Shown here: positions 1-64,000 of the stretch, piece by piece
Numbering within the stretch: the stretch's first letter is position 1
How the letters are laid out: each line of letters opens with the position of its first letter
Assembly: GCA_942492375.1 (NCBI GenBank)
Contig: CALOEL010000018.1
Coordinates: 22,706-86,705, forward strand
Reading direction: 5' to 3'
DNA length: 64,000 bases
Origin: an uncultured Alphaproteobacteria bacterium
GTDB taxonomy: Bacteria > Pseudomonadota > Alphaproteobacteria > Rhodobacterales > Rhodobacteraceae
Made by a program: the position numbers and the translations under genes
The notes under the pieces: model-generated
The model's database searches: none
What the model was told of the DNA's origin: nothing
Seen by the model: only the letters and a program-made list of their open reading frames with translations

Positions 1-1470
1 CTCGCTGCCGTCGCCGCCAAGCGTGATCTGGTAGTTCTCGACCCCCGCGCGGTCGAGCCCGAGAATGCCGATATGCCCGACATGGTGATGCCCGCAGGCA
101 TTGATGCAGCCGGAGATCTTGATCTTGAGCGGTCCGATTTCATGCTCCAGCTTGAGTTCCTCGAAGCGGGTCGCGATTTCCTGCGCCACCGGGATGCTGC
201 GCGCCGTCGCCAGCGCGCAATAATCCATGCCGGGGCAGGCGATGATGTCCGAGATCAGCCCGATATTGGCGGTCGCGAGGCCCGCGGCTTTCAACTCCGC
301 ATGAACCTCAGGCAAGTCCGATTTGTGGACATGCGGCAGGATCACGTTCTGCTCGTGGCTGATACGTAATTCGTCATGGCCGTAGCGTTCGGCCAGGTCC
401 GCCATCACCCGCATCTGATCGCTGGTAGCGTCGCCCGGCGTTTGCCCGTGCGCCTTCAGCGAGATCGAGACGATGGCGTAGCCGGCATGCAGATGCTCGG
501 CGAGGTTGGTGTCGGACCACGACCGGAAGACCGGGTCGGCCGCGCGGGCGGCCAGATAGGCATCGGCGGGCCTGCGGACGAAATCCGGGGCGGCGAAGCT
601 TTGCTCCAGCTGCGCCAGCAGGTGCTGGTCATGACCGCTGAATCCGGGCCGGATCGCGGCAAAGCGCTCCTCGACCAGATCGCGGATCTTCTCCAGCCCG
701 TTTTCGTGCACGGTGATCTTGATCCGCGCCTTGTACTTGTTGTCGCGGCGGCCCAGCAGGTTGTAGACGCTGACGATCGCCTCGACGTAAGGCAGCAGGT
801 CGGCCTTGGGCAGGAACTCCCGCACCACCTGTCCGATCATCGGGGTGCGGCCCAGACCGCCGCCGACGATGACCTCGAAGCCCGGCTCGCCGTCGCGCGT
901 CACCATCCGCAGGCCGATATCATGCGCCTTGGTGACGGCGCGGTCGTTCGGGCTGCCCGTGATGGCGATCTTGAACTTGCGCGGCAGGAACTGGAATTCG
1001 GGGTGATCGGTCGACCATTGCCGCAGGAGTTCCGCGACCGGACGGGGGTCCTCGATCTCATCGGCCGCGGCACCGGCGAAATGGTCCGCCGTCACGTTGC
1101 GGATCGTGTTACCCGAGGTCTGGATCGCGTGCATCCCGACATCGGCCAAAGCCTCCAGCATGTCCGGCACGTCCTTCAGCGCGGGCCAGTTGTACTGGAT
1201 GTTCTGCCGCGTGGTGAAATGGCCATAGCCCTTGTCCCAGCGATCCGCGATCATCGCCAGCTGCCGCATCTTGGTGCTGTTCAGCGTGCCGTAGGGGATC
1301 GCCACCCGCAGCATGTAGGCATGCAGTTGCAGGTAGAGCCCGTTCATCAGCCGCAGCGGCCGGAACTCGTCCTCGGTCAGGGATCCGTCGATGCGGCGTT
1401 CCACTTGCGCGCGGAACTGCGCCACGCGTTCGCGGACGAACTGGTCGTCGAAGTCGGTGTAATCATACAT
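1..1470 (-). CDS. cysI: Sulfite/nitrite reductase hemoprotein (siroheme/4Fe-4S), C-terminus outside window
   Basis: My own minus-strand translation from ATG at 1470 is open to position 1: MYDYTDFDDQFVRERVAQFRAQVERRIDGSLTEDEFRPLRLMNGLYLQLHAYMLRVAIPYG...ISGCINACGHHHVGHIGILG. This is a typical NiR/SiR signature. It is absent from the ORF track because it has no stop in the window. Overlaps the DUF2849 stop by 8 nt. Confidence 0.85.
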   Translation of the reverse strand, partial: MYDYTDFDDQFVRERVAQFRAQVERRIDGSLTEDEFRPLRLMNGLYLQLHAYMLRVAIPYGTLNSTKMRQLAMIADRWDKGYGHFTTRQNIQYNWPALKDVPDMLEALADVGMHAIQTSGNTIRNVTADHFAGAAADEIEDPRPVAELLRQWSTDHPEFQFLPRKFKIAITGSPNDRAVTKAHDIGLRMVTRDGEPGFEVIVGGGLGRTPMIGQVVREFLPKADLLPYVEAIVSVYNLLGRRDNKYKARIKITVHENGLEKIRDLVEERFAAIRPGFSGHDQHLLAQLEQSFAAPDFVRRPADAYLAARAADPVFRSWSDTNLAEHLHAGYAIVSISLKAHGQTPGDATSDQMRVMADLAERYGHDELRISHEQNVILPHVHKSDLPEVHAELKAAGLATANIGLISDIIACPGMDYCALATARSIPVAQEIATRFEELKLEHEIGPLKIKISGCINACGHHHVGHIGILGLDRAGVENYQITLGGDGSE

Positions 1471-1768
1471 GCTTGCGGTATTCCTGCTTGCCATGCGCGT
1501 AGTTCGACGGGCCTCGCGCCCGGAACGCCTCGCGGAAATGGGTCGTCTTGGGGCCAGCGCTGCCGGCAACGGCATCCGCCAGATATGCGCCGACCACGTC
1601 CCTCTGCCGCTCGGCCTCGAGCAGGCGCAGCTGGGCATGGGCCTCGTCTTCGATCAGTTCCGCCTCGGCGAGGTCCCGCGACCAACGGTCATCGGCGGTC
1701 AGGTAGATGACATCGCCTTCAAGAAGGGCGTTTGCGGTGACGATCTTGGGTGTGAAAGCACGGCTCAT
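1463..1768 (-). CDS. DUF2849 domain protein, commonly found between cysG and the sulfite reductase gene
   Basis: 101-aa ORF MSRAFTPKIVTANALLEGDVIYL.... ATGA overlap with the cysG stop, position within the sulfite reductase cluster. Confidence 0.75.
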   Translation of the reverse strand: MSRAFTPKIVTANALLEGDVIYLTADDRWSRDLAEAELIEDEAHAQLRLLEAERQRDVVGAYLADAVAGSAGPKTTHFREAFRARGPSNYAHGKQEYRKHV

Positions 1769-3159
1769 GATGCGATCTCCTTGGTTCTGGAAGTTTCCGC
1801 CGGCATCATCGCATCTCTTGGCGACAATCCGATGAAGGTCAGTGCGGGGCCGGCGATATGGGCCATCGCCCGCGCCATCTCGGCCAGAGTCGTGGCGTGA
1901 ATCCGCTGGCCGGGCTGGCTTGCGCTTTCAACCGCGGTGACGGGCGTGTCGGGGGCCGCGCCATGCATCATCAGCCGGCCCTGGATGAACCGCGCCGATT
2001 TCTTTCCCATGTAGATCGCGGCGACCTCGCCCGGCTGCGCCAGTGCCCGCCAATCCTGCTCAGCGAAGCCGTTCATGTCATGGCCGGTCAATATCCGCAC
2101 CGCGCCGTTCCGTCCGCGACGGGTCAGGCTTTGGCCGATCGCGGCGACAGAGGCGGAGGCCGCGGTGATGCCCGGGATGATCCGCCAGTCGAGCCCCGCG
2201 GCCTGAACGGCTTCAATCTCTTCGTCCAGCCTGCCGAACACCGTCGGATCGCCGGATTTCAGCCGCACGACATGCGCGCCGGTCAGGCCGTGCCGGACGA
2301 TCAGGGCGTTGATGTCGTCCTGCGAAGTCGAGGGGCCGAACCCGGTCTTGCCGACATCGACCAGCAGCGCCTCGCGCCGGGCCAGTTCCAGCACGTCCGG
2401 CGTCACCAGCCGGTCATGGATCACCACGTCCGCCCGGTCGAGCGCCTTGCGCGCCTTCAGCGTCAGGAGTTCCGGATCGCCCGGACCGGCGCCGACGAAA
2501 TCGACATGGCCCCGCGTCGTGTCCGTCCCCAGATGCCGGTTCAGCAGCACATCGAGCGCCGCCTCTGCGCCGTCCGCGCCGTCGGCATCAAAGGCCCGCG
2601 GACCTTCGTCGAAATAGTAGTCCGCCCAGAAATCCCGCCGCTTGCGGCCCATCGGCAGTTTCTCGGCGACCGGGCGGAACGCCTTGCCGATCCGAGCCAG
2701 CAGCCCCAGTGACGGTGCGAGACGCTCTTCCAGATCCGCCTTGATCGCCCGTGCCAGCACCGGTGCCGCGCCTTCGGTGCCGATCGCCACCGTTACCGGA
2801 TCGCGGTCGACGATGGCGGGGGTGATGAAGGCGCTGTCTTCCAGATTGTCGACGATGTTGACCAATGCGCCTTCCACGGCGGCAATGGCGGCGGTCCGTG
2901 CATCTTCGGCGTGATCCTCGTCGGCGGCATAGAACAGCGTGGCGCCGGCGACGTCGCCGGCCTGAAGGGCGCGGCGGATCAACTCGATCCGGCCCGCCTC
3001 GGCCCAGGCGGCAATCTCTGGCGCGGGCCGGACAGCGAACACCGTGATCCGCGCTTCGGTCTTGAGCAGCAGGCGCAGTTTCGCCAGCGCGGCCTCGTTG
3101 CCGCCCGACAACACGATCCGGGCGTTCCGGACGTTCAGGAAGATGGGAAAATGCTGCAT
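1765..3159 (-). CDS. cysG: Siroheme synthase (uroporphyrinogen-III C-methyltransferase / precorrin-2 dehydrogenase / ferrochelatase)
   Basis: Internal ATG at 3159 gives MQHFPIFLNVRNARIVLSGGNEAALAKLRLL... (Rossmann N-domain), followed by the SUMT domain VDFVGAGPGDPELLTLKA...VVRLKSGDP. The 145-aa extension in the track (to 3594) is rejected. Confidence 0.9.
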   Translation of the reverse strand: MQHFPIFLNVRNARIVLSGGNEAALAKLRLLLKTEARITVFAVRPAPEIAAWAEAGRIELIRRALQAGDVAGATLFYAADEDHAEDARTAAIAAVEGALVNIVDNLEDSAFITPAIVDRDPVTVAIGTEGAAPVLARAIKADLEERLAPSLGLLARIGKAFRPVAEKLPMGRKRRDFWADYYFDEGPRAFDADGADGAEAALDVLLNRHLGTDTTRGHVDFVGAGPGDPELLTLKARKALDRADVVIHDRLVTPDVLELARREALLVDVGKTGFGPSTSQDDINALIVRHGLTGAHVVRLKSGDPTVFGRLDEEIEAVQAAGLDWRIIPGITAASASVAAIGQSLTRRGRNGAVRILTGHDMNGFAEQDWRALAQPGEVAAIYMGKKSARFIQGRLMMHGAAPDTPVTAVESASQPGQRIHATTLAEMARAMAHIAGPALTFIGLSPRDAMMPAETSRTKEIAS

Positions 3160-3294
3160 TGCGGCCTCTGGATTTCTGACCTTGAATATAGAACAATGTT
3201 CCTGATATTTGCGAGTGGGTGGCGCGAATAAGGAACGTTGTTCCGCTTCGCCCGATGTGAGATGAAAATGTTCCAACCAGCCGGAGGAAGCGGA

Positions 3295-3756
3295 ATGTCT
3301 GCCCAACTCGACGCCATCGACCGGAAAATCCTTGCCGAGCTGCAGCGGGACGCCAGCCAGTCGCTGGATGAAATCGCCCGAAATATCGGCTCGTCGAAGA
3401 CGCCGGTCTGGAACCGGATCCGCAAGCTGCGCGACCAGGGCGTGATCCGACAGCAGACCGTCCTGCTTGACCCGGACGCGCTGGGGCTGGAGGCCTGTTT
3501 CTTCGTCCTGATCCGGACGTCCGAGCATGAATCGGAGTGGCAGCAGGCCTTTCTGCGGGCCCTTCGCGACCGCCCCGAGGTGCTGGAAGCGCACCGGCTT
3601 GCCGGAGAGATCGACTATATCCTGAAGGTCCGCGTCGCCAATGCCCGCGCCTATGATATCTTCTACCAGGCGCTGATCTCGGAGGTGCGGATCTACAACG
3701 TCACGGCGCTGCTTTCGATGGAAGAGATCAAGTCGACGACGGTGCTGCCGGTCTGA
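3295..3756 (+). CDS. Lrp/AsnC family transcriptional regulator
   Basis: MSAQLDAIDRKILAELQRDASQSLDEIARNIGSSKTPVWNRIRKL... (HTH_AsnC plus RAM domain). GGAGGAAG Shine-Dalgarno sequence upstream of ATG 3295. Confidence 0.9.
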   Translation: MSAQLDAIDRKILAELQRDASQSLDEIARNIGSSKTPVWNRIRKLRDQGVIRQQTVLLDPDALGLEACFFVLIRTSEHESEWQQAFLRALRDRPEVLEAHRLAGEIDYILKVRVANARAYDIFYQALISEVRIYNVTALLSMEEIKSTTVLPV

Positions 3757-3759
3757 CTT

Positions 3760-5055
3760 TCACCGTTGCAGGTGCAAAGCCTGCAACCCGTGGAAATGGT
3801 AAAGGTTCGCATAGCGCGGTGTGTCCGCAATCCGAAGGCCGGGACAGCGCGCGAACAGGATCGGAAGGGATTGCTGCAGTTCCAGCCGGGCGAGGGGCGC
3901 GCCGATGCAGAAATGCACACCGGCGCCGAAGCTGACATTGGTCTGGACGGGCCGCCCCGGATCGAACCGGGCGGGTTCGTCCCAGCGCGACGGGTCGCGA
4001 TTTGCCGCGCCGAGAAGGCAGGCGATCTGACCGCCCTGCGGAATCGTATGCCGCCCGATCTCGATATCCTCGTAGGCCCAACGCTTGAACATGTGCAGCG
4101 GCGGGTCCTGGCGCAGGATCTCCTCGACCGTCGCCTCGACCCGGTCGGGCGCAAGCGCGGCGGCGGCCTGGTTCGATTCAAGCAGCGACTTCACGCCGTT
4201 GCCAAGCGTGTGAACGGTCGCCTCGTGGCCCGCATTCAGCAGGAGTATGCAGGTCGAGATGAGTTCTTCGGTGGTCAGGCGGCTGCCATCCTCTTCGGCG
4301 GCGATGAGGTGGGTGATCAGGTCGTCGGCCGGCTTGTCGCGCCGAAACGTGATGTAATCCGCAAGGAAGGCGGAGAACGCCGCCGCCGCGTCCGCAGCGG
4401 CGATTTCGTCTTCGGTGCTGCGCCGCGCCTGATACATGCCGACCATCGCGTTCGACCAGGCGAGCAGGTCGTCCGCCCGATCCTCGGGCACGCCCAGCAG
4501 CCGCGCGATGACGATCACCGGCAGTTTCTGGGCGAAGGTCGGCAGCAGATCGAACTCGTCGCCGTCGATGTCGTCGATCAGGCGATGCGACAGCGCCGAA
4601 AGCTCTGGCCCCAAAGCGGCGATTCTGCGGGAGGTGAAGGCGCGCAGCACGAGCCCGCGCAGCCGGGTGTGGCGCGGCGGTTCCAGTTCCAGCATCGAAT
4701 GATCCTCGACCGCCCAGAATTCCGCCTGATGAGCCGGCCTTGGCCGCTGCTGGCCGGCGGGAATTTCCCGTCCGAACCGGCGGTCCCGCAGGATCGCCCA
4801 GACGGCGGCGTAAGAGAGCGCACAGGGCAGGTCGTATTCGGACCAGTGGAAGATGGCGCCTGCCTTGCTGCGGGCGCGATCGTAGAACGTGTAGGGATCC
4901 TGCACGAAGCTGTCTGCGGTCGGATCCTGACTGATTTCCTGCAACGAACTTTCCTTTCCCCGACGGTCCGAACCCGGATCAACCGCGTCCGCGCCAGCCC
5001 TGTTTATGGCACGGGATTCTATGTTTTTCTTGCAGCAAGCCGCGCTTCGGTCCAT
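3760..5055 (-). CDS. Cytochrome P450
   Basis: Heme-binding loop FGAGVHFCIGAPLARLE and I-helix LLLNAGHEAT. Start is uncertain: ATG at 5055, or TTG at 4944 preceded by GGAAAGGAAAG. Confidence 0.85.
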   Translation of the reverse strand: MDRSAACCKKNIESRAINRAGADAVDPGSDRRGKESSLQEISQDPTADSFVQDPYTFYDRARSKAGAIFHWSEYDLPCALSYAAVWAILRDRRFGREIPAGQQRPRPAHQAEFWAVEDHSMLELEPPRHTRLRGLVLRAFTSRRIAALGPELSALSHRLIDDIDGDEFDLLPTFAQKLPVIVIARLLGVPEDRADDLLAWSNAMVGMYQARRSTEDEIAAADAAAAFSAFLADYITFRRDKPADDLITHLIAAEEDGSRLTTEELISTCILLLNAGHEATVHTLGNGVKSLLESNQAAAALAPDRVEATVEEILRQDPPLHMFKRWAYEDIEIGRHTIPQGGQIACLLGAANRDPSRWDEPARFDPGRPVQTNVSFGAGVHFCIGAPLARLELQQSLPILFARCPGLRIADTPRYANLYHFHGLQALHLQR

Positions 5056-5121
5056 GTATCTTCAGCCCTCTAGGCTATAGAGGCGCCAAAAAACTATGCC
5101 TGTCCATGGGAGGATATCCAG

Positions 5122-6123
5122 ATGAAGTTACTGACAACCGTTGCCACTGCCGCAGCCCTTGTCTTTGCTGCCGGTGCTGCGATCGCGCAGTGCGATGATG
5201 GCGAAATCGTCATCAAGTTCAGCCATGTCACCAATGCCGACAAACACCCGAAGGGCATTGCCGCCAACCTGCTGATGGAGCGTGTCAACGAAGAGATGAA
5301 CGGCAAGGCCTGCATGGAGGTGTTCCCGAACTCGACCCTCTATGACGATGATCAGGTGCTTGAGGCGATGCTGCAGGGCGACGTCCAGCTTGCCGCGCCG
5401 TCGCTGTCGAAATTCGAAACCTTCACCAAGCAGTTCCAGATCTACGATCTGCCCTTCATGTTCGTGAACATCGAGGCGGTGGACGAGTTCCAGAAATCCG
5501 AAGCCGGTCAGGCGATGAAGGAGTCGATGGCGCGCCGGGGCCTGATGGGGCTGGAATTCTGGCATAACGGGCTGAAGCAGTTCTCGGCCAACAAGCCGTT
5601 GATCCTGCCCGAGGATGCGGCCGGGCTGAAGTTCCGTGTGCAGCCGTCGGACGTGCTGGTCGCGCAGATGGAAGCGCTCGACGCCTCGCCGCAGCCGATG
5701 GCCTTCTCCGAAGTCTATGGTGCGCTGCAGACCGGCGTCGTGGACGGACAAGAGAACACCTGGTCGAACATCTACGGCCAGAAATTCTTCGAGGTCCAGG
5801 ACGGCGTCACCGAGACCAATCACGGCGTGCTCGACTATCTCGTGGTGGCCAGCACCGACTGGCTGGACGGGCTCGACCCCGAGGTGCGCGACCAGTTCCT
5901 GACCATCCTGAAGGAAGTCACGGACGAGCGGAACGCGGCGGTCAACCAGGTCGATCTGGAGGCCCGCCAGGCGATCCTCGACGCCGGCGGCACGATCCGC
6001 GAACTGACGCCCGAACAGCGCCAGGCCTGGGTCGATGCGATGAAGCCGGTCTGGGAGCAGTTCGAGGAAGGCGTCGGCGCCGACAACATCGCCGCCGCGC
6101 AGGAGATCAACGCCTCGATGTAA
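5122..6123 (+). CDS. dctP: TRAP transporter substrate-binding protein, DctP family
   Basis: Signal peptide MKLLTTVATAAALVFAAGAAIA, then IVIKFSHV...LAAPSLSKF...MAFSEVYGALQTGVVDGQEN, which resembles C4-dicarboxylate DctP. Confidence 0.9.
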   Translation: MKLLTTVATAAALVFAAGAAIAQCDDGEIVIKFSHVTNADKHPKGIAANLLMERVNEEMNGKACMEVFPNSTLYDDDQVLEAMLQGDVQLAAPSLSKFETFTKQFQIYDLPFMFVNIEAVDEFQKSEAGQAMKESMARRGLMGLEFWHNGLKQFSANKPLILPEDAAGLKFRVQPSDVLVAQMEALDASPQPMAFSEVYGALQTGVVDGQENTWSNIYGQKFFEVQDGVTETNHGVLDYLVVASTDWLDGLDPEVRDQFLTILKEVTDERNAAVNQVDLEARQAILDAGGTIRELTPEQRQAWVDAMKPVWEQFEEGVGADNIAAAQEINASM

Positions 6124-6197
6124 GACTCTGTCGATCACCGCGCGGCCCGGTTCCTGCCGGGCTGCGCGTCTGACATGCTCCGGATCGAGGGGACGCG

Positions 6198-6890
6198 ATG
6201 AGCGCGCATGCAAAATACCGACCGAAATCGGCTTTGGGCCATCTGGTCCACCAGTTCGAGGAGACATCGCTTGCGGTGATCCTGGGCCTGATGACGCTGG
6301 TGACCTTCGTCAACGTCGTCTTGCGCTACGTCTTCAATTCGAGCCTGATTTGGGGGCTGGAGGTCGTGCTGATCCTCTTTGCATGGCTCGTGCTGTTCGG
6401 AATTCCCTACGGCTTCAAGGTCACCTCGCATCTCGGCGTCGATGCGATCACCAACCTGCTGCCGAAACGGGGCCGGCGGATCACCGGCATCATCTCGGCC
6501 GTCCTGTGCCTGGTCTACGCGCTGCTGCTCATGAAAGGCGCCTGGGACTATTGGGCCCCGTTTGCCGGGCTGGAGAAAACCACCGGGCGCTGGTTCCCGA
6601 CCGGGTTCGACGAACGGACCCGCGATCAGGCCTTCTACGTGACTGAGCAGGTGCCGATGCTGGATTGGCTGCGCTTTATGGAAGGCTGGATCAACATGGG
6701 CGAGCGCTACGACAAGTTTCCGCGCGTCATCCCCTATGCCATCATCCCCATCGCGGCGCTGCTGATGATCATCCGCATCTCGCAGGTCTTCATCCGGATC
6801 CTCAGGGGCGATCAGGACAGCCTGATCGTCAGCCACGAGGCCGAAGACGCCGTCGAGCAGCTTGCCGCCACTCCCAACGTGAAGAACTGA
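6198..6890 (+). CDS. dctQ: TRAP transporter small permease, DctQ family
   Basis: 230-aa polytopic membrane ORF lying between dctP and dctM. Confidence 0.8.
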   Translation: MSAHAKYRPKSALGHLVHQFEETSLAVILGLMTLVTFVNVVLRYVFNSSLIWGLEVVLILFAWLVLFGIPYGFKVTSHLGVDAITNLLPKRGRRITGIISAVLCLVYALLLMKGAWDYWAPFAGLEKTTGRWFPTGFDERTRDQAFYVTEQVPMLDWLRFMEGWINMGERYDKFPRVIPYAIIPIAALLMIIRISQVFIRILRGDQDSLIVSHEAEDAVEQLAATPNVKN

Positions 6891-6892
6891 AC

Positions 6893-8284
6893 ATGGAAGT
6901 CGCACTTCTCTTCGTGATGATCGTCGGCCTGCTTTTGATCGGCGTGCCGATCGCGGTGTCGCTTGGGCTGAGTTCGATGCTCTTCCTGCTGATGTTCTCG
7001 GACACGTCGCTCGCCTCGATCGCGCAATCGCTCTACCAGGCGATGGAGGGCCACTACACGCTGCTGGCCATCCCCTTCTTCATTCTCGCCTCAAGCTTCA
7101 TGTCCACCGGCGGCGTCGCGCGGCGGATCATCCGCTTCTCGATCGCCTGCGTCGGGCATATGCGCGGCGGACTGGCGATTTCGGGCGTGTTCGCCTGCAT
7201 GCTGTTCGCGGCGCTTTCGGGGTCTTCGCCCGCCACGGTGGTTGCCATCGGGACGATCGTGATCGCCGCGATGAAAGAGGCGGGCTATACCAAGGAATTC
7301 GCCGCGGGCGTGATCTGCAACGCGGGCACGCTGGGTATCCTGATCCCTCCCTCTATCGTCATGGTCGTCTACGCTTCGGCCACCGATGTCTCGGTCGGTC
7401 GGATGTTCTTGGCCGGCGTCTTTCCGGGTCTGCTGGCCGGTCTCATGCTGATGACGACGATCTACATCATGGCGCGGATCCGCAACATGCCGAAGGGCGA
7501 ATGGCGCGGCTGGGCCGAGATCGGGGCGTCGTTCATGGATGCCTTCTGGGGCCTGATGCTGATCGTCATCATCATGGTCGGGATCTACGGCATTCCCGGC
7601 GTGACCGGGGCGATCTTCACGCCGACAGAGGCCGCCGCCGCGGCATCGGTATACGCCTTCCTGATCGCCGTCTTCGTCTATCGCGACATGGGGCCGCTGG
7701 CCAATCCCGATGGCCGTCCGACACCGCTTATCAAGCGGCCATACGCGCTGGTTACCGCGTTCTTCCATCGCGACACCCGCGACACGCTGCTGGAGGCGGC
7801 GAAGCTGACGATCATGCTGATGTTCATCATCGCGAACGCGCTGATCCTGAAGCATGTGCTGACCGACGAGCAGATCCCGCAGCAGATCGCCGGAGCGATG
7901 CTGTCGGCCGGTTTCGGGCCGATCGTTTTTCTGATCGTGGTCAACGTGATCCTGCTGATCGGCGGCCAGTTCATGGAGCCGTCGGGTCTTATCGTCATCG
8001 TCGCGCCGCTGGTCTTCCCGATCGCGATCGAGCTTGGCATCGACCCGATCCATCTGGGGATCATCATGGTGGTCAACATGGAGATCGGGATGATAACGCC
8101 GCCGGTCGGCCTGAACCTGTTCGTGACCTCGGGCGTCGCGGGCATGTCGATGATGTCGGTGGTCCGGGCGGCGCTGCCGTTTCTTGCCGTGCTCTTCGTG
8201 TTCCTGATCATCGTGACCTACGTGCCGAGCATCTCGACATGGTTGCCGACGACGATGATGGGGCCGGAGATCATCACGAACTGA
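6893..8284 (+). CDS. dctM: TRAP transporter large permease, DctM family
   Basis: Internal ATG at 6893 (MEVALLFVMIVGLLLIGVPIAVSLGLSS...), 3 nt after the dctQ stop. About 463 aa, highly hydrophobic. Confidence 0.9.
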   Translation: MEVALLFVMIVGLLLIGVPIAVSLGLSSMLFLLMFSDTSLASIAQSLYQAMEGHYTLLAIPFFILASSFMSTGGVARRIIRFSIACVGHMRGGLAISGVFACMLFAALSGSSPATVVAIGTIVIAAMKEAGYTKEFAAGVICNAGTLGILIPPSIVMVVYASATDVSVGRMFLAGVFPGLLAGLMLMTTIYIMARIRNMPKGEWRGWAEIGASFMDAFWGLMLIVIIMVGIYGIPGVTGAIFTPTEAAAAASVYAFLIAVFVYRDMGPLANPDGRPTPLIKRPYALVTAFFHRDTRDTLLEAAKLTIMLMFIIANALILKHVLTDEQIPQQIAGAMLSAGFGPIVFLIVVNVILLIGGQFMEPSGLIVIVAPLVFPIAIELGIDPIHLGIIMVVNMEIGMITPPVGLNLFVTSGVAGMSMMSVVRAALPFLAVLFVFLIIVTYVPSISTWLPTTMMGPEIITN

Positions 8285-8304
8285 GCGAAAGCGCCACGCG
8301 CCGG

Positions 8305-9177
8305 TCAGGCGCGGCCTCGCTTCTCGAACCGGGGCAGCATCGCCGAGAAATCGCGGCCCTTGCCGTCCTCGCCTTCGACGAACTGTTCGTAAAGCGCGGT
8401 TGCGGCCTTGCCCATTGGCGTATCGGCATTGACCGCTTCGGCGGCCTGCTGGGACAGGCGGAGGTCCTTCAGCATGAGATCGGCCGCGAAACCGGGCTTG
8501 TAGCCGTTGTCGGCGGGCGATTTCGGCCCGATGCCGGGGGCGGGGCAGTAGGTGTTCATCGACCAGCTTTGGCCCGAAGAGGTCGATACGACGTCGAACA
8601 TCGCCTGCCGATCCAGTCCCAGCTTGTCGGCCAGCGCGAAGGCTTCGCAGGTGACGATCATCGTCGCACCGAGGATCATGTTGTTGCAGATCTTCGCCGC
8701 CTGACCGTTGCCCGACGGCCCGCAATGCACCGCCTTCTGGCCCATGATGTCGAACAGCGGCTTGGCTTTCGCGAAGGCCGCTTCGGACCCGCCGGCCATG
8801 AAGGTCAGCGTGCCCGCCGAGGCACCACCTATGCCGCCGGACACCGGCGCATCGACGGCCAGCAGACCGGCCTTTGCGGCGTCGTCGGCGACGGCGCGCG
8901 CGCTTTCCACGTCGACCGTCGAACAGTCGAGCAGCAGTGCGCCTTTTTCCATCGCGGGGATGAGTTCGGCGGCCACCGAGCGCAGGATCGCGCCATTGGG
9001 CAGCATGGTGATCACCACCTCGCGGGCGCGGGCCGCATCGGCGGCCGAGGCGGCCTGCGCGACGCCGTCAGGGCAGGCCGCCACCGGATCGTAGCCGGTC
9101 ACCTCGTGCCCTGCCGCCACAAGGTTCGCCGCCATCGGCGCTCCCATATTGCCCAACCCGATAAACCCGATCCGCAT
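8305..9177 (-). CDS. mmsB: 3-hydroxyisobutyrate dehydrogenase
   Basis: MRIGFIGLGNMGAPMAANL NAD-binding N-terminus, 290 aa, valine-catabolism gene context. Confidence 0.9.
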   Translation of the reverse strand: MRIGFIGLGNMGAPMAANLVAAGHEVTGYDPVAACPDGVAQAASAADAARAREVVITMLPNGAILRSVAAELIPAMEKGALLLDCSTVDVESARAVADDAAKAGLLAVDAPVSGGIGGASAGTLTFMAGGSEAAFAKAKPLFDIMGQKAVHCGPSGNGQAAKICNNMILGATMIVTCEAFALADKLGLDRQAMFDVVSTSSGQSWSMNTYCPAPGIGPKSPADNGYKPGFAADLMLKDLRLSQQAAEAVNADTPMGKAATALYEQFVEGEDGKGRDFSAMLPRFEKRGRA

Positions 9178-9186
9178 GGCGCACTC

Positions 9187-10221
9187 CTACAGTTTCAGTT
9201 CGTTTTCTCCGAGCGGTCCGAGCATGGTCTCGACCTCCGCGTCGGTGACGTCCCCAAGCCCGCCATGGCGCCATACCGGCCTGCGGTCCTTGTCGATGAT
9301 CGCCGCGCGGATGCCTTCGATGAAATCACCATGTTCGGCGGCGCGCCAGACAAAACGGAATTCCTGCGCCAATGCGGGTTCGATCGAGGATGCGCCGCGG
9401 ACGCGATGGATGACCTCGACGGCGCAGGCGACAGATAGCGGGCTTTGCCGCGACAACTGGTCGATCGCGTCCTGTGCGAAGCCGCTGCCAGCGGCGCGCA
9501 GCGCGGTCAGGATATCGATCGCCGTCCCGCCCGCGAAATGCCGCTCGATCAGGTCGATGGAGCCTTCGAGAGATGCTTCGGGCGTCGTCCTGGCGGCCTG
9601 TTCAAGCGTCGCGGTGTCGCCGGTCCGTTCCAGCGTCCGGATCAGCTCAGGCCAGTCGGCCTCCGGGATGTAGTGATCGGCAAATCCGGCAAGAATCGCA
9701 TCGCCGGGCCCCATGCGGGTGCCGGTCGTTCCGAGATATTCTCCCAAATGGCCGGGCGCGCGCGACAGCAAGAGCGAACCGCCGACATCGGGGATCAGTC
9801 CGATGCTGCATTCCGGCATGGCGATCCGGCTGGAAGCTCCGACGACGCGATGCGATCCAAGGCAGGATACGCCCACCCCGCCACCCATCGTGAACCCCTG
9901 CATGAACGCGATATAGGGCTTCGGATAATTGAAGATGGCAGCATTCAGGCGGTATTCATCGGCCCAGAACTTGCGTCCATAGCCGTAATTCCCGGCCTTG
10001 GCCGTCGCGTACATCTCGGCGATGTCGCCGCCCGCGCAAAAGGCCTTCTCGCCCTTGGCATCGATGATGACCAGCCTGACGTCATCGTCCTCCGCCCAGT
10101 CGTTCAGCGCGGCCTCTGTCTTCAGGCACATGTCGTAGGTCAGCGCATTCAGCGCTTCGGGGCGGTTGAGCGTAATCCGCCCGCTCTGGCCCGCTTTCCG
10201 GATTTGGATCTCGTCGCTCAT
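9187..10221 (-). CDS. Enoyl-CoA hydratase/isomerase family protein, 3-hydroxyisobutyryl-CoA hydrolase type
   Basis: Internal ATG at 10221 (MSDEIQIRKAGQSGRITLNRPEALNAL...FCAGGDI...). ATGA overlap with the upstream acyl-CoA dehydrogenase stop. About 344 aa, typical of HIBCH. Confidence 0.85.
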   Translation of the reverse strand: MSDEIQIRKAGQSGRITLNRPEALNALTYDMCLKTEAALNDWAEDDDVRLVIIDAKGEKAFCAGGDIAEMYATAKAGNYGYGRKFWADEYRLNAAIFNYPKPYIAFMQGFTMGGGVGVSCLGSHRVVGASSRIAMPECSIGLIPDVGGSLLLSRAPGHLGEYLGTTGTRMGPGDAILAGFADHYIPEADWPELIRTLERTGDTATLEQAARTTPEASLEGSIDLIERHFAGGTAIDILTALRAAGSGFAQDAIDQLSRQSPLSVACAVEVIHRVRGASSIEPALAQEFRFVWRAAEHGDFIEGIRAAIIDKDRRPVWRHGGLGDVTDAEVETMLGPLGENELKL

Positions 10222-11363
10222 CCACGCTCGGCCAGAAGGTGCCGCGCCACGATCAGGCGCATGATCTCGTTGGTGCCTTCGAGGATCTGGTTGACCCGCA
10301 CGTCGCGCACGATCTTCTCTATCCCGTAATCGGCCAGATAGCCGTAGCCGCCGTGCAATTGCAGGCATTGATCGGCGACGCGGCTGCCGGTTTCGGTGAC
10401 GAAGCGCTTGGCCATCGCGCAGGCCTTGGTGGCGTCGGGCGCGCGTTGATCCAGCTTCCAGGCGGCTTGCCGCAGGAAGACGCGCGCCGCCTGAAGCTCG
10501 ATCTCCATATCCGCAAGCCGGAACTGCAGTGCCTGGAACTGGTCGATGGTTTTGCCGAAGGCCTTGCGTTCCCCCATATAGGCGAGCGTGGCGTCGAGCG
10601 CGGCCTGCGCGGCGCCGAGCGAGCAGGCAGAGATGTTGAGGCGGCCGCCGTCGAGCCCAGCCATCGCGTATTTGAAGCCCTCGCCCTCTTTGCCCAGAAG
10701 ATTATTCGCGGCGATCTGGCAATCGTCGAACTGGACCTGCCGGGTCGGCTGGCTGCGCCACCCCATCTTGTCCTCCAGCGCGCCGAAACTCAGGCCATCG
10801 GTGCCGTCATCGACCACCATGGCGGAGATGCCCGCCGCACCTTCCGCCCCGGTGCGGACCATCACGACATAGGCATCGGAATAGCCGCCGCCCGAGATGA
10901 ACGCCTTGGTGCCGTTGAGCCTGTATCCTTCATTCGTCCGTTCCGCGCGGGTCTTCAGGGCCGCCGCGTCCGACCCTGATCCGGGTTCGGTCAGGGCATA
11001 GGACAGGACCGTTTCCATCGACAGCGCGCCGGGCAGGTAGCGGGACTTCAGCTCGGGGCTGCCGAACCGGTCGATCATCGCGGCGCACATGTTGTGGATC
11101 GAAAGGAAGGCCGCGACAGAGACACAGGACCGCGACAGCGCCTCGAATACCAGCGTCGCGTCCAGGCGCGACAGGCCAGCCCCGCCGCTATCCTCGGCCA
11201 CGTAGAGCCCGCCGAAACCGAGCTTTGCCAATTCGGGCCACAGGGATTTGGGAATTTCGCCCGCGGCTTCCCATTTTCGCGCATGGGGCGAGATGTGGTC
11301 TTCACCGAAGGCGCGGGCCATGTCGGCGATGGCAGTCTGTTCCTCGCTGAGCGCGAAATCCAT
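10218..11363 (-). CDS. Acyl-CoA dehydrogenase (probably isobutyryl-CoA dehydrogenase, judged from context)
   Basis: Internal ATG at 11363 (MDFALSEEQTAIADMARAFGEDHISPHARKWE...), ACAD C-terminus ...EGTNEIMRLIVARHLL. 381 aa. Confidence 0.9.
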   Translation of the reverse strand: MDFALSEEQTAIADMARAFGEDHISPHARKWEAAGEIPKSLWPELAKLGFGGLYVAEDSGGAGLSRLDATLVFEALSRSCVSVAAFLSIHNMCAAMIDRFGSPELKSRYLPGALSMETVLSYALTEPGSGSDAAALKTRAERTNEGYRLNGTKAFISGGGYSDAYVVMVRTGAEGAAGISAMVVDDGTDGLSFGALEDKMGWRSQPTRQVQFDDCQIAANNLLGKEGEGFKYAMAGLDGGRLNISACSLGAAQAALDATLAYMGERKAFGKTIDQFQALQFRLADMEIELQAARVFLRQAAWKLDQRAPDATKACAMAKRFVTETGSRVADQCLQLHGGYGYLADYGIEKIVRDVRVNQILEGTNEIMRLIVARHLLAERG

Positions 11364-11493
11364 GGCTTTCCCCCCGAGATGAAATTGGACGCGCGTCCGT
11401 TTTGGACTGTTAGCCAATGCGACGCAAGCGACTGCGGTCGGCGGAGGTGCTTCGCCCGCAAGCGCAAGAGCTGACAACCAGACGCCAGGACCT

Positions 11494-11522
11494 GCAAACG
11501 GGCGGACCTGTGTTCCGCCCGT
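11494..11522 (-). terminator. Candidate intrinsic terminator downstream of the ybdK-like gene
   Basis: On the minus strand: ACGGGCGGA-ACACAGG-TCCGCCCGT followed by TTTG. 9-bp GC-rich stem, short U tract. Confidence 0.45.
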
Positions 11523-11542
11523 ATCGCCTTGCAATGCGGCGT

Positions 11543-12670
11543 TCAGAGATCGGCGTGGAATTCCTCGATCAGATGCCGGACCACGGCCTTGAGCGCGTCT
11601 TCGCGGGAGGCGCCGTCGTTCGTTGCCCGCTCGAACACCGCACGCTGTTCATCAGCGGCGGTGCCACGCGCCAGTAAGCCCCTGAGCGCTTCGACTTCGG
11701 CGGTGCAGTCCATGCGCTCTGCATCTTCCGCGACCAGGGAAATCAATTCCTCGATCAGCGTGCCAAATGGCAGCACCGCGCGGCTTCCAAAGTCGATCAT
11801 CCCCTCCGATATGCCGAATCTCTGCGCCCGCCAGCGGTTCTCGCTCAGGAGGAACGTGTCATAGATCCGCCATCTCTGGTTCTTGCGGGACAGCCGCCAG
11901 AGCATCCGGGTCAGGGACTGGATGACCGCGGCGAGCGTCAGCGCCGTTTCGAGACGGGGTGATACATCGCAGATCCTTGCCTCGATGGTCGGAAACCGGC
12001 AGGACGGCCGCAGATCCCACCAGATCTTCGACGAATCCTCGATCAGTTCGAGTTCCACGAGCGTGTCCACCGACCGCTGGAACGCACCCCAGCTGTCCAG
12101 CCGGGGCGGAAGGCCGGTGCGGGGCAGGTTGTCCATCACCGTGAGCCTGTAGGAATTGAGACCGGTATCCTCGCCCTGCCAGAACGGAGAGGAGGTGGAC
12201 ATCGCGAGAAGGTGAGGCAGGAAATAGCTGAGCTGGTTCATCAGATCGATGCGCGTGTCCTGCTCTTCGATGCCGACATGGACATGCATGCCGCAGACCA
12301 GCAGGCGCCGGGCGACGCCCCCGAGATCGCGCCGCAACTGGTTGTAGCGGTTCTTGTCGGTGTGATGCTGCTGTTTCCAGTCGGCGAACGGATGGCAGGA
12401 GACCGCGATCGGCGCGAGCCCGTGCCGGGCCGCATGTTTCGCCACGGTGCTTCTGAGGTTGCGCAGGTCATCCCTTGCTTCGGCGATGGTTGCGCATACC
12501 CCGGTGCCGATCTCGATCTGGCATTGCAGGAATTCCGGGCTGACCTTGCCCTCGAGATCGGCGGCGCATTCCTCCATCAACGCCTCTGGCGCGACGGCAA
12601 GGTCCATCGTCTCGGCATCGACCAGAAGATATTCCTCTTCGATGCCGATCGTGAAATCGGGCTCTTTCAT
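11543..12670 (-). CDS. ybdK: Carboxylate-amine ligase (glutamate-cysteine ligase family 2, YbdK type)
   Basis: [18 protein letters not shown]... N-terminal signature, 375 aa. Confidence 0.8.
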
Positions 12671-12789
12671 CGCTGTCCCTCTTTGGCGTCAGTTGAGCAG
12701 ATCGAAAGCCTTCGGGCAAGCAACGCTGGCGTTGCCCGCCCTTCTGCCCCGCCACACATGGATGTGCCAAGGCCCGGAATGTCCGGTCC

Positions 12790-14289
12790 TCAATCCATCG
12801 CCTTGAAGTGGAACTCGCCGCCTTCCTTGAGCCCGGATGGCCAGCGCGCGGTCACTGTCTTGGTGCGGGTGTAGAACCGGAAGCTGTCCGGCCCATGCTG
12901 GTTGAGGTCGCCGAAGCCGGATTTCTTCCAGCCGCCGAAGGTGTGGTAGGCCAGCGGCACAGGGATCGGCACGTTGATCCCGACCATGCCGATATTGATC
13001 CGGCTGGCGAAATCCCGCGCCGCGTCGCCGTCGCGGGTGAATATCGCGGTGCCGTTGCCGTATTCGTGGTCCATCGCATAGCCGAGCGCTTCGTCGTAGC
13101 TTTTCGCGCGGACTGTGGACAGAACCGGGCCGAAGATCTCTTTGCGGTAAATGTCCATGTCGGTTGTGACATGATCGAAGAGGTGCGGGCCGATGAAAAA
13201 GCCGTCCTCGTATCCCTGCAACTTGAAACCGCGCCCGTCGATCACCAGCTTCGCGCCTTGGTCGATACCCGACTGCACCAGCTTCTCGATATTGGTCTTC
13301 GCGGCGGCAGTGACCACAGGACCGTAATCCACGTCATCGCCGGCAGTATAGGGACCGACCTTCAGCTTTTCGATGCGGGGAACCAGCTTTTCGATCAGCG
13401 CATCGGCGGTCTCGTCGCCCACCGGCACGGCCACCGAAATGGCCATGCAGCGTTCGCCGGCAGCGCCATAGCCCGCGCCGATCAACGCATCCGCGGCCTG
13501 ATCCATGTCGGCATCAGGCATGATGATCATGTGGTTCTTGGCCCCGCCGAAGCACTGCACCCGCTTGCCGTTGGCGCAGCCCCGCGAATAGATGTACTGC
13601 GCGATCGGTGTCGATCCCACGAAACCCACCGCCTGCACGGTCTCGTTGTCGAGAATGGCGTCGACGGCCTCCTTGTCGCCGTTGACGACCTGCAACACGC
13701 CATCGGGCAGCCCGGCCTCTTTCAAAAGTTCGGCCAGCATCAGCGGCACCGAGGGGTCGCGCTCGGACGGTTTCAGGATGAAGGCGTTGCCGCAGGCGAG
13801 CGCGGGGGCCATTTTCCACATCGGGATCATCGCCGGAAAGTTGAATGGAGTGATTCCGGCAACGACACCAAGCGGTTGGCGCATGGAATACATGTCAATG
13901 CCCGGACCCGCGCCGTCGGTGAATTCGCCTTTCAGCAGATGCGGCGCGCCGATGCAGAATTCCACGACCTCAAGGCCGCGCTGCACGTCGCCCTTGGCGT
14001 CGGGAATGGTCTTGCCGTGCTCGCGGCTCAGCGCCTCGGCCAGCTTCTCCATGTCCCGGTTCAGGAGCCGGACGAATTCCATCATGACGCGCGCGCGCTT
14101 CTGGGGGTTCGTCGCGCCCCAGGCCAGTTGCGCCTCGGCCGCGGCCGCGATCGCCGCATCGACCTCTTTCGCCGAGGCAAGCGGCACGCGCGCCTGCACC
14201 TCGCCGGTCGCGGGGTTGAATACGTCCGCGAACCGGCCGGAAGATCCCTTGACCCGCTTGCCGCCGATGAAATGTGAAAGTTCGTCCAT
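12790..14289 (-). CDS. mmsA: Methylmalonate-semialdehyde dehydrogenase (CoA-acylating)
   Basis: Internal ATG at 14289 (MDELSHFIGGKRVKGSSGRFADVFNPATGEV...), ALDH catalytic region FGGAKNH...GERCMA. 499 aa. Confidence 0.9.
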   Translation of the reverse strand: MDELSHFIGGKRVKGSSGRFADVFNPATGEVQARVPLASAKEVDAAIAAAAEAQLAWGATNPQKRARVMMEFVRLLNRDMEKLAEALSREHGKTIPDAKGDVQRGLEVVEFCIGAPHLLKGEFTDGAGPGIDMYSMRQPLGVVAGITPFNFPAMIPMWKMAPALACGNAFILKPSERDPSVPLMLAELLKEAGLPDGVLQVVNGDKEAVDAILDNETVQAVGFVGSTPIAQYIYSRGCANGKRVQCFGGAKNHMIIMPDADMDQAADALIGAGYGAAGERCMAISVAVPVGDETADALIEKLVPRIEKLKVGPYTAGDDVDYGPVVTAAAKTNIEKLVQSGIDQGAKLVIDGRGFKLQGYEDGFFIGPHLFDHVTTDMDIYRKEIFGPVLSTVRAKSYDEALGYAMDHEYGNGTAIFTRDGDAARDFASRINIGMVGINVPIPVPLAYHTFGGWKKSGFGDLNQHGPDSFRFYTRTKTVTARWPSGLKEGGEFHFKAMD

Positions 14290-14478
14290 TTGGTCACTCC
14301 ATGAATCTGCTTGGCGCAGCCTAGTCCCGCTTCGCCGGGCGCGAAAGGGGCATCCCCGCGATCTCCAATCCTGCGCCTGCGACCGCCGCGACCGGGCTGG
14401 CCGGGCAAGGCTATGCTTGACACGACGCCCGGCTAGGGGTGACGCTAGGACATTGAACGAAAAGCGGGAGTAGCGGCC

Positions 14479-14913
14479 ATGATGGTAAGTCAGATACTCA
14501 AGGGAAAAGCCGGCCAGGGAGTATTCACGCTGCCGCCGGGAACCTCGGTGTCGGATGCCGCCGAGTTCCTGTCCTCGAAGGGTATTGGTGCGGTTGTCAT
14601 CTCGGTCGATGGCAAAGTCCCGCTCGGGATTCTGTCGGAACGCGACATCGTCAGGGAGCTTGGGCGGCACGGCGTCGGCTGCCTTTCGGAAACCGTGGAT
14701 GACCTGATGACGAAAAAGCTCGTCAGCTGCACCAGTCATGACAGCGCCGACGAGGTGCTGGAAAAGATGACGGTCGGGCGGTTCCGTCACCTGCCGGTCA
14801 TGGCCGACGATGAAATGGTCGGGCTGATCTCTATCGGGGATGTGGTGAAGGCGCGGCTGTCGGAACTGTCGATGGAAAAGGACGCCTTGGCAGGGATGAT
14901 AATGGGTCACTAG
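14479..14913 (+). CDS. CBS domain-containing protein
   Basis: 144-aa ORF with two CBS repeats (...GAVVISVDGKVPLGILSERDIVR... and ...RHLPVMADDEMVGLISIGDVVK). GGGAG Shine-Dalgarno sequence 8 nt upstream. Confidence 0.85.
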   Translation: MMVSQILKGKAGQGVFTLPPGTSVSDAAEFLSSKGIGAVVISVDGKVPLGILSERDIVRELGRHGVGCLSETVDDLMTKKLVSCTSHDSADEVLEKMTVGRFRHLPVMADDEMVGLISIGDVVKARLSELSMEKDALAGMIMGH

Positions 14914-15004
14914 TCCGGCCGCCATGTCGCTCACCCGTCCGGCATCGAGCACTTGAATTACGCGCCGCAATGGGTTTTCGTGGCTCGGAAATGAGGAATG
15001 CCCG

Positions 15005-15496
15005 ATGCGGATTGGTCTTTACCCCGGCACGTTCGACCCAGTTACGCTTGGTCATCTGGACATCATCCGGCGCGCTTCGGCGCTTGTCGACCGGCTGGTC
15101 ATCGGCGTAGCGATCAACCGCGACAAGAATCCGCTGTTCTCGCTTGAGGATCGCGTGCGCATGATCGAAGCCGAATGCATCTCGATCGCCGAACAGACCG
15201 GCACCGAGATCGTCGCGCATCCGTTCGAGAACCTGCTGATCGACTGCGCCCGCGATGTGGGCGCGGGGGTCATCATTCGCGGGCTCCGCGCGGTTTCGGA
15301 TTTCGAGTACGAGTTTCAGATGGTCGGGATGAACCGCGCGCTCGATTCATCCGTCGAAACGGTTTTCATGATGGCCGAGGCGAAACACCAGGCCATCGCC
15401 TCGAAGCTGGTCAAGGAAATCGCGCGGTTGGGCGGTGACGTGACGAAGTTCGTCACGCCAGCAGTCAAGACGGCGCTTGTCGAGAAATTCGCGTAG
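15005..15496 (+). CDS. coaD: Phosphopantetheine adenylyltransferase
   Basis: MRIGLYPGTFDPVTLGHLDIIRRA signature, 163 aa. Confidence 0.9.
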   Translation: MRIGLYPGTFDPVTLGHLDIIRRASALVDRLVIGVAINRDKNPLFSLEDRVRMIEAECISIAEQTGTEIVAHPFENLLIDCARDVGAGVIIRGLRAVSDFEYEFQMVGMNRALDSSVETVFMMAEAKHQAIASKLVKEIARLGGDVTKFVTPAVKTALVEKFA

Positions 15497-15508
15497 GCGT
15501 CCAGGATT

Positions 15509-16513
15509 CTAGAGATGCTTGCCCATCTCTACCGCGACATCGGCCATGCGGCAGGAAAAGCCCCATTCGTTGTCATACCAGGCCAGAACCCGCACGAATT
15601 TGCCCGGAAGAACCTTGGTCTGTTCCGGGGCGAAGGTCGACGAGTTCGGGTTGTGGTTGAAATCCATCGAAACCAGTGGTCGCGGCTCGTATCCCAGGAT
15701 ATTCTTCATTGGGCCTTTCTCGGAAGCCGACTTGAACGCGCTGTTGATCTCTTCCACGGTCGCGGATTTCTCCAGCACCGCGGTAAGGTCGATGCAGCTT
15801 ACATTCGGCGTCGGGACCCTGACCGAGGAGCCGTCGAGCTTGCCTTCCAGTTCGGGCAGAACCAGCCCGATGGCCTTGGCCGCGCCGGTCGAGGTCGGGA
15901 TCATCGACATCGCGGCAGCGCGGGCGCGATAGAGATCCTTGTGCAAGGTATCGAGCGTTGGCTGGTCGCCGGTATAGCTGTGGATCGTGGTCATGAAACC
16001 GGTCGTCAGGCCGAAGTTGTCGTTCAGGACCTTGGCGACGGGGGCAAGGCAATTCGTCGTGCAGGAGCCGTTCGACACCACCAGGTCATCGGCGCTGAGC
16101 AGACCTTCGTTAATGCCGAGGACGATGGTCTTGTCGGCGCCCTTCGAGGGGGCAGAGACAAGCACGCGCGATGCGCCGTTCTTCAGGTGGATCGCCGCCT
16201 TGTCCCGGTCCGTGAACACGCCGGTGCATTCGAGAACGACGTCGATATGCTTCCAGGGCAATTCCTCGGGGTTGCGGAGGGCGGTAACCTCGATCGGGCC
16301 GCGGCCGGCATCGATCGTGGTCTCGGTCGTCTTGACCTCGTGCGGGAAGCGGCCATGCACGCTGTCGAATTGTAGAAGATGGGCATTCGTCTCGACCGGG
16401 CCCAGATCATTGATCGCCACGACTTCGATATCTGTCCGGCCTGATTCGACGATCGACCGCAGGACGTTTCGCCCAATGCGCCCGAATCCGTTGATCGCAA
16501 CTTTGACGGCCAT
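15509..16513 (-). CDS. gap: Type I glyceraldehyde-3-phosphate dehydrogenase (copy 1)
   Basis: MAVKVAINGFGRIGRNVLR...SNGSCTTNCLAP...WYDNEWGFS. 334 aa. Confidence 0.95.
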   Translation of the reverse strand: MAVKVAINGFGRIGRNVLRSIVESGRTDIEVVAINDLGPVETNAHLLQFDSVHGRFPHEVKTTETTIDAGRGPIEVTALRNPEELPWKHIDVVLECTGVFTDRDKAAIHLKNGASRVLVSAPSKGADKTIVLGINEGLLSADDLVVSNGSCTTNCLAPVAKVLNDNFGLTTGFMTTIHSYTGDQPTLDTLHKDLYRARAAAMSMIPTSTGAAKAIGLVLPELEGKLDGSSVRVPTPNVSCIDLTAVLEKSATVEEINSAFKSASEKGPMKNILGYEPRPLVSMDFNHNPNSSTFAPEQTKVLPGKFVRVLAWYDNEWGFSCRMADVAVEMGKHL

Positions 16514-16558
16514 AACGGTCCTCCACTTGTCCCAAGGCCCGAGGGCCGGAAATCGGTT

Positions 16559-16574
16559 TCGTTACCGCTAACAT
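16559..16574 (-). promoter_or_regulatory. Candidate LacI-type palindromic operator upstream of gap copy 1
   Basis: tcGTTACCGCTAACAT lies 45 nt upstream of the gap start and shares its core with two sites upstream of gap copy 2. Confidence 0.45.
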
Positions 16575-16611
16575 GTGCATATCGGGGCAAAGGTCAACGG
16601 TATCGGCGGAA

Positions 16612-16830
16612 TCATCGCCAGAATTGAAGATATTCTATCAAGAGAACAAATTTCCGCGCCACATACAACGTCATGGCCCAGTCGTAGACGTAGAGGTCAA
16701 CGGCGATGAAGCCCAGAACCAGAAGCCCCAGTGCGATCGCTATGTTATTGGTGATGATCGGCGCTCCCGTTATTGCAGGAGCCGCCCCATTGCCGCCGCA
16801 ACGTCCGCCATCCGGCAGGAAAAGCCCCAT
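16612..16830 (-). CDS. Hypothetical small hydrophobic protein (doubtful)
   Basis: 72-aa ORF with one hydrophobic span (IAIALGLLVLGFIAVDLYVY). Its 5' 61 nt overlap the end of gap copy 2, and its 3' part is AT-rich and looks like promoter DNA. Confidence 0.3.
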   Translation of the reverse strand: MGLFLPDGGRCGGNGAAPAITGAPIITNNIAIALGLLVLGFIAVDLYVYDWAMTLYVARKFVLLIEYLQFWR

Positions 16831-17774
16831 TCGTTATCGTACCAGGCCAGCACGCGAACCATGCGCCCGCCGACGACCTTGGTCTGATCCGGCGCGAAGA
16901 TAGACGAATGCGTCGTGTGATTGAAGTCGATAGAGACCTTGGGTTCCGGGTCATAGGCAAGAACCGACCCAATGTGCCCAGCAGCGGCTTCGCGGACGAT
17001 GTCGTTGACTTCGGCTTCGGTGACATCCCGCGACGCTTCGAAGGTCAGGTCAACGGCGGAAACATTGGGCGTGGGGACGCGCATGGCCGTGCCGTCAAGC
17101 TTGCCGGCCAGTTCGGGCAGCACTTCACCCAAGGCTTTCGCGGCGCCGGTCGAAGTCGGGATCATCGCCATCGCGGCGGCGCGGGCGCGGTAGAGATCCT
17201 TGTGCCGGCGATCGAGCGTCGGCTGGTCGCCGGTATAGCTGTGGATGGTCGTCATGATGCCGCGTTCGATGCCGATCGCGTCGTTCAGCACCTTTGCAAG
17301 CGGAGCCAGGCAATTGGTGGTGCAGGAACCGTTCGAGACCATCCGGTCTTCCGGCAGCAGGCTGCGGTGGTTGACGCCGTAGACCACCGTCCGATCCACA
17401 TTGGTCGCGGGGGCGGAGATCAGTACGCGCTTCGCGCCGCGTTCCAGATGGACCGCCGATTTGTGCCCGTCGTTGAATTTCCCGGAGCATTCCAGAACGA
17501 CATCGACCCCGGACCAGTCAAGCTCTTCCGGATTGTAGGTCGAGAACACCTCCATCGGGCCGCGGCCGAGGTCCATCATGTTGCCAGAGACCTTGACCTC
17601 GCCGTTGAAGCGGCCGTGAACGCTGTCGTATTTCAGCAGATGGGCGTTGGTCTCGATCGGGCCGGTGGCGTTGATCTTCACCACCTGAACGTCGTTACGC
17701 GCCGCCTCGGTGATATGCGCCAGGGTGCAGCGCCCGATGCGACCGAAGCCGTTGATCCCGACTGTCACCGTCAT
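16770..17774 (-). CDS. gap: Type I glyceraldehyde-3-phosphate dehydrogenase (copy 2, divergent paralogue)
   Basis: Internal ATG at 17774 (MTVTVGINGFGRIGRCTLAHI...SNGSCTTNCLAP...WYDNEWGFS). 334 aa, roughly 60% identical to copy 1 by eye. Confidence 0.95.
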   Translation of the reverse strand: MTVTVGINGFGRIGRCTLAHITEAARNDVQVVKINATGPIETNAHLLKYDSVHGRFNGEVKVSGNMMDLGRGPMEVFSTYNPEELDWSGVDVVLECSGKFNDGHKSAVHLERGAKRVLISAPATNVDRTVVYGVNHRSLLPEDRMVSNGSCTTNCLAPLAKVLNDAIGIERGIMTTIHSYTGDQPTLDRRHKDLYRARAAAMAMIPTSTGAAKALGEVLPELAGKLDGTAMRVPTPNVSAVDLTFEASRDVTEAEVNDIVREAAAGHIGSVLAYDPEPKVSIDFNHTTHSSIFAPDQTKVVGGRMVRVLAWYDNEWGFSCRMADVAAAMGRLLQ

Positions 17775-17864
17775 TCCCGTTCTCCCGTTCCCCGGCGCTG
17801 CCCGCGCCTTCCTTGCGCGCGGTATACAGATGCATCCTGAGACAGAAAAGCCTTGCGCGCCAAC

Positions 17865-17899
17865 CTGATAGCGTAAACATGCGATGTTAGCGCAAACTT
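17865..17899 (-). promoter_or_regulatory. Two adjacent candidate LacI-type operators upstream of gap copy 2
   Basis: CTGATAGCGTAAACAT (17865-17880) and ATGTTAGCGCAAACTT (17884-17899), both imperfect 16-bp palindromes with the core GTTAsCGCwAAC. Confidence 0.45.
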
Positions 17900-17947
17900 C
17901 GGGGCCAATCGCCCGCGAAACCCGGCATGGTTGCGGGGGCAGCAACG

Positions 17948-19066
17948 CTAGTTGGGAGTGTCGCCGGGCAGATGATCGCAGAGGGCGCTGGTCAGTTCGG
18001 GGCAGGGCGAAAGGTCGCGGATCCGACGGGTTCGGTTGGATTTCCAGCTGGTCGAGGTCGCATAGCAATGCCAATAGCGAAAGCGCCGGCGGATCGTCAG
18101 CGGGTAAAATACTCCGCCGGGGCGGTGGATCGCCCAACTGAACCGGCCGGCAAGACTGTTCGGCACGACGCACCATTTCGGATTGGCGATCATCTTGCGC
18201 CCCCGGCGCATCGCATGCGCCCGCTGGGGCCTCGCGGTACCGGCACGCGGCGGATAGACCCAGTGGCCGAAGAACGAGACCATGCCGAAAGCGGAACGGA
18301 CCGCCGCGTCGAAGATCGAACCGGCCGCGGGCGATACCAGTTCGTCGATATCGACCGACAGGACCGCCCGGGCGAAATGCAGAAACCGCAGTTGCGCGAC
18401 GTTGAACATCGAGGTCTGCAGGAACTTTGCCGGCGGATGGAAGCGGCCGCCGCTTGGCCCGCCATAGGGGAAGGGCGCGGGCAGGATACGGACGGTCTGC
18501 AACCCGGAAAGGGCCGAGAGCCGCGACAGAAGCTCCTCAACCGTATAGGCGGTCGAGCCGTTGTCGATCAGCAGCAGTGCGTCGGCCCGGTGCGCCGACA
18601 CATGGTAGCGCACCCAGTCCTCGATCCATTCGATCGGGTTGTTCTTCGAGATCGCCATCAAAACGTTGCGATCCTGAAAGCATTCCAACTCGGTGGATCC
18701 GACCGGCAGGGTCAGACTTTCGCCGGCGACGGACAGCGTGACGGTATCAGGTCTGTCGGGGCTGGCGATGCGCAGGATCTCGACCCGCAACATCTTGGTT
18801 CTGCGCAGTCTTGCACCGACGCTCTCGCCGTTAATTGACAGCCCGTCGCGCAATAGCGGCCACAGGTTCAGCAAGCGGGGGCAAACCAGAACGACCTGCC
18901 GCGCGGCGTCGTCGTAGAAGCAATCGTAGACCAGTGTCAGCGCGTCGAAAGTCTCGGCGTAGCCCTTCTTCCGTCTTTCCGGCGGCGCCGGCATGTCGCG
19001 TCGAAGCCCAAAGTGTTCAGGCAGCCGCAAGCTGGACAATGGCGTGATGGCGGCGTCCACTGCCAT
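17948..19066 (-). CDS. Glycosyltransferase family 92-like (GT-A fold) protein
   Basis: ...NNPIEWIEDWVRYHVSAHRADALLLIDNGS...SVDIDELV... resembles the GT92/DUF23 pattern (EWIEYH...YDNxS...DxDE). Start chosen at ATG 19066 (MAVDAAITPL), 14 nt after the tkt stop. The 19228 start in the track would overlap tkt. Confidence 0.6.
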   Translation of the reverse strand: MAVDAAITPLSSLRLPEHFGLRRDMPAPPERRKKGYAETFDALTLVYDCFYDDAARQVVLVCPRLLNLWPLLRDGLSINGESVGARLRRTKMLRVEILRIASPDRPDTVTLSVAGESLTLPVGSTELECFQDRNVLMAISKNNPIEWIEDWVRYHVSAHRADALLLIDNGSTAYTVEELLSRLSALSGLQTVRILPAPFPYGGPSGGRFHPPAKFLQTSMFNVAQLRFLHFARAVLSVDIDELVSPAAGSIFDAAVRSAFGMVSFFGHWVYPPRAGTARPQRAHAMRRGRKMIANPKWCVVPNSLAGRFSWAIHRPGGVFYPLTIRRRFRYWHCYATSTSWKSNRTRRIRDLSPCPELTSALCDHLPGDTPN

Positions 19067-19080
19067 TGTCCGGGCGGCGG

Positions 19081-21099
19081 TCAGAGCAGGTTCTCGACCT
19101 GTGCGACGACGTTTTCCGCCGTGATGCCGAATTTTTCGTACAGCACCGGGGCAGGGGCGGAGGCACCGAAGCTGTCCATCCCGACGAAGCCAGCCTTCGC
19201 CTCGCGGCCGCGCTCGCCCAGGAGCCACCGGTCCCAGCCCTGACGGACACCGGCCTCGACGGCAACGCGGACCGGACCCGCGGGCAGGACCTTGCGGCGG
19301 TAGGACTCGTCCTGATCAGCGAAAAGCTCCGTACAAGGCATCGAGACAACACGGGTGCCGATGCCTTTGCCTTCGAGGATCTCGCGCGCCTTCAGAGCGA
19401 TTTCCACCTCCGAACCCGTCGCGATCAGGATCGCCTGACGCTTGCCCCCGGCCTCTGCCAGAACATAGGCGCCCTGGGCGGTCAGGTTCTTGAGCTTGTG
19501 CTCGGTCCGCACCGTCGGCAGGTTCTGCCGCGACAGCGCCAGCACCGAGGGCGTCTTGGTCGACGTCAAGGCAAGCTCCCAGGCCTCTGCGGTTTCGACG
19601 GTGTCCGCGGGCCGGAATGTCCAGCTGTTGGGAGTTGCCCGGCAGATCGCCAGATGCTCGATGGGCTGATGGGTCGGACCATCCTCGCCCAGCCCGATGC
19701 TGTCATGCGTCATGACGAAGACCGTGGGTGCCTGCATCAGCGAAGCCAGGCGCACGGCGCCGCGGGCATAGTCCACGAAGGTCAGGAAAGTGCCGCCATA
19801 GGGGCGGATGCCGCCATGCAGCACCATGCCGTTCATCGCGGCGGCCATGCCGTGTTCCCGGATCCCGTAATGGATATAGCGCCCCTTGCGGTTCTCGGGG
19901 CTGAAGATGCCGAGATCGGCGGTCAGGGTGTTGTTGGAACCGGTCAGGTCGGCGGAACCGCCGATGGTTTCGGGCATGATCGGGTTCACGACTTCCAGAA
20001 CCATTTCCGAGGATTTGCGTGTTGCGACCTTGGGCCCTGTCTCGGTGATCTGCTTTTTCAGCGCCTTGATGGTTGCCGACAGCTTGCGCGGTGCCTCGCC
20101 GGAGATAACGCGGTCGAACTCCTTCTTGCGGTTGTCCGAAAGCGCATCGAATCTTTCCTGCCAATCCGCCCGGTCGGACGAACCGCGCGCGCCGATCTCT
20201 TCCCAGGCCGACTTGATGTCCGCCGGGATCTCGAAGGCCGGATGGGTCCAGCCGTAGATATCGCGAACCTTCGCGATCTCTTCCGGTCCAAGCGGCGAGC
20301 CATGCGCCTTCGCGGTGTCCTGCTTGGCGGGAGAGCCGAAACCGATATGCGTCTTGCAGTCGATCATCGTCGGCTTCTTGGATTTCCTGGCGGCGGTCAG
20401 CGCCTCGTCGATCTCGACCGGATTGTGGCCGTCGCAGGACAGGACCTGCCAGCCGGCGGCCTGGAAGCGCTTCTTCTGGTCGGTCACATCGGACAGCGAC
20501 ACCTTGCCGTCGATCGTGATGTCGTTGTTGTCCCAAAGGACGATCAACCTGGACAGCTTCTGATTGCCGGCAAGTCCGATCGCCTCGTGGCTGATACCCT
20601 CCATCAGGCACCCATCACCCGCGATTACATAGGTGTAGTGGTCCACGACCTTGCGCCCGAAGCGCGCGCGCAGCATCTCTTCGGCCAATGCGAAGCCGAC
20701 GGCGTTGGAAAGCCCCTGACCCAGCGGGCCGGTCGTCGTTTCGATTCCGTCAGCCAGGAAATTCTCGGGGTGGCCTGCGGTCCTTGCGCCGAATTGCCGG
20801 AAGTTCCGGATTTCGTCCATCGTGATCTGTTCGTATCCGGTCAGGTGCATCAGCGCGTAGAGCAGCATCGAACCATGGCCCGCCGACAGGATGAACCGGT
20901 CGCGATCAGGCCAGTCCGGTGCCTTCGCATCGAATTTGAGATGTTTTTCGTAAAGAACCGTTGCAACGTCGGCCATGCCCATCGGCATCCCCGGATGCCC
21001 CGAATTCGCAGCCTGAACTGCATCCATCGCCAGCACGCGGATCGCGGCGGCCTTTGTCCAGTGATCGGGATGCTCTTGACGCAGGGTTTCAATATCCAC
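19081..21099 (-). CDS. tkt: Transketolase
   Basis: ...[27 protein letters not shown]...[21 protein letters not shown] start at 21099 ([14 protein letters not shown]) preceded by GAAGGA. The ATG at 21147 would add codons atypical for this genome (GCT, TTA). Confidence 0.9.
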
Positions 21100-21293
21100 G
21101 GGGTTCGGTCCTTCGGTTAAAGCGAATGACCGGTTGATAGCAGCCAATTTCCGAAGATCAAGGAGACTGCCCCGGATCAGCCTGTCGGAACTGCCGCTTT
21201 CCTGCCGGTCGCCCGCCTTTGGCTTGACTTTGCGCTGGTGGATTCGGATTCTCGGCCTAAGGTGGACCGGGTGGAAGAGGGGCAGGAGCCGGT

Positions 21294-21776
21294 ATGAGTG
21301 ACATCACTGAACTGGAACGACGGATAAGCTCTGCGCTCGAGAGGATCGGTGCCGGGCTTGACCGTATCGGAGGGACCGGCGGAGGCGGGTCGTCCGAAGA
21401 GGTATCGCAGCTGCGCGAGGCGCTCGAAACCGAACGGAGTGCCAATTCCCAGTTGGAAGAGCGTGTTCGCGCGATCCGCGACCGGCAGGAACAGACGGTG
21501 AGCGCGCTGGAAGCCGAAGTAGGGCGCCTGCGACAGGCCGCTTCGGCACGCGATGCGGAGATCCAGAAACTCAAGCGCGTGAATGCCCAACTGCGGGAAA
21601 ACAATCAGGCCTTGCGCGAGGCGAATGAGCGGGGAGTCGGCGACGCGCATCTGATAAACAAGGCGATGATGACCGAACTCGACGCCCTTCGTACCAGTCG
21701 CGACTCCGACCGGGCCGAGCTTGACGCGGTGCTGGGCGAACTGAAGCCTTTGCTGGAGAGGGAAGCGAATGCCTGA
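21294..21776 (+). CDS. Coiled-coil protein, DUF4164 type, commonly found upstream of zapA in alphaproteobacteria
   Basis: 160-aa heptad-rich ORF (…[27 protein letters not shown]…). Its end overlaps the zapA start by 8 nt. Confidence 0.7.
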
Positions 21777-22164
21777 CGTGAAAATCACAATCGGCGGCCG
21801 CGAATTCGAAGTTGCCTGCCAAACCGGCGAAGAGCATTTCCTCAAATCCGCCGCCGCGATGCTGGATGCCGAGGCCGCGGTGCTGAGCAAGCAGATCGGC
21901 CGGATGCCGGAAAGCCGGATGCTGCTGATGGCGGGGCTGATGCTGGCTGACAAGACCGCCGGTATCGACGAGCAGTTGCGCGGGCTGGAACAGAAGCTAG
22001 CCGCGCAGGACAAGCTTATCGAGGAATTGCGGGGCCGGCCCGAACCGGCGCCGAAGACCGTGGAAGTCTCGGTTATTCCGCCGCAACTGACCGAAACGCT
22101 GGCCGAAATGGCGGCCCGCGCCGAATCGCTTGCCGCCGCGGTCGAGGAGAAGGCGGCGTCGTGA
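21769..22164 (+). CDS. zapA: Cell division protein ZapA
   Basis: [33 protein letters not shown]... matches the ZapA N-terminal pattern. 131 aa. Confidence 0.85.
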   Translation: MPDVKITIGGREFEVACQTGEEHFLKSAAAMLDAEAAVLSKQIGRMPESRMLLMAGLMLADKTAGIDEQLRGLEQKLAAQDKLIEELRGRPEPAPKTVEVSVIPPQLTETLAEMAARAESLAAAVEEKAAS

Positions 22165-22305
22165 GACGCATGCGGCAGTGAGCCAATCTGCACGCAGCCA
22201 GTCCGTATCGGGCGCAGATCGTGTCTTGCCCGGCGACAGCTCAAACAATGTCTGGAGCCAAGGCACCGAGGCGACGTTTCACGCGGCTTGCCGAAGAAGC
22301 TGACG

Positions 22306-22323
22306 GGCGGCGCGAATGCCGCC
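22306..22323. terminator. GC hairpin between the convergent zapA region and grxD
   Basis: GGCGGC-GCGAAT-GCCGCC lies 3 nt from the grxD stop. Neither strand has a strong U tract. Confidence 0.35.
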
Positions 22324-22325
22324 GA

Positions 22326-22688
22326 TCAGGCGTTTGCTTCGCGGATCTTCTCGGCGGCGGCCTTGTCGTAGGTCACGCCCTTGGCCTCGAAAAGCTGATC
22401 GAGCTCGCCAGACAGGGTCATCTCGGTGATGATGTCGCAGCCGCCGACGAACTCTCCCTTGACGTAAAGCTGCGGGATCGTCGGCCAGTCGGAATAATCC
22501 TTGATGCCTTGCCGGATACCTTCATCGGCCAGAACGTTTACGTCGGTGTAGTCCACACCCATGAAGTTCAGCACCCCGGCGACGCGGCTTGAAAAGCCGC
22601 ATTGGGGCATGGTTTTCGTGCCTTTCATGAACAGGACAACATCGTTGCCGGTCACGGTTTCCTTGATCTGGGTTTCAGCGTCTGACAT
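22326..22688 (-). CDS. grxD: Monothiol glutaredoxin, Grx4 family
   Basis: CGFS active site (MPQCGFSSRV), WPTIPQLYVKGEFVGGCDI. 120 aa. Confidence 0.9.
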   Translation of the reverse strand: MSDAETQIKETVTGNDVVLFMKGTKTMPQCGFSSRVAGVLNFMGVDYTDVNVLADEGIRQGIKDYSDWPTIPQLYVKGEFVGGCDIITEMTLSGELDQLFEAKGVTYDKAAAEKIREANA

Positions 22689-22693
22689 TCGCG

Positions 22694-22936
22694 CTACTCC
22701 GGTGCTTTCGTGGTGAGGGCCAGCGCGTGCAATTCACCCGCGCTGCCATCCATTTTCCCCTTGAGGGCGGCATAGACCGCCCGCTGCTGCTGGACGCGGT
22801 TCATGCCCTTGAAGCTCTCGTCCACGACCTCTGCGGCATAGTGGTTGCCGTCGCCTGCAAGGTCGGTGATCGTGATGCTGGCGTTCGGAAAACTCTCGCG
22901 AATGAGGTCTTCGATTTCCTGCGCCTGGATGGCCAT
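22694..22936 (-). CDS. BolA family protein
   Basis: 80-aa ORF ...DGNHYAAEVVDESFKGMNRVQQQRAVYAAL...HALAL. BolA pattern and classic pairing with grxD. Confidence 0.85.
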   Translation of the reverse strand: MAIQAQEIEDLIRESFPNASITITDLAGDGNHYAAEVVDESFKGMNRVQQQRAVYAALKGKMDGSAGELHALALTTKAPE

Positions 22937-23014
22937 GGGGCGTCTCCGTTCAATCTTGCTATTGATGTAGAGTGCAGGGCAGAGAGGTGCAAGTGGCTGC
23001 CTCTGCCTGCCGTG

Positions 23015-25189
23015 TCAGGTCATCTCTTGGCCGAACGAGGCGGCAAAGCTGGCTCGGTAGATGCTCGCCAGCTCGTGCAGCGGGGCAGAGACGCTGCCAA
23101 ATGTCACCGTCTCTCCGCCGAAGCGGCCGACCGCCCGGATCGGTACGCCGGCCTTGCCCGCCGCGACCATCATCGCCTCGGCCTGATCGAAGTTGCAGGC
23201 GACAAGGTAGCGGGACTGGTCCTCGCCGAACAATGTCGGCGTGTCCTCGGTTTCAAGCTCGACACCGATACTGCCCGCCTCGGCCATCTCGAACGCCGCC
23301 AGTGCGAGGCCGCCATCCGACAAGTCAGCGCAGGCGCGGATAAGCTGATGGTTTTCCAGAATGAATTCGCCGTTCCTGCGCTCTGCCTCCAGATCGACCG
23401 GCGGGGCGTCGCCCTCTTCGCGGTGAAACACCTCTGCCAGCAGTGCAGATTGCGCGAGATGCCCGTGGGTGTCACCGATCAGCAGCGCCACGTGGCCCTC
23501 GCGGGCATGGCCCGAGATCAGCCGATCCTCGCTTTCCACAAGCCCGACCGCGCCGATCGTGGGGGTGGGCAGGATGCCGGTGCCGTCGGTCTCGTTGTAA
23601 AGCGAGACGTTGCCGGAGACGATGGGCATGTCGAGCGCCGCCACGGCTTCGCCGATGCCTTTTATTGCGCCGACGAATTGTCCCATGATTTCAGGCTTTT
23701 CGGGATTGCCGAAGTTCAGATTGTCGGTGGTGGCCAGAGGCCGCGCACCGACGGCGACGAGGTTGCGCCAGGCTTCCGCGACTGCCTGCTTGCCGCCTTC
23801 GAAGGGGTTGGCCATGACGTAACGGGGTGTCACGTCCGAGGTAAAGGCCAGCATCTTCGGAGTGCCGTGAACCCGGATCACGCCGGCGCCAAGGCCGGGG
23901 GCGACGACAGTGTCGGCCATGACCATGTGGTCATACTGCTCGTAAACCCATTGCTTGGCGGCGTAGTTCGGAGACGAGATCAGCGCCTTCAGGGCGTCGA
24001 TCGGGTCTGTCTGCGGAACGTCGGCAAAGTGTATGGCAGGCGTCGGGCTTTCGACCCACGGGCGATCATATTCCGGCGCGTTGCCGGAAAGCGCCTTCAA
24101 GGGCAGGTCGGCCTTCACTTCGTTGTTCAACATCACCAGGAAACGATCCTCGGCAATCGTCTCTCCGACGATGGCGAAATCGAGATCCCATTTGTCGAAC
24201 ACCGCCTTGGCCTCGGCCTCCAGGTCCGGGTTCAGGACCATCAGCATCCGTTCCTGGGATTCCGACAGCATCATCTCATAGGCGGTCATGTTCCTTTCGC
24301 GGACCGGCACCGCGTCGAGGTTCAGCCGGATCCCGAGATTGCCCTTGTCGCCCATCTCGACCGCGGAACAGGTCAGGCCCGCAGCACCCATGTCCTGAAT
24401 CGAGATCACGGCACCCGTCGCCATCAGTTCCATGCAGGCTTCCATCAACCGCTTTTCGGTGAACGGGTCGCCGACCTGCACGGTGGGGCGCTTTTCCTCG
24501 ATCGTATCGTCGAACTCGGCGGATGCCATGGTCGCACCGCCGACGCCGTCGCGCCCCGTTTTCGCGCCGAGATAGACGACGGGCATACCGACGCCGGACG
24601 CCGCCGAATAGAAGATCTTGTCGGCATCGGCCAATCCGGCCGCGAAGGCGTTGACGAGGCAGTTGCCGTTATAGGCGCGGTGGAACCGCACCTCGCCGCC
24701 GATCGTGGGCACGCCGAAGCAGTTGCCGTAGCCGCCGATACCATCGACCACGCCATTGACCAGCTGGCGGGTTTTCGGATGCGAGGGGTCGCCGAACGAG
24801 AGCGAGTTCATCGCCGCGATCGGCCGCGCGCCCATCGTGAAGACGTCGCGCAGGATGCCGCCGACGCCGGTAGCCGCACCCTGATAGGGCTCGATGTAGG
24901 AGGGGTGGTTGTGGCTTTCCATCTTGAAGACCACCGCCTGGCCGTCGCCGATATCGACGACGCCGGCATTCTCTCCAGGGCCGCAGATGACTTGCGGGCC
25001 GGTTGTCGGCAGCGTCCGCAGCCATTTCTTGGAGGATTTGTAGGAACAATGCTCGTTCCACATCGCCGAGAAGATGCCGAGTTCGGTGAAGCTCGGTTCG
25101 CGCCCGATGATATCCAGAACGCGCTGGTATTCGTCGGGCTTCAGCCCGTGGGCGGCGATCAGGTCTTCGGTGATTTGCGGCTCGTCCAT
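23015..25189 (-). CDS. purL: Phosphoribosylformylglycinamidine synthase subunit PurL
   Basis: [53 protein letters not shown].... 724 aa. Confidence 0.95.
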
Positions 25190-25471
25190 ATGGTCCCCCG
25201 GTCCGTTCGTGCATCTCTTAGAGGAGATGGGCGCGGGGGAAAAGGGACCGGGTGGGGGGTTTTTACCGCCGATGCGGCTGCAACCAAGTGGTGTGGCTGC
25301 GGATACCCTGGTCGGGGTAGTCTTGGCAGAGATCTGTTAGCTATCCTGCCCGGAAACTCCGTCGCCAAGCCGCCTGAACGCGTCCCACCCGTGTCGGCGA
25401 GCGATGTCCTTCAGTGGTGCTGAGCGGAGGGGTCGCGACTCTTGAGTCGCGCTTGTAGATGCCGGTGGTGG

Positions 25472-25500
25472 TCGACTTTTGCGACGAAATCGACTATAAT
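25472..25500 (+). promoter_or_regulatory. Candidate sigma70-type promoter for the ORFan
   Basis: -35 TCGACT (25472-25477), 17-nt spacer, perfect -10 TATAAT (25495-25500), about 55 nt upstream of ATG 25556. Confidence 0.45.
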
Positions 25501-25555
25501 GTTGACATTTATTGCTGACCGCTAACGGGTCGGCGCAATTGATTTGGAGCACAAA

Positions 25556-26398
25556 ATGAAGCGCATTTTTATTGCGGCATTGGCCGTATTCTCGACCCCT
25601 ATTCCCCTTTCTGCAGGCGATGCAGATTTCATCGTCAAGTTTGGAACAAGTCAGAGCAATCTCGGCATCTATGACTCCGGAAACTCCGACCTCTCGGATG
25701 CTCGCCCCGATGGCGCCTGCGGCGTTGGCTTCGGCGACGTACCGGGGGCCGATGAACCGACCTCGCTCGGTGACGTTTATGCTTCGACGGCCTCCAACGG
25801 ACTTGGAGTGACCGCGCCGTTCGACAGCTTCAACTTCGCCATTCTCAGGGTCTTCTTCAGTGGTTTCGGCGGCAATTGTGGGCCGACGCGAGTGCTCGAG
25901 AACTTCAACGCCTCTCCTATCGGGTTCTTCGACGGCGAAACGGCGCTTTGGGTCGAGGCGAACGGCTTTAGTTGGATCAGCGCCGAAGGCATCGCAATAG
26001 AGGATGATGGTTCTTCAACTCCCGGGATCGACTTCAATGCCTCTGGCGATTTCGTCGACGAACTCGAAGAGTTTGAGTTCTTTCTGGTCAATCTTGATTT
26101 GATCGCCGACATTGATCGAGGCGATGAGATCGTGCGAGCCGTCACAGCTCAGGTAGACCGGCGGGCCACCGAGATCACCGACACCGCGCCGCTGGTTGGC
26201 GAAACGTTTTCGGCGGCACAGATCGCGGTGCAGCAATGCGGTCGCATGACTGATTTCGCCAAGCGATATCAAAGCGACGCACCAATTCTCGTCCGTGAGG
26301 CAAGCCGGAGCATCGCTCAGGAAACCTGCAAAGTGGCTGGTCGGATGATCTCGCAGGCCGGTCTTGCCGCGCGTGTCGAGGCGAGTTTGAGCAAATAG
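25556..26398 (+). CDS. Hypothetical secreted acidic protein (ORFan, no family recognised)
   Basis: GGAG 6 nt before ATG 25556. Signal peptide MKRIFIAALAVFSTPIPLSAG, Asp/Glu-rich mature part. GC content and codon third-position bias are visibly lower than in neighbouring genes. Confidence 0.6.
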   Translation: MKRIFIAALAVFSTPIPLSAGDADFIVKFGTSQSNLGIYDSGNSDLSDARPDGACGVGFGDVPGADEPTSLGDVYASTASNGLGVTAPFDSFNFAILRVFFSGFGGNCGPTRVLENFNASPIGFFDGETALWVEANGFSWISAEGIAIEDDGSSTPGIDFNASGDFVDELEEFEFFLVNLDLIADIDRGDEIVRAVTAQVDRRATEITDTAPLVGETFSAAQIAVQQCGRMTDFAKRYQSDAPILVREASRSIAQETCKVAGRMISQAGLAARVEASLSK

Positions 26399-26464
26399 CT
26401 CTGAGATCTCGCTGAATGATCGGATCGGCGCACCAGGCGGCGTTGCAATGCCGTACCCGCCTGC

Positions 26465-26492
26465 AAAAAAGAGGCCGGGCAAAAGCCCGGCC
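26465..26492 (-). terminator. Intrinsic terminator (minus strand) downstream of the LysR gene
   Basis: On the minus strand: GGCCGGGC-TTTT-GCCCGGCC followed by TCTTTTTTG. 8-bp GC stem and a T6 tract. Confidence 0.7.
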
Positions 26493-26635
26493 AAGTCCAA
26501 CAGGGAGGTAAAAGCCGCTGAGAGTTGCCTCAACCATCGGCTTCACGTTGCATTTAGGGATGCCCGACGGACCCTTCAAGCAAAATTGGCCTTCTCCGAT
26601 GCATTGCTGCTATGCAGCCGCTGCATGGCAGAAGG

Positions 26636-27544
26636 TCAGGCGGTCTCGGCCTCGGTTCTCCGGCGCTTGCGGTGGGCGATGATCTCTTCCATCACGAAGT
26701 CGCGGAATGCCGAGATCCGCTTGGACTGGCGCAGTTCCTCGGGATAGGCGAGGAACACCGGCACTTCGTTCGACTCGATTTCCGGCAGGACCCGGACGAG
26801 ATCGGGGAAATCCTCGGTCAGGTAATCCGGCAAGACGCCGATCCCGAGGTCGTTCAGTATGGCCTGCAGCACGCCGAAATAGTTGTTCACGGTCAGCGTC
26901 GAGGGAATGTCGTAGGTCAGTAATTCTTGCACGAGGGTCGCCCCGGCCGAGACCTGCGGCGAGGCGGTGTTCTGGCAGATCAGCCGATGGCCGGACAGGT
27001 CGCGCGGCCGTTCCGGTGTGCCCTTGGCCTGCAGATAGGCCGGCGTGGCGTAGAGCCGCATCCTGACCGACATCAGCCGCCTGCGGATCAGGTCGGCCTG
27101 GCTGGGCTCTTTCATCCGGATCGCGACATCGGCCTCGCGCATGGGCAGGTCGAGCACGCGTTCCTCGAGCATCAGGTCGATCTTGAGGTCGGGGAATTTC
27201 TCGTAGAGCTTCGGAAGCCGCGGGGCCAGCCAGAGCGTGCCGAAGCCCGTCGTCGTGGTCACGCGCAATTCGCCGAACACCTCTTCCTCGCTGTCGCGGA
27301 TCCGCGCCGCCGCGGTTTCGAGACGCCGGTACATCGCGCTGGTCGCATCGAACAGCAACTCGCCCTGTTCGGTGAGAATCAGTCCCCGTGCATGGCGGTG
27401 AAAAAGCGTGGTGTTCAGGCTTTCCTCGAGCCCGCGGATCTGGCGGGACACCGCCGATTGCGACAGATGCAGGACATCGCCGGCATGGGTCAGGCTGCCG
27501 GCATCGGCCACCGCATGAAAGATTCGTAGCTTGTCCCAGTCCAT
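26636..27544 (-). CDS. LysR family transcriptional regulator
   Basis: MDWDKLRIFHAVADAGSLTHAGDVLHLSQSAVSRQIRGLEESL... (HTH_1 plus LysR substrate domain). 302 aa. Divergent from the oxidoreductase gene. Confidence 0.9.
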   Translation of the reverse strand: MDWDKLRIFHAVADAGSLTHAGDVLHLSQSAVSRQIRGLEESLNTTLFHRHARGLILTEQGELLFDATSAMYRRLETAAARIRDSEEEVFGELRVTTTTGFGTLWLAPRLPKLYEKFPDLKIDLMLEERVLDLPMREADVAIRMKEPSQADLIRRRLMSVRMRLYATPAYLQAKGTPERPRDLSGHRLICQNTASPQVSAGATLVQELLTYDIPSTLTVNNYFGVLQAILNDLGIGVLPDYLTEDFPDLVRVLPEIESNEVPVFLAYPEELRQSKRISAFRDFVMEEIIAHRKRRRTEAETA

Positions 27545-27640
27545 TTCAATCCGACCATTACCAATTGATACGCTGCAATTTGCACAGGATTACTTGGAAA
27601 AGTGGACGGATTGCAAATGCGCAAGTCAGAGGAATTCGTT

Positions 27641-27668
27641 TTGTAGGTCAGCAAATTTGACCTATAAT
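27641..27668 (+). promoter_or_regulatory. Candidate promoter of the indolepyruvate oxidoreductase gene
   Basis: -35 TTGTAG (27641-27646), 16-nt spacer, perfect -10 TATAAT (27663-27668). GGGAGG Shine-Dalgarno sequence at 27687. Confidence 0.45.
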
Positions 27669-27699
27669 GGAAGGCAGGCACGATGCTGGGAGGCATGAA

Positions 27700-30600
27700 A
27701 TGGGCACCGAAGACATCACCTTGCACGACAAGTTCGATCTGGAGAAATCCACCGTCCTGATGAATGGCACGCAGGCGCTGGTCCGGCTGATGCTGATGCA
27801 GAAGGCGCGTGACCGGATGGCCGGGTTGAACACGGCCGGCTACGTGACCGGATATCGCGGTTCGCCGCTGGGCGGGGTCGATCTGCAGATGGCGAAGGCC
27901 CGCAAGGATCTTCAGGCCGCCGACGTGGTGTTCCAGGAAGGTCTGAACGAGGATCTGGCCGCTACGGCACTTTGGGGCAGCCAGCAGGCCGAGTTGCGCG
28001 GCGAGGGCAGGTTCGATGGCGTGTTCGGTCTTTGGTACGGCAAGGGTCCGGGCGTCGACCGGTCGGGCGACGTGATGCGCCACGCCAACATGGCCGGAAG
28101 TTCGCGCCATGGCGGGGTGATCATGGCGATGGGCGACGACCATACCGGCGAAAGTTCGACGACGCTGCACCAGTCCGACTGGGCGATGGTGGACACCTAC
28201 ATGCCCGTCCTGTCGCCGGCCGGGGTGCAGGAGATCCTGGATTACGGGCTTTACGGCTACGCGCTGTCGCGGTTCTCGGGGATGTGGGTCGGGCTGAAGG
28301 TGATGAAGGATACGATCGAGGTGACCTCGGTCGTCGATGGCCGTCCGGACCGGATGCAGTTCGTCACCCCAGAATTCGAGATACCGGAGGGCGGGCTGAA
28401 CATCCGGCTGGTCGATACCCCCGTCGCGCAGGAAGCGCGGATGATCGACTACAAGAGATTTGCCGCGGAAGCCTTCGCGCGCGCGAACAATATCGACAAG
28501 CGGGTCTGGGGCAAGCCTGGTGCGAAGATCGGATTCGTGGCGGCGGGTAAGAACTGGCTGGACCTCGCCCATGCGATGAGCCTTCTCGGCATCGACCGGG
28601 ACGAGGCGGAGCGGCTGGGGATCACGACCTACAAGGTCGGGCAGGTCTGGCCGCTGGACATGAAATCGTTCCACGACTGGGCCGAAGGGCTGGAGCTGAT
28701 CGTCGTCGTAGAAGAAAAGCGCAAGCTGATCGAGGTGCAGGTCAAGGAGGCGCTGTTCGACGACACCAACCGGCGCGTCTATGGCTGGATGAAGAACGGC
28801 GAAGAGCTGTTCCCGACCCGCTACGCGCTGTCGCCGACCCATATCGCGAAGTCCATCGGCAAGCTGCTGATCGAGGAAGGTCGCGGCACTGACGGCATCA
28901 AGGACGGACTGCAAGCGATTGAAGACGCTGAGAAAGCGGATAACGCCCCGGAACTGGCGGCGCGGTTGCCGTATTTCTGTTCCGGGTGCCCGCACAACAC
29001 CTCGACGCGGTTGCCCGAGGGGTCGCGTGCCTATGCGGGGATCGGTTGTCACTACATGGTGCAGTGGATGGATCGCGACACCGTCGGTTTCACCCAGATG
29101 GGCGGCGAGGGCGCGAACTGGATCGGCGAGGCGCCGTTCTCGAAGCGCGAGCATGTGTTCCAGAACCTCGGCGACGGCACCTATAACCATTCCGGTGTGC
29201 AGGCGATCCGCGCCGCCTTGGCGGCGGGAACGAACATCACCTACAAGATCCTGTTCAATGATGCCGTCGCGATGACCGGCGGCCAGAAGAACGAGGGCGG
29301 GCTGACCGCCGACCGCATCGTGCGCGAAGTGCAGGCGATGGGTGTCGAGCATCTGGCCGTGGTCTATGACGAGAAAGAGGAATCCGCGCTGGGCGATATG
29401 CCCCGCGGCGTCTCTCGACATCCCCGGTCCGAGCTGCTTTCGGTGGAAGAGAAGTTTCGTAAGATCAACGGTGTATCGGTCATCGTTTACGTTCAGACCT
29501 GTGCCGCCGAGAAGCGCCGCCGCCGCAAGCGCGGGCAGTTTCCGGACCCCGACAAGCGGGTGTTCATCAACACCGACATCTGCGAGGGCTGCGGCGATTG
29601 CGGGGTGCAGTCGAACTGCGTCTCGATCGTGCCGGTCGAGACCGAGCTGGGCCGCAAGCGGGCGATCGACCAGTCCTCGTGCAACAAGGACTATTCCTGC
29701 TTGCAGGGCTTCTGCCCCTCCTTCGTGACCGTCGAGGGCGCGAAGATCAGGAAGGCCGCGACGGTGGAGCTGGATCTGGGCGAGTTGCCACAGCCCGAAT
29801 TGCCCGCCATCGACGGCACCCATAACGTCGTCATCACCGGGGTCGGCGGCACCGGGGTGGTGACCATCGGCGCGGTCATGGCGATGGCCGCCTATCTGGA
29901 CGGCAAGGGTGCCGGGATGATGGAGATGGCGGGCCTGGCGCAAAAGGGCGGCGCGGTCCATATCCATTGCCGTCTGGCGAACGCACCCGAGGATATCAGC
30001 GCGATCCGGGTCGCCACCGGCGAATGCGACGCGCTGATCGGTGGCGATCTGGTGGTCAGCGCCGGTGCCAAGACGCTGGGGCTGATGACGACCGGGCGCA
30101 CCGGCGGCGTGGTCAACAGCCACGAGATCATGACCGGCGATTTCACCCGCAACACCGAGTTCCGTCTGCCGACCGAGCAGCTGATGCTGTCGTTGCGGGC
30201 GCGGCTGGGCGACGGGCTGGCGATGTTCGACGCGTCGGAACTGGCGCGGGCGGTGATGGGCGATTCGATCTATTCCAACATGATCCTGTTCGGCGCCGCC
30301 TGGCAGCGCGGGCTGGTGCCGTTGAGCGAGGCGGCGATTCTGAAGGCGATCGAGCTGAACGGTGCAGCCATCGAGCGCAACAAGTACGCCTTCGAGATCG
30401 GCCGCTGGGCGGTGCTGAACGGTAAAGAGGTCGAGCGCATCCTTGCCCCCAAGGTGGTCGAACTGCCGAAGACGCTGGAGGATCGGATCGCCTTCCGCGC
30501 CGATCACCTGGTCGCCTACCAGTCGCGGCGGCTGGCCAACCGCTATCGCAAACTGGTTGATGCGGTTGACGATGCGCGGCTGAAAGAGGCGGTCGCCAGG

Positions 30601-31098
30601 GGCTATCACAAGGTGCTGGCCTACAAGGACGAATACGAGGTCGCGCGGCTGATGCAGGAGACCGAAGCCAAGGCGAAGGCGGAATTCGATGGCGATCTGA
30701 AACTGACCTATCTGATGGCGCCGCCGGTGCTGTCGCGCAAGGGCGCTGACGGACGGCCGAAGAAGCGCGAATTCGGCAGCTGGATCGTGTCGGCGCTGTC
30801 GGTGCTGCCCCGGTTGAAGGCGTTGCGGGGCACGCCGCTCGACCCGTTCGGCTGGTCGGCCGAGCGGAAGATGGAGCGCGGGCTGATCGGGCAATACGAG
30901 GCCGACATGACCGAGGTCCTGGACAAGCTGAAGCCCGAGACGATGTACGCCGCCGTGGCGCTTGCGGAACTGCCGTTGCAGATCCGCGGTTTCGGGCCGG
31001 TAAAAGCCGCGAATCACGCCAAGGCGATGAAGCGCCGCGAGGAACTGCTGACCGTCCTGCGCTCTGGCGGGGCGCCGTTGCAACAGGCCGCCGAGTGA
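27700..31098 (+). CDS. Indolepyruvate ferredoxin oxidoreductase family protein (fused alpha/beta, 2-oxoacid:ferredoxin oxidoreductase)
   Basis: MGTEDITLHDKFDLEKSTVLMNGTQALVRLMLMQ...GYRGSPLGG.... Ferredoxin-type cysteine cluster CEGCGDCGVQSNC. About 1132 aa. Confidence 0.9.
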   Translation: MGTEDITLHDKFDLEKSTVLMNGTQALVRLMLMQKARDRMAGLNTAGYVTGYRGSPLGGVDLQMAKARKDLQAADVVFQEGLNEDLAATALWGSQQAELRGEGRFDGVFGLWYGKGPGVDRSGDVMRHANMAGSSRHGGVIMAMGDDHTGESSTTLHQSDWAMVDTYMPVLSPAGVQEILDYGLYGYALSRFSGMWVGLKVMKDTIEVTSVVDGRPDRMQFVTPEFEIPEGGLNIRLVDTPVAQEARMIDYKRFAAEAFARANNIDKRVWGKPGAKIGFVAAGKNWLDLAHAMSLLGIDRDEAERLGITTYKVGQVWPLDMKSFHDWAEGLELIVVVEEKRKLIEVQVKEALFDDTNRRVYGWMKNGEELFPTRYALSPTHIAKSIGKLLIEEGRGTDGIKDGLQAIEDAEKADNAPELAARLPYFCSGCPHNTSTRLPEGSRAYAGIGCHYMVQWMDRDTVGFTQMGGEGANWIGEAPFSKREHVFQNLGDGTYNHSGVQAIRAALAAGTNITYKILFNDAVAMTGGQKNEGGLTADRIVREVQAMGVEHLAVVYDEKEESALGDMPRGVSRHPRSELLSVEEKFRKINGVSVIVYVQTCAAEKRRRRKRGQFPDPDKRVFINTDICEGCGDCGVQSNCVSIVPVETELGRKRAIDQSSCNKDYSCLQGFCPSFVTVEGAKIRKAATVELDLGELPQPELPAIDGTHNVVITGVGGTGVVTIGAVMAMAAYLDGKGAGMMEMAGLAQKGGAVHIHCRLANAPEDISAIRVATGECDALIGGDLVVSAGAKTLGLMTTGRTGGVVNSHEIMTGDFTRNTEFRLPTEQLMLSLRARLGDGLAMFDASELARAVMGDSIYSNMILFGAAWQRGLVPLSEAAILKAIELNGAAIERNKYAFEIGRWAVLNGKEVERILAPKVVELPKTLEDRIAFRADHLVAYQSRRLANRYRKLVDAVDDARLKEAVARGYHKVLAYKDEYEVARLMQETEAKAKAEFDGDLKLTYLMAPPVLSRKGADGRPKKREFGSWIVSALSVLPRLKALRGTPLDPFGWSAERKMERGLIGQYEADMTEVLDKLKPETMYAAVALAELPLQIRGFGPVKAANHAKAMKRREELLTVLRSGGAPLQQAAE

Positions 31099-31167
31099 TC
31101 GGCGGCTGTCATCGTCCTGTCGCGCTCGAGTGATGAATGTGAGCATGAGACGGGAGAGGGCGCGAAT

Positions 31168-32067
31168 GTGAAGCCGCGGAAGGGTGCACTCCTGACCGAA
31201 CGCCAGATGGCGCGCGACATCAGCTATGCCAGTTCCGCGCGGTCGCGCGGCGGGCAGGCGCTGATCCGCGCGCTGGAGAACGCGACCGGACGGCTGCGGC
31301 TGATCCGGCGGGCACAGGGCTATCAGGCCGAGGTCGCCGGGGGCCGGGATTTCTGGCAGGTGATGCTGGAGCGTTACGGGCTCAGCCTCGACGTGGTGGC
31401 GGGCAGTCTTGACGACATTCCGGCCGAGGGGCCGCTGATCCTGATCGCGAATCATCCCAATGGCATCCTTGACGGGCTGATGATGGGCTACATCCTGTCG
31501 GCGCTGCGGGGCGATTTCCGCATCGTCGCGCACAAGGTCTTCCGCAAGGCCGAGGATCTGGACCGGGTGATCCTGCCAATCTCCTTCGACGAGACCAAGG
31601 AGGCCGTGGCGCTGAACCTCGAGACCCGGAAGGAGGCGCTGGCCTATCTGGGCCGCGGCGGCGCGATCGGCATCTTTCCGGGCGGCACCGTCAGCACCGC
31701 GCCGAAGCCGTTCGGCCGGCCGATGGATCCGCGCTGGCGCATCTTCACCGCGAAGATGGTCACGAAATCCGAGGCGGCGGTGGTGCCGGTCTTCTTCGAG
31801 GGTCATAACAGCCGGATGTTCCAGCTGGCCAGCCATCTGCATGCCAATCTGCGGCTGGCGCTCTTGATCAAGGAGTTCCGCGCCCGGCTGGGCGGGCCTG
31901 TGCGGGTGGCCATCGGCAAGCCGATCCCGCGCGAGGTGCTGGACCGTCATGCGACGGACACGAAAAGCATGATGGATTTCCTGCGCCAACAGACGTATGC
32001 CCTGTCTCCGATACCGCTCAAATCCATGGGATATGGGTTCGAGTTCGATACGAGATACAGGGTCTAG
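31168..32067 (+). CDS. Lysophospholipid (PlsC-type) acyltransferase family protein
   Basis: HX4D acyltransferase motif NHPNGILDG and FPGGTVS block. GTG start at 31168 preceded by GGGAGAGGG. Stop abuts the murI ATG. Confidence 0.75.
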   Translation: MKPRKGALLTERQMARDISYASSARSRGGQALIRALENATGRLRLIRRAQGYQAEVAGGRDFWQVMLERYGLSLDVVAGSLDDIPAEGPLILIANHPNGILDGLMMGYILSALRGDFRIVAHKVFRKAEDLDRVILPISFDETKEAVALNLETRKEALAYLGRGGAIGIFPGGTVSTAPKPFGRPMDPRWRIFTAKMVTKSEAAVVPVFFEGHNSRMFQLASHLHANLRLALLIKEFRARLGGPVRVAIGKPIPREVLDRHATDTKSMMDFLRQQTYALSPIPLKSMGYGFEFDTRYRV

Positions 32068-32881
32068 ATGGCGGTTGGCATATTCGATTCGGGGCTGGGC
32101 GGGCTGACCGTGCTGAGCGCGGTGCAGCGGCGTCTGCCCGATGTTCCCTTCGTCTATCTCGGCGACAACGCCCATGCGCCCTATGGCGTGCGCACCGCCG
32201 ACGACATCTATGGCCTGACCACTGCCGCCACGCAGCGGCTGTTCGATGCGGGTTGCGACCTGGTGATCCTGGCCTGCAACACCGCCAGCGCCGGCCGCGC
32301 TGCGCCGGATGCAGGAGGCCTGGGTGCCGTCGGGCAAGCGGGTGCTGGGGGTCTTCGTGCCGCTGATCGAGGCCTTGACCGAACGGCAATGGGGCGACAA
32401 CAGCCCGCCGCGCGAGGTCGCGGTCAAGCATGTGGCATTGTTCGCGACGCCCGCGACGGTGTCGAGCCGGGCGTTTCAGCGCGAGCTTGCCTTTCGCGCC
32501 ATCGGGGTCGATGTCGAGGCGCAGGCCTGCGGCGGGGTGGTGGACGCGATCGAAGAGGGCGATCTGATCCTGGCCGAGGCGCTGGTCCGGAGCCATGTCG
32601 ATGCGCTGAAGCGCAAGATGCCCGATCCGCAGGCGGCGGTCTTGGGCTGCACCCATTACCCGCTGATGGACGAGGTCTTTCAGGATGCGCTGGGGCCGGG
32701 CGTCGCGGTTTATTCGCAGGCCAATCTTGTGGCCGAGAGCCTTGCGGATTATCTGGAACGGCATCCCGGCATGACCGGGCCCGGACAGGAGAGCCTGTTC
32801 CTGACCACCGGCGATCCGCGCAAGGTCTCGATGCGGGCGACGCAGTTCATGCGCCGGCAGGTCGAGTTCCAGGCGGCCTGA
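32068..32881 (+). pseudogene. murI: Glutamate racemase MurI, reading frame broken by a 1-nt insertion near 32293
   Basis: The N-terminal part ([16 protein letters not shown]...[11 protein letters not shown]...LACNTASA) is in frame 1. The C-terminal part (...[11 protein letters not shown]...LGCTHYPL...) is in frame 2. Total span is 814 nt, i.e. 3n+1. Confidence 0.8.
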
Positions 32882-32918
32882 ACGGAGCCGGATGTCATTC
32901 CGAAGCCAGGGAGAGGCA

Positions 32919-33947
32919 ATGACCCAGAAGATCGCGATACTCGGAGCCTCGGGCTATACCGGCGCGGAGCTTGTCCGGCTGATCGCCACCCATCCCTCGA
33001 TGGAGATCGCGGCACTGTCGGGCGACCGCAAGGCGGGGATGGAGATGGCCGAGGTGTTCCCGCATCTGCGCCATCTCGACCTGCCGAAGCTGGCGACGAT
33101 CGACGAGATCGACTTTGACGGGATCGACCTGGCCTTTGCCGCGCTGCCGCATGCGATGAGTCAGGAGATGATCAGCGGGCTGCCGAAAGGGCTAAAGGTC
33201 GTGGACCTTTCTGCCGATTTCCGGCTGCGCGATCCGGCGGCCTACGAAAAGTGGTATGGCAAGCCGCATGCCGCGGTCGAGATGCAGAAAGAGGCGGTCT
33301 ACGGGCTGACCGAGTTCTACCGTGACGAGATCCGGTCGGCGCGGCTGGTGGCCGGCACCGGCTGCAACGCCGCGACGGTGCAATTCGCGCTGCGGCCATT
33401 GATCGAGGCCGGGCTGATCGATCTCGATGAGATCATCTGCGACCTGAAGAACGGTGTTTCGGGGGCCGGTCGCTCGCTGAAGGAGAACATGCTGTTTGCC
33501 GAGCGCTGCGAGGATGCGATGGCCTATTCGGCGGGCGGCACGCACCGGCACCTTGGCGAATTCGACCAGGAGTTCAGCCGGATCGCCGGGCGCAATGTCG
33601 AGATCGTCTTTACCCCGCATTTGATCCCGGTCAATCGCGGCATCCTTGCGACCTGCTATGTGAAGGGCGAGGCCGAGGCGATTCATGCCGCCTTGGCGGA
33701 ACGCTATGACAAGGAGCCGTTCATCGTCACGCTGCCGTTCGGCCGGATGCCGGGGATCTCGCATGTGCAGGGATCGAACTTCGCCCATATCGGCGTGGGC
33801 GGCGACAGGGTGGCCGGTCGGGCGATCGTGGTCGCGGCGCTCGACAATCTCTGCAAGGGGTCTTCGGGCCAGGCAGTGCAGAACGCGAACCTGATGCTGG
33901 GGCTGGAGGAGACGGCGGGGCTGATGCAGGCGCCGGTCTTCCCGTAA
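32919..33947 (+). CDS. argC: N-acetyl-gamma-glutamyl-phosphate reductase
   Basis: Internal ATG at 32919 ([26 protein letters not shown]...) preceded by GGGAGAGG. 342 aa. Confidence 0.9.
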
Positions 33948-33957
33948 GGAGCGGAAT

Positions 33958-34401
33958 ATGAAGGGGTTGAAGAAGAAGCGCAGGATTCAGGTCATCGCGG
34001 TCGCGGTGGTGGCGCTGGTGCTGTCCACGGCCTTGATCGGCTACGCGATGCGGGACGGAATCAACTTTTTCCGCGCGCCGGCGCAGGTCCTGGCGGAACC
34101 GCCGGGGCCGAACGAGGTGTTCCGGATCGGCGGGCTGGTCGAGGATGGCACGCTTGTGCGCGGGCAGGGCGAGACAATCACCTTCCGGGTGACCGACGGC
34201 GCCGCCTCGGTTCCGGTCAGTTATACCGGGGTGCTGCCGGATCTCTTCAAGGAGGGCGAGGGCATGGTCGGGACCGGACGGCTGGTCGACGGTGTCTTCG
34301 AGGCGTCGGAGATCCTGGCCAAGCATGACGAGACCTATATGCCGAAAGAGGTCATCGACGCGCTGAAGGAGCAGGGCGTCTATGTCGATCCGAACAGTTG
34401 A
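33958..34401 (+). CDS. ccmE: Cytochrome c maturation heme chaperone CcmE
   Basis: MKGLKKKRRIQVIAVAVVALVL...FRIGGLV...AKHDETYMPKEV (heme-binding His motif). 147 aa. Confidence 0.9.
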   Translation: MKGLKKKRRIQVIAVAVVALVLSTALIGYAMRDGINFFRAPAQVLAEPPGPNEVFRIGGLVEDGTLVRGQGETITFRVTDGAASVPVSYTGVLPDLFKEGEGMVGTGRLVDGVFEASEILAKHDETYMPKEVIDALKEQGVYVDPNS

Positions 34402-34409
34402 AGGGCGGT

Positions 34410-34496
34410 GACGCGCGTTCCGCGCGTCGCTGATTTCAGGGCGCGTCCTGCGGACGCGACGATGCCTCCGGCGGGGATATTTGCCAGACAATGAAG
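34410..34496 (+). repeat. Structured intergenic repeat, copy A
   Basis: Hairpin GACGCGC-gttcc-GCGCGTC, hairpin GCGTCC-tgc-GGACGC, then the box GATGCCTCCGGCGGGGATATTTGCCAGACAATGAAG. The box matches copy B at 34 of 36 positions. Confidence 0.8.
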
Positions 34497-34555
34497 GACA
34501 GGCGGCCTGCGCGCGGTGGCTTGCGGGCGGGTTAACCAATTCGACGCAGCCTTGG

Positions 34556-34569
34556 GGTGAATTTTCACC
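34556..34569 (+). promoter_or_regulatory. Perfect 14-bp palindrome immediately upstream of the muramidase gene
   Basis: GGTGAATTTTCACC, 17 nt before ATG 34586. Confidence 0.35.
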
Positions 34570-34585
34570 AGCCTGGCGGATGTCC

Positions 34586-35197
34586 ATGAAGACTGTCGAT
34601 GCGATTGCCGATGAAATCCTGGCCCGCGAGGGCGGCTATGTTGACGATCCGGACGATCCGGGCGGCGCGACCAATCACGGCGTGACGATCGGCACGCTGC
34701 GGCGGCTGCGCATGGACCTGACCGGCGACGGCCGTGTCGATGCCGCCGACGTGGCGGCTTTGTCCCGCGACCAGGCAAAGGCGATCCTGATCCGGGATTA
34801 TTTCGACCGGCCGCGAATCGCGGAACTGCCGGAGCCGCTACAGGCGTCGGTTTTCGACATGTATGTGAATGCCGGCGCCAACGCGGTGGAGATCCTGCAG
34901 CGGCTTCTGCGCGACATGGGACAGGCGATCGCCGTGGACGGCATCATCGGGCCGCGCACGATCGCGGCGGCGGCGCTGGCGCAGGCGGCGGCGCCGGGCC
35001 ATCTGGCGGATGCCTACGGGATCGCGCGGCGCAATTACTATTACGCGCTGGCCGACCGGCGTCCGGCCAGCCGCAAATATGCCCGCCGCCGCGATGGCGG
35101 CAAGGGCGGCTGGATCCTGCGCGCCGAGACCTTCATGTCGCGCCGCTATCATCTGACCGAGGCCGAACATGCGCGGCGGGTGGCGGCATGGGGCTGA
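34586..35197 (+). CDS. Glycoside hydrolase family 108 N-acetylmuramidase with PG_binding_3 domain (holin-associated endolysin)
   Basis: MKTVDAIADEILAREGGYVDDPDDPGGATNHGVT (GH108 catalytic motif) and ...VDGIIGPRTIAAA (peptidoglycan-binding). Overlaps the holin start by 10 nt. Confidence 0.8.
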   Translation: MKTVDAIADEILAREGGYVDDPDDPGGATNHGVTIGTLRRLRMDLTGDGRVDAADVAALSRDQAKAILIRDYFDRPRIAELPEPLQASVFDMYVNAGANAVEILQRLLRDMGQAIAVDGIIGPRTIAAAALAQAAAPGHLADAYGIARRNYYYALADRRPASRKYARRRDGGKGGWILRAETFMSRRYHLTEAEHARRVAAWG

Positions 35198-35721
35198 TCG
35201 AGGGGATCGTGACGCTGCTGTTCGGCGGCGGTCGCAACGCGCTGCGGGAGACGCTGGAGGTCTTCCGCGGCAATGCCGAGGCCGGCGAGGTACGAGACAC
35301 CGCCTACCGTTCGGCGGCGCTGGCGCAATTGTCGGCGGAATTCGCGGTGGAGCGGAAGGGCTGGTTCGACCGGACGGTGGATGCGGTCAACCGGCTGCCA
35401 CGCCCGGCTTTGGCGCTGGGGACACTGGGCCTGTTCGTCAGCGCGATGGCCGATCCGATCTGGTTCGCGGCGCGGATGCAGGGCATCGCGCTGGTTCCCG
35501 AGCCGCTCTGGTGGCTGCTGGGCGGGATCGTTTCATTCTATTTCGGGGCGCGGCACCAGGCGAAGGGGCACGACTTCCAACGCTCGATCGCGCTGACACT
35601 GGCGCGGGCGGCCGAGGTCTCTGACCGGCTGGGCGCGCTGGAGGCGCTGGGTGGGCGCGCGCGCGACGCGCTGTCGGGCAATGCCGCCCTGGCGGACTGG
35701 AGGGCGTCCGATGACGGATAG
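35188..35721 (+). CDS. 3TM-type holin (GTA_holin_3TM-like)
   Basis: 177-aa ORF with an N-terminal hydrophobic segment MGLIEGIVTLLFGG and TM spans ALALGTLGLFVSAMADPIWF and PLWWLLGGIVSFYFG. Architecture and pairing with the GH108 enzyme match those of the Rhodobacter GTA lysis genes. Confidence 0.7.
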   Translation: MGLIEGIVTLLFGGGRNALRETLEVFRGNAEAGEVRDTAYRSAALAQLSAEFAVERKGWFDRTVDAVNRLPRPALALGTLGLFVSAMADPIWFAARMQGIALVPEPLWWLLGGIVSFYFGARHQAKGHDFQRSIALTLARAAEVSDRLGALEALGGRARDALSGNAALADWRASDDG

Positions 35722-35890
35722 CCTCTTTCTGTCGCTGCTGACCGAGAACGGACCCTGGGTGCTACTGGTCTTCTACCTTCTCTACCGTGACTTCCAGAAG
35801 GATCAGGCCACTCGCGACCTGCTGAACAAGAACACGTCGGTCCTGACCGAACTTGCGGTTCTGATCCGCGAGCGGCTGCCGCGCAACTGA
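35711..35890 (+). CDS. Hypothetical 59-aa single-pass membrane peptide, translationally coupled to the holin
   Basis: ATG 35711 overlaps the holin stop by 11 nt. MTDSLFLSLLTENGPWVLLVFYLLYRDFQKDQATRDLLNKNTSVLTELAVLIRERLPRN. High GC3. Confidence 0.55.
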   Translation: MTDSLFLSLLTENGPWVLLVFYLLYRDFQKDQATRDLLNKNTSVLTELAVLIRERLPRN

Positions 35891-35904
35891 TGGGAGCATG
35901 ATGC

Positions 35905-36066
35905 ATGCCAAGCAAGCTGACCGAAGCGCAGGAACGCAACCGTCGGGCCGCGGAGGATCTGGACCAGGCACTCAAGGACTGCCTGGCCGCTATCCGGGGT
36001 CGGCCGGAAGCTGTCGTCGAAGGGCGGCTTCGGGTGATCGCCGGCGGGCGGGCTGCGCGCGATTGA
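35905..36066 (+). CDS. Hypothetical 53-aa soluble helical peptide (below the ORF-track length cutoff)
   Basis: My own translation: MPSKLTEAQERNRRAAEDLDQALKDCLAAIRGRPEAVVEGRLRVIAGGRAARD. GGGAG 8 nt upstream. Its GC3 is much higher than that of the overlapping 75-aa track ORF at 35898-36125. Confidence 0.35.
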   Translation: MPSKLTEAQERNRRAAEDLDQALKDCLAAIRGRPEAVVEGRLRVIAGGRAARD

Positions 36067-36134
36067 CGGCGCTTCCACCGAAGTGTGACAGCTTGTCTAT
36101 TGGCGCGGCCGCACGAACAGACTAGTGTGCCGCC

Positions 36135-38105
36135 ATGTTGGTTGAACTTGGACATTTCGCGCTGATCCTGGCCTTCTGCGTCGCCATCGTGCAGGCGCTT
36201 GTCCCAATGGCGGGAGCCGCGTCGGGACGCCGCGCCTGGATGGCTGTCGGGGAACCAGCCGCGGTCACGCAGGTTGTTCTGATCGGCTTCGCTTTCGCTG
36301 TGCTTACGCATGCCTTCGTGACCTCGGATTTTTCCTTGCGGCTGGTCGTCGAAAACTCGCATACCGACAAGCCGATGCTCTACAAGGTCACCGGGGTCTG
36401 GGGAAACCACGAGGGCTCGATGCTGCTCTGGGTCCTGATCCTGGCGCTGTTCGGCGCCTCGGCGGCGGTCTTTGGCGGCAACCTGCCCGATAGCCTGCGG
36501 GCACGGGTGCTGGCGGTACAGGGCGCGATCGGCGCGGCCTTTCTTGCGTTCATCCTGTTCACCTCGAATCCCTTCCTGCGGCTGGCCCGGCCGCCGATGA
36601 ACGGCGATGACCTCAATCCGCTTTTGCAGGATCCCGGCCTGGCGTTTCATCCACCGTTTCTCTACCTCGGCTATGTCGGGCTTTCGATGTCGTTCAGTTT
36701 CGCCGTAGCGGCGCTGATCGAAGGCCGGGTCGATGCCGCCTGGGCGCGCTGGGTCAGGCCCTGGACGCTGGCGGCCTGGATGTTCCTGACCGTCGGGATC
36801 GCGCTGGGATCATGGTGGGCCTATTACGAGCTTGGCTGGGGCGGGTTCTGGTTCTGGGATCCTGTGGAGAATGCGAGCTTCATGCCCTGGCTGCTCGCCG
36901 CGGCCCTGCTTCATTCCGCGATCGTGGTCGAGAAGCGCGAGTCGCTGAAGGCCTGGACGATATTGCTCGCGATCCTCGCGTTCGGGTTCTCGCTGATCGG
37001 GACGTTCATCGTGCGGTCCGGTGTGCTGACATCGGTTCACGCCTTCGCCAATGATCCCGAGCGCGGGGTGTTCATTCTGATCATCCTCGGCGTCTTCATG
37101 GGAGGCGCGCTGACGCTTTACGCGTTGCGGGCGGGGACAATGGAGGCGAAGGGTGTTTTCGCCCTGGCGAGCCGGGAAACCGCGCTGGTGCTGAACAACA
37201 TCCTACTTGCCGTCGCGGCCTTCGTCGTGTTCGTCGGTACGCTCTGGCCGCTTGGTGCTGAGCTTTTGCTGGGGCGCAAGCTGAGCGTCGGCGCGCCGTT
37301 CTTCGACGCAGCCTTCACGCCGTTTATGGTCGCGCTGGCGGTGATCCTGCCTGTCGGCGCGATCCTGCCATGGAAGCGGGCGCGAATCGAACGGGCGGCA
37401 CGGCCTCTCGTGCCGGCACTTGTGCTGGCCATCGCGTTGGGCGGCCTTGTCTTCGCCATGCAGACCGGTCGGTCCGCCCTGGGCCCGGTCGGCGCGGCGC
37501 TGGCGGTCTGGTTGGTCGCTGGATCGGTGACAGATCTGTGGCTGCGCGGCGGACGGGGCGATCCGGTGCAGAAAGCTCGCCGCATCTCGCGCCTGCCACG
37601 CGCCGATTGGGGCAAGTTCCTGGCCCATTCGGGGCTTGGGATCACGATCTTCGGTATCGCGGCGATCACTGCCTGGCAGGTCGAGGATATCCGTGTGGCC
37701 GAGGTCGGAGAGACGTTCGAAGTGGCGGGGTACCAGATCGCGCTGAACGGGATTACCGAGGCCAGGGTGGACAACTACATCACCACGACGGCGGATATGT
37801 CGGTCTTTCGGGATGGCGCGGAAGTGGCGCGGCTTTATCCGGAAAAGCGGGTCTACCCGGTGGCCCAGATGCCGACAACCGAGGCCGCGATCGCAAATGG
37901 CGTGTTGCGCGACATCTACCTGGTGATCGGCGATCCGCAAGATGGCGGCGGCTGGGCGGTGCGGACCCATATCAAGCCCTTCGCGAACTGGATCTGGGCG
38001 GGCGCGATCATCATGGCGATGGGTGGCGTGTTCAGTCTGACGGACCGCCGATACCGGGTGGCAGCGGGCGCGCGGCGTCGCCGGGCGCCGGTGCCTGCCG
38101 AATGA
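36135..38105 (+). CDS. ccmF: Cytochrome c-type biogenesis heme lyase CcmF
   Basis: [14 protein letters not shown]...[15 protein letters not shown]...[20 protein letters not shown] (WWD-type motif). 656 aa. Confidence 0.95.
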
Positions 38106-38548
38106 AGCGACTTGCGCTGATTCTCTGCCTTCTGGCGGCACCGGTCTTTGCGGTGCAGCCCGACGAGGTTCTGGATGATCCGGCACTCGAGTCGCGCGCA
38201 CGCGATATCAGCGCGGGGCTGCGCTGCCCGGTCTGCCAGAGCGAGAGCATCGACGATTCGAATGCCGATATCGCGCGCGATCTGCGGCTGCTGGTGCGCG
38301 AACGGCTGGTGGCCGGCGACAGCGACGCCGAGGTGCTGGATTTCGTCGTGGCGCGATATGGCGAATACGTGCTGCTGGAGCCCACGGCGCGTGGGGCCAA
38401 CCTGGTCCTGTGGATCGCGGGGCCGGCGATGCTTGTCCTGGCGATATTGATCGGCGGGCTTTATGCGCGCCGGCGATCGGCCGGCGCCGTGCCCGAGGCG
38501 CTGAGCGGCGAGGAAGAGGCGCGTCTGCGCGAAATAATGGACGACTGA
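38102..38548 (+). CDS. ccmH: Cytochrome c-type biogenesis protein CcmH
   Basis: ATGA overlap with the ccmF stop. [17 protein letters not shown] signal peptide, [16 protein letters not shown] motif. 148 aa. Confidence 0.9.
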
Positions 38549-38668
38549 CGGCGCGTTCCGCTTTCCCTTGCCGCCGCATTGCCTAGAGTGCATCCCGAAA
38601 CGGGCATCCGGCTATTGGCCCGGATTGTCGCGCGCGATGCGCCGCCGGGAAGGCCGAAGGAGATCACG

Positions 38669-39445
38669 ATGCAGTACCAGACCATACTTCTGTCCAGGAC
38701 CGACGGGGTCGCGCAGCTGACGCTGAACCGGCCCGACGTGATGAACGCGCTGAACACGCAGATGCGGGCCGAGATCCTCGATGCGGTGAAAACCGCCGAG
38801 AAATCGGCGCGGGTCCTGGTTCTGACCGGTGCCGGGCAGGCCTTCTGCTCGGGTCAGGATCTGGGCGACCGCGCGGCAATCGACAATATCGATCTGGAAC
38901 GCACCTTGCGCGATGAATACGAGCCCTTGCTGCGCGCGATCTTCGACTGCCGGATCCCCACCATCGCTGCGGTCAACGGGCCGGCGGCGGGGGCAGGCGC
39001 CAATCTGGCGCTTGCCGCAGACGTGGTGGTCGCATCCGAAAGAGCGGTGTTTCTACAGGCTTTCACGCGGATCGGGCTGATGCCGGATGCGGGCGGCACC
39101 TACTGGCTGCCGCGCCAGGTCGGATTTGCCCGCGCGATGGGGGCCGCGCTGTTCGCCGAGCCCGTGACCGCCCGTCAGGCCGCGGAGTGGGGGATGATCT
39201 GGGAAGCGGTTTCGGATGACGCATTCGAGGCGCACTGGACAGCCCGCGCCGCCAAGCTGGCGACCGGACCGACGGTGGCCTACGGCCATGTCAAATCCGC
39301 GTTGCGGCAGAGCTTCGCCAACGATCTGGGTAAGCAGCTGACGCTTGAGGCCAAGTTGCAGGGCGAATGCGGCCAGACCCGGGATTTCAAGGAGGGTGTC
39401 CTGGCCTTCATGGAAAAGCGACCCGCGCGGTTCGAGGGACGGTAA
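38669..39445 (+). CDS. Enoyl-CoA hydratase/isomerase (crotonase, PaaG-like)
   Basis: Internal ATG at 38669 after GAAGGAG. MQYQTILLSRTDGVAQLTLNRPDVMNAL...FCSGQDL...AAVNGPAAGAGANLALA. 258 aa. Confidence 0.9.
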   Translation: MQYQTILLSRTDGVAQLTLNRPDVMNALNTQMRAEILDAVKTAEKSARVLVLTGAGQAFCSGQDLGDRAAIDNIDLERTLRDEYEPLLRAIFDCRIPTIAAVNGPAAGAGANLALAADVVVASERAVFLQAFTRIGLMPDAGGTYWLPRQVGFARAMGAALFAEPVTARQAAEWGMIWEAVSDDAFEAHWTARAAKLATGPTVAYGHVKSALRQSFANDLGKQLTLEAKLQGECGQTRDFKEGVLAFMEKRPARFEGR

Positions 39446-39454
39446 TCGAGCGGC

Positions 39455-39544
39455 GACGCGCCTTCGGCGCGTCACGACATGGGAGTTGCGCCGTGCAAGG
39501 CACGGCGCGCCGCCTCCGGCGGGAGTATTTCATCGAAGAAAAAA
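39455..39544 (+). repeat. Structured intergenic repeat, copy C (diverged)
   Basis: Hairpin GACGCGC-cttcg-GCGCGTC (same stem as copy A), hairpin GCGCCGTGC-aag-GCACGGCGC, then CGCCTCCGGCGGGAGTATTTCATCGAAGAAAAAA. Confidence 0.65.
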
Positions 39545-39583
39545 CCCGGATCGCCAGCCAGAATCGCCGGCGCCCGGCGACAC

Positions 39584-40891
39584 CTAGCGGTTTTCGACAT
39601 CCACGTAGTCGCGCTGTGTCGGCCCGGTATAGAGCTGGCGCGGACGGCCGATCTTCATCGCGGGATCGGTAATCATTTCCTTCCACTGGCTGACCCAGCC
39701 GACGGTGCGGGCGACCGCGAAGATCGGAGTGAACATCGAGGTCGGAAAGCCCATCGCGTCGAGGATGATGCCGGAATAGAAATCGACATTGGGATAGAGC
39801 TTCTTCTCGACGAAGTAATCGTCTTCCAACGCGATTTTTTCCAGTTCCTTGGCGACTTTCAGCGTCTCGTTATTCTCGACGCCCAGGAGGTCCAGCACCT
39901 CGTCCGCCGATTGCTTCATCACCTTGGCGCGGGGATCGAAGTTCTTGTAGACGCGGTGGCCGAATCCCATCAGGCGGAACGGGTCTTCCTTGTCCTTGGC
40001 GCGCTTGATGTATTCGGGGATCTGGTCGACCGTGCCGATTTCCCTCAGCATTTCAAGGGCCGCCTGGTTGGCGCCGCCATGCGCGGGACCCCAGAGGCAG
40101 GCGATACCGGCGGCAATGCAGGCGAACGGGTTCGCGCCCGAGGAGGAGGCGAGCCGCACCGTCGAGGTCGAGGCGTTCTGTTCGTGATCGGCATGCAGCG
40201 TCAGGATCCGGTCCATCGCGCGGGAGAGGATCGGGTTGACCTCGTAATCCTCGGCCGGGACGGCGAAGCACATCCTGAGGAAGTTCGAGGCGTAGTCGAG
40301 ATCGTTGCGCGGATAGACCGAGGGCTGGCCGACCGAATACTTGTAGGCCATCGCCGCGATCGTCGGCATCTTCGCCAGCAGCCGGATCGAGGCGACCTCG
40401 CGCTGCCAGGGATCGCTGATATCGGTCGAGTCGTGGTAGAAGGCCGACATCGCGCCGACCACGCCCACCATCGTCGCCATCGGATGCGCGTCGCGGCGGA
40501 AACCGCGGAAGAACATGTGCATCTGCTCGTGGATCATCGTGTGATTGGTCACGCGGTTCTCGAAATCCTCCAGCTTGTCGGCGGTCGGCAGCTCGCCGTA
40601 GAGCAAGAGGTAGCAGACTTCGAGGAAATGCGATTTCTCGGCCAGCTGGTCGATCGGGTAGCCGCGGTGCAGCAGCACGCCTTCGTCGCCGTCGATATAG
40701 GTGATCGCGCTTTCGCAGCTGGCCGTCGACGTATAGCCCGGATCATAGGTGAAGACCCCACCCTGGGCGTAGAGCTTGCGGATGTCGATGACATCGGGGC
40801 CGGCGGTGGGCGAATGGATCGGCAATTCGACCTGCTTGTTCTCGAAGATCAGCTTTGCGGTCTTCGTCGCGGCTTTCGCAGTATCGGCCAT
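39584..40891 (-). CDS. gltA: Citrate synthase
   Basis: [41 protein letters not shown]...[11 protein letters not shown]...GFGHRVYK. Start chosen at ATG 40891 with an AAGGGGA Shine-Dalgarno sequence. The ATGs at 40897 and 40906 are alternatives. Confidence 0.9.
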
Positions 40892-40952
40892 TTCCATCCC
40901 CTTCATGTTGAAGGGCCGTCCCCGGACGGGGCGGCCCAGTTGGACCCGGGAT

Positions 40953-42356
40953 CTATCCCTGGATATCCCCGAGCCGGGCGAGGGTTTCGTCGCGGCCAAG
41001 GACAAGCATCATGTCGAAAACACTGGGAGAAACCGAGCGTCCTGCAAGTGCGGCCCTGAGCGGTCCGGCGAGCTTGCCCAGCTTGGTGTCGTTCGCCTCT
41101 GCCACCGAGGCAACAACAGCTTCCAGCGTGTCGCGATTCCAGCTAGCATTTTGCAGCTGCGGCGTCAATTCTGACAGTATACGACGGGATACCGCATCCA
41201 GGCTCTGAGCCGCCCGTTCATCCGGCACGATTGGACGTTCCGTCAAGACGAAATGAGCCTTTTCAAGCAGTTCCGGGAAAGTCTTCGCACGTTCCTTGAG
41301 GCTGAACATGGCTCGCGTCAGACCGTCGCGCTGGCCTTCTGTCAAGTTCTCTTGCCCGCTCGCGGCCAGAAATTGCTCGATCTCTGCTACCAGTGCAGCA
41401 TCATCGGAGCGGGCGATGTGCTGGCCGCAGAGATTCTCGAGCTTCTTCGTGTCGAACCGGGCCGGCGCACGGCCGATCCCATGAAAATCGAACCACTCCC
41501 TCGCCTGCGCATCGCTGAAGAACTCGTCATCGCCATGGCTCCAGCCGAGGCGGGCGAGGTAATTGCGCATCCCGGCCGCGGGATAGCCCATCGCCTGGTA
41601 TTCTTCCGTCCCGGTCGCGCCGTGGCGTTTCGAGAGCTTCTTGCCATCTTCGCCATGGATCAGCGGGATGTGCGCCCAGACCGGCACAGACCAGCCCATC
41701 GCCCGGTAGATCAGCATCTGGCGCGCCGCGTTGTTCAGGTGGTCATCTCCGCGGATCACATGGGTGACGCCCATGTCATGGTCATCGACCACGACAGCCA
41801 GCATGTAGGTCGGTGTACCATCCGAGCGTAAACAGATCATGTCGTCGAGTTCGGAGTTCCGGATCGTGACATCGCCCTGCACGCGATCCTCGATCACGGT
41901 CTCGCCGTCCTCGGGCGCCTTCACACGGATCGCGTAGGGTGCTTGCGGGTGGGTCGCGGGATCGGCGTCGCGCCAGGGCGAGCGGAACAGGGTCGAGCGT
42001 CCCTCGGCCCGTGCGGCCTCGCGGAAGGCCTGGATCTCGTCCTGCGTCGAGAAACACTTGTAGGCCGTGCCGCTGGCCAGCATCTGGTGCGCCACTTCGG
42101 CGTGGCGGTCCATCCGGGCGAATTGGCTGATCGGCTCGCCGTCCCAGTCGAGCCCGAGCCAGGTCAGGCCGCGGAAGATCGCCTGCGTCGCCTCGGGGGT
42201 GGAACGCGCCCGGTCGGTATCCTCGATCCGCAGCAGGAACTTGCCACCGCGGCCGCGTGCATAGAGCCAGTTGAACAGCGCGGTGCGCGCGCCGCCGATA
42301 TGCAGATAGCCGGTCGGCGAGGGCGCGAAACGGGTGACGACCGGGCTGTCGGACAT
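40953..42356 (-). CDS. gltX: Glutamate--tRNA ligase
   Basis: Internal ATG at 42356. [33 protein letters not shown] (HIGH motif), KLSKRHG (KMSKS-like). 467 aa. Confidence 0.9.
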
Positions 42357-42432
42357 GGCGGTTAAGGTCCTGTAAACCAAGAGAGGGATAGCGTGCCGAA
42401 CGGTCTAGTCAATCAGGCAACGGAGAACAAGG

Positions 42433-44499
42433 GTGGCCCCACTGGCGCGGATCGCCGAGGCCGTTCAGGCGCAGCGCGGCCATCTGTTCGCTTGGGTTCC
42501 GGTCGGCCTGTCGGCGGGGATCGGTGGCTACTTCGCGCTGGGATCGGAGCCGGGGCAGGTGCACTACGCCGTGCTGGCGGGTGCGATCCTTTGTCTTCTG
42601 GCGCTTCTGGTCCGTCTAAGCGAACCGTGGCGGCCGCCGGCGGTCTTCCTGCTTGCGGCCATGGCGGGGGTGATGCTGACGGGCGCACGGGCGCATATGG
42701 TGGCCGAGCCGGTGCTCGGCTACCGCTACTACGGCCCGATCGAGGGGCGGATCGTGGCGGTCGACCGGTCGGTATCCGACGCGGTGCGGCTGACGCTCGA
42801 CCGCGTCGTGCTGCGCGACATGGCGCCGCGACGCACGCCCGACCGCGTCCGGGTCTCGCTGCATGGCCAGCAGGGCTACATCACGCCCGAGCCGGGGTTG
42901 ACCGTGATCCTGACCGGGCATCTCTCGCCGCCCTCGGGCCCGGTCGAGCCGGGGGGCTTCGACTTCCAGCGGCAGGCCTGGTTCGACGGGCTGGGGGCGG
43001 TCGGTTACACGCGCACTCCGGTGCTGGCCCTGCGCACCGCCGAGGAGGGCGCCGCCGGGCTGGCGGTGCACCGGATGCGGATGCGGATATCCTCGGCGGT
43101 GCAGCGCATCCTGCCCGGCGAGGACGGCGCCTTCGCCGCCGCGCTGATGACCGGCGACAGGTCCGGCATGAGCAAGGCGACGACCGAGGATCTGCGCGCG
43201 TCGAATCTGTCGCATCTGCTGGCGATTTCGGGCCTCCATATGGGACTTCTGACCGGGTTCATCTATGCGCTGATCCGATACGGGCTGGCGCTTTGGCCCT
43301 GGGTTGCGCTGCGCTGGCCGATCCGGAAATGGGCGGCGGTTTCGGCGCTTCTCGCGGGCGGGTTCTACCTCGCGCTGTCGGGCGGCAATGTCGCGACGGA
43401 ACGGGCTTTCGTGATGGTGGCGGTCATGTTCCTGGCGGTGCTCTTCGACCGCCGGGCGATTACCCTTCGGGCGGTCGCCATGGCCGCCGTCATCATCCTC
43501 GTATTCCGGCCCGAGGTGCTGCCCGAGCCCGGATTTCAGATGTCCTTTGCCGCGACGACCGCGCTGGTCGCGGCGTTCGGAGCGCTACGCCGCTGGCAGG
43601 GCTGGGCGCCGCCGCGATGGCTGCGCCCGGTGGTTGCGGTGGTGATCTCCTCTGCTGTTGCCGGGATGGCCACGGCGCCGGTCGCGGCGGCGCATTTCAA
43701 CCGGTTCGCGGATTACGGTCTTTTGGCCAATCTTCTGTCGGTGCCGCTGATGGGGCTGATCGTGATGCCGGGGGCGGTCCTGACTGCCTGCCTGGCGCCT
43801 CTGGGGCTGGGCTGGGTCGGCCTGTCGGTGATGCAACCCGCGATCCACTGGATCCTGGCCGTTGCGCGTCACGTGGCGGCGATGGAGGGCGCGGTCAGCT
43901 ATGTGCCCGCGCCGCCGGTCTGGGTGCTGCCCGCCTTGGCGCTGGGGATGCTCTGGTTGATCCTCTGGCAGGGCCGGCTGCGCTATGCGGGGGTGGCTCT
44001 CGCGGCGTTTGCCGCCTTTTTCTGGGCGGGTGCGGACCGGCCCGTGGCGCTGATCTCCGACTCCGGCGGGCTGGTTGGTGTGATGACACCGTCGGGACGG
44101 GCACTGAACAAGCCGAAGGGAGAAGGCTTCGCGGCGCTCAACTGGCTCGAGAACGACGGCGATGCGGGCGACCAGGCCGAGGCGTTCGGGCGGGCCGGCT
44201 TCACCGGGCAGAAGGGCGCGCTGTCTTTCGATGTCTCGGGGGTCCGGGTCATGCACCTGTCGGGGCGCGGGGCGGCAGACAGGGTCGCCGCGGCCTGCCA
44301 GAAGGCAGGGCTGGTCATTCTGGCGGCCGAATGGGTGGGCGGTGCACCCTGCAGCCTCTTGGACCGCAAGGCGCTTTCACGGTTGGGCGCGGTGGCGCTT
44401 TACGCCGAGGACGGCGCATTGCACGCGATCGGCGCGAAGACAGGTGCCGGCGAGAGATTGTGGAACTCTGCCCGTATCCGGTCCGCAATGGCGCCTTGA
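42433..44499 (+). CDS. comEC: ComEC/Rec2 family DNA internalisation channel protein
   Basis: 688-aa polytopic ORF with the competence-domain block ...ASNLSHLLAISGLHMGLL.... GTG start preceded by GGAG. I saw no HxHxDH metallo-beta-lactamase motif in the C-terminal region. Confidence 0.8.
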   Translation: MAPLARIAEAVQAQRGHLFAWVPVGLSAGIGGYFALGSEPGQVHYAVLAGAILCLLALLVRLSEPWRPPAVFLLAAMAGVMLTGARAHMVAEPVLGYRYYGPIEGRIVAVDRSVSDAVRLTLDRVVLRDMAPRRTPDRVRVSLHGQQGYITPEPGLTVILTGHLSPPSGPVEPGGFDFQRQAWFDGLGAVGYTRTPVLALRTAEEGAAGLAVHRMRMRISSAVQRILPGEDGAFAAALMTGDRSGMSKATTEDLRASNLSHLLAISGLHMGLLTGFIYALIRYGLALWPWVALRWPIRKWAAVSALLAGGFYLALSGGNVATERAFVMVAVMFLAVLFDRRAITLRAVAMAAVIILVFRPEVLPEPGFQMSFAATTALVAAFGALRRWQGWAPPRWLRPVVAVVISSAVAGMATAPVAAAHFNRFADYGLLANLLSVPLMGLIVMPGAVLTACLAPLGLGWVGLSVMQPAIHWILAVARHVAAMEGAVSYVPAPPVWVLPALALGMLWLILWQGRLRYAGVALAAFAAFFWAGADRPVALISDSGGLVGVMTPSGRALNKPKGEGFAALNWLENDGDAGDQAEAFGRAGFTGQKGALSFDVSGVRVMHLSGRGAADRVAAACQKAGLVILAAEWVGGAPCSLLDRKALSRLGAVALYAEDGALHAIGAKTGAGERLWNSARIRSAMAP

Positions 44500-44589
44500 C
44501 AGGGGATCGGCGCTGCGGCCAACCGCCTCGCGCGACAACATCAGGGACGGGATCAGACACCCGACTGCCTTGCTGCCGGATCGAGGCAT

Positions 44590-45276
44590 TCAGTAGGTGC
44601 GGATCAGTCCCACAAGCCGGCCCTGGACCTTGACCTGATCCTCGCGAAAGACGCGGGTCTCATAGGCCGGATTTGCGGCTTCCAGCGCGATGGCGTTGCC
44701 TTTGCGGCGGAACCGCTTCAGAGTCGCCTCATGTCCTTCGACCAGCGCGACGACGATATCGCCGTTATCCGCTGTCGAGGTTTCCCGGATCACCACCACG
44801 TCGCCATCGTTGATCCCGGCGTCGATCATCGAGTCTCCCTTGACCTCCAGCGCGTAGTGCTGGCCGGATCCCGACAGCATCGACCCCGGCACCGCGACGT
44901 TATGCGACACCTCGCTGATCGCCTCGATCGGGACGCCCGCCGCGATCCGGCCCATGACGGGCAACTCGACGGCATCGGCCACGACCGGCATCGCACGGCG
45001 CGGCGGGTCGCTGCGGTCGCCTTCGATGACGCGGGGTTTGAAGCCCGAGGACTTCTCCATCGCATCAGGCAGCTTGACGATTTCGAGCGCCCGGGCGCGA
45101 TGCGCGAGACGCCGGATGAATCCACGCTCTTCCAATGCGGTGATCAGGCGATGAATGCCGGATTTCGACCGCAGATCCAGCGCCGTCTTCATCTCGTCGA
45201 AGGAAGGCGGTACTCCGTCACGCTGAACGCGCTTGTGGATGAATTCCAACAGTTCCAACTGTTTCTTGGTCAACAT
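44590..45276 (-). CDS. lexA: SOS repressor LexA
   Basis: [56 protein letters not shown]..., plus a C-terminal S24 peptidase domain (GDSM...VVALV...ATLKR). 228 aa. Confidence 0.95.
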
Positions 45277-45313
45277 TGCCCTTGCCTTCCCGTCTGGCTG
45301 CCCATCGGTGGGC

Positions 45314-45339
45314 GTTCGGGTTATGTTCTACCCATGTTC
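45314..45339 (-). promoter_or_regulatory. Alphaproteobacterial SOS box, two overlapping units, in the lexA promoter
   Basis: GTTC-gggttat-GTTC-tacccat-GTTC (GTTC at 45314, 45325 and 45336), 38-63 nt upstream of the lexA start. Matches the GTTC-N7-GTTC LexA box described for Rhodobacter and rhizobia. Confidence 0.75.
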
Positions 45340-45363
45340 CCCTTACGTGTCAACGCATTCGCA

Positions 45364-46536
45364 TCAAAGCGGAATGTATTCGACCGGGGTGCCGGCGGCG
45401 TGTTCCGGATCGTTCGGCGGGCGGACAAGAAGCGCGTTCGCCGCTGCCAGCACCGTCAGAAGCGAACTGTCCTGCCGGTCATGCGGGGTGATCGCGCCAT
45501 TCTCCAGGTGCGCGCGCAGGTAATGCTCGCGCGGGCCGTTACCGTCGATTGCGACGGCCAGGGGCGCGGTCAGGCGCGGCAAGGGTTCGCTGCCGAGTCC
45601 CAGAAGGGCGCGGATCGCGGGGCGCAGGAAGACGTGGCCGCAGACCATCGACGATACCGGATTGCCGGGCAACCCGATCAGGACGGACTTGCCCAGCCGA
45701 CCCGCCATCAGTGGTTTTCCCGGCCGCATGGCCACCTTGTAGAAGGCCTGCTGCATCCCCAGATCGGCCGCCACCGCACCGACGAGATCATGGTCGCCGA
45801 CCGAGGCGCCGCCGATGGTGACAATCAGATCGGCGCCTTGGGCCAGGTCGAACGCGGTGCGCAGCGACGACAGGGTGTCACGGGCAATGGGCAGCAGCCG
45901 CGCCTCGGCGCCTTCTGCCTCCAGTAGGGCCTTCAGCCCGAACCCGTTCGAAGCGATGATCTGGTCGGGCCCGGGGGTCTCTCCCGGCATCACCAATTCA
46001 TCGCCGGTCGCGATCAGCGCCACCACAGGACGCCTGGTCACGGCAACACGCGGGACGTTCATCGAGGCCAGCAGCGCCAGATCGGAAGGTGTCAGCCGCC
46101 GCGGCGCCGACAGTTCCGCACCCTTGGCGAAATCCGCGCCGGCAGGGCGGATGTTGCGGTTGTCCCCGGGCTCCTGGCGCAGCGTGATCTCGCCGGCCCC
46201 CCGGGTCACATCCTCCTGTATCACGACCCGGTCGGCGCCCTTGGGCACCGGCGCGCCGGTGAAAATGCGGACGGCCTGGCGCTTTGACACCTCCCCGTCA
46301 AAACCGTGGCCGGCGGCGGATTCGCCGATCACCGCCAGCCGGGCCCCCGGGCGGGCATCCTCGTCAAGCAGCGCATATCCGTCCATCGACGATGCGGCGA
46401 AGGGCGGCTGATCGAGCGTCGCGGTGGCCGGCCGGGCAAGGGTACGGCCCGCAGCATCGGCAAGATCGACGGTTTCGGACCGAAGCGGCGACAGAAGGTC
46501 GAAGATCCGCTGCAGCGCCTCCACGACGGAAATCAT
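45364..46536 (-). CDS. moeA: Molybdopterin molybdotransferase MoeA
   Basis: Internal ATG at 46536 ([15 protein letters not shown]...PPFAASSMDGYAL...) overlaps the moaC stop (TGATG). 390 aa. Confidence 0.9.
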   Translation of the reverse strand: MISVVEALQRIFDLLSPLRSETVDLADAAGRTLARPATATLDQPPFAASSMDGYALLDEDARPGARLAVIGESAAGHGFDGEVSKRQAVRIFTGAPVPKGADRVVIQEDVTRGAGEITLRQEPGDNRNIRPAGADFAKGAELSAPRRLTPSDLALLASMNVPRVAVTRRPVVALIATGDELVMPGETPGPDQIIASNGFGLKALLEAEGAEARLLPIARDTLSSLRTAFDLAQGADLIVTIGGASVGDHDLVGAVAADLGMQQAFYKVAMRPGKPLMAGRLGKSVLIGLPGNPVSSMVCGHVFLRPAIRALLGLGSEPLPRLTAPLAVAIDGNGPREHYLRAHLENGAITPHDRQDSSLLTVLAAANALLVRPPNDPEHAAGTPVEYIPL

Positions 46537-47015
46537 CACTTCGCCTCGTAGCGGCCTGATTTGCCACCATCTTTCAGGCTGACATGAATGTCGCCGATGA
46601 TCATGGCGCGATCCACCGCCTTCACCATGTCGTAGACCGTCAGGCAGGCCGTGGACACTGCCGTCAGCGCTTCCATCTCTACCCCGGTCTGGCCGGTGGT
46701 GCGCACCGTCGCCTCGACCCGGATGCCGGGCAGTTCGCGGTCCGCCACGAGATCGAGCGCGACCTTGGTGATCGGCAACGGATGGCAAAGCGGGATCAGT
46801 TCCGCGGTGCGCTTGGCGCCCATGATCCCGGCCAGCCGTGCCACGCCCAGGACATCGCCCTTCTTCGCACCACCTTGTTCAATAATTTCAAGCGTTTTCT
46901 GGCGCATCTTTACCTGGCCGACGGCTACCGCGACCCGATCAGTCACCGGCTTGCCGGAGACATCGACCATATGCGCGGCGCCGGAGTCGTCGAAATGTGT
47001 CAGCTCCGCCATCAC
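46536..47015 (-). CDS. moaC: Cyclic pyranopterin monophosphate synthase MoaC
   Basis: [25 protein letters not shown]...[11 protein letters not shown]. 159 aa. Confidence 0.9.
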
Positions 47016-47818
47016 ATCCCCCCGGCGATCAGCGGATCCGACAGCAGATTTCGGGTCGCGGCCGTCACGTCGTCCTGCCGCATCAGGCTTTCCCCGATCA
47101 GGAAGACCCGAATCCCGTAGCGGGCCAGGTCGGCAAGATCCTCGCGGCTGTTCAACCCGCTCTCCGAAACAAGTATACGGTCGGCAGGCGCGCGCTTGGC
47201 CAACCGTCTCGTCGTATCGAGTTCGGTCCTGAACGTGTTGAGATTTCTATTGTTTATTCCCAGAAGAGAGGAGCTGAGCGTCGCCGCGCGATCCAGTTCC
47301 GCCTCGTCGTGAACCTCGACCAGAACGTCCATCTTCCAGTCCTTCGCGGCCGCTTCCAGTTCCAGCGCCTGTGCATCCGAAACCGTCGCGAGAATGATAA
47401 GGATGCAATCGGCGCCCCAGGCGCGCGCCTCAATGACCTGGTAGGGGTCGTAAAGGAAATCCTTGCGCAGCACCGGCAGAGAGACCGCGGCGCGCGCCTC
47501 GGCCAGGAATTCGGGCGCACCCTGAAAGCTCGGCCCGTCGGTCAGAACCGAAAGGCAGGTCGCGCCGCCCTCCTCATAGGCGAGGGCCAGCGCCGCCGGG
47601 TCAAAATTCTCGCGAATCAGACCCTTTGAAGGGCTGGCCTTCTTGATTTCGGCGATCAGGCCATAGCCCTGGCGGCTGGCCGCCAGAACTGCCTCGGCAA
47701 AGGGGCGCACCGGCTCGGCCTCGCGCGCCTGCACCTCGAGATTGGCAAGCGGCAACTCGGCCTTGGCCGCGGCGATCTCGTCCAGCTTGTAGGCTTTGAT
47801 GTCATCGAGAATGCTCAT
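47012..47818 (-). CDS. trpC: Indole-3-glycerol phosphate synthase
   Basis: [19 protein letters not shown]...[12 protein letters not shown]...CLSVLTD. 268 aa. Confidence 0.9.
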
Positions 47819-47877
47819 GCCGCTTGGATAGCCCGAGTTGCGGGCGAAGGGAAGCGCCCTGGAAAGATGGCATCTGG

Positions 47878-47941
47878 CTTCATTGTCTTGAAAATATCCC
47901 CGCCGGAGGCATCGCGTCGCGGGCCCGGCCCGCGGCGCGAT
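47878..47941 (-). repeat. Structured intergenic repeat, copy B (between trpD and trpC)
   Basis: On the minus strand: ATCGCGCCGCGGGCC-GGGCCCGCGACGCGAT hairpin, then GATGCCTCCGGCGGGGATATTTTCAAGACAATGAAG. The box matches copy A at 34 of 36 positions. Confidence 0.8.
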
Positions 47942-47945
47942 TTCC

Positions 47946-48962
47946 TCAGCTCGCGGTCGTGATCCGCGCCAGCCGATGCAGCTTTTCCAGGGCGCGGCCG
48001 GATTCGAGGCTCTCGGTCGCGATCTCTACACCCTCGGTCAGCGTCGCGGCGCGGTCGGCGATCAGCAGTGCCGCGGCGGCGTTCAACAGAACCGCGTCCC
48101 GGTAGGCGCCTTTCGCCCCGCCAAGGACGGTGGCCAGGGCCCTGCCATTCTCTTCCGGCGTGCCGCCGGTGATCGCCTCGAAGGGATGGATCGGCAGACC
48201 GGCCTCTTCGGGATGGATCTCGCGCTCGCTCACCGTCCCGGCATCCAGTTCGGCGATCCAGCTGATCCCGGTGATGGTCAGCTCGTCGGTGCCGTCCGAG
48301 CCATGGACAAGCCAGGCTTTCTCGCTGCCCAGCCGGCCAAGCGTTTCCGCCATCGGACGGATCAGGTCGCGGCTGAACGTGCCGGTCAGCTGGCGCTTGA
48401 CACCGGCCGGGTTGGTCATCGGGCCGAGGATGTTGAAGATCGTGCGGGTGCCAAGCTCGATCCGGCTGGGCATCACATGCTTCATCGCCGGATGATGCAT
48501 CGGCGCCATCATGAAGGCGATCCCGACCTCGGCCAGCGCCTTCTCGACCACTTCGGGGCCGACCATGACCTCGATGCCATTCGCGGCCAGCGCATCGGCC
48601 GAGCCGGAATTGGACGAAAGTTTCCGGTTGCCGTGTTTGGCCACCGGCACGCCTGCGCCCGCGACTGTGAAGGCTGTGGCGGTCGAGATCTGCAGCGTCG
48701 GTTTGCCCGAGCCGCCGGTGCCGACGATGTCGATCGCGTCCTTGGGCGCGCGGACCCGGTTGCATTTCGCACGCATGACCGAGGCCGCGGCGGCGAACTC
48801 GTCGACCGTTTCGCCGCGGGTCCGAAGCGCCATGAGAAAGCCGCCGATCTGGCTGGGCGTGGCCTGGCCCTCGAACAGGATGTCGAAGGCCGCTTCGGCC
48901 TCGGCGCGGGTCAGCGGCCGGTCGGCGGCGGCCGCGATCATCGGCTTCAGGTCGTCGCTCAT
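47946..48962 (-). CDS. trpD: Anthranilate phosphoribosyltransferase
   Basis: Internal ATG at 48962 ([52 protein letters not shown]...DIVGTGG). ATGA overlap with the trpG stop. 338 aa. Confidence 0.9.
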
Positions 48963-49540
48963 GCCGGAACCTTCGCCAGATCCAGAAAATTCCGCAACAG
49001 CCGGTGGCCATGTTCCGAGGCGATGGATTCGGGATGGAACTGCACGCCGTGGATCGGCAGCGTCTTGTGTTGCAGCCCCATGATCGCTCCATCTTCCAGA
49101 TCCGCTGTCACCTCCAGCACGTCGGGCAGGCTTTCGCGCTCCACCACCAGCGAGTGATAGCGGGTTGCGGCGAAGGGTGAGGGCAGGCCGGCGAAGACGC
49201 CTTGGCCAGTGTGCCTGATCGTTCCCATCTTGCCGTGCACGATCTCGTGGCAACGCACGACCTTGCCGCCGAAGGCCTGTCCGATCGCCTGATGGCCGAG
49301 GCAGACACCCAGAAGCGGCGTCCGGGTTTCCGCGGCCGCCTCGGTCAATGCAAGGCAAATCCCGGCCTGATCGGGGGTGCAGGGGCCCGGAGAAAGCAGG
49401 ATCGCGCCCGGATTCAGCGCCATCGCCTGTTGCACATCGACCGCATCGTTGCGCTTAACGACCACCTCGGCACCCAATTCCCCGAGATAATGCACGAGAT
49501 TGTAGGTAAAGCTGTCGTAGTTATCGATCATCAGCAGCAT
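48959..49540 (-). CDS. trpG: Anthranilate synthase component II (glutamine amidotransferase)
   Basis: [23 protein letters not shown]...GVCLGHQAI.... 193 aa. Confidence 0.9.
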
Positions 49541-49591
49541 GGGTCCGGCTCCGGCAAAAGGGGGTGAACCCTTGGAAATGTCGCGGTATAC

Positions 49592-51235
49592 ATGTTCAAC
49601 AGGCAGAACCGGGGGTCAAGACATCCCGGTCGACAGGCAGGCAGCAGGACGGAGGAATCGGGTTTGGGGCGCGGATTTTTGGCGGGTCTGGTCTGGGGCA
49701 GCATCCTTTCGGTGATGCTGGTCTGGATGGCTTCGCAGATGGGAGGCATGTTCGAGGTGCTGAAAACGCCTGACGAGGTCGCGGAAATCGCGCCCGAGGC
49801 CGAACAGGTCGATGTTCCGGAACCGATCGCTGTCGAGCCCCTCGAATCCGAAGCGGACGATGCGCCCGACCGCGATGCCGCCGATATCGCGCCAGAGGAT
49901 GTCGCGGCGCTGCCGGATGTCGAGGCCGCGCCGCCGGCCGCTCCGATCGATGAAATCCCCGACGCCGTGCCTGCGCCGGCCGATCCCGCGCCGGTCGCAG
50001 AGGACGAACCCGCGGTCGCCCCGGAGGCTGCCGATGTGGCGACCGAACCCGAAGCGCCGGCGGCCGAGGCCGCGCCGGTTCTGACAGCGACATACGACCC
50101 GCCGCAGAGGGTTGAGGACCTCGCTCCGCCGGCAGACCAGCCCTCTGCCGAGGAAACGCCGGCAATCGCGGACAGTGCCGGACTGCCGGAATTCGGCAAG
50201 CCGATCGTCGTCGAGCCTGACCCGCCGTCGCAGCCGGAAATTCTTGCCGAGACCGCACCGGAAGCCCCCGAGGCGCGACTGGTCGAGGCGCCCCGGACGC
50301 CAGAGGCGAGGGCGATGCCGGAGGCCGCGCCGGTTCCCGACATCCCGCCGGTTGCCGAAGCCGGCCCGGCGCCGCTGCCGGAGCCTGCGGAAAGTCCGGA
50401 TGTCGAGACTGCGGAGCTGGACGAGCAGCTTCCGCGCCTGATCGAGCCTTCGGAGGGTCTGACCAATCTCGCGCCGAACGTGAAGGTGAACCGGCTGCCC
50501 GCCATCGGCCGCGCGCCGGAAGAACCCGAAGCCGAAGCGGAGCCGGATCTGGACGAACCGGAGGGACCGGCGCTTGGCCGCTATGCCGCGCCCTTCTCCA
50601 ATCCGTCGGGCCGGCCGCTCATGGCGATCCTGCTGCTCGATGAAGAGGGCCAGCCGGCCGGCGGTACCGAGATGGCGGCGTTTCCCTTCCCGGTCAGCCA
50701 TGTCGTCGATGCCGCACGGCCCGATGCGGCGGAAGCGATGCAAGCCTACCGGTCGGCCGGGCGCGAGGTCGTCGCGATGACGCCGCTGCCGGACGGGGCC
50801 GGGCCGCGTGATGTCGAGGTCGCCTTCGAAACCTATCTTGACCGGGTGCCGGAAGCCGTGGCGGTGATGGACACCGAGGCGGCCGGGTTCCAGTCGGGCC
50901 GGCCCGTCGCCTCGCAGGTGGCGGAGATCCTGGCCGCGCGCGGGATGGGAATGATCACCTATCCGAAGGGACTGAACTCGGCGACTCAGGTGGCGGAGCG
51001 TGAAGGTGTGCCGGCCAAGCTGGTGTTCCGGGAATTCGACGCCGAGGGCCGGGACAGCGCCGCGATCCAGCGATTCCTCGACCAGGCGGCGTTCCGCGCC
51101 GGGCAGCAGAGCGGCGTGATCCTGGTCGGGCATAACCGGCCGGAAACGGTGGCGGCGCTTCTGGAATGGGGGCTGGGGAACCGGGCGGCGACGGTGATGC
51201 TGGCGCCGATCTCGGCGGCATTGCTGGCGGAATGA
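49592..51235 (+). CDS. Divergent polysaccharide deacetylase (YibQ/DUF610-like) with an N-terminal TM segment and a long acidic Pro/Ala/Glu-rich linker
   Basis: TM segment [19 protein letters not shown], about 250 aa of low-complexity PAPE-rich sequence, then a C-terminal globular domain (...[12 protein letters not shown]...VAMTPLP...[18 protein letters not shown]). The family call is tentative. Confidence 0.65.
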
Positions 51236-51278
51236 GGGGCGGGTGGGCCGGAACGGCCTGACGGGTCCGACCGGGGGT

Positions 51279-51298
51279 GTCCACATGTGGACGTTTTT
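51279..51298 (+). terminator. Intrinsic terminator downstream of the YibQ-like gene
   Basis: GTCCA-CATG-TGGAC palindrome followed by GTTTTT. Confidence 0.6.
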
Positions 51299-51719
51299 CC
51301 AACCCGTTGAAATCTATTGAACTTCGTTTTTTTGTTTACCCGATCTTAACCCTACCGGACGCTGCCGGGGCGATACGCGCAACAGTCGGCGGGCCGGGGC
51401 GCGGGGCCATCGCGGCGACCGGCGCGCGGCCATACGCCGGACATGGCAGAGCTGCGCGATCGCGATCCGGGGTCTGGTCCGCACCGTTCATATGACATGT
51501 CCGGAGAAGACCGGAGCGCCGCGCCGGTTTGCAGGTGGGCATCTGGTTTGACCACCAATTGGCAGATAGTTGGACTTGTCCGGGTCCGGGTCCGGAATTG
51601 ACTGCGGGATGCGGACATTCATGCGTCGCGCGGCGAATGATAGGGAAGAGCCCAGACTCACCGATGCTGCGGGGCGCGCGAATGTCGGCTTTCGTCCGGC
51701 GCGTCGCACCATGATGGAG

Positions 51720-52571
51720 TTAGTCAGCTTCCACCAAGTCACTCCGGGCATCGCGGATGATCATCCACGACGAATGCAGGAAAAGCCCCGCGATCGCGAA
51801 CGCGACGATCAGGTCGGGCCATGCACTGCCAAGCCACGCGACCAGCCCGGCGGCGATGACCACGGCGAGGTTGCCGATGGCGTCGTTGCGAGAGAACAGC
51901 CAGACGGCTCGCATATTGGCATCACCCTTGCGGTGCTTTAGCAGCGGCAGCACCGCGAGGATGTTTACGATCAGCGCACCTACCGCGAAGGCTCCCATCA
52001 ACCCGGCTTCTGGCGTGGTCTGGTTGAGGACACGCCAGAGCGTGCTGCCGACAACGCCAAGGCCCAGAAGGCCCAGAAACACGCCTTGGATCATCGCCGA
52101 CCGCGCCCGCCATGTCAGGCTCCAGCCGATGGCGAGCAGGCCCAGAAACGTGATCGCACCATCGCCCAGAAAATCGAGCGCGTCTGCCTTCAGCGCCTGC
52201 GAACCGGACAGGAACCCGCCGAACATTTCGACCACGCCGTATCCGAGATTGAGCGCGACCACGATCCAGAGCGCGCGGCGATAGCTCGGGTCCTTGTAGG
52301 CCGGATCGGACGATGTATCGCCGTCCTCGATCTTCTCGAAACCGTAGCCGGTCGCGTCGAGCGCGGGCCGCACTTTCGGCAGATCGCCGTCCGCGATCCG
52401 CAATGTCATGATGTGGGTGGCGGCGGACACTTTCACGTCGCCTTCGGCCACGCCCGCAGACCGGGCCGCGCGCTCGATCTCGGCGGCATCTTTCGCGCAG
52501 TCCATGCCTTGCACCCGCATTCGGATCGGGGAGGAGGCTGTCGCCAACTTGCTGTTATCGGGCTGGCTCAT
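51720..52571 (-). CDS. Cation diffusion facilitator-type transporter with an N-terminal HMA-like domain and no recognisable C-terminal cytoplasmic domain
   Basis: N-terminal region IRMRVQGMDCAKDAAEIE (a GMxCxxC-like motif with the second Cys replaced by Asp). The membrane domain has CDF TM2/TM5 motifs: ALKADALDFLGD and WLFSRNDAIGNL. The ORF ends about 10 aa after the last TM span. Confidence 0.75.
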   Translation of the reverse strand: MSQPDNSKLATASSPIRMRVQGMDCAKDAAEIERAARSAGVAEGDVKVSAATHIMTLRIADGDLPKVRPALDATGYGFEKIEDGDTSSDPAYKDPSYRRALWIVVALNLGYGVVEMFGGFLSGSQALKADALDFLGDGAITFLGLLAIGWSLTWRARSAMIQGVFLGLLGLGVVGSTLWRVLNQTTPEAGLMGAFAVGALIVNILAVLPLLKHRKGDANMRAVWLFSRNDAIGNLAVVIAAGLVAWLGSAWPDLIVAFAIAGLFLHSSWMIIRDARSDLVEAD

Positions 52572-52634
52572 GTGCGATCCTTTTTGTGGTGGCGGGCGAA
52601 AAGGTACGCTGCTAACGTATCAGTGGATAATGAT

Positions 52635-52985
52635 ATGACAGCGCAAAACATTCAAGACGATCTTTCGGCACCCGATACACTGGAACTGCGGGCAAAGCTC
52701 TTCCGGGGCCTAAGCGATCCCAGCCGTCTGACGATCCTCGATGCGCTGGTGTCGGACGAACGCAACGTGCAGGAAATCGTCGGGCATACGGGTTTGGGTC
52801 AGCCCAACGTCTCGAACCATCTGCGCTGTCTGCTGGAATGCGGGCTGGTCAGTCGCCGCAGCAAAGGCCGCTTCGTTCGGTATCGTCTGGCGGACAGGCG
52901 GGTCGCCGATCTCATCCGTGATGCAGATCAGCTACTTGCCTCGACAGCCAACGGAGTTGATGCCTGCCAAAGCTATACGGACTAA
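52635..52985 (+). CDS. ArsR/SmtB family metalloregulator, CmtR-like (Cys-x3-Cys in the recognition helix plus a C-terminal Cys)
   Basis: ...LSDPSRLTILDALVSDERNVQEIVGHTGLGQPNVSNHLRCLLECGLVSRRSKGRFVRYRLAD...VDACQSYTD closely parallels, from memory, M. tuberculosis CmtR (SNVSNHLSCLRGCGLV...GRQVRYALAD...QPC). Divergent from the CDF gene. Confidence 0.85.
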   Translation: MTAQNIQDDLSAPDTLELRAKLFRGLSDPSRLTILDALVSDERNVQEIVGHTGLGQPNVSNHLRCLLECGLVSRRSKGRFVRYRLADRRVADLIRDADQLLASTANGVDACQSYTD

Positions 52986-53138
52986 CCGGCGCGACCTGCT
53001 GCAATGTCCTATCGGTGCGCCAAACCTGAAGCAGCCATCTGCGCATCCGCAGCGAATGCACCCTTTGTCCGCTAAATACCAGTCCGTCGCCGGCGCAGCG
53101 AAAGGCGGCTGTTCCGGACACCGCCCGCGTCATGCGCG

Positions 53139-54650
53139 TCAGGAATTGCCGCCCCTCGTGAACATCCCCGCATCCGCCGCCGCGCGGCGGATGGCGTTGG
53201 ATTTGTGCACGGTTTCCTGGTATTCGGCCTCGGCGTCGCTGTCATAGACGACGCCGCCGCCGGCTTGAATGTAAAGCTTTTCGTCCTTCAACACGGCGGT
53301 GCGCAGCGCGATGCACATGTCCATGTCGCCGTTCGCGGCGAAATAGCCGACGCCGCCGCCATAGACGCCGCGTTTCTCGGGTTCGAGCTCGTCGATGATC
53401 TGCATCGCGCGGACCTTGGGCGCCCCCGAGACGGTGCCGGCGGGCAGGCCGGCGAGAAGGGCGGAGAGCGCGTCCTGATCGTCGGCCAGTTCGCCGACGA
53501 CGTTCGAGACGATGTGCATCACGTGGCTGTAGCGTTCGATGATGAACTGCTCGGTCGGGCGCACGGTGCCGATCTTCGAGACCTTGCCGGTGTCGTTGCG
53601 GCCGAGGTCGAGCAGCATCAGGTGCTCGGCGAGTTCTTTTTGGTCGGCCAGGAGGCTGGCCTCATGCGCCTTGTCCTCCTCGGGCGTCGCGCCGCGCGGG
53701 CGGGTGCCGGCGATCGGGCGGATGGTGACTTCGTTGCCGAAGACGCGGACGAGGATTTCGGGGCTCGCGCCGATCACCTGGTAGCTGCCGAAATTGAAGT
53801 AGAACATGAAGGGCGACGGGTTGGTGCGCCGGAGCGAACGGTAGAGCGCGAAGGGCGGCAGGGCGAAATCGAGGCTCCAGCGCTGCGACGGGACCACCTG
53901 GAAGATGTCGCCGGCGCGGATATAGTCCTTGGCCTTCTCGACGGCGTCGAGATAGCCCTGATGGGTGAAATTGCTGACCGGTTCGGCGTCCGGCAGCACT
54001 TCGCCCAGATCGTGGCTGGTGTCCCTGGGCTGGCGTTCGAGGTCGCGGACGGCGTCCATCACCCGCTCGGCGGCCTGCGCGTAGGCGGCGCGGGCCGAGA
54101 GCCCCGAGGCGGTCCAGGCGGGGGAGACGACGATGACCTCTCCCTTCACGCCGTCGAGGACGGCCACGACCGAGGGGCGCAAGAGCACCGCGTCGGGCAG
54201 GTCGAGCGGGTCCGGGTTCACGTCGGGCAGGTGTTCGACGAGCCGGATCATGTCATAGCCAAGATAGCCGAATAGCCCTGACGCGGCGGCGGGCAGGTCG
54301 GGTGGCAGGTCGATATGGCTTTCGGCGATCAGCGCGCGCAGCGTGTCGAGCGGATGGCCGACGAGGCCGGTGAAGGCATCGGGATCGAAGCGGGCGTCGC
54401 GGTTGACCTCGGACGTCTCGCCGCGGCAGCGCCAGACGAGGTCGGGCTTCATGCCGATGATCGAGTAGCGCCCGCGCACCTCGCCGCCGGTGACGGATTC
54501 CAGCATGAAGCTGTCGGTGCCGGCCTCGGTCAGTTTCAGCATCAGCGAGACCGGCGTGTCGAGATCGGCCGCCAGCCGGGTGTAGACGACCTGGTTCAGC
54601 CCACGCTCGTATCCGGACTGGAACTGATCGAAGGAAGGATCGAGGGCCAT
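53139..54650 (-). CDS. trpE: Anthranilate synthase component I
   Basis: Internal ATG at 54650 (MALDPSFDQFQSGYERGLNQVVYTRLAADLDTPVSLMLKL...LESV...). C-terminal chorismate-binding block GAPKVRAMQIIDELE...GGVGYF. 503 aa. Confidence 0.9.
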   Translation of the reverse strand: MALDPSFDQFQSGYERGLNQVVYTRLAADLDTPVSLMLKLTEAGTDSFMLESVTGGEVRGRYSIIGMKPDLVWRCRGETSEVNRDARFDPDAFTGLVGHPLDTLRALIAESHIDLPPDLPAAASGLFGYLGYDMIRLVEHLPDVNPDPLDLPDAVLLRPSVVAVLDGVKGEVIVVSPAWTASGLSARAAYAQAAERVMDAVRDLERQPRDTSHDLGEVLPDAEPVSNFTHQGYLDAVEKAKDYIRAGDIFQVVPSQRWSLDFALPPFALYRSLRRTNPSPFMFYFNFGSYQVIGASPEILVRVFGNEVTIRPIAGTRPRGATPEEDKAHEASLLADQKELAEHLMLLDLGRNDTGKVSKIGTVRPTEQFIIERYSHVMHIVSNVVGELADDQDALSALLAGLPAGTVSGAPKVRAMQIIDELEPEKRGVYGGGVGYFAANGDMDMCIALRTAVLKDEKLYIQAGGGVVYDSDAEAEYQETVHKSNAIRRAAADAGMFTRGGNS

Positions 54651-54655
54651 GCGGA

Positions 54656-56506
54656 TCAGGGGAACTGGGCATGGACCGCGTTGATCGCGGTCTGGTTCAG
54701 GGAAATGCCGGCGCGGGATTCCATTGCGCCGGTGAACGTTTCGAGCAGGTCGTTGGCGATGCCCTGCCGCAGGCCCTCGTTGAACTCGGCCGTCATCTCT
54801 GCCGCGTCGGTATCCTCGGGGTCGGCGGGCAGGACTTCGTTGAGTTGGCCGATCAGGACGCCGTCGGGCGCCTGCACCACGGTGGCCGCGCCGGGGTCGA
54901 GCGTGAAGATGAGCGCGAGGAATTCCGGCGTCGCCTCTTCGATGAAGGCATCGCGGGTCAGCCTGGTCTCGACCGTGACCGGCAGGCCGAGGCCGCTGAG
55001 CGTCTCGCCGTCCCCGATCTCCGCCACGATTTCCTCGGCCCGTTCGGTCAGCGCGTTGCGGACCTGCGCGGCTTCCCAGGCTTCGATCACGCGGACCTTG
55101 GCGCTGTCGAAATCCTCGGTCCGCGACGGGATGACCTGGTTCAGCCGCAGCGCGAAGATGCCGCCGTCCTGAAGCTGGATCACCTCGGGGAAGTCCTCGG
55201 TCGTCGCGGCGGCGGCGGCGGTCTTGAAATCCTCGTAGGCGGTCAGATCCTCGGACATTTCGGGCGTCCATTCGACGGTGGCAAGCTGCATGTCGGTCTC
55301 TGCCGCGACCTCTTCCAGGGTCGCGCCGCCGGCCAGCAGGTCGTCGATGTCGTCGATCCGGTCGGCGATGATGCGCCGCGCGCGGTCCATGGTGAACTCG
55401 TCCTTCAACTCGTCGCGCGCCTCCTCGAACGGGGTCTGCTGGGCGGGAAGGATCGCGTTGACGCGGTAGAGCGCCGGGCCGAGATTGCTTTCGGCGGGGC
55501 CCGCGATGCCTGGCCCGTCAAGGCCGAAGACAGCGTCGGCGGCAGGGCCGAGATCGGCGCGCGAGACGTCGCCGAGATCGACATCCGGCAGTTCCAGGCC
55601 GCGTTCGGCCACGATGTCCTCGAAGCTCTTGCTGCCATCCTCGATCGCGGCGGCGGCGGCGTCAGCCTCGTCCTGCGAGCCGAAGACGACGCGCTCGACC
55701 AGCCGGCGCTCGGGCTGGTCGTATTCCTCGGCGCGATCCTCGTAAAGCTCGCGCAGGGCGGCGTCATCGACCTCGATCTGGTCGACGAGCTGATCGGGCG
55801 ACAGCCAGACATAGGTGATGTCGCGGGCTTCGGGGAGGGCGAACTGGTCGGGGTTTTCCTCGTAATAGGCGCGCAGCTCTTCTTCCGAAGGTTCCGGCAC
55901 CGCAGAGTCGAGCGTAGCCCGGTCAAGCTTGGTCCAGGTGAAGCTGCGCCGTTCGCCGACATAGCCCATCAGCGTGTCGGTGAATGTCTCGGGTGCGGCG
56001 ACGCCGCTGGACACCGTGGCCCGCAGGATGTCGCGCGCCAGATCCATGCGGATGCTTTCCTCGAACTGCGTGGGGCTGAGGCCGTTACGGTCGAGCGCGA
56101 ATTCATAGGCTTCGCGGTCGAAGTTGCCGTCGATCCCCTGAAACGCCGGCACCGAGATCACCTGCTGCTGCACCTCGGTATCACCGACGGAAATCCCAAT
56201 CCGTTCGGCCTCGTTCTCCAGTGCCGCGGCGCCGACAAGGCGCTGCAGCACCGCCCGGTCGATGCCGAAGGCCTGAGCTTGCGACAGGGTGATGTTCTGG
56301 CCGGTCTGGGCCGACAGGCTGCGCAGTTCCTGTTCCAGCTCGCGGGCATAGCGGGATGTCGTGATCTCGGTGTCGCCGACCGATCCGATCGAGCGGACGG
56401 AGCCGCCGAAATTGGTCGCGCCGAAGCCTGCAAGGCCGATCATCAGGAGGACCAGGATGATCCAGACGACGACATTGGATGCCTTCTTTTTCGCGCTCTT
56501 CGCCAT
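54656..56506 (-). CDS. Periplasmic chaperone/peptidyl-prolyl isomerase, PpiD/SurA-like
   Basis: Internal ATG at 56506 (MAKSAKKKASNVVVWIILVLLMIGLAGFG... N-terminal anchor). 616 aa. Located immediately upstream of trpE. Confidence 0.8.
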   Translation of the reverse strand: MAKSAKKKASNVVVWIILVLLMIGLAGFGATNFGGSVRSIGSVGDTEITTSRYARELEQELRSLSAQTGQNITLSQAQAFGIDRAVLQRLVGAAALENEAERIGISVGDTEVQQQVISVPAFQGIDGNFDREAYEFALDRNGLSPTQFEESIRMDLARDILRATVSSGVAAPETFTDTLMGYVGERRSFTWTKLDRATLDSAVPEPSEEELRAYYEENPDQFALPEARDITYVWLSPDQLVDQIEVDDAALRELYEDRAEEYDQPERRLVERVVFGSQDEADAAAAAIEDGSKSFEDIVAERGLELPDVDLGDVSRADLGPAADAVFGLDGPGIAGPAESNLGPALYRVNAILPAQQTPFEEARDELKDEFTMDRARRIIADRIDDIDDLLAGGATLEEVAAETDMQLATVEWTPEMSEDLTAYEDFKTAAAAATTEDFPEVIQLQDGGIFALRLNQVIPSRTEDFDSAKVRVIEAWEAAQVRNALTERAEEIVAEIGDGETLSGLGLPVTVETRLTRDAFIEEATPEFLALIFTLDPGAATVVQAPDGVLIGQLNEVLPADPEDTDAAEMTAEFNEGLRQGIANDLLETFTGAMESRAGISLNQTAINAVHAQFP

Positions 56507-56568
56507 ATCCCGGCCCCATCTTGATTTTGCAACGCGATGTCTAGGCGCGATGCCCATTCTGCGCAAGG

Positions 56569-57747
56569 TCAGAGCGTCAGGTTTTCCAGCCGGGAGAACA
56601 GGGTTTCGATGCCCGCCCGGTCGATATTGGCATAGGCGATCCGCAACTCTCGCTGGCCGCGCGGATCATCGGGCGGGGTGAAATAGCTGGCCGGCAGAAG
56701 CAGCAGCCCGGCCTCGGTCACCAGCCGCCGCGCCAGATCGTCGGAAGAGATGCCGAACGGATGCTCGATATAGGCGAAGAAGCCGCCCAGCCCCAGCAGG
56801 GTCCAGCCCGGAAGCCGGGCGATGCAGTCGCGCATGGCGGCGGCCCGGTCGAGGATCTCGGCCCGCTCACCCGCAAGCCATTGCTTCATGTTGCGCATCC
56901 CCCAAAGTGCTGCGCGCTGGCCGATCTGGTTGGGGCAGATGGTGACGGTATCGAGGTATTTCTCGACCTCGCTCAGCCGCTCGGCGCTGGTCGCGAGCGT
57001 GCCGACGCGGTGGCCCGTCAGCCGGTAGGCCTTGGAGAAGGAATAGAGCTGGATCAACGTCTGGTCCCAGTCGGGATCGGTGAAAAGGTCATGCGGTGGG
57101 CCGTCGCGGCTGTCGAAGTCGCGGTAGGTTTCATCGATGACGAGCGCCAGCGATTCGCGCTGACAGAGGTCATAGAAGGCGCGGACAAGATCGGCGGGAT
57201 ATTCGACGCCGCCGGGATTGTTCGGGGTGACCAGAACGATGGCGCGGGTGCGGGCCGTGATCAGCGCCTCGGCGACAGCCGGGTCGGGCAGCAGGTCAAT
57301 GCCGGTCGGCAGCGGCACGGCCCGGACGCCCTGCATGGTCAGGTGCATCTTGTGGTTGAAATACCAAGGGGTTGGCAGAAGCACCTCATCTCCCTCGGCG
57401 GCAAGGCTCGTCATCGCCGCCGTGAAGGCCTGATTGCAGCCCGAGGTGATCGCGACCTGATCCGCCGAGATCCGCCCGCCGTAGGTCGCGGCAGATTGCG
57501 CCGCCACTTCTTCGCGCAGCGCCGGCAGGCCCAGATCGTCACCGTATAGATGCGCCGCGGGATCGTTCAGCGCGATCTCGGCAATCGCGGCGCGCATGTC
57601 GTCGGGCGGCGGCAGCGCGGGAGCGGCCTGGCTGACATTCAGCAGCGGCCGGTCGGGCGGAAATTCGACGCCCGCCAGCCAACGCCGCGCCTCCATGACC
57701 GGCGGGGGCATCGTGGCGCGCAGATGCGGGTTGAAGGGCGTCGTCAT
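56569..57747 (-). CDS. Pyridoxal phosphate-dependent aminotransferase (class I/II)
   Basis: 392 aa, ...GCNQAF...LLPTPWYFNH...YSFSKAYRLTGHRVG (PLP-binding lysine motif). Confidence 0.85.
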   Translation of the reverse strand: MTTPFNPHLRATMPPPVMEARRWLAGVEFPPDRPLLNVSQAAPALPPPDDMRAAIAEIALNDPAAHLYGDDLGLPALREEVAAQSAATYGGRISADQVAITSGCNQAFTAAMTSLAAEGDEVLLPTPWYFNHKMHLTMQGVRAVPLPTGIDLLPDPAVAEALITARTRAIVLVTPNNPGGVEYPADLVRAFYDLCQRESLALVIDETYRDFDSRDGPPHDLFTDPDWDQTLIQLYSFSKAYRLTGHRVGTLATSAERLSEVEKYLDTVTICPNQIGQRAALWGMRNMKQWLAGERAEILDRAAAMRDCIARLPGWTLLGLGGFFAYIEHPFGISSDDLARRLVTEAGLLLLPASYFTPPDDPRGQRELRIAYANIDRAGIETLFSRLENLTL

Positions 57748-57778
57748 CGCGTTGCCTCGGTATCGCCCGGACGCGCCA

Positions 57779-58273
57779 TTATCGGAACGCCCGATGATCG
57801 GTCAACGCCCGGTATTCCCGCCAGACCAGCCCGATCACCACGAGATCGAACAGCGTCAATGCGATCAGCCCCCAGGACGGCGCGAAGGTGTATCGGTAGA
57901 CCTGGTAGCCGATGAACGCCAAGAGCACCGCGATCGACGCGGGGTAGGCCCAAACCACCCGCCGCGCCAGCGCGAGCACCATGGCGAGCTTCACGATGCC
58001 ATGACTGGCAAGGTAGAAGGCGTAGAAATGCTGCGTCTGAACCGAAAACGCCCCGGCCAGGTCCAGCAGGAAACGCGCCACGACATCACCCGGGTCCTCA
58101 CTGATCTCGTGCAGGGTCAGTTGCTGCACCAGCGCCAGCGTCTGGCTGGTATCCACGAAATAAAGGGCGATGCCGGACAGAAGTTCGACCGAGGCGAAAA
58201 CGCCCTTCAGCAGCAGGCTGACTTCGAACAACTGGTGAAGCCTGCGGCCAAGACTGGCGTCGCTGGAGGACAT
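57779..58273 (-). CDS. DUF2127-type membrane protein
   Basis: Internal ATG at 58273 (MSSSDASLGRRLHQLFEVSLLLKGVFASVELLSGIALYF...). Four hydrophobic spans, 164 aa. Confidence 0.65.
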   Translation of the reverse strand: MSSSDASLGRRLHQLFEVSLLLKGVFASVELLSGIALYFVDTSQTLALVQQLTLHEISEDPGDVVARFLLDLAGAFSVQTQHFYAFYLASHGIVKLAMVLALARRVVWAYPASIAVLLAFIGYQVYRYTFAPSWGLIALTLFDLVVIGLVWREYRALTDHRAFR

Positions 58274-58281
58274 TCCCTGGG

Positions 58282-58785
58282 TCAATCCTTGCCGCGATAG
58301 GGCTCGACATATTGCAGGGCCATGTCCCAAGGGAAGAAGATCCATGTGTCCTGGCTGACTTCGGTGATGAACGTGTCGACCATCGGCCGGCCCGAGGGCT
58401 TCGCATAGACCGTGGCGAAATGGGCGTTGGGATAGAGCTTGCGCACCAGTTCCAGCGTCTTGCCGGTATCGACGAGGTCGTCGATCACGAGGATGCCGGT
58501 GCCGTCGCCCATCATCTCGGCATTCGGGGCTTTCAACACCGTGGCTTCGGCCTGGTCCTGGTGGTCGTAGGATTTCACGCTGATCGTGTCGACGGTGCGG
58601 ATGTCGAGTTCCCTTGCCGCGATCATCGCGGGCGCCATGCCGCCTCGGGTGATCGCCACGACCGCGCGCCAGGCGCCGTTGTCGGGACCGTGACCGTCAA
58701 GCCGCCAGGCCAGCGCGCGGCTGTCGCGGTGGATCTGGTCCCAGCTGACATGAAAACCCTTTTCGTGCGGCAGGCGGTCAGTCAT
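58282..58785 (-). CDS. gpt: Xanthine-guanine phosphoribosyltransferase
   Basis: Internal ATG at 58785 ([29 protein letters not shown]...[17 protein letters not shown] motif). 167 aa. Confidence 0.9.
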
Positions 58786-59596
58786 TGTTGACCGCCTTGG
58801 TGATATCGGGCGCATCGACCGCCTTCATGCCGATGGCGTGGTAACCGGCATCGACATGCAGCACCTCGCCGGTCACGCCGGAGCCGAGATCGGACAGGAG
58901 ATAAAGCGCCGACCGGCCGACATCGTCGATCGTCACGTTGCGGCGCAACGGCGAGTTGTATTCGTTCCACTTCATGATGTAGCGGAAGTCGCCGATGCCG
59001 GAGGCGGCCAACGTCTTGATCGGGCCGGCGGAAATCGCGTTGCAGCGGATGCCGTCCTTGCCGAGATCCTCGGCGATGTAGCGCACCGAGGCTTCCAGTG
59101 CCGCTTTCGCCAGCCCCATGACGTTGTAATGCGGCATGACCTTCTCGGCGCCGTAATAGGTCAGCGTCAGCAGCGAGCCGCCTTCGTTCATCATCGCGGC
59201 GGCGCGCTGGCAGACGGCGGTGAAGGAATAGACCGAGATGTCCATCGACATGTTGAAATTCGCGCGGCTGGTATCGACATAGCGGCCGCGCAATTCGGTT
59301 TTGTCGGAAAAACCAATGGCATGGACGACGAAGTCGATGCTGCCCCATTCCGACTTCAACCGCTCGAACAGCGCGTCGAGCGACTCTTCCTCGGACGCGT
59401 CGCATTCGACGACAAAGCTGGAGCCGAGCTGGTCGGCCAAGGGACCCACGCGCTTCTTCAGCTGCTCGCCCTGGTACGAAAACGCCAGTTCGGCGCCGGC
59501 ATCCGCGCAGGCCTTTGCAATGCCCCAGGCAATTGACTTGTCGTTGGCCAGGCCCATGATAAGTCCACGTTTGCCCGTCATGAGGTTCGTTGACAT
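58778..59596 (-). CDS. fabI: Enoyl-[acyl-carrier-protein] reductase (NADH) FabI
   Basis: [29 protein letters not shown]...[17 protein letters not shown]...AGPIKT. 272 aa. Confidence 0.95.
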
Positions 59597-59600
59597 TTCG

Positions 59601-59645
59601 GCCCCTTGTCCACCTTGTGTTGATTGACAAGGGTTTAGGACAAAG
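59601..59645. promoter_or_regulatory. Nested inverted repeats in the fabI/pdxH divergent region
   Basis: CCTTGT (59604), CCTTGT (59613), ACAAGG (59627), ACAAAG (59640). The 8-bp arms CCCTTGTC/GACAAGGG can pair. The fabI Shine-Dalgarno sequence (AAGGGG on the minus strand) lies inside the proximal arm. Confidence 0.4.
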
Positions 59646-59717
59646 CCGGCATCGCATCAAGGAAAAGGGCGCGGCCGGGACGGGGGCCCGGCCGGGGCAA
59701 GACGAAGAGGACATGAA

Positions 59718-60323
59718 ATGAGTGACAGAAGCGGGATCTTCGCAGGCGAAAATCCGTATGAGATAGCGCGCCGCTGGCTGGCGGAGGCGGAAGCGGCGGA
59801 GCCTTCGGACGCGAACGCGGTCGCTTTGTCCACCGTCGATGCGGACGGGATGCCCAATACGCGGATCGTGCTGCTGAAGGCCATCGAAGATACCGGGTTC
59901 GTGTTCTTCACCAATTACGAGAGCGTGAAGGGACGCGAATTAGACGCGAGCGGGAAGGCTTCGTTCGTGCTATACTCGAAATCGCTCGGCCGTCAGATCC
60001 GCGTTCGCGGAACGGTCGAAAAGGTGACGAAGGAGGAGTCCGACAGCTATTACAAGACGCGTCCGCTGGGCAGCCGGATCGGCGCCTGGGCATCGCAGCA
60101 ATCCCGGCCGCTCGCTTCTCGGGAAGAGTTGGTGAAAGCGGTTCAGGCGGCTGAGGCCCGGCATGGCCAGGATCCCGAACGGCCGGACCATTGGGGAGGA
60201 TTTCGTATCGTTCCACGGGAAATAGAATTTTGGGCGGCAGGCGAATACCGCCTGCACGACCGCTTCCGCTGGAGCCGTGAAAACCCCGATGGGAAGTGGG
60301 AGATTCACCGGCTCAACCCCTGA
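59718..60323 (+). CDS. pdxH: Pyridoxamine 5'-phosphate oxidase
   Basis: ...PNTRIVLLK...FFTNYESVKG...RVRGTVEKV...EFWAAGEYRLHDRFRW.... 201 aa. Confidence 0.9.
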   Translation: MSDRSGIFAGENPYEIARRWLAEAEAAEPSDANAVALSTVDADGMPNTRIVLLKAIEDTGFVFFTNYESVKGRELDASGKASFVLYSKSLGRQIRVRGTVEKVTKEESDSYYKTRPLGSRIGAWASQQSRPLASREELVKAVQAAEARHGQDPERPDHWGGFRIVPREIEFWAAGEYRLHDRFRWSRENPDGKWEIHRLNP

Positions 60324-60440
60324 CGCCGCCGCGACGTCAGCAGCCAATATGGCGGTTTTTTAGGGGATTCGGGCTTGAATGTTCGACCTTGTTGGCACAC
60401 CACTGTGCCGGCGGACAGAGCATATTCTGAAGTGGATACT

Positions 60441-60965
60441 ATGAGCGACAGGGGCGAAGTGCGCCGGGTCGTCGGCCATGTGAAATGGTTCGATCCGGTG
60501 AAGGGATTCGGTTTCATCGTCTCGGAAGAGGGCGGTGAAGACATCCTGCTGCACGCGAATGTTCTCAGGAAATTCGGACAGGGGTCGGTCGCCGATGGTG
60601 CGGCGATCGAGGCCGAAGTGCAGGAAACCCCTCGCGGGGTGCAGGCGCTTGAAATCCTCAGCATCGCACCGCCCGTCATCAGCGGTACGGACGACGACCT
60701 GCAGCAGGAGGATGGCGAGCGGGTAGACGACGAAAACGTTCCCGTCCAGCCTGCCCGGGTCAAGTGGTTCGACAAGGCCAAGGGGTTCGGTTTTGCCAAC
60801 GTGTTCGGCGAAACCGAGGATATATTCATCCATGTCGAGGTCCTGCGCCGTTCGGGATTTGCCGATCTGCAAGCGGGCGAGGCGATCGGGCTGAAAGTCG
60901 TCGAAGGCAAACGCGGCCAGATGGCTTCTTCGGTGCTGCCATGGGATGCGGCGGCGAAGCAATGA
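60441..60965 (+). CDS. Cold-shock protein with two cold-shock domains
   Basis: Internal ATG at 60441. Two CSD cores: GHVKWFDPVKGFGFI and ARVKWFDKAKGFGFA. 174 aa. Confidence 0.85.
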   Translation: MSDRGEVRRVVGHVKWFDPVKGFGFIVSEEGGEDILLHANVLRKFGQGSVADGAAIEAEVQETPRGVQALEILSIAPPVISGTDDDLQQEDGERVDDENVPVQPARVKWFDKAKGFGFANVFGETEDIFIHVEVLRRSGFADLQAGEAIGLKVVEGKRGQMASSVLPWDAAAKQ

Positions 60966-61444
60966 CCATCTTCATACGATTCTTCGCAGCGGCAATGGCC
61001 CTGCTTGCCCTTGCGGCGCCGGGCCAGGCCGGGTGTTCCCCGGACCAGATCGAATTGCGCGGTGACTGGGGGCAGGCCCGGTTCGGCATCGAGATCGCGG
61101 ATGATGTGGATGAACGGGCGATGGGGCTGATGCACCGCGAGACCCTCGCCAAGAGCGCGGGCATGCTGTTTCTTTATGACCAGCCTCAGGCGGTGCGATT
61201 CTGGATGAAGGACACGCTGATTCCGCTGGACATGATCTTCATCGACAGGACCGGCGTCGTGACGCGCATCCACGAGAACGCGATCCCGCTTGACGAGACC
61301 GGCATCGACGGCGGCGCGGGAGTGCTGGGGGTTCTGGAAATCAACGGCGGGCTTTCCGGCGTGCTGGGGATCAGTGAGGGAAGCCAGGTGCGGCATCCAG
61401 CCTTCGATCAGGACACCGCGGCCTGGCCCTGCACCGAGCAGTGA
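60962..61444 (+). CDS. DUF192 domain-containing secreted protein
   Basis: ATGA overlap with the csp stop. Signal peptide MTIFIRFFAAAMALLALAAPGQA. ...GLMHRETL...GMLFLY...FWMKDTLIPLDMIF.... 160 aa. Confidence 0.75.
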   Translation: MTIFIRFFAAAMALLALAAPGQAGCSPDQIELRGDWGQARFGIEIADDVDERAMGLMHRETLAKSAGMLFLYDQPQAVRFWMKDTLIPLDMIFIDRTGVVTRIHENAIPLDETGIDGGAGVLGVLEINGGLSGVLGISEGSQVRHPAFDQDTAAWPCTEQ

Positions 61445-61560
61445 GACTGTCAGGGTCTGCGGCCTTGGACCAGCCTTCCCCTGGCCCGTGTCGCAATGGC
61501 TTGATAAACCGCTCGCAAGGGCTTCCCCTCCGCTCGCAATGCAATTATGAACTGCGCTGT

Positions 61561-61637
61561 CGGGGCGTAGCGCAGCCTGGTAGCGCATCTGTTTTGGGAA
61601 CAGAGGGTCGGGAGTTCGAATCTCTCCGCCCCGACCA
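61561..61637 (+). tRNA. tRNA-Pro (anticodon TGG)
   Basis: Manual cloverleaf: acceptor CGGGGCG/CGCCCCG, D-arm GCGC-AGCCTGGTA-GCGC, anticodon arm TCTGT-TTTGGGA-ACAGA, T-arm GGGAG-TTCGAAT-CTCTC, encoded CCA. Confidence 0.95.
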
Positions 61638-61720
61638 TTTCAAGCATTCAAACGGTCCTTTGCGACTCGACCTGTGGCTTTTTTTCCGCCGCTCCTGAAC
61701 GGCACGTTCGCCCCGCCGCC

Positions 61721-61729
61721 TGTGGATAA
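61721..61729. promoter_or_regulatory. Consensus DnaA box
   Basis: TGTGGATAA is the reverse complement of TTATCCACA, a 9/9 match. Confidence 0.5.
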
Positions 61730-61872
61730 CTTCACGACATCTCTTAGCCTTGGCGGATAAATCGCAGGGTTGAAACAGGAAATCGGATTCGACTTGCGGG
61801 CAGGTTCCGGGGCCGAGTCGATTGGTTAACGCGAGGCGACAGAACCGGGTCTTCGGGTCAACCTTAAAAAAT

Positions 61873-61881
61873 TGTGGATAG
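61873..61881. promoter_or_regulatory. DnaA box (8/9) flanked by direct TTAAAAAAT repeats
   Basis: ccTTAAAAAATTGTGGATAGATTAAAAAATcc. An AT-rich 30-mer within otherwise GC-rich DNA. Confidence 0.4.
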
Positions 61882-62159
61882 ATTAAAAAATCCGTTGACC
61901 GGCTGGGTCCCCATACGTCAGGTTGTGGAGGCCGGACGAAGCGACCACAAGATTTAGTGTCTAGTGGTTTGGGTGCCGGGAAGGTCGACAAGCAGAAACA
62001 TGCTGATTTCCCTTACGTCGGATGCTGGCATGGCACGGCGAGAGAACTGCCGTCGATCCCTTCCCGCAGGCTCTTCGACCGGCGCATCACCGGGTGTGGT
62101 CCGCACAAAGACGGATCGGCCTTTCGGAACGGACAGAAGTTACGGGGCAAGTCATAAAA

Positions 62160-64000
62160 ATGAAGATCGAAAGAAAATTTACCAAGGCAGGTAAGGACGC
62201 GTATGCCGAGATCGAATTCTCGACCACGACCTCCGAGATTCGCAATCCCGACGGCACCACCGTGTTCAAGCTGGAAGGCATGGAAGTGCCGCGCCGTTGG
62301 AGCCAAGTCGCCTCGGACGTCATCGCGCAGAAGTATTTCCGCAAGGCCGGCGTTCCCGCACGGCTGAAGGCGGTCAAGGAAAAGGGCGTGCCCGAGTTCC
62401 TGTGGCGCTCGGTGCCCGACACGGCTGCCTTGGACAAGCTGCCCGAGGACGAGCGTTTCGGTGGCGAGACCTCGGCCAAGCAGGTCTTCGACCGGCTGGC
62501 CGGCGCCTGGGCCTATTGGGGCTGGAAGGGCGGTTACTTCACCTCCGAGGCCGATGCCCAGGCCTACTATGACGAGATGCGTTTCATGCTGGCCACGCAG
62601 ATGGCCGCGCCGAACAGCCCGCAATGGTTCAACACCGGCCTGCACTGGGCCTACGGCATCGATGGTCCGAGCCAGGGCCATTACTACGTGGATTACAAGA
62701 CCGGCGAGCTGACCAAATCGGCCAGCGCCTATGAACATCCGCAGCCGCATGCCTGCTTCATCCAGTCGGTCGCCGACGATCTGGTCGGCGATGGCGGGAT
62801 CATGGACCTTTGGGTGCGCGAGGCGCGGCTGTTCAAGTACGGTTCCGGCACCGGCACCAATTTCTCCAGCCTCAGGGGTGAGGGCGAGAGCCTGTCGGGC
62901 GGTGGCAAATCTTCGGGGCTCATGGGGTTCCTGAAGATCGGCGACCGCGCGGCAGGCGCGATCAAGTCGGGCGGCACCACGCGCCGCGCGGCGAAGATGG
63001 TGATCTGCGACATGGATCACCCGGATATCGAACAGCTTCATCAACTGGAAGGTCATCGAGGAACAGAAGGTCGCCAGCCTCGTCGCCGGCTCGAAGATGC
63101 ACGAGCGCCAGTTGAACGAGATCTTCGCGGCGATCCGCACCTGGGATGGCAGCAGCGAGGACGCGGTCGATCCGGCGAAGAACGAAAGCCTGAAAGCCGC
63201 GATCAAGTCGGCGAAAAAGGTGCAGATCCCGGAAACCTACGTGAAGCGGGTGCTGGATTATGCCAAGCAGGGCTATACCAGCATCGAGTTTCCGACCTAC
63301 GACACCGATTGGGACAGTGAAGCCTATGCATCGGTCTCGGGCCAGAATTCCAACAACTCGGTCCGCGTCACCGATGCCTTCCTGAAGGCGGTGAAGGACG
63401 ATGCGGATTGGGAGCTGATCCGCCGCACCGATGGCAAGGTCGCCAAGACCGTAAAGGCGCGCGATCTCTGGGCCGATGTGGGGCATGCCGCCTGGGCCTG
63501 CGCCGATCCGGGCATCCAGTATCACGACACCGTCAACGCCTGGCACACCTGCCCGGAAGACGGCGCGATCCGCGGCTCGAACCCATGCTCGGAATACATG
63601 TTCCTGGACGATACCGCCTGCAACCTGGCGTCGATGAACCTGCTGACCTTCCTGAAGGACGGTGAGTTCCAGGCCGAGGATTATATCCACGCGACGCGGC
63701 TTTGGACGCTGACGCTGGAAATCAGCGTGATGATGGCGCAGTTCCCCTCGAAGGAGATCGCGCAGCGGTCCTATGACTTCCGCACTTTGGGTCTGGGTTA
63801 CGCCAATATCGGCGGCCTGTTGATGAACATGGGCTACGGCTATGACAGCGACGAGGGCCGCGCACTTTGCGGCGCGCTGACGGCGCTGATGACCGGCGTT
63901 TCCTATGCCACATCGGCCGAGATCGCGGGCGAACTCGGCGCTTTCGCGGGCTACGCCAAGAACGCCAAGCACATGCTGCGGGTGATCGAGAACCATCGCA
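62160..64000 (+). pseudogene. nrdJ: Class II (adenosylcobalamin-dependent) ribonucleotide reductase NrdJ, 3' end outside window, frame broken by a 1-nt insertion near 63036
   Basis: Frame 1: MKIERKFTKAGKDAYAEIEF...HACFIQSV...GSGTGTNFS...MVICDMDHPDIEQ. After an extra C at about 63036 the protein continues in the next frame, which my own translation shows open to 64000: FINWKVIEEQKVASL...GSNPCSEYMFLDDTACNLAS.... Confidence 0.85.

Follow-up and report, generated by a model that had tools for sequence, protein, structure and literature searches.

A modular extragenic repeat at gene ends across the Rhodobacteraceae

Three copies of a repeat in a 64-kb window

The window, by which is meant the whole 64-kb stretch of DNA that was analysed, carries three copies of a short intergenic repeat. 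Identified by Pfam, the flanking genes encode CcmE followed by a GH108 muramidase at the first site, an enoyl-CoA hydratase convergent with citrate synthase at the second, and TrpD followed by TrpC at the third. The first-pass annotation had named ccmE, the enoyl-CoA hydratase gene, trpD and trpC, placed each copy on the 3' side of a gene whose orientation it shares, and described one or two GC-rich hairpins in front of each box; all three copies are present in the sequence as described. They are referred to below as copy A (ccmE), the diverged copy (enoyl-CoA hydratase gene) and the minus-strand copy (trpD), and are made up of the following parts.

34410-34428, plus strand: hairpin 1 of copy A, GACGCGCGTTCCGCGCGTC, 9 nt past the ccmE stop codon and followed by the moderately U-rich GCUGAUUUCAG
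34440-34460, plus strand: hairpin 2 of copy A, GGCGCGTCCTGCGGACGCGAC, abutting the core module with GAT between
34464-34482, plus strand: core of copy A, GCCTCCGGCGGGGATATTT, a GC-rich module in which a 4-bp hairpin is possible, then the invariant GGATATTT
34483-34496, plus strand: variable 3-nt spacer of copy A, GCC, and purine-rich tail AGACAATGAAG (tail at 34486-34496)
39455-39473, plus strand: hairpin 1 of the diverged copy, GACGCGCCTTCGGCGCGTC, 9 nt past the stop codon of the enoyl-CoA hydratase gene
39488-39508, plus strand: hairpin 2 of the diverged copy, GCGCCGTGCAAGGCACGGCGC, of the 'TTGCGCC...' hairpin-module type
39512-39530, plus strand: core of the diverged copy, GCCTCCGGCGGGAGTATTT, the GGGAGTATTT variant
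39531-39544, plus strand: spacer and tail of the diverged copy, CGAAGAAAAAA (tail at 39534-39544)
47878-47891, minus strand: tail AGACAATGAAG (47878-47888) and spacer (47889-47891) of the minus-strand copy
47892-47910, minus strand: core of the minus-strand copy, GCCTCCGGCGGGGATATTT, between trpD and trpC and in their orientation
47914-47939, minus strand: hairpin module of the minus-strand copy, GCGCCGCGGGCC..GGCCCGCGACGC, abutting the core

The 36-nt box described in the first-pass annotation is identical at 34 of its 36 positions between copy A and the minus-strand copy; the figure stands for this pair, but the labels B and C in the text of the annotation were swapped against its coordinate list. 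The GACGCGC...GCGCGTC stem is, as had been noticed, common to copy A and the diverged copy. Hairpin 1 of copy A is probably the terminator hairpin of ccmE. It is kept in four sister species, one of which shows a compensatory change from A-T to G-C. Hairpin 2 has a homologue (CGCGTCC..GGACGC) in three of the four sister species, while a different hairpin stands there in the fourth. Similarity between copies stops sharply at the end of the copy A tail, at 34496. Between ccmE and the lysis genes, hairpin 1 and the U-rich stretch behind it already resemble a terminator for ccmE.

The GGGAGTATTT core variant of the diverged copy recurs with the same tail class at G000:C2:398897, with near-variants at C12:275580 and C14:509019. 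The complement of the diverged copy's tail forms the U-run behind a minus-strand hairpin at 39562-39545, and the two together resemble a terminator of the convergent gene, that for citrate synthase. As a general role for the tail, a U-tract serving the convergent gene was rejected: it holds for citrate synthase, and among 66 copies it does not rise above a shifted control.

A search of the window for the core GCCTCCGGCGGGGATATTT with at most three mismatches returned exactly three sites, where 0.02 would be expected. In the host genome 71 sites matched with at most two mismatches, against none for a reversed control. A chance origin of the three window copies is thus excluded.

Extent and build of the family

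The host genome (3.6 Mb, 63% G+C, 20 contigs, 99.98% complete) holds 51 exact copies of the core, and the 71 copies found with at most two mismatches divide between the strands as 36 and 35. Of 201 genera that were sampled in the same GTDB family, 126 carry the core when one mismatch is allowed, with 0-92 copies per genome, and one such match was found among about 298 genomes from about 200 other alphaproteobacterial families. On this sampling the repeat family appears to be restricted to the Rhodobacteraceae in the GTDB sense. Its carriers include Roseobacter, Sulfitobacter, Roseovarius, Yoonia, Shimia, Thioclava, Phaeovulum, Rhodobacter, Cypionkella, Paracoccus, Ruegeria, Phaeobacter and Cereibacter. 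In Ruegeria sp. TM1040 a copy lies between dgcN and dgcA, and Cereibacter sphaeroides has at least one. The first-pass annotation had taken the copies for a REP/MITE-like element; that they belong to a dispersed intergenic family of this sort, and are no local coincidence, is borne out by about 70 copies in the genome and a core shared by so many genera of the family; the genome-wide count goes far beyond the three copies in the window.

Phage records contained no match to the core, and the matches on plasmids were intergenic solo copies. A phage- or GTA-borne element was rejected in the light of the missing phage matches and of a density of one copy per 50-70 kb, which we judge far too sparse for a signal that would serve the uptake or packaging of 4-kb GTA fragments. 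Searched against Rfam at gathering score, the whole window gave no match at the copies, SorX and tRNA elsewhere in the window being the only ones; around copy A, a search at E <= 10 returned sub-threshold matches only, far below gathering score. Literature searches by sequence string and by topic retrieved no description of the repeat, and the supplement of a Paracoccus sRNA paper held no copy. The family appears to be undescribed in print.

The unit is about 34 nt long, non-palindromic and modular. It consists of an interchangeable GC-rich module, the invariant GGATATTT, a variable spacer of 3-4 nt and a purine-rich 11-mer tail. Pairwise comparison of all genome copies places a sharp right similarity boundary at +12 to +19 past the core in most copies, commonly at +14 to +16, and the left boundary at the core start or a few nucleotides before it. 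The spacer varies freely even between copies that have identical core and tail. Tails fall into a few classes in the host genome: AGACAATGAAG in 35 of 66 copies, GACAAATGATG in 13, TCAAGAAGAAG in 10, AACAGAAGAAA in three, CGAAGAAAAAA in two and others in the remaining three. They are more alike within a genome (likeness 0.76 and 0.66) than between genomes (0.54 and 0.53).

Upstream modules were surveyed at every GGATATTT in 1.83 Mb of Rhodobacteraceae DNA (n = 243). The 11 nt on the 5' side proved interchangeable. The commonest module is GCCTCCGGCGG (132 of 243), rarer ones are GCCTTCGGCGA (14 times), GCTCCGCGCGG (four) and GCCTGCGGCGC (three), and many C-rich modules (..CTCCCCCG, GGACCCCCGTG and others) also precede GGATATTT and a purine-rich tail of the same type. 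The universal module is therefore GGATATTT with spacer and tail. Read on the opposite strand, the repeat has an AT-rich head followed by interchangeable GC-rich segments. An anti-Shine-Dalgarno mimic (CCUCC) was discarded, the motif being lost in the core variants GCTCCGCGCGG and GCCTTCGGCGA.

In this genus the core usually has a strong hairpin fused to its upstream side. In the host genome one of at most -8 kcal/mol stops no more than 6 nt short of the core in 50 of the 66 copies; across genera, under a stricter threshold of -12 kcal/mol within 45 nt upstream, one is found in 61 of 131. These upstream hairpin modules form families too, of a GATCTTTCTGCGAAAGATC type and a TTTGCGCCGCGGGC..GCCCGCGTCGC type. 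Hairpin, core and tail recur together in the host genome as composite units of 55-70 nt with 87-93% identity, and those of the minus-strand copy are found elsewhere in the genome as a 61-70-nt composite, again with 87-93% identity. About 12 of the 66 copies lie in some six inverted doublets, which occur both tail-outward (81-100 bp) and tail-inward; the other copies, about 54, are single and have no inverted partner.

Within the core itself, a 4-bp stem that includes a U.G (T.G) pair and ends directly before AUAUUU can form in the GC-rich module. Its energy is -2.3 to -4.1 kcal/mol for the core variants on the forward strand and -1.6 kcal/mol on the complementary strand. In an alignment of 70 sequences 96.8% of cells pair, and changes on both sides occur in 17 cells as against 3.2 in shuffles. 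The pair between positions 5 and 11 is C-G in 52 of these sequences, U-A in 14 and G-C in three; a scan of the genome collection with both positions left free gave C-G 132 times, T-A 14 times and G-C three times. The two sole non-complementary combinations at these positions stand in contexts without the element tail, one of them in a Bacillota MAG. Orthologous copies at ccmE that carry GCTCCGCGCGGGG or GCTTCGCGCGAGG shift the register and keep four pairs, including the wobble.

The covariation signal comes essentially from one pair and amounts to perhaps two or three independent events. The T-A and the G-C form may each go back to a single event that was later amplified. As to the structural covariation that the first-pass annotation had proposed to look for, the small core hairpin does show some compensatory change, but the events are few, and an alternative tetraloop register accounts for most variants by one-sided changes. 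Overall, there is moderate evidence that the small hairpin would fold in a strand-specific manner.

Placement, persistence and strand orientation

Placement was scored on gene calls from a crude GC3-based caller that covers 82% of the host genome. The spacers that hold copies there are co-directional in 31 cases (23 copies sense and eight antisense), convergent in 18 and divergent in two, and the upstream stop codon lies 7-67 nt from the copy. A cross-genus sample of 120 loci, again with crude gene calls, comprised 48 co-directional (20 sense and 28 antisense), 35 convergent and six divergent spacers; a further 20 loci fell 'inside' called genes, probably through gene-calling error. From both surveys it follows that gene-end placement and the avoidance of divergent spacers are general, and that sense orientation is not. 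Hence the gene-end location reported from the window is seen in the host genome and across genera alike, and the accompanying statement that copies always take the gene's orientation does not generalise. A promoter was considered as well and rejected, there being no conserved -35 box at the right spacing and the repeat being rare in divergent and common in convergent spacers.

The three sites of the window differ in their history within the genus. At ccmE the two hairpins and the element occupy the same place and orientation in all five species examined, and core variants, spacers and tail classes differ between these species. The core variant has been swapped beside conserved orthologous hairpins, which suggests that copying or conversion renewed it; a set of four coordinated point changes seems less likely. 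At the enoyl-CoA hydratase site three of five species examined have the element; the other two have a spacer of about 400 bp, in which another gene seems to lie and no copy is found. The trpD-trpC spacer carries a sense copy in the host genome, none in one species, a degenerate reverse copy in another, a reverse copy only in two more, and a decayed forward plus a reverse copy in a further two. Long-lived sites thus occur in the family side by side with copies that are replaced, inverted or decaying. The first-pass annotation had also conceived of a device that possibly separates ccmE from the lysis cassette. Between trpD and trpC the repeat is no fixed device, the orthologous copy being reversed, degenerate or absent in sister species. 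The copy at ccmE is kept in site and orientation in five of five species, which makes a local punctuation role plausible there.

Orientation is linked to strand composition. When 8-kb loci from other genera are oriented by the element, the forward strand is richer in G than in C in 71 of 94 of them (p about 7e-7), and coding content in the same loci is balanced between the strands at 409 versus 419 kb. The host genome shows a corresponding pattern in the coding-strand GC skew of adjacent genes, which is +0.063 for sense and -0.021 for antisense genes around a genome mean of +0.020 (p about 1e-6). The association is strongest in the 200 bp beside the element and fades over about four genes; AT skew is absent around the host-genome copies. 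Across genera the flanks at -30..-1 contain G at 0.38 and C at 0.27.

At the scale of the replichore the picture is uneven. Orientation switches with the replichore, as defined by GC3 skew, in 20-21 of 25 copies of the complete genome G129. It agrees with the replichore in only 43 of 72 copies in G513, and the host genome shows no orientation bias at contig scale (18 of 38), both figures being hand counts. In the host genome the replichore-level skew is itself very weak, with an autocorrelation of 0.07 at lag 50. Replichore-wide orientation was accordingly dropped as a general rule, being strong in G129, weak in G513 and absent at the contig scale of the host. The link with skew may stem from replication, from transcription-associated asymmetry or from a G-rich sequence travelling with the element.

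Interpretation and relation to known repeat classes

In the broad sense the repeat is a REP/BIME-like element, being short and non-coding, with about 70 dispersed extragenic copies and mosaic motifs. A REP in the strict sense it is not: the core has no GTAG-type tetranucleotide, and its conserved hairpin has a stem of just 4 bp, while the larger hairpins in front of it can be exchanged for one another. A search of the host genome for a Y1/RAYT transposase (PF01797, E <= 0.001) gave no match, and the control genomes were positive; because the host genome encodes no such enzyme, the family is not a REP of the RAYT type, and a RAYT-driven REP was rejected. The flanking target duplications that the first-pass annotation had proposed to look for are not found: among 66 copies no plausible boundary showed a consistent excess of 2-6-nt direct repeats, and the most enriched boundary combinations rest on one or two copies. 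The intervals between longer '- then +' pairs held no transposase-like ORF; to judge by N-terminal sequence alone, the genes in them are of an ordinary housekeeping kind. A MITE with target duplications or a parent insertion sequence was set aside as well, neither having turned up at the copies or in the '- then +' intervals read. The earlier REP/MITE-like label therefore survives for a mosaic repeat in the broad sense, but not for a classical MITE or a RAYT-type REP. Compared by eye, IHF sites, DnaA boxes, sigma-54 sites and rolling-circle nick sites yielded no look-alike that fits the consensus. The evidence that the repeat may be mobile is indirect.

With respect to transcription, the strong hairpin has no U-tract behind it, and a consensus terminator scan called none of the three window copies on its own strand. 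The anatomy of an intrinsic terminator is not found, because the stem that adjoins AUAUUU is only 4 bp long and weak (about -2.3 to -4.1 kcal/mol) and the strong hairpin lacks a U-tract. A putative role for the repeat as a terminator or insulator, as first suggested, is plausible, but it is not general in the orientation that was claimed.

It is probable, if some way short of certain, that the three boxes belong to a mosaic extragenic repeat family of the REP/BIME/ERIC-like kind, to which RIME can also be counted. The family would be kept up by copy-and-paste or by a conversion-like renewal. The renewal step would read one strand, either single-stranded DNA or RNA, and recognise on it the small imperfect T.G hairpin together with the AT-rich box beside it. 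Effects on neighbouring genes would then be a by-product: a sense copy would equip a transcript's 3' end, or the spacer between two cistrons, with stable hairpins and an exposed AUAUUU, and this combination has the anatomy of a 3'-exonuclease barrier beside a cleavage site of the RNase E type, or else that of a weak terminator. RNase E of Rhodobacter favours AU-rich single-stranded stretches of this sort (PMC6238624). After cleavage, the upstream RNA would keep a hairpin-protected 3' end. Such a by-product role is likely for the copy kept behind ccmE, ahead of the GTA-type lysis genes. Several features weigh against the mosaic-repeat reading. A free spacer beside a shared core and tail looks more like long-standing purifying selection on two boxes, and the invariance of 19 nt over more than 100 genera, far beyond that of REP families, hints at a conserved trans-acting partner. 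The weakness of the small hairpin and the thin covariation also count against it.

The opposite emphasis, in which the effect on RNA is the reason for the family's existence, treats hairpin(s) and AUAUUU as a dedicated RNA cis element, a selected terminator or an RNase E processing or 3'-stabilising site that would punctuate operons such as ccmE/lysis and trpD/trpC and would be useful at many gene ends. The close spacing behind upstream stop codons (7-67 nt), the strong hairpin abutting the core in 50 of 66 copies and the sense bias of 23:8 between co-directional genes of the host genome all agree with it, and so does the U.G wobble, which is kept in all core variants and marks one strand as the folding strand. 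The preference of RNase E is for a consensus of the R-N-W-U-U type, which AUAUU fits. AUAUU also suits the RNase E of Rhodobacter, which prefers AU-rich single-stranded sites (PMC6238624). The ccmE copy, conserved in place and orientation in five of five species, is what such an element would lead one to expect; the trpD-trpC copy, antisense in several sister species and missing in one, is not. Nor is there a sense bias across genera (20 sense versus 28 antisense, on crude gene calls), a U-tract past the strong hairpin or a terminator call for any copy on its own strand, and the mini-hairpin is weak. We regard a dedicated RNA element as unlikely, though not so unlikely as to be neglected.

Constraint might instead be exerted at the level of DNA, if the repeat were a double- or single-stranded site for a conserved Rhodobacteraceae protein (nucleoid-associated, topological, or linked to replication or repair) and hence a host signal in place of a selfish repeat. 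The two boxes around the free spacer would be contact points, and the genome-typical tail would co-evolve with the protein. A 19-nt core that is invariant over more than 100 genera beside a freely varying spacer, and tails that are more alike within than between genomes, accord with this. So do an orientation that is not tied to transcription across genera and, in 71 of 94 loci, a forward strand that is locally the G-richer one (p about 7e-7), together with the coding-strand GC skew of adjacent genes (sense +0.063, antisense -0.021; p about 1e-6) and the replichore switch in 20-21 of 25 G129 copies. However, the skew association is gone within about four genes, and the replichore link is weak in G513 (43 of 72) and absent at host contig scale (18 of 38). 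At least five tail classes and several core modules in one genome are awkward for a single binding protein, and copy numbers of 0-92 among genera mean that a third of these do without the repeat, which is not expected of a core host signal. A protein-binding DNA site is in our view doubtful.

The inverted doublets bring a classical MITE back into consideration, with the 34-nt core and tail as the terminal inverted repeat of an insertion sequence, doublets of about 100 bp as the mobile form and solo copies as broken halves. Doublets that point tail-outward, span 81-100 bp and have a central hairpin between near-perfect inverted ends of 34 nt do exist at C10:118954-119053, C5:123826-123923 and C5:131786-131866, and the same arrangement recurs in other genera. 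Yet doublets account for only about 12 of 66 copies and occur both head-to-head and tail-to-tail, no target-site duplication appears at any tested boundary, the longer '- then +' pairs enclose no transposase-like ORF as far as N-terminal sequences tell, and phage records have no match. This origin strikes us as very improbable.

More broadly, the repeat could be a strand-specific host signal, kept family-wide by a putative conserved protein or RNA partner, and not a selfish repeat at all; we give this a minor but appreciable chance. The partner would read the small T.G hairpin, GGATATTT and the co-evolving tail on one strand, and the signal would sit where genes end, on whichever strand is locally rich in G. 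If true, this would be a new RAYT-independent system that ties gene-end punctuation to replication- or transcription-dependent strand asymmetry.

The Rhodobacteraceae include the ocean roseobacters and the model phototrophs Rhodobacter and Cereibacter. Terminators are poorly defined in these organisms, and the repeat is an obvious candidate there for an RNA signal of general use at 3' ends or between cistrons. A genome may hold as many as about 90 copies, which label the ends of genes and could serve strain typing; they also confuse searches for sRNAs, terminators and regulatory motifs, and can break assemblies. For an extragenic repeat it is unusual in three ways: 19 nt are invariant in more than 100 genera, a RAYT is absent, and orientation is coupled to the composition of the local strand.

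Set beside known systems, intrinsic terminators share with the repeat the GC-rich hairpin(s), a short U-containing stretch and a location just past stop codons and in convergent spacers. Here, however, AUAUUU is short and lies 13-17 nt from the strong hairpin, the adjacent stem has 4 bp, and many copies are antisense to the neighbouring gene; moreover, the repeat conserves sequence, whereas terminators conserve shape only. With the REP/BIME elements of Enterobacteriaceae and Pseudomonas the repeat shares short extragenic units of about 35 nt with an imperfect strand-marking hairpin, numbering in the tens to hundreds; in both, copies lie at the ends of genes and between those that are co-transcribed, singly or as inverted pairs, and form mosaics with other short motifs. 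Sense REP copies in E. coli can stabilise mRNA 3' ends or attenuate. Unlike REP/BIME elements that are served by a RAYT (TnpA_REP), the repeat resides in a host genome without such an enzyme and has no GTAG-type tetranucleotide. Its conserved part is mostly an AT-rich box and a purine-rich tail beside the hairpin, and more than 100 genera share one and the same core, REP sequences being for the most part confined to a species or genus.

In this last respect the repeat resembles the ERIC/IRU elements of Enterobacteriaceae and Vibrio, which combine a family-wide consensus over many genera with very uneven copy number, an intergenic transcribed location and no known mobilising enzyme, and of which some orthologous sites persist and others vary by presence or absence. 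The resemblance is one of behaviour alone: ERIC is an imperfect palindrome of 127 bp, unlike the non-palindromic unit of about 34 nt in the Rhodobacteraceae, and the sequences are unrelated. RIME1, RIME2 and the Sm-repeats of the Rhizobiaceae are likewise alphaproteobacterial, intergenic and mosaic, with GC-rich palindromes and conserved boxes. They belong to another host family and have other sequences, RIMEs being more than 100 bp long and built from two large palindromes; weak partial BLAST matches of the repeat to Sinorhizobium plasmids (E = 4) are at chance level. Overall, this is a real, large and family-wide repeat of a known general kind.

Strand asymmetry and chromosomal distribution

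Across genera, the forward strand of the repeat lies on the locally G-rich strand at 71 of 94 loci (from the sample L001-L120). Over the whole genome, within 2 kb on either side of each copy, the GC skew of adjoining genes is +0.063 in the sense and -0.021 in the antisense orientation, an effect that fades over about four genes; the same analysis detected no AT skew around the copies. In the complete genome CP180347.1, 38 of 72 copies, by hand count, fall within the first 1.07 Mb, i.e. one third of the chromosome, and the density of the repeat is therefore strongly uneven along it.

Terminator-like sites and inverted pairs

Two terminator-like sites adjoin copies of the repeat on the other strand:
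39545-39562 with 39531-39544, minus strand, a hairpin followed by UUUUUUCUUC, assigned to the convergent gene for citrate synthase
34498-34510, minus strand, weaker site of similar kind adjoining copy A (the copy behind ccmE)

The UUUUUUCUUC run is the complement of the tail of the diverged copy. Judging from the 66 copies in the genome against a shifted control, such a pairing of hairpin and tail complement is no general trait of the family. Three doublets in the genome containing the window have their tails facing each other:
contig C3, 158971-159054
contig C12, 122412-122585
contig C2, 398897-398986

Their partners differ in core variant, GCCTCCGGCGGGG facing GCCTTCGGCGAGG or GCCTGCGGCGCGAG, so that the long palindrome is always imperfect.

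Conserved elements at ccmE and trpC

On the 3' side of ccmE (34410-34460) both hairpins are kept across species of the genus (L153-L156) with compensatory changes, GACGCGC..GCGCGTC versus GGCGCGC..GCGCGCC, independently of the core variant downstream. A further motif is conserved in the genus (L122-L127, the sister trpD-trpC loci):
~47830-47870, minus strand, CTTCCCTTCGCCC..N..CAGGCTATCCAA upstream of trpC

Located about 25 nt ahead of the ATG, it persists regardless of the state of the repeat in the same spacer. This motif probably represents the promoter or leader of trpC.

Relationship of the organism

One small RNA is matched in Rfam:
26467-26526, minus strand, SorX (singlet oxygen resistance sRNA X), 51.7 bits

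The match exceeds the gathering score of 46.6 and places the organism near Rhodobacter/Cereibacter-type bacteria.

Follow-up and report, generated by a model that had tools for sequence, protein, structure and literature searches.

The closest described counterpart of the locus analysed here is the lysis locus for the gene transfer agent that Rhodobacter capsulatus makes (RcGTA), in which rcc00555 encodes the endolysin and rcc00556 the holin. These genes are needed for GTA release and are sited away from the structural gene cluster (PMC5026251). Across the Rhodobacterales they have cycJ (ccmE) on one side and a gene for a heme lyase on the other, and in Ketogulonicigenium, which is without the locus, the two flanks are adjacent (Hynes et al., 2016; PMC5026251). 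Further sources on their function and synteny have been published (PMC3423380; PMC9638019; PMC13236601), and putative CtrA half-sites were reported in the rcc00555/rcc00556 promoter (PMC9638019). Here we compare with these genes a cassette found in a stretch of 64,000 nucleotides (hereafter, the window). The RcGTA lysis locus is reportedly also treated by Hynes in 2012, by Westbye in 2013 and by Fogg in 2012. Other lysis cassettes are known from defective Bacillus prophages, with the order xhlA-xhlB-xlyA in PBSX and blyA-bhlA-bhlB in SPbeta.

Between the end of ccmE and the start of ccmF, the window encodes four genes, all on the same strand (Table 1); the ORF coordinates thus bear out the arrangement originally predicted. 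We conclude that this stretch is very probably the Rhodobacterales GTA lysis locus, with an endolysin and a holin orthologous to rcc00555 and rcc00556 in their ancestral position between ccmE and ccmF. The GTA-type lysis reading had been proposed for this DNA from its sequence and is right, but it was previously published, as was the synteny (Hynes et al., 2016). The endolysin and holin are a known pair re-identified, so that this core alone adds one more member. New here are the two small, conserved companion genes, m1 and m2, which seem to be undescribed, the variable gene content of the space after the holin, and several control signals that probably insulate the cassette.

Table 1. Genes and predicted control features of the lysis cassette and its flanks in the window.
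Feature	Start	End	Strand	Evidence or remark
ccmE (cycJ), upstream flank	33958	34401	+	Pfam CcmE 8.3e-31
Hairpin after ccmE, 12-bp, G+C-rich	34406	34432	+	Starts 5 nt past ccmE stop; weak U-run (AUUU)
GTTAACC, putative CtrA-type half-site/promoter motif	34531	34537	+	TTAAC 54 nt before endolysin ATG
Leader hairpin over endolysin ribosome-binding site (predicted)	34543	34584	+	In the window dG -15.9, z -1.2 (weak)
Endolysin, GH108 N-acetylmuramidase + PG_binding_3	34586	35197	+	Pfam, NCBIfam, PHROG, conserved start
Holin, GTA_holin_3TM family	35188	35721	+	Pfam PF11351 4e-27
m1, 59 aa	35711	35890	+	160 homologues; dN/dS 0.23
m2, 53 aa	35905	36066	+	Shared motif; dN/dS 0.33
Predicted ccmF promoter, sigma-70-like, TTGGCG-N17-TAGTGT	36100	36128	+	Ends 6 nt before ccmF ATG
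ccmF (heme lyase subunit), downstream flank	36135	38105	+	Pfam CcmF_C 2.5e-114, Cytochrom_C_asm 2.3e-53
ccmH, ATGA overlap onto ccmF	38102	38548	+	Pfam CcmH 7e-48; start confirmed

The family assignments foreseen for the first two genes held in HMM searches against Pfam, in which Glyco_hydro_108 (5.9e-27), PG_binding_3 (1.5e-22) and GTA_holin_3TM were all matched. The endolysin also scores 351.6 bits against the NCBIfam equivalog NF040573 'holin-associated N-acetylmuramidase' (cutoff 240 bits), covering 200 of 200 model positions, and matches PHROG 315 (endolysin) at 1.3e-34. The holin scores above the PF11351 gathering score, and the best 120 of its 5870 scored homologues all belong to PF11351. 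The cassette had been placed from 34556, where there is no in-frame start codon; the ORF opens upstream at TTG 34481, and the endolysin starts at ATG 34586 (MKTVDAIA..., 203 aa), which is kept in 70 or more related loci. The endolysin has no signal, SAR or other hydrophobic segment and is therefore holin-dependent. By orthology with RcGTA, for which both steps are established, the holin would permeabilise the inner membrane in the small fraction of cells producing GTA, and the cytoplasmic GH108 muramidase would then reach the cell wall, resulting in bursting and particle release.

The synteny proposed for checking across the order was recovered in our survey of 80 species loci, with ccmE upstream of the endolysin in 68 of 80 and ccmF downstream in 74 of 80. 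This identical chromosomal position (68-74 of 80 species), together with the finding that the types of genes following the holin track clades on the ccmF tree, points to long vertical inheritance. Also as expected, phage structural, integrase and tail genes are absent from the 20 largest neighbouring ORFs, all of which are housekeeping genes. GTA structural genes do not occur within the 64-kb window, as might be anticipated if the cassette were a degraded-prophage remnant or a standalone module for autolysis or bacteriocin release. Such origins would also account for the endolysin-holin pairs (55-70% identity) identified in 20 IMG/VR viral contigs, where ccm flanks are lacking and DUF2730 and Mu-like packaging genes follow. 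We consider it very improbable that the cassette is not part of a GTA system, as the conserved position and clade-tracking contents argue otherwise, selection on the cassette is purifying and comparable to that on ccmE, and an upstream TTAAC motif found in chromosomal copies is missing from the phage copies. Moreover, the R. capsulatus orthologues function in GTA release from a site distant from the structural genes (PMC5026251).

As laid out in the sequence, endolysin, holin, m1 and m2 form one predicted translationally coupled chain. The endolysin overlaps the holin by 10 nt and the holin overlaps m1 by 11 nt, exactly the junctions first described, and m2 follows m1 after a 14-nt gap. The 10-nt overlap recurs in 74 of 79 related loci. 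The start of m1 overlaps the holin stop (by 4, 8 or 11 nt) in all 25 m1 loci, and its Shine-Dalgarno sequence, CTGGAGG, sits in the holin's DWR codons. Co-occurrence of the two small ORFs, which had been suggested for checking, was found: of the 25 m1 loci, at least 24 have an m2 ORF bearing the shared motif next to m1 on its 3' side (L042 was not resolved). Cultured relatives that carry m1 include Maritimibacter alkaliphilus HTCC2654, Aliiroseovarius crassostreae and Aliiruegeria haliotis. Every named m1 homologue is from Paracoccaceae and the m1 alignment has 19 invariant columns, whereas only four close homologues of m2 were found by word search. The dN/dS values in Table 1 compare with 0.22 for the holin (for m2, 0.33 in type A and 0.41 in type B), and codon-position variability in both genes follows the order 3 > 1 > 2. 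On this comparative evidence, m1 and m2 are real genes under purifying selection.

The predicted m1 protein has an N-terminal hydrophobic helix (GPWVLLVFYLLY) followed by a charged C-terminal helix. The claim that the 59-aa ORF encodes a single-pass peptide stands as far as the gene is concerned; the 'single-pass' part depends on a stretch of borderline hydrophobicity (Kyte-Doolittle mean of 1.49 over its best 17 residues). The m2 protein is predicted to be soluble and helical, with the core motif RNxxAAxxLDxALxxCL. Searches of Pfam, PHROGs, NCBIfam and PADLOC with the m1 and m2 of the window gave nothing significant, m2 having no Pfam match even at E 10, and profile searches of the PDB with both family alignments gave no match. 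For the window's m1, Holin_BhlA (PF10960) gave no match even at E 10, so that it is below the gathering threshold of that family. Weak Holin_BhlA matches were identified in 19 of 36 m1 relatives (best E 0.001). Alignment of m1 set A2 with six phage BhlA proteins (hhalign) covered 23 columns with E 3e-4 and a probability of 39%, at which homology is unproven; the likeness is weak and does not reach beyond the hydrophobic segment, the features compared being an N-terminal hydrophobic helix with a GP[FW]xxLxxxLL motif and the charged helix after it. In genomic setting the two are similar: in six phages of Firmicutes, BhlA-type genes adjoin those for a holin and an endolysin of the amidase type, and m1 likewise belongs to a lysis module that has a separate holin and endolysin. 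A likeness of m1 to YvrJ, considered at first, was supported by no scan, the recurring weak match being Holin_BhlA. We also considered spanins. An i-spanin has an N-terminal transmembrane helix followed by a periplasm-spanning coiled coil, and o- and u-spanins have a lipoprotein signal with a lipobox cysteine. Both small proteins were rejected as spanins, since the part of m1 that follows its hydrophobic helix is only about 35 residues long and m2 lacks a hydrophobic N-terminus and a lipobox.

Judging from the loci compared, the space 3' of the holin is a variable slot that is either empty or contains an XhlA-like gene, m1 and m2, or m1 and m2 with a 4-TM gene (m3). In 31 of 80 loci, including Ruegeria, whose relatives make GTAs, it is without m1, m2 or other slot genes; GTA release in general therefore does not require them. 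The XhlA-like gene occupies the same slot in 13 other species, with the same kind of overlapping junction, and 10 of 10 such genes match Pfam XhlA (best E 2e-10) and PHROG 1193 (4e-12). It is confined to other lineages, and the XhlA profile (PF10779), which describes an N-terminal coiled coil plus a C-terminal transmembrane helix, is matched by neither of the window's two small proteins. A homologous relationship between the XhlA-like gene and m1 or m2 was rejected (hhalign probability 0.1% and 2%, respectively). Two genes from phage contigs were also rejected as counterparts of m3, neither having detectable homology to it: in L106 the 4-TM gene that follows the holin, and in L115 a 152-aa gene.

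We favour, with moderate confidence, a role for m1 and m2 as holin-associated accessories that would tune or assist membrane permeabilisation. Such a role is suggested because the two genes co-occur, m1 begins within the end of the holin gene, an XhlA-like gene is what the slot may contain instead, and selection is purifying; further reasons are the agreement of slot types with clades, the occurrence of related modules in phage-like contigs, and the location of BhlA genes beside holins and endolysins. In this scheme, m1 would be a BhlA-like single-pass membrane peptide and m2 its small helical partner, together constituting a phage-derived module. Both could instead be unrelated to lysis, a small membrane protein and a cytoplasmic protein hitchhiking in a permissive intergenic slot, for example in immunity or exclusion, in addiction or as aids to cytochrome c maturation. 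Their absence from many loci that keep endolysin and holin would be understandable in that case, as would their lack of family annotation and their location immediately upstream of ccmF. In addition, m1 has no tblastn match among 50,697 GenBank phages and a pattern scan of IMG/VR confirmed no relative. A type-A m2 relative (L055) gave a weak match to ParE_toxin (E 0.021, 15.8 bits, cutoff 23) that was the sole one of its kind and is not shared by the m2 of the window; a ParE-like type II toxin-antitoxin identity was rejected. We regard hitchhiking as unlikely, in that the m1 start lies on the holin stop at every m1 locus with its Shine-Dalgarno sequence inside holin codons, ccmF retains its own predicted promoter downstream of the pair, and XhlA, the other occupant of the slot, is a phage lysis-cassette family. 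Distant m1-m2(-m3) modules are also present in phage-like contigs, one of them after a PF11860 muramidase gene in an integrase-bearing 38.9-kb contig and another following a 1552-aa tail-fibre-like gene.

The role of the small ORFs and the prevention of read-through into the cassette, two points raised by the original prediction, are addressed here through comparative evidence only. Signals visible in the sequence appear to insulate the cassette from its ccm neighbours at either end: upstream, a hairpin after ccmE, the TTAAC half-site and a hairpin over the endolysin ribosome-binding site; downstream, the predicted ccmF promoter. The hairpin after ccmE is terminator-like (dG -21.9 kcal/mol, z -4.26, with 0 of 200 shuffles as stable). 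Its tail, AUUUCAGG, has no run of 5 T, so the strict terminator scan, which needs 5 T in 8, gave no call. The putative half-site is followed by a conserved CAGCCTT (34547-34553). TTAAC occurs 45-64 nt upstream of the ATG in 59 of 79 endolysin loci, compared with 0 of 66 for ccmE, 0 of 74 for ccmF and 0 of 27 for ccmH.

Folding of the 45 nt that precede the endolysin ATG gave a mean z of -2.46 over the 79 loci, 58% of which have z < -2; the same test applied to ccmE, ccmF and ccmH as controls gave a mean z of about 0, with 3-9% below -2. Ten examples were confirmed by dinucleotide shuffles (z -3.9 to -6.9). An Rfam scan of 33900-36300 identified no family, and when 30 regions from TTAAC to the ATG were folded to a consensus (RNAalifold, MAFFT alignment), no pairs were predicted because the hairpin arms are not in register. 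The case for a hairpin is therefore based on per-sequence z-scores relative to control genes and not on covariation. In phage copies of the cassette TTAAC is absent and the hairpin signal is weak.

We tentatively suggest, at somewhat less than even probability, that the promoter lies inside the hairpin, so that promoter-started transcripts would be translatable and read-through from ccmE would be blocked. The loop centre is about 32 nt after TTAAC; transcripts started at the TTAAC promoter would thus lack the 5' arm and stay translatable, while those reading through from ccmE would have both arms and would either terminate or be locked against translation. The model is drawn from geometry only. 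It is also conceivable, if rather unlikely, that the leader hairpin has no role in translation and is a mere argC-ccmE terminator or a regulator-bound DNA palindrome. The ccmE-endolysin spacer is short (median 79 nt), a few copies of the hairpin are followed by T-runs and, in the window, a separate and stronger hairpin is found right after ccmE, all of which would suit this explanation. Most copies, however, have no U-tract, and the hairpin is downstream of TTAAC, extends to within a median of 2 nt of the ATG and has the G-rich Shine-Dalgarno region as its 3' arm. Positions -15 to -5 are paired at 0.75, against about 0.5 in the controls. The sense strand is the more stable in 52 loci and the antisense strand in 26 (p 5e-5), with 12% G-U pairs, and the lack of conservation of the arm sequences argues against a sequence-specific protein site.

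Downstream, the motif TTGNNN-N16-18-TANNNH ending 4-14 nt before the ATG (6-7 nt in 56) was found in 58 of 74 ccmF loci, compared with 0 of 66 for ccmE and 0 of 79 for the endolysin. The motif itself is plain in the comparative alignment from which it came, and we infer that it functions as a promoter; a sigma-70 scan of the region found nothing. Its end only 6 nt from the ATG predicts a leaderless ccmF-ccmH mRNA.

More speculatively, and less likely than not, the GTA lysis locus of many Paracoccaceae may act as a 'docking slot' at the holin, where small phage-derived membrane modules (XhlA-like, m1-m2(-m3)) were taken up repeatedly, all translationally chained to the holin. In that case m1-m2 would represent a new holin-regulator or co-holin family, and the locus would be expressed from a hairpin-embedded CtrA/GafA promoter, whose transcripts alone would leave the endolysin ribosome-binding site free, with ccmE read-through silenced. 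To our knowledge, Gram-negative GTA producers have no known spanin or any other step acting on the outer membrane. The genes m1, m2, m3 and the XhlA-like gene are candidate extra components of a lysis system known as endolysin plus holin alone. The predicted insulation (a dedicated promoter, a ribosome-binding-site hairpin and a leaderless ccmF promoter) would be a concrete answer to how a lethal cassette can be co-oriented within an essential respiratory-biogenesis cluster, and comparison of chromosomal and phage copies reveals control features gained in domestication. These features should be of interest to researchers of gene transfer agents and of phage lysis.

Compared with known systems, the window shares with Caulobacter crescentus LypABC (CARD-NLR-like) a lysis function that is located away from the structural cluster and, in Caulobacter, tied to GTA regulators; LypABC differs in acting without holin or endolysin, with cells becoming ghosts and no bursting (PMC13236601). 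The likeness to the RcGTA locus is far-reaching and includes the NF040573 and PF11351 families, gene order, the overlapping junction, the cycJ/ccmE and heme lyase/ccmF flanks and the separation from the structural cluster; a CtrA half-site in the RcGTA promoter region has its parallel in the putative TTAAC half-site. RcGTA function is experimentally established, whereas the window is known from its sequence alone; it adds the coupled m1 and m2, which are without mention in the GTA literature searched. In IMG/VR contigs L088-L107, from Mu-like phages of Rhodobacterales, the cassettes have the same two proteins, a GH108 endolysin and a 3TM holin, at the identity given above, and several include a third gene, beginning at the holin stop, whose product is helical and anchored in the membrane. 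They differ in that this third gene is DUF2730 (105-130 aa) in place of m1, with packaging genes after it, as well as in the missing flanks and TTAAC and the weaker hairpin. PBSX and SPbeta, from Gram-positive hosts, have amidase endolysins and no counterpart of the soluble partner m2. Like the window with its predicted m1, they join to holin and endolysin, within one coupled module, a small membrane protein of the single-pass kind (XhlA or BhlA), and in sister Paracoccaceae lineages a true XhlA-like gene is found in the slot that m1 holds in the window.

Both family predictions made for the lysis genes, a GH108 muramidase with a peptidoglycan-binding domain and a 3TM holin, were borne out by Pfam (see table). 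The muramidase also falls in the NCBIfam equivalog NF040573, 'holin-associated N-acetylmuramidase' (351.6 bits against a cutoff of 240), and is matched as an endolysin in PHROGs. No hydrophobic stretch was found at its N-terminus, and thus the enzyme should need the holin for access to the cell wall. The 10-nt and 11-nt overlaps between cassette ORFs are exact in the window. The start of the muramidase gene had been placed at 34556, which is not an in-frame start; ATG 34586 is the start kept across related loci. As originally proposed, no phage structural genes lie nearby: among the largest other ORFs of the window, the 20 examined are all housekeeping genes (purL, a LysR regulator, an acyltransferase, gltX, comEC, lexA, moeA, trpC, transketolase and others), and no prophage or GTA structural cluster was identified within the 64 kb.

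Features of the window locus and of contigs that carry distant m1-like genes
Feature	Position	Strand	Remarks
murI (glutamate racemase), apparently split	32068-32922 and 32309-32881		N-terminal part in one ORF, C-terminal part in the other
argC	32892-33947	+
ccmE	33958-34401	+	Pfam CcmE far over threshold
Hairpin after ccmE stop	34406-34432		dG -21.9, z -4.26
TTAAC motif, window copy	34531-34537
Muramidase (endolysin)	ATG 34586, end 35197	+	Pfam Glyco_hydro_108 and PG_binding_3 far over threshold
Holin	35188-35721	+	Pfam GTA_holin_3TM far over threshold
m1, 59 aa	35711-35890	+
m2, 53 aa	35905-36066	+
Region equivalent to the recurring box before ccmF	near 36085-36095		reads GTGTGACAGC
Sigma-70-like motif, window copy	36100-36128
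ccmF	36135-38105	+	Pfam CcmF far over threshold
ccmH	38102-38548	+	Pfam CcmH far over threshold; ATGA overlap with ccmF at 38102-38105
comEC (competence channel)	42433-44499
lexA	44590-45276
Long ORF, ~550 aa	49592-51286		GC3 coding-like on both strands
m1-like region of contig L115 (38.9 kb, phage-like, GC 45%, with integrase)	L115:2895-5819		muramidase (PF11860), 132-aa gene, m1-like, m2-like, 152-aa multi-TM gene
Contig L117	L117:412-1267		m1-like, uncalled m2-like ORF, true m3 (HMM E 8e-21)
Contig L108	L108:161-531		m1-like and m2-like pair
Contig L113	L113:5001-6039		m1-like behind 1552-aa Laminin_G_3 tail-fibre-like gene

Two of the housekeeping genes, comEC and lexA, are 6-9 kb downstream of the lysis cassette. 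GTA recipient capability in R. capsulatus requires DNA-import homologues, and GTA production there is influenced by LexA; that comEC and lexA lie so close here may be coincidental. The apparent split of murI would reflect either a frameshift from an assembly error or a pseudogene. The minus-strand product of the long ORF has no Pfam match.

The genes for release of the R. capsulatus GTA (RcGTA) are rcc00555 and rcc00556, encoding the endolysin and holin (Hynes et al., 2016; PMC5026251). The same study reported the pair between cycJ (ccmE) and a heme lyase gene across Rhodobacterales, noted that Ketogulonicigenium lacks the locus and that the two flanks adjoin there, and concluded that the cluster of structural genes and the lysis cassette were both passed on by vertical descent from the order's last common ancestor onwards. 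Later work assigns control of the lysis genes to CtrA~P and GafA and reports putative CtrA half-sites in their promoter (PMC9638019). A scan of species-representative genomes for the holin gave at least 577 positive genomes, and the best 80, all Paracoccaceae, were surveyed. Endolysin and holin are both present in 80 of 80. The ccmE-lysis-ccmF order is widely conserved among these best 80 of at least 577, with ccmE (68/80) and argC (66/80) upstream and ccmF (74/80) and ccmH (68/80) downstream, and the 10-nt endolysin/holin overlap is retained in 74 of 79 loci. Among the surveyed genomes, the window is closest to a Brevirhabdus MAG and an uncultured alphaproteobacterial MAG. Family matches, published synteny and the 80-species survey support the original prediction of a GTA-type lysis cassette, and as judged from its sequence the window locus fits the RcGTA type on every defining feature testable within 64 kb. 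This reading is already published, so the main finding is not new.

The two small ORFs behind the holin, m1 and m2, are real genes. In 25 of 25 loci m1 starts 4, 8 or 11 nt before the holin stop, and its Shine-Dalgarno sequence (CTGGAGG) is encoded within the holin's conserved DWR codons. The two co-occur, with an m2-type ORF behind m1 in at least 24 of 25 m1 loci (the related locus L042 not counted). Values of dN/dS are 0.23 for m1 and, for m2, 0.33 (type A) and 0.41 (type B), compared with 0.22, 0.17 and 0.16 for holin, endolysin and ccmE in the same loci, and codon positions vary in the order 3 > 1 > 2. Homologues of m1 number 160, are annotated as 'hypothetical' and, where a host is named, all derive from Paracoccaceae; 19 residues are invariant (GPW..LVF.LL.RD.QKD.A.R). 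Searching 1.84 billion representative proteins exhaustively with HMMER recovered only 24 clusters, thus the m1 family is narrow. Word searches found only four close homologues of m2, but the core RNxxAAxxLDxA[LV][RK]E[CV]L is common to the window m2 and a 41-46-aa ORF found after m1.

The content of the slot between holin stop and ccmF is variable. It is empty in 31 loci (spacer 59-135 bp), among them Ruegeria, Roseovarius and Tropicibacter. The window and seven relatives encode m1 and m2 type A (413-576 bp), and 16 loci encode m1, m2 type B and a third gene, m3 (780-900 bp); at one locus, L067, this set is followed by ~1.7 kb more before ccmF (2458 bp). The m3 product (~140 aa) has four TM helices and no family match. 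In 13 other Paracoccaceae species (L017, L070, L008, L013, L049, L038, L063, L026, L041, L018, L006, L004 and L011), the slot (266-494 bp) holds an XhlA-like protein with an N-terminal coiled coil and a C-terminal TM helix. All ten of those tested match Pfam XhlA (best E 2e-10; PHROG 1193 at 4e-12), whose known members include one in the lysis cassette of PBSX. This gene (66-79 aa), in 12 of the 13 loci, starts 4-14 nt before the holin stop, the same junction as for m1. Also identified, in four Actibacterium-type loci (L033, L073, L071 and L036; spacer about 220 bp, 216-232), is another peptide, roughly 50 aa long, with a pair of hydrophobic helices and no family match. Slot types track clades on the ccmF tree, pointing to vertical inheritance with occasional replacement or loss.

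Weak Pfam Holin_BhlA matches occur in 19 of 36 m1 relatives (best E 0.001). In a profile comparison of m1 with six phage BhlA proteins, only the hydrophobic GP[WF]..L...LL segment aligned (E 3e-4, probability 39%), which is suggestive of a relationship. In Firmicutes phages, BhlA adjoins the endolysin and a second holin. Four contigs (see table) encode distant m1-like genes away from the ccm locus, thus m1-m2(-m3) appears to be a mobile module tied to phage late/lysis regions. The GH108 endolysin and 3TM holin (55-70% identity) are also encoded, without ccm flanks, in 20 IMG/VR viral contigs (L088-L107), in several of which a DUF2730 membrane-anchored coiled-coil protein is encoded at the holin stop and Mu-like packaging genes come next. 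We read the post-holin position as the site at which phages and GTAs encode a small membrane protein that partners the holin, with m1/m2 as one such set, and lean towards a role of m1 and m2 in lysis, where they might promote or delay permeabilisation. A spanin function was considered and rejected, as the tail of m1 is not long enough and m2 lacks a lipoprotein signal.

Upstream of the endolysin, TTAAC, usually (G)TTAACC, is found 45-64 nt (median 54) before the ATG in 59 of 79 loci, and is absent before ccmE (0/66), ccmF (0/74) and ccmH (0/27). The 45 nt before the ATG form a hairpin (mean z -2.46, 58% of loci below -2 versus shuffled sequence; mean z ~0 and 3-9% for ccmE, ccmF and ccmH controls of the same loci). 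Pairing of the Shine-Dalgarno region (-15 to -5) has a frequency of 0.75, versus about 0.5 in these controls. Ten example hairpins, with unrelated arm sequences, gave z of -3.9 to -6.9 against dinucleotide-preserving shuffles. The sense strand is stabler than the antisense (52 versus 26 loci, p 5e-5) and G-U makes up 12% of pairs, which favours an RNA structure over a DNA palindrome. The window's own copy of the hairpin that covers the ribosome-binding site is weak (z -1.2), and a separate strong hairpin follows the ccmE stop. Phage copies of the cassette have no TTAAC and a weak hairpin signal (mean z -0.72); thus, both features seem to belong to the domesticated chromosomal copy.

Measured from TTAAC, the 5' arm begins ~15 nt downstream and the loop centre is reached at 32.5 nt (interquartile range 30.5-34); the 3' arm ends ~2 nt before the ATG. 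Were TTAAC to occupy the -35 position, the transcription start would fall in the loop or 3' arm, leaving the endolysin ribosome-binding site free on GTA-promoter transcripts. Transcripts that read through from ccmE would contain the two arms, leading to termination or a translational lock. As endolysin, holin, m1 and m2 are translationally chained, one lock on the first ribosome-binding site would be enough to shut down the entire cassette. This insulation by a promoter within a hairpin, drawn from the geometry, is conceivable but falls somewhat short of an even chance.

In 58 of 74 loci a sigma-70-like motif (TTGNNN-N16-18-TANNNH) stops 4-14 nt short of the ccmF ATG, exactly 6-7 nt short in 56 of those 58, and it is absent upstream of ccmE and the endolysin, which served as controls. 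The predicted promoter would free ccmF-ccmH from the need for transcription across the lysis genes, and its position predicts that their mRNA is probably leaderless. Also recurring in many loci (e.g., L022, L032, L047), ~55-65 nt before the ccmF ATG and upstream of the promoter, is a GCGACAATGTGA box, often palindromic (TGCGAC-N3-GTCGCA), which may be a candidate regulator binding site. Still more tentative is a reading that combines a docking slot at the holin, occupied by a new family of co-holins or antiholins, with the promoter-in-hairpin insulator; if true, it would be of moderate interest to specialists.

By formal membership m1 falls outside BhlA, yet its construction and placement are BhlA-like; XhlA membership holds only for the alternative slot gene of other lineages. 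In the GTA-lysis papers covered, part of them at title and abstract level, we found no mention of an XhlA- or BhlA-like accessory gene or a control hairpin. On present sequence evidence, the window locus is best described as a variant of the known cassette, with the addition of an undescribed accessory pair and putative insulating signals discernible in its sequence.

Follow-up and report, generated by a model that had tools for sequence, protein, structure and literature searches.

Two short genes behind the holin gene of a Rhodobacteraceae lysis cassette, orfA and orfB, are genuine conserved genes under purifying selection. Profile comparison makes orfA a remote relative, in alphaproteobacteria, of the holin-like peptides BhlA, UviB and TpeE known from Firmicute prophages. 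The most likely reading of the locus, which we hold as a whole with moderate confidence, is that the window (the entire stretch of 64,000 nt that was analysed) carries a four-gene RcGTA-type lysis operon of GH108 endolysin, 3TM holin, orfA and orfB, inserted between ccmE and ccmF, in which orfA would serve as a co-holin with orfB as its cytoplasmic partner. In some marine Rhodobacterales, lysis probably relies on a two-part holin.

All genes of the cassette and its flanks lie on the plus strand. Upstream is ccmE (cycJ; 33958..34401; PF03100 CcmE, E 8e-31) and downstream the heme lyase gene ccmF (36135..38105; PF16327, E 2.5e-114, and PF01578). The endolysin gene (34481..35197) encodes a GH108 protein with a PG_binding_3 domain (PF05838, E 6e-27; PF09374, E 1.5e-22; phrog_315 endolysin), the true start of which is likely the ATG at 34580 or 34586, as relatives align from residue 28-36 on. 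Neither an export signal nor a SAR segment was found in the endolysin sequence, and it is therefore holin-dependent. Its stop overlaps by 10 nt the start of an RcGTA-type 3TM holin of the rcc00556 family (35188..35721; PF11351 GTA_holin_3TM, E 4e-27, 95.6 bits), a domain found in 172 of the 200 sampled genera of the family. The holin stop in turn overlaps the start of orfA (35711..35890, 59 aa, ATG start) by 11 nt. The ribosome binding site of orfA, read from the sequence as GGAGG (35698..35702), lies within the 3′ end of the holin gene, 8 nt 5′ of the ATG. A gap of 14 nt separates orfA from orfB (35905..36066, 53 aa, ATG start) and holds the Shine-Dalgarno site of the latter, read as GGGAG (35892..35896), likewise 8 nt 5′ of the ATG. 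Both small genes are thus chained, on one strand and in conserved synteny, to the endolysin and the holin. A consensus scan of 34300-36300 detected no sigma-70-type promoter and only two terminator-like sites, which are weak and lie on the minus strand. The genome to which the window belongs also carries a GTA_TIM gene. The window originated from a sediment metagenome.

The same endolysin and holin families, with the same ccmE and heme lyase flanks, make up the cassette of Rhodobacter capsulatus (rcc00555, endolysin; rcc00556, holin). Hynes et al. 2016 (PMC5026251) reported the ccmE flank as it is seen in the window and the heme lyase as the downstream flank in 12 out of 21 genomes, saying nothing further there. 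Whereas the published RcGTA cassette has been described as two genes, the window adds orfA and orfB. In the literature no paper was found that describes orfA, orfB or extra genes of the RcGTA cassette.

Both reading frames had been proposed in an earlier note on this DNA, which also suggested tblastn, synteny and dN/dS comparisons as a check, and both were recovered as it had described them, orfB together with its Shine-Dalgarno sequence. The orfA frame was kept in relatives. Among 200 other genera, tblastn found it free of stop codons in 21, with identities of 52-75%, and the carriers amounted to at least 169 species, all of them Rhodobacterales. Its position in these genera was always the same, between the holin and ccmF, and no copy was found outside the ccmE-ccmF slot (one tblastn match per genome). 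Among the 80 best species loci, 76 showed the order endolysin-holin-orfA. Cultured carriers include Maritimibacter sp. HL-12, Sinisalibacter lacisalsi and Palleronia. The coupling to the holin claimed in the note is real, since the stop/start overlap recurs in essentially all loci. Purifying selection on orfA was evident from a median pairwise dN/dS of 0.22, with differences by codon position of 0.33/0.18/0.56. A GTG-extended form of 79 aa was rejected on conservation. The description of the two genes as unannotated holds for the window only; elsewhere, many public Paracoccaceae genomes list homologues of both as “hypothetical protein”. Scans of orfA and orfB against Pfam, PHROGs and NCBIfam returned no significant family match.

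The product of orfB forms, in the AF2 model, one amphipathic helix (residues 2-32) followed by a disordered tail. The helix bears RN..AA..LD.A.K..L, the motif of a small family of helical proteins, which is also given as RN..AA..LD.A.KE.L, and members of this motif family were found behind orfA in nearly every locus. The tail carries a clade-specific conserved motif, EGR[LF]RVIxGGR. Within the clade of the window the dN/dS of orfB was 0.10-0.35, and a core of 28 residues was conserved over 18 loci (dN/dS 0.38; positional differences 0.47/0.35/0.65). The N-terminus is polar, the net charge is +1.5 and the sole Cys, at position 26, lies inside the predicted helix. A language-model search with orfB gave chance-level matches only (maximum 0.77). 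The GC contrast reported in the note was borne out: GC by codon position in orfB is 0.83/0.54/0.75, and GC3 in the overlapping 75-aa ORF (35898-36125) is therefore 0.54. This alternative-frame ORF was rejected on conservation and GC3. Most relatives possess a third gene, orfC, which encodes a multi-TM protein of about 140 aa. Only 68 nt separate orfB from ccmF in the window, and orfC is therefore absent from this locus; a search for orfC in G000 also gave no match. The clade of the window has lost orfC and its orfB has gained the conserved tail. The LysA-type antiholin of phage P2 is a small polytopic membrane protein of a lysis cassette, with multiple TM segments and about 140 aa. The orfC of the relatives, a gene absent from the window, can be likened to it by size and multi-TM layout only.

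The orfA peptide begins with an acidic N-terminus of 13 aa (D3, E12), followed by GPWVLLVFYLLY, R26 and a polar helical tail. A G-P break opens the membrane stretch, which comprises 12 uncharged, aromatic-rich residues (P-W-V-L-L-V-F-Y-L-L-Y in the membrane segment of the window) up to R26, and an amphipathic helix then extends to residue 55. The AF2 model (pLDDT 82.7) contained helices at residues 2-13 and 16-55, the latter with a pLDDT of about 90, and the hydrophobic moment peaked at 0.41 near residues 31-48. This layout was constant in the family. In all 32 members the uncharged stretch from G-P is exactly 12 residues long and is followed by Arg, and G14 and P15 are invariant, preceded by [AT]-[ED]-x (T-E-N in the window). 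The N-terminus of these 32 members has 12-15 aa and a net charge of about -1.5, with on average 0.41 K/R and 1.91 D/E. The charge distribution predicts an N-out/C-in topology, with the tail in the cytoplasm.

The resemblance to BhlA/UviB, which the earlier note had drawn, withstood a controlled profile-profile comparison. Aligned using hhalign, the orfA family matched members of PF10960 over its full length (63 columns) with a probability of 93.7%, an E-value of 1.9e-7 and a score of 38.5, against 15.2 for the reversed profile and 14.1±2.7 (maximum 19.9) for architecture-preserving shuffles. In addition, 17 of the 32 family members matched PF10960 below the Pfam threshold (best E 4.8e-4), with none of those listed reaching the gathering cut-off of 22.6 bits; the orfA of the window itself gave no match to PF10960 even at E<=10. 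A language-model search using orfA placed BhlA and YvrJ clusters at 0.87-0.89. Among distant orfA profile matches, P0205 was similar to phrog_4898 “holin” (E 1.9e-4) and P0198 to the BhlA-type phrog_2429 (E 0.017). The leads to YvrJ (PF12841), also named in the note, were weak: a language-model score of 0.88 and a match of the distant relative P0205 with E 0.045 over 18 residues.

Peptides of the BhlA/UviB/TpeE family (PF10960, TCDB 1.E.27; for example YomB/BhlA of SPbeta) share with orfA a size range of 59-70 aa, an acidic N-terminal region (13-14 aa) that ends with G-P, a short aromatic-rich helix of the form P-[FW]-[AV]-x-L-x-x-[WY]-L-L, a basic residue and an amphipathic helix, and they too are encoded beside an endolysin and a second holin. 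In the published description, the net negative N-terminus of BhlA/TpeE (13-14 aa) has a conserved T-Q-G before the membrane helix, which is about 14 aa long, rich in aromatic residues (P-F-A-x-L-F-x-W/Y-L-L-...) and flanked by Lys/Arg (PMC9527704). Unlike these, the orfA family has an uncharged stretch of 12 residues, not 14, and A-E-x-G in place of T-Q-G. The motif K/R-x-N-x-E-R-E after the membrane helix of BhlA is not conserved either; the orfA family has R-D-x-Q-K-[DE]-x-A-x-R (consensus R-D-x-Q-K-D-Q-A-T-R), and the hhalign alignment is gapped at this motif. The host of orfA also differs, being a Gram-negative alphaproteobacterium, as does the context, a GTA cassette. BhlB offers no counterpart to orfB or to the orfC that is usual behind orfA.

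A further point of comparison is XhlA (PF10779) of the Bacillus subtilis prophage PBSX, a small, single-pass and holin-coupled protein that is needed together with the holin XhlB for lysis (PMC5589764). In Bacillus prophages XhlA and BhlA each accompany a second holin (PMC5589764). The layout of XhlA is opposite to that of orfA, with the coiled coil at the N-terminus and the TM segment at the C-terminus, and orfA did not match PF10779 in the Pfam scans. An XhlA-like gene of 68 aa (PF10779; score 35.3 bits, cut-off 34.7) fills the slot of orfA in at least 15 other sampled genera, and the two were never found together at the locus. Of the 30 best-scoring holin loci that were inspected, at least 14 have no such gene and pass directly from the holin into ccmF. 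Cassette labels clustered in the endolysin+holin tree, in which the orfA cassette L007 was sister to the XhlA cassette L037, though its resolution was too low for gains of orfA to be counted.

We suggest the following mechanism. The orfA peptide would be made together with the 3TM holin by translational coupling, because its start overlaps the holin stop. It would insert N-out/C-in by a very short aromatic membrane helix, leaving an amphipathic helix in the cytoplasm, and would act as a second membrane-permeabilising component that aids or tunes hole formation. The holes would let the signal-less endolysin reach the cell wall. Such an arrangement would resemble that of BhlA with BhlB in SPbeta and of XhlA with XhlB in PBSX. 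The small single-helix protein encoded by orfB may remain cytoplasmic and bind orfA at its cytoplasmic helix, acting either as partner or as brake. In most relatives the multi-TM orfC product would complete the module, and in the clade of the window, which is without it, orfB has been remodelled.

Release of RcGTA-type particles has been treated in the literature as a two-gene step of endolysin and holin. Our data suggest a different picture in a sizeable minority of the marine Rhodobacterales, with orfA behind the holin in about 10% of the sampled genera and the XhlA-like gene in about 8%. In the carrier lineages between one and three additional small genes are chained to the holin, and the first of these is related to holin partners that have so far been described mostly in Firmicute prophages. 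If the co-holin reading is true, these lineages lyse for GTA release by means of a two-part holin that has small partner proteins of its own. The BhlA family would then extend to Gram-negative hosts, and a concrete handle on the timing of lysis in a domesticated virus would be gained. As orfA and orfB are short, conserved and easily deleted or co-expressed, the idea is directly testable.

Two other readings keep orfA in membrane permeabilisation or its control. Tentatively, orfA-orfB(-orfC) could be a self-contained BhlA-type unit for permeabilisation or non-lytic export, in which a holin-like peptide is joined by an inhibitor in the cytoplasm and a partner in the membrane; this unit shares the GTA lysis operon and is able to work alone; it might be the sole holin, a secretion device or a toxin-immunity-like pair. 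In three species (L114 Roseitranquillus sediminis and the MAGs L109 and L124) orfA-B-C were intact with no endolysin or holin gene upstream, and their dN/dS was 0.02-0.39. Hence the module does not strictly need the 3TM holin. Consistent with this, the genome G061 (99% complete; equated with L114 solely through an identical orfB product) retains GTA_TIM genes, yet had no PF11351 or GH108 match genome-wide. Moreover, TpeE and UviB have been linked to release of the toxin TpeL, by a proposed non-lytic transport, and of the bacteriocin Bcn5, with the mode of release unresolved (PMC9527704). A self-sufficient Gram-negative BhlA-type holin system with orfB as a brake, able to replace the 3TM holin as in the Roseitranquillus clade, is a possible but not a likely conclusion; such a system may discharge GTA particles, or cargo of another kind, in the manner of BhlA/TpeE and not by classical holin-endolysin lysis. 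Against such autonomy, orfA was found only in the ccmE-ccmF slot, it follows the holin in nearly all of the best species loci, no cargo gene was evident, and the clade of the window has dropped orfC. Small membrane proteins adjoining a holin are often antiholins. As a small membrane protein in that position, strictly coupled to the holin in translation and optional across genera as a modulator would be, orfA could be one too: with orfB it would bind the 3TM holin in the membrane and delay triggering until GTA particles mature, having no lethality of its own. We consider this rather unlikely, as the BhlA-family relatives are membrane-active in their own right and have been described as holins (PMC9527704), and the purifying selection on orfA-B-C where the adjacent 3TM holin is gone argues against it; the latter finding also weakens the role of regulator proposed in the earlier note.

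An outer-membrane step is expected to be needed in a Gram-negative lysis cassette. None is known for RcGTA, and a literature search turned up no report of a spanin or accessory lysis gene in its case. Spanin genes usually sit directly after the holin, the place taken by orfA and orfB, which could then be a mini i-spanin and an o-spanin or disruptin-like peptide, respectively. This is very improbable. The orfB product, predicted to be a soluble helix with a disordered tail, has no signal peptide, lipobox or N-terminal Cys and carries only a slight positive charge, and aligned short orfB variants likewise lacked a lipobox. The orfA tail of 33 residues, about 5 nm as a helix, is too short for the periplasm and is predicted to be cytoplasmic, whereas an i-spanin is N-in with a long periplasmic coiled coil. 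The spanin and disruptin-like readings were both rejected on these grounds, in agreement with the view of the earlier note that the two are not a spanin pair. The location between ccmE and ccmF, where in the three species above the genes sit without lysis genes, might instead point to a small membrane accessory of cytochrome c maturation, for example a CcmD-like one. We regard this as highly doubtful. The CcmD of the genome lies elsewhere (PF04995, E 8e-10), for which the CcmD reading was rejected; orfA was found in only 21 of the 200 genera, while most inspected loci have ccmE and ccmF on either side of the cassette, the orfA start overlaps the holin stop, and the sequence relationship of orfA is to BhlA and not to Ccm proteins.

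In 50,697 phage records orfA gave no tblastn match, and its profile, used for a pattern scan of IMG/VR, detected no relative. A profile search of 1.84 billion representatives recovered 25 clusters only, including a few distant ones on short contigs. One of the distant clusters, P0198, sits behind a giant Laminin_G_3 protein on contigs of 27-40 kb, a putative phage context.

The holin locus of the window, which originates from a sediment metagenome, lies at 32.9-38.1 kb, where argC is placed 5′ of ccmE (33958-34401). These are followed by a GH108/PG_binding_3 endolysin gene (34481-35197, with a probable start at 34580 or 34586), a PF11351 3TM "GTA holin" gene (35188-35721), the small ORFs orfA (35711-35890, 59 aa) and orfB (35905-36066, 53 aa), and ccmF (36135-38105). 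The endolysin and holin genes overlap by 10 nt and the holin gene and orfA by 11 nt, while 14 nt separate orfA from orfB. The ATG of orfA was found 8 nt 3′ of GGAGG and that of orfB 8 nt 3′ of GGGAG, and GC contents per codon position were 0.63/0.33/0.81 (orfA) and 0.83/0.54/0.75 (orfB). A 75-aa ORF in another frame (35898-36125, + strand) overlaps orfB and is most likely a by-product of GC-rich sequence; its GC3 of 0.54 follows from the codon-position GC values of orfB. An earlier note, made from the sequence alone, had described the coordinates, the Shine-Dalgarno sequence of orfB and the poor GC3 of the overlapping ORF correctly. In the papers searched, the lysis locus of the Rhodobacter capsulatus gene transfer agent is described as two genes, with only a variable downstream flank noted (PMC5026251), and literature searches on spanins or additional lysis genes of GTAs yielded no relevant paper.

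Stop-free tblastn matches to orfA were found in 21 of 200 genera (one genome per other genus of the family, 52-75% identity). Twenty of them lie in the ccmE-ccmF interval directly 3′ of the holin, and the orfA start there overlaps or abuts the holin stop. Fourteen alignment positions were invariant (G14, P15, W16, V20, F21, L23, L24, R26, D27, K30, R35, N41, E47 and R55). Differences per codon position were 0.33/0.18/0.56 and the median pairwise dN/dS was 0.22, with dS saturated. Conserved synteny and purifying selection, the checks proposed in the earlier note, thus both favoured a real gene, and orfB gave dN/dS values of 0.10-0.35 in the window's clade. When one genome per species was scanned, relatives of orfA appeared in at least 169 species; the 80 listed all belonged to Rhodobacterales/Paracoccaceae or were unclassified MAGs, and the closest relative among the matches listed was from a Brevirhabdus MAG (90% identity). 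Homologues are carried as "hypothetical protein" in public databases, for example in Marinosulfonomonas, Aliiroseovarius, Palleronia and Tropicimonas. In one metagenome protein (P0186, 200 aa), the last two thirds of the holin run in a single frame into orfA. Since invariant orfA residues are altered in it (W16 to R and F21 to V), it more probably reflects a frameshift or poor contig quality than a genuine fusion.

Direct tblastn matches to orfB seemed limited to the three nearest genera. However, a 40-52 aa ORF with the core motif RN..AA..LD.A[VL][KR][ED].L was present in the gap 3′ of orfA at nearly all loci, and a profile search recovered 74 orfB-type proteins. The 28-residue core had a dN/dS of 0.38 across 18 loci. 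Homologues are again carried as "hypothetical protein", for example in Halocynthiibacter, Pacificibacter and Celeribacter. The common short form has an additional N-terminal amphipathic stretch and terminates just past the core motif, whereas the window's form lacks this stretch and possesses a conserved tail, P-E-x-V-V-E-G-R-[FL]-R-V-I-x-G-G-R. In the AF2 model of orfB, residues 2-32 form a single amphipathic helix (pLDDT about 90) and the tail is disordered; the net charge was +1.5. Neither database (Pfam, PHROG, NCBIfam) nor language-model searches gave a functional lead.

A further gene, orfC, is present at most orfA loci and overlaps the orfB stop (for example L005:1811-2230, and also L006, L008-L014 and L016-L020). 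Its product of about 140 aa has about five hydrophobic segments, the conserved motifs T-P-L-A-L-G-M and G-W-W-W, and no Pfam or NCBIfam match. Searches detected orfC, always at this locus, in 15 of the 21 orfA genera, on one cut contig, and as a weak match interrupted by three stop codons in a genome that gave no orfA; no other orfC was found. The order endolysin-holin-A-B-C-ccmF was seen in 46 of the best 80 species loci, and the arrangement of the window, with a long orfB and no orfC, in about 18 of them. The window's clade lacks orfC, and the window is distinguished by a reduced two-gene form, in which orfC has been lost and orfB remodelled. In two genera (L015, 1799-1969, and L021, 1806-1985, oriented) the place of orfC is taken by an ORF of 56-59 aa that has about two hydrophobic segments and may be its remnant or replacement.

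The window's orfA matched no library model in Pfam, PHROG and NCBIfam scans. The earlier note had likened it to BhlA-type peptides, and this likeness withstood an hhalign comparison between a 32-sequence orfA alignment and a 25-sequence alignment of relatives of SPbeta YomB/BhlA (taken from an annotated phage record; 92 bits on PF10960). The match had a probability of 93.7% (E 1.9e-7, score 38.5, 63 columns) and covered the full length of both proteins, aligning their G-P motifs. Composition can inflate profile matches of short membrane peptides, for which shuffles served as the control: 40 column shuffles preserving the TM-then-tail architecture scored 14.1±2.7 (maximum 19.9), and a reversed template scored 15.2. 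PF10960 was matched individually by 17 of the 32 family members, all below the Pfam cut-off (best E 4.8e-4), and no other Pfam family recurred among the 32. A language-model search with orfA returned BhlA/UviB and YvrJ clusters at 0.87-0.89. Two distant relatives from an exhaustive profile search matched phrog_4898 "holin" (P0205, E 1.9e-4) and the BhlA-type phrog_2429 (P0198, E 0.017). Of the features described for BhlA/TpeE peptides (PMC9527704), the orfA family shares a net-negative N-terminal region (12-15 residues), a G-P break, an aromatic-rich uncharged stretch of exactly 12 residues, a flanking Arg and a long helix. Conservation does not extend to two BhlA motifs, T-Q-G and K/R-x-N-x-E-R-E. 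Because of these two motifs and the lack of a match at the Pfam cut-off, we class orfA as a distant BhlA-like peptide beyond the present limits of the family, and not as a member in the Pfam sense. The similarity may also be due to convergence. The BhlA family is found mainly in Firmicutes (PMC9527704). P0198 (67 aa; L063/L064:4001-4204) was the most distant full-length match to the orfA profile. It lies directly 3′ of a 1552-aa Laminin_G_3 protein on metagenome contigs of 27-40 kb, in what looks like a putative phage tail-fibre-then-lysis arrangement, and the next gene (288 aa) had no endolysin match.

The PF11351 holin was found in 172 of the 200 genera, and ccmF was its immediate 3′ neighbour in at least 14 of the 30 holin loci that were inspected. 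In at least 15 genera (for example L035:2021-2227 and L052:2063-2269, also L029, L037 and L055) an XhlA-like gene of 68-70 aa lay directly 3′ of the holin with its start overlapping the holin stop; it was detected in 21 of the 200 genera overall. Its product combines an N-terminal coiled coil with a C-terminal TM segment and scored 35.3 bits against Pfam XhlA (PF10779, cut-off 34.7). It was never found together with orfA at one locus. In an endolysin and holin tree with an unresolved backbone, one orfA cassette grouped with an XhlA cassette as its sister (support 96/81). In Bacillus prophages lysis requires XhlA, which acts together with the holin XhlB; BhlA has BhlB as its partner (PMC5589764). 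The position 3′ of the GTA holin thus accommodates interchangeable genes for small putative holin partners. Some genera possess a further gene of 132-138 aa with an N-terminal TM segment 3′ of the XhlA-like gene (L052:2262-2660; L037, oriented, 2172-2588), without a Pfam match, that could be another lysis accessory.

No export signal was found in the window's endolysin, so a hole-forming holin is needed. The small peptide orfA would be produced in step with the 3TM holin and resembles peptides whose aromatic helix is too short and thereby destabilises membranes. The simplest interpretation makes it a co-holin or holin partner, and the cytoplasmic orfB would pair with the orfA tail. We infer the co-holin role, the topology of orfA and the contact with orfB alike. 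Spanin, disruptin-like and CcmD readings failed on sequence features, and the absence of a classical spanin pair, already pointed out in the earlier note, was borne out, as orfB has no hydrophobic segment, signal peptide or lipobox.

A purely holin-dependent role is contradicted by three species (L114, Roseitranquillus sediminis; L124; L109), in which intact orfA-B-C genes lie between ccmE and ccmF although endolysin and holin genes are missing upstream. With both upstream genes deleted, the module is still under purifying selection in them (dN/dS 0.02-0.32 for orfA and 0.12-0.39 for orfB). An autonomous, holin-independent role of the orfA-B(-C) module is therefore conceivable, and we consider it unlikely. 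The 99% complete genome G061, equated with L114 by an identical orfB product, had no PF11351 or GH108 match anywhere and retains two GTA_TIM genes. In L109, the upstream ORF at 1483-2202 resembles, by eye, a transposase.
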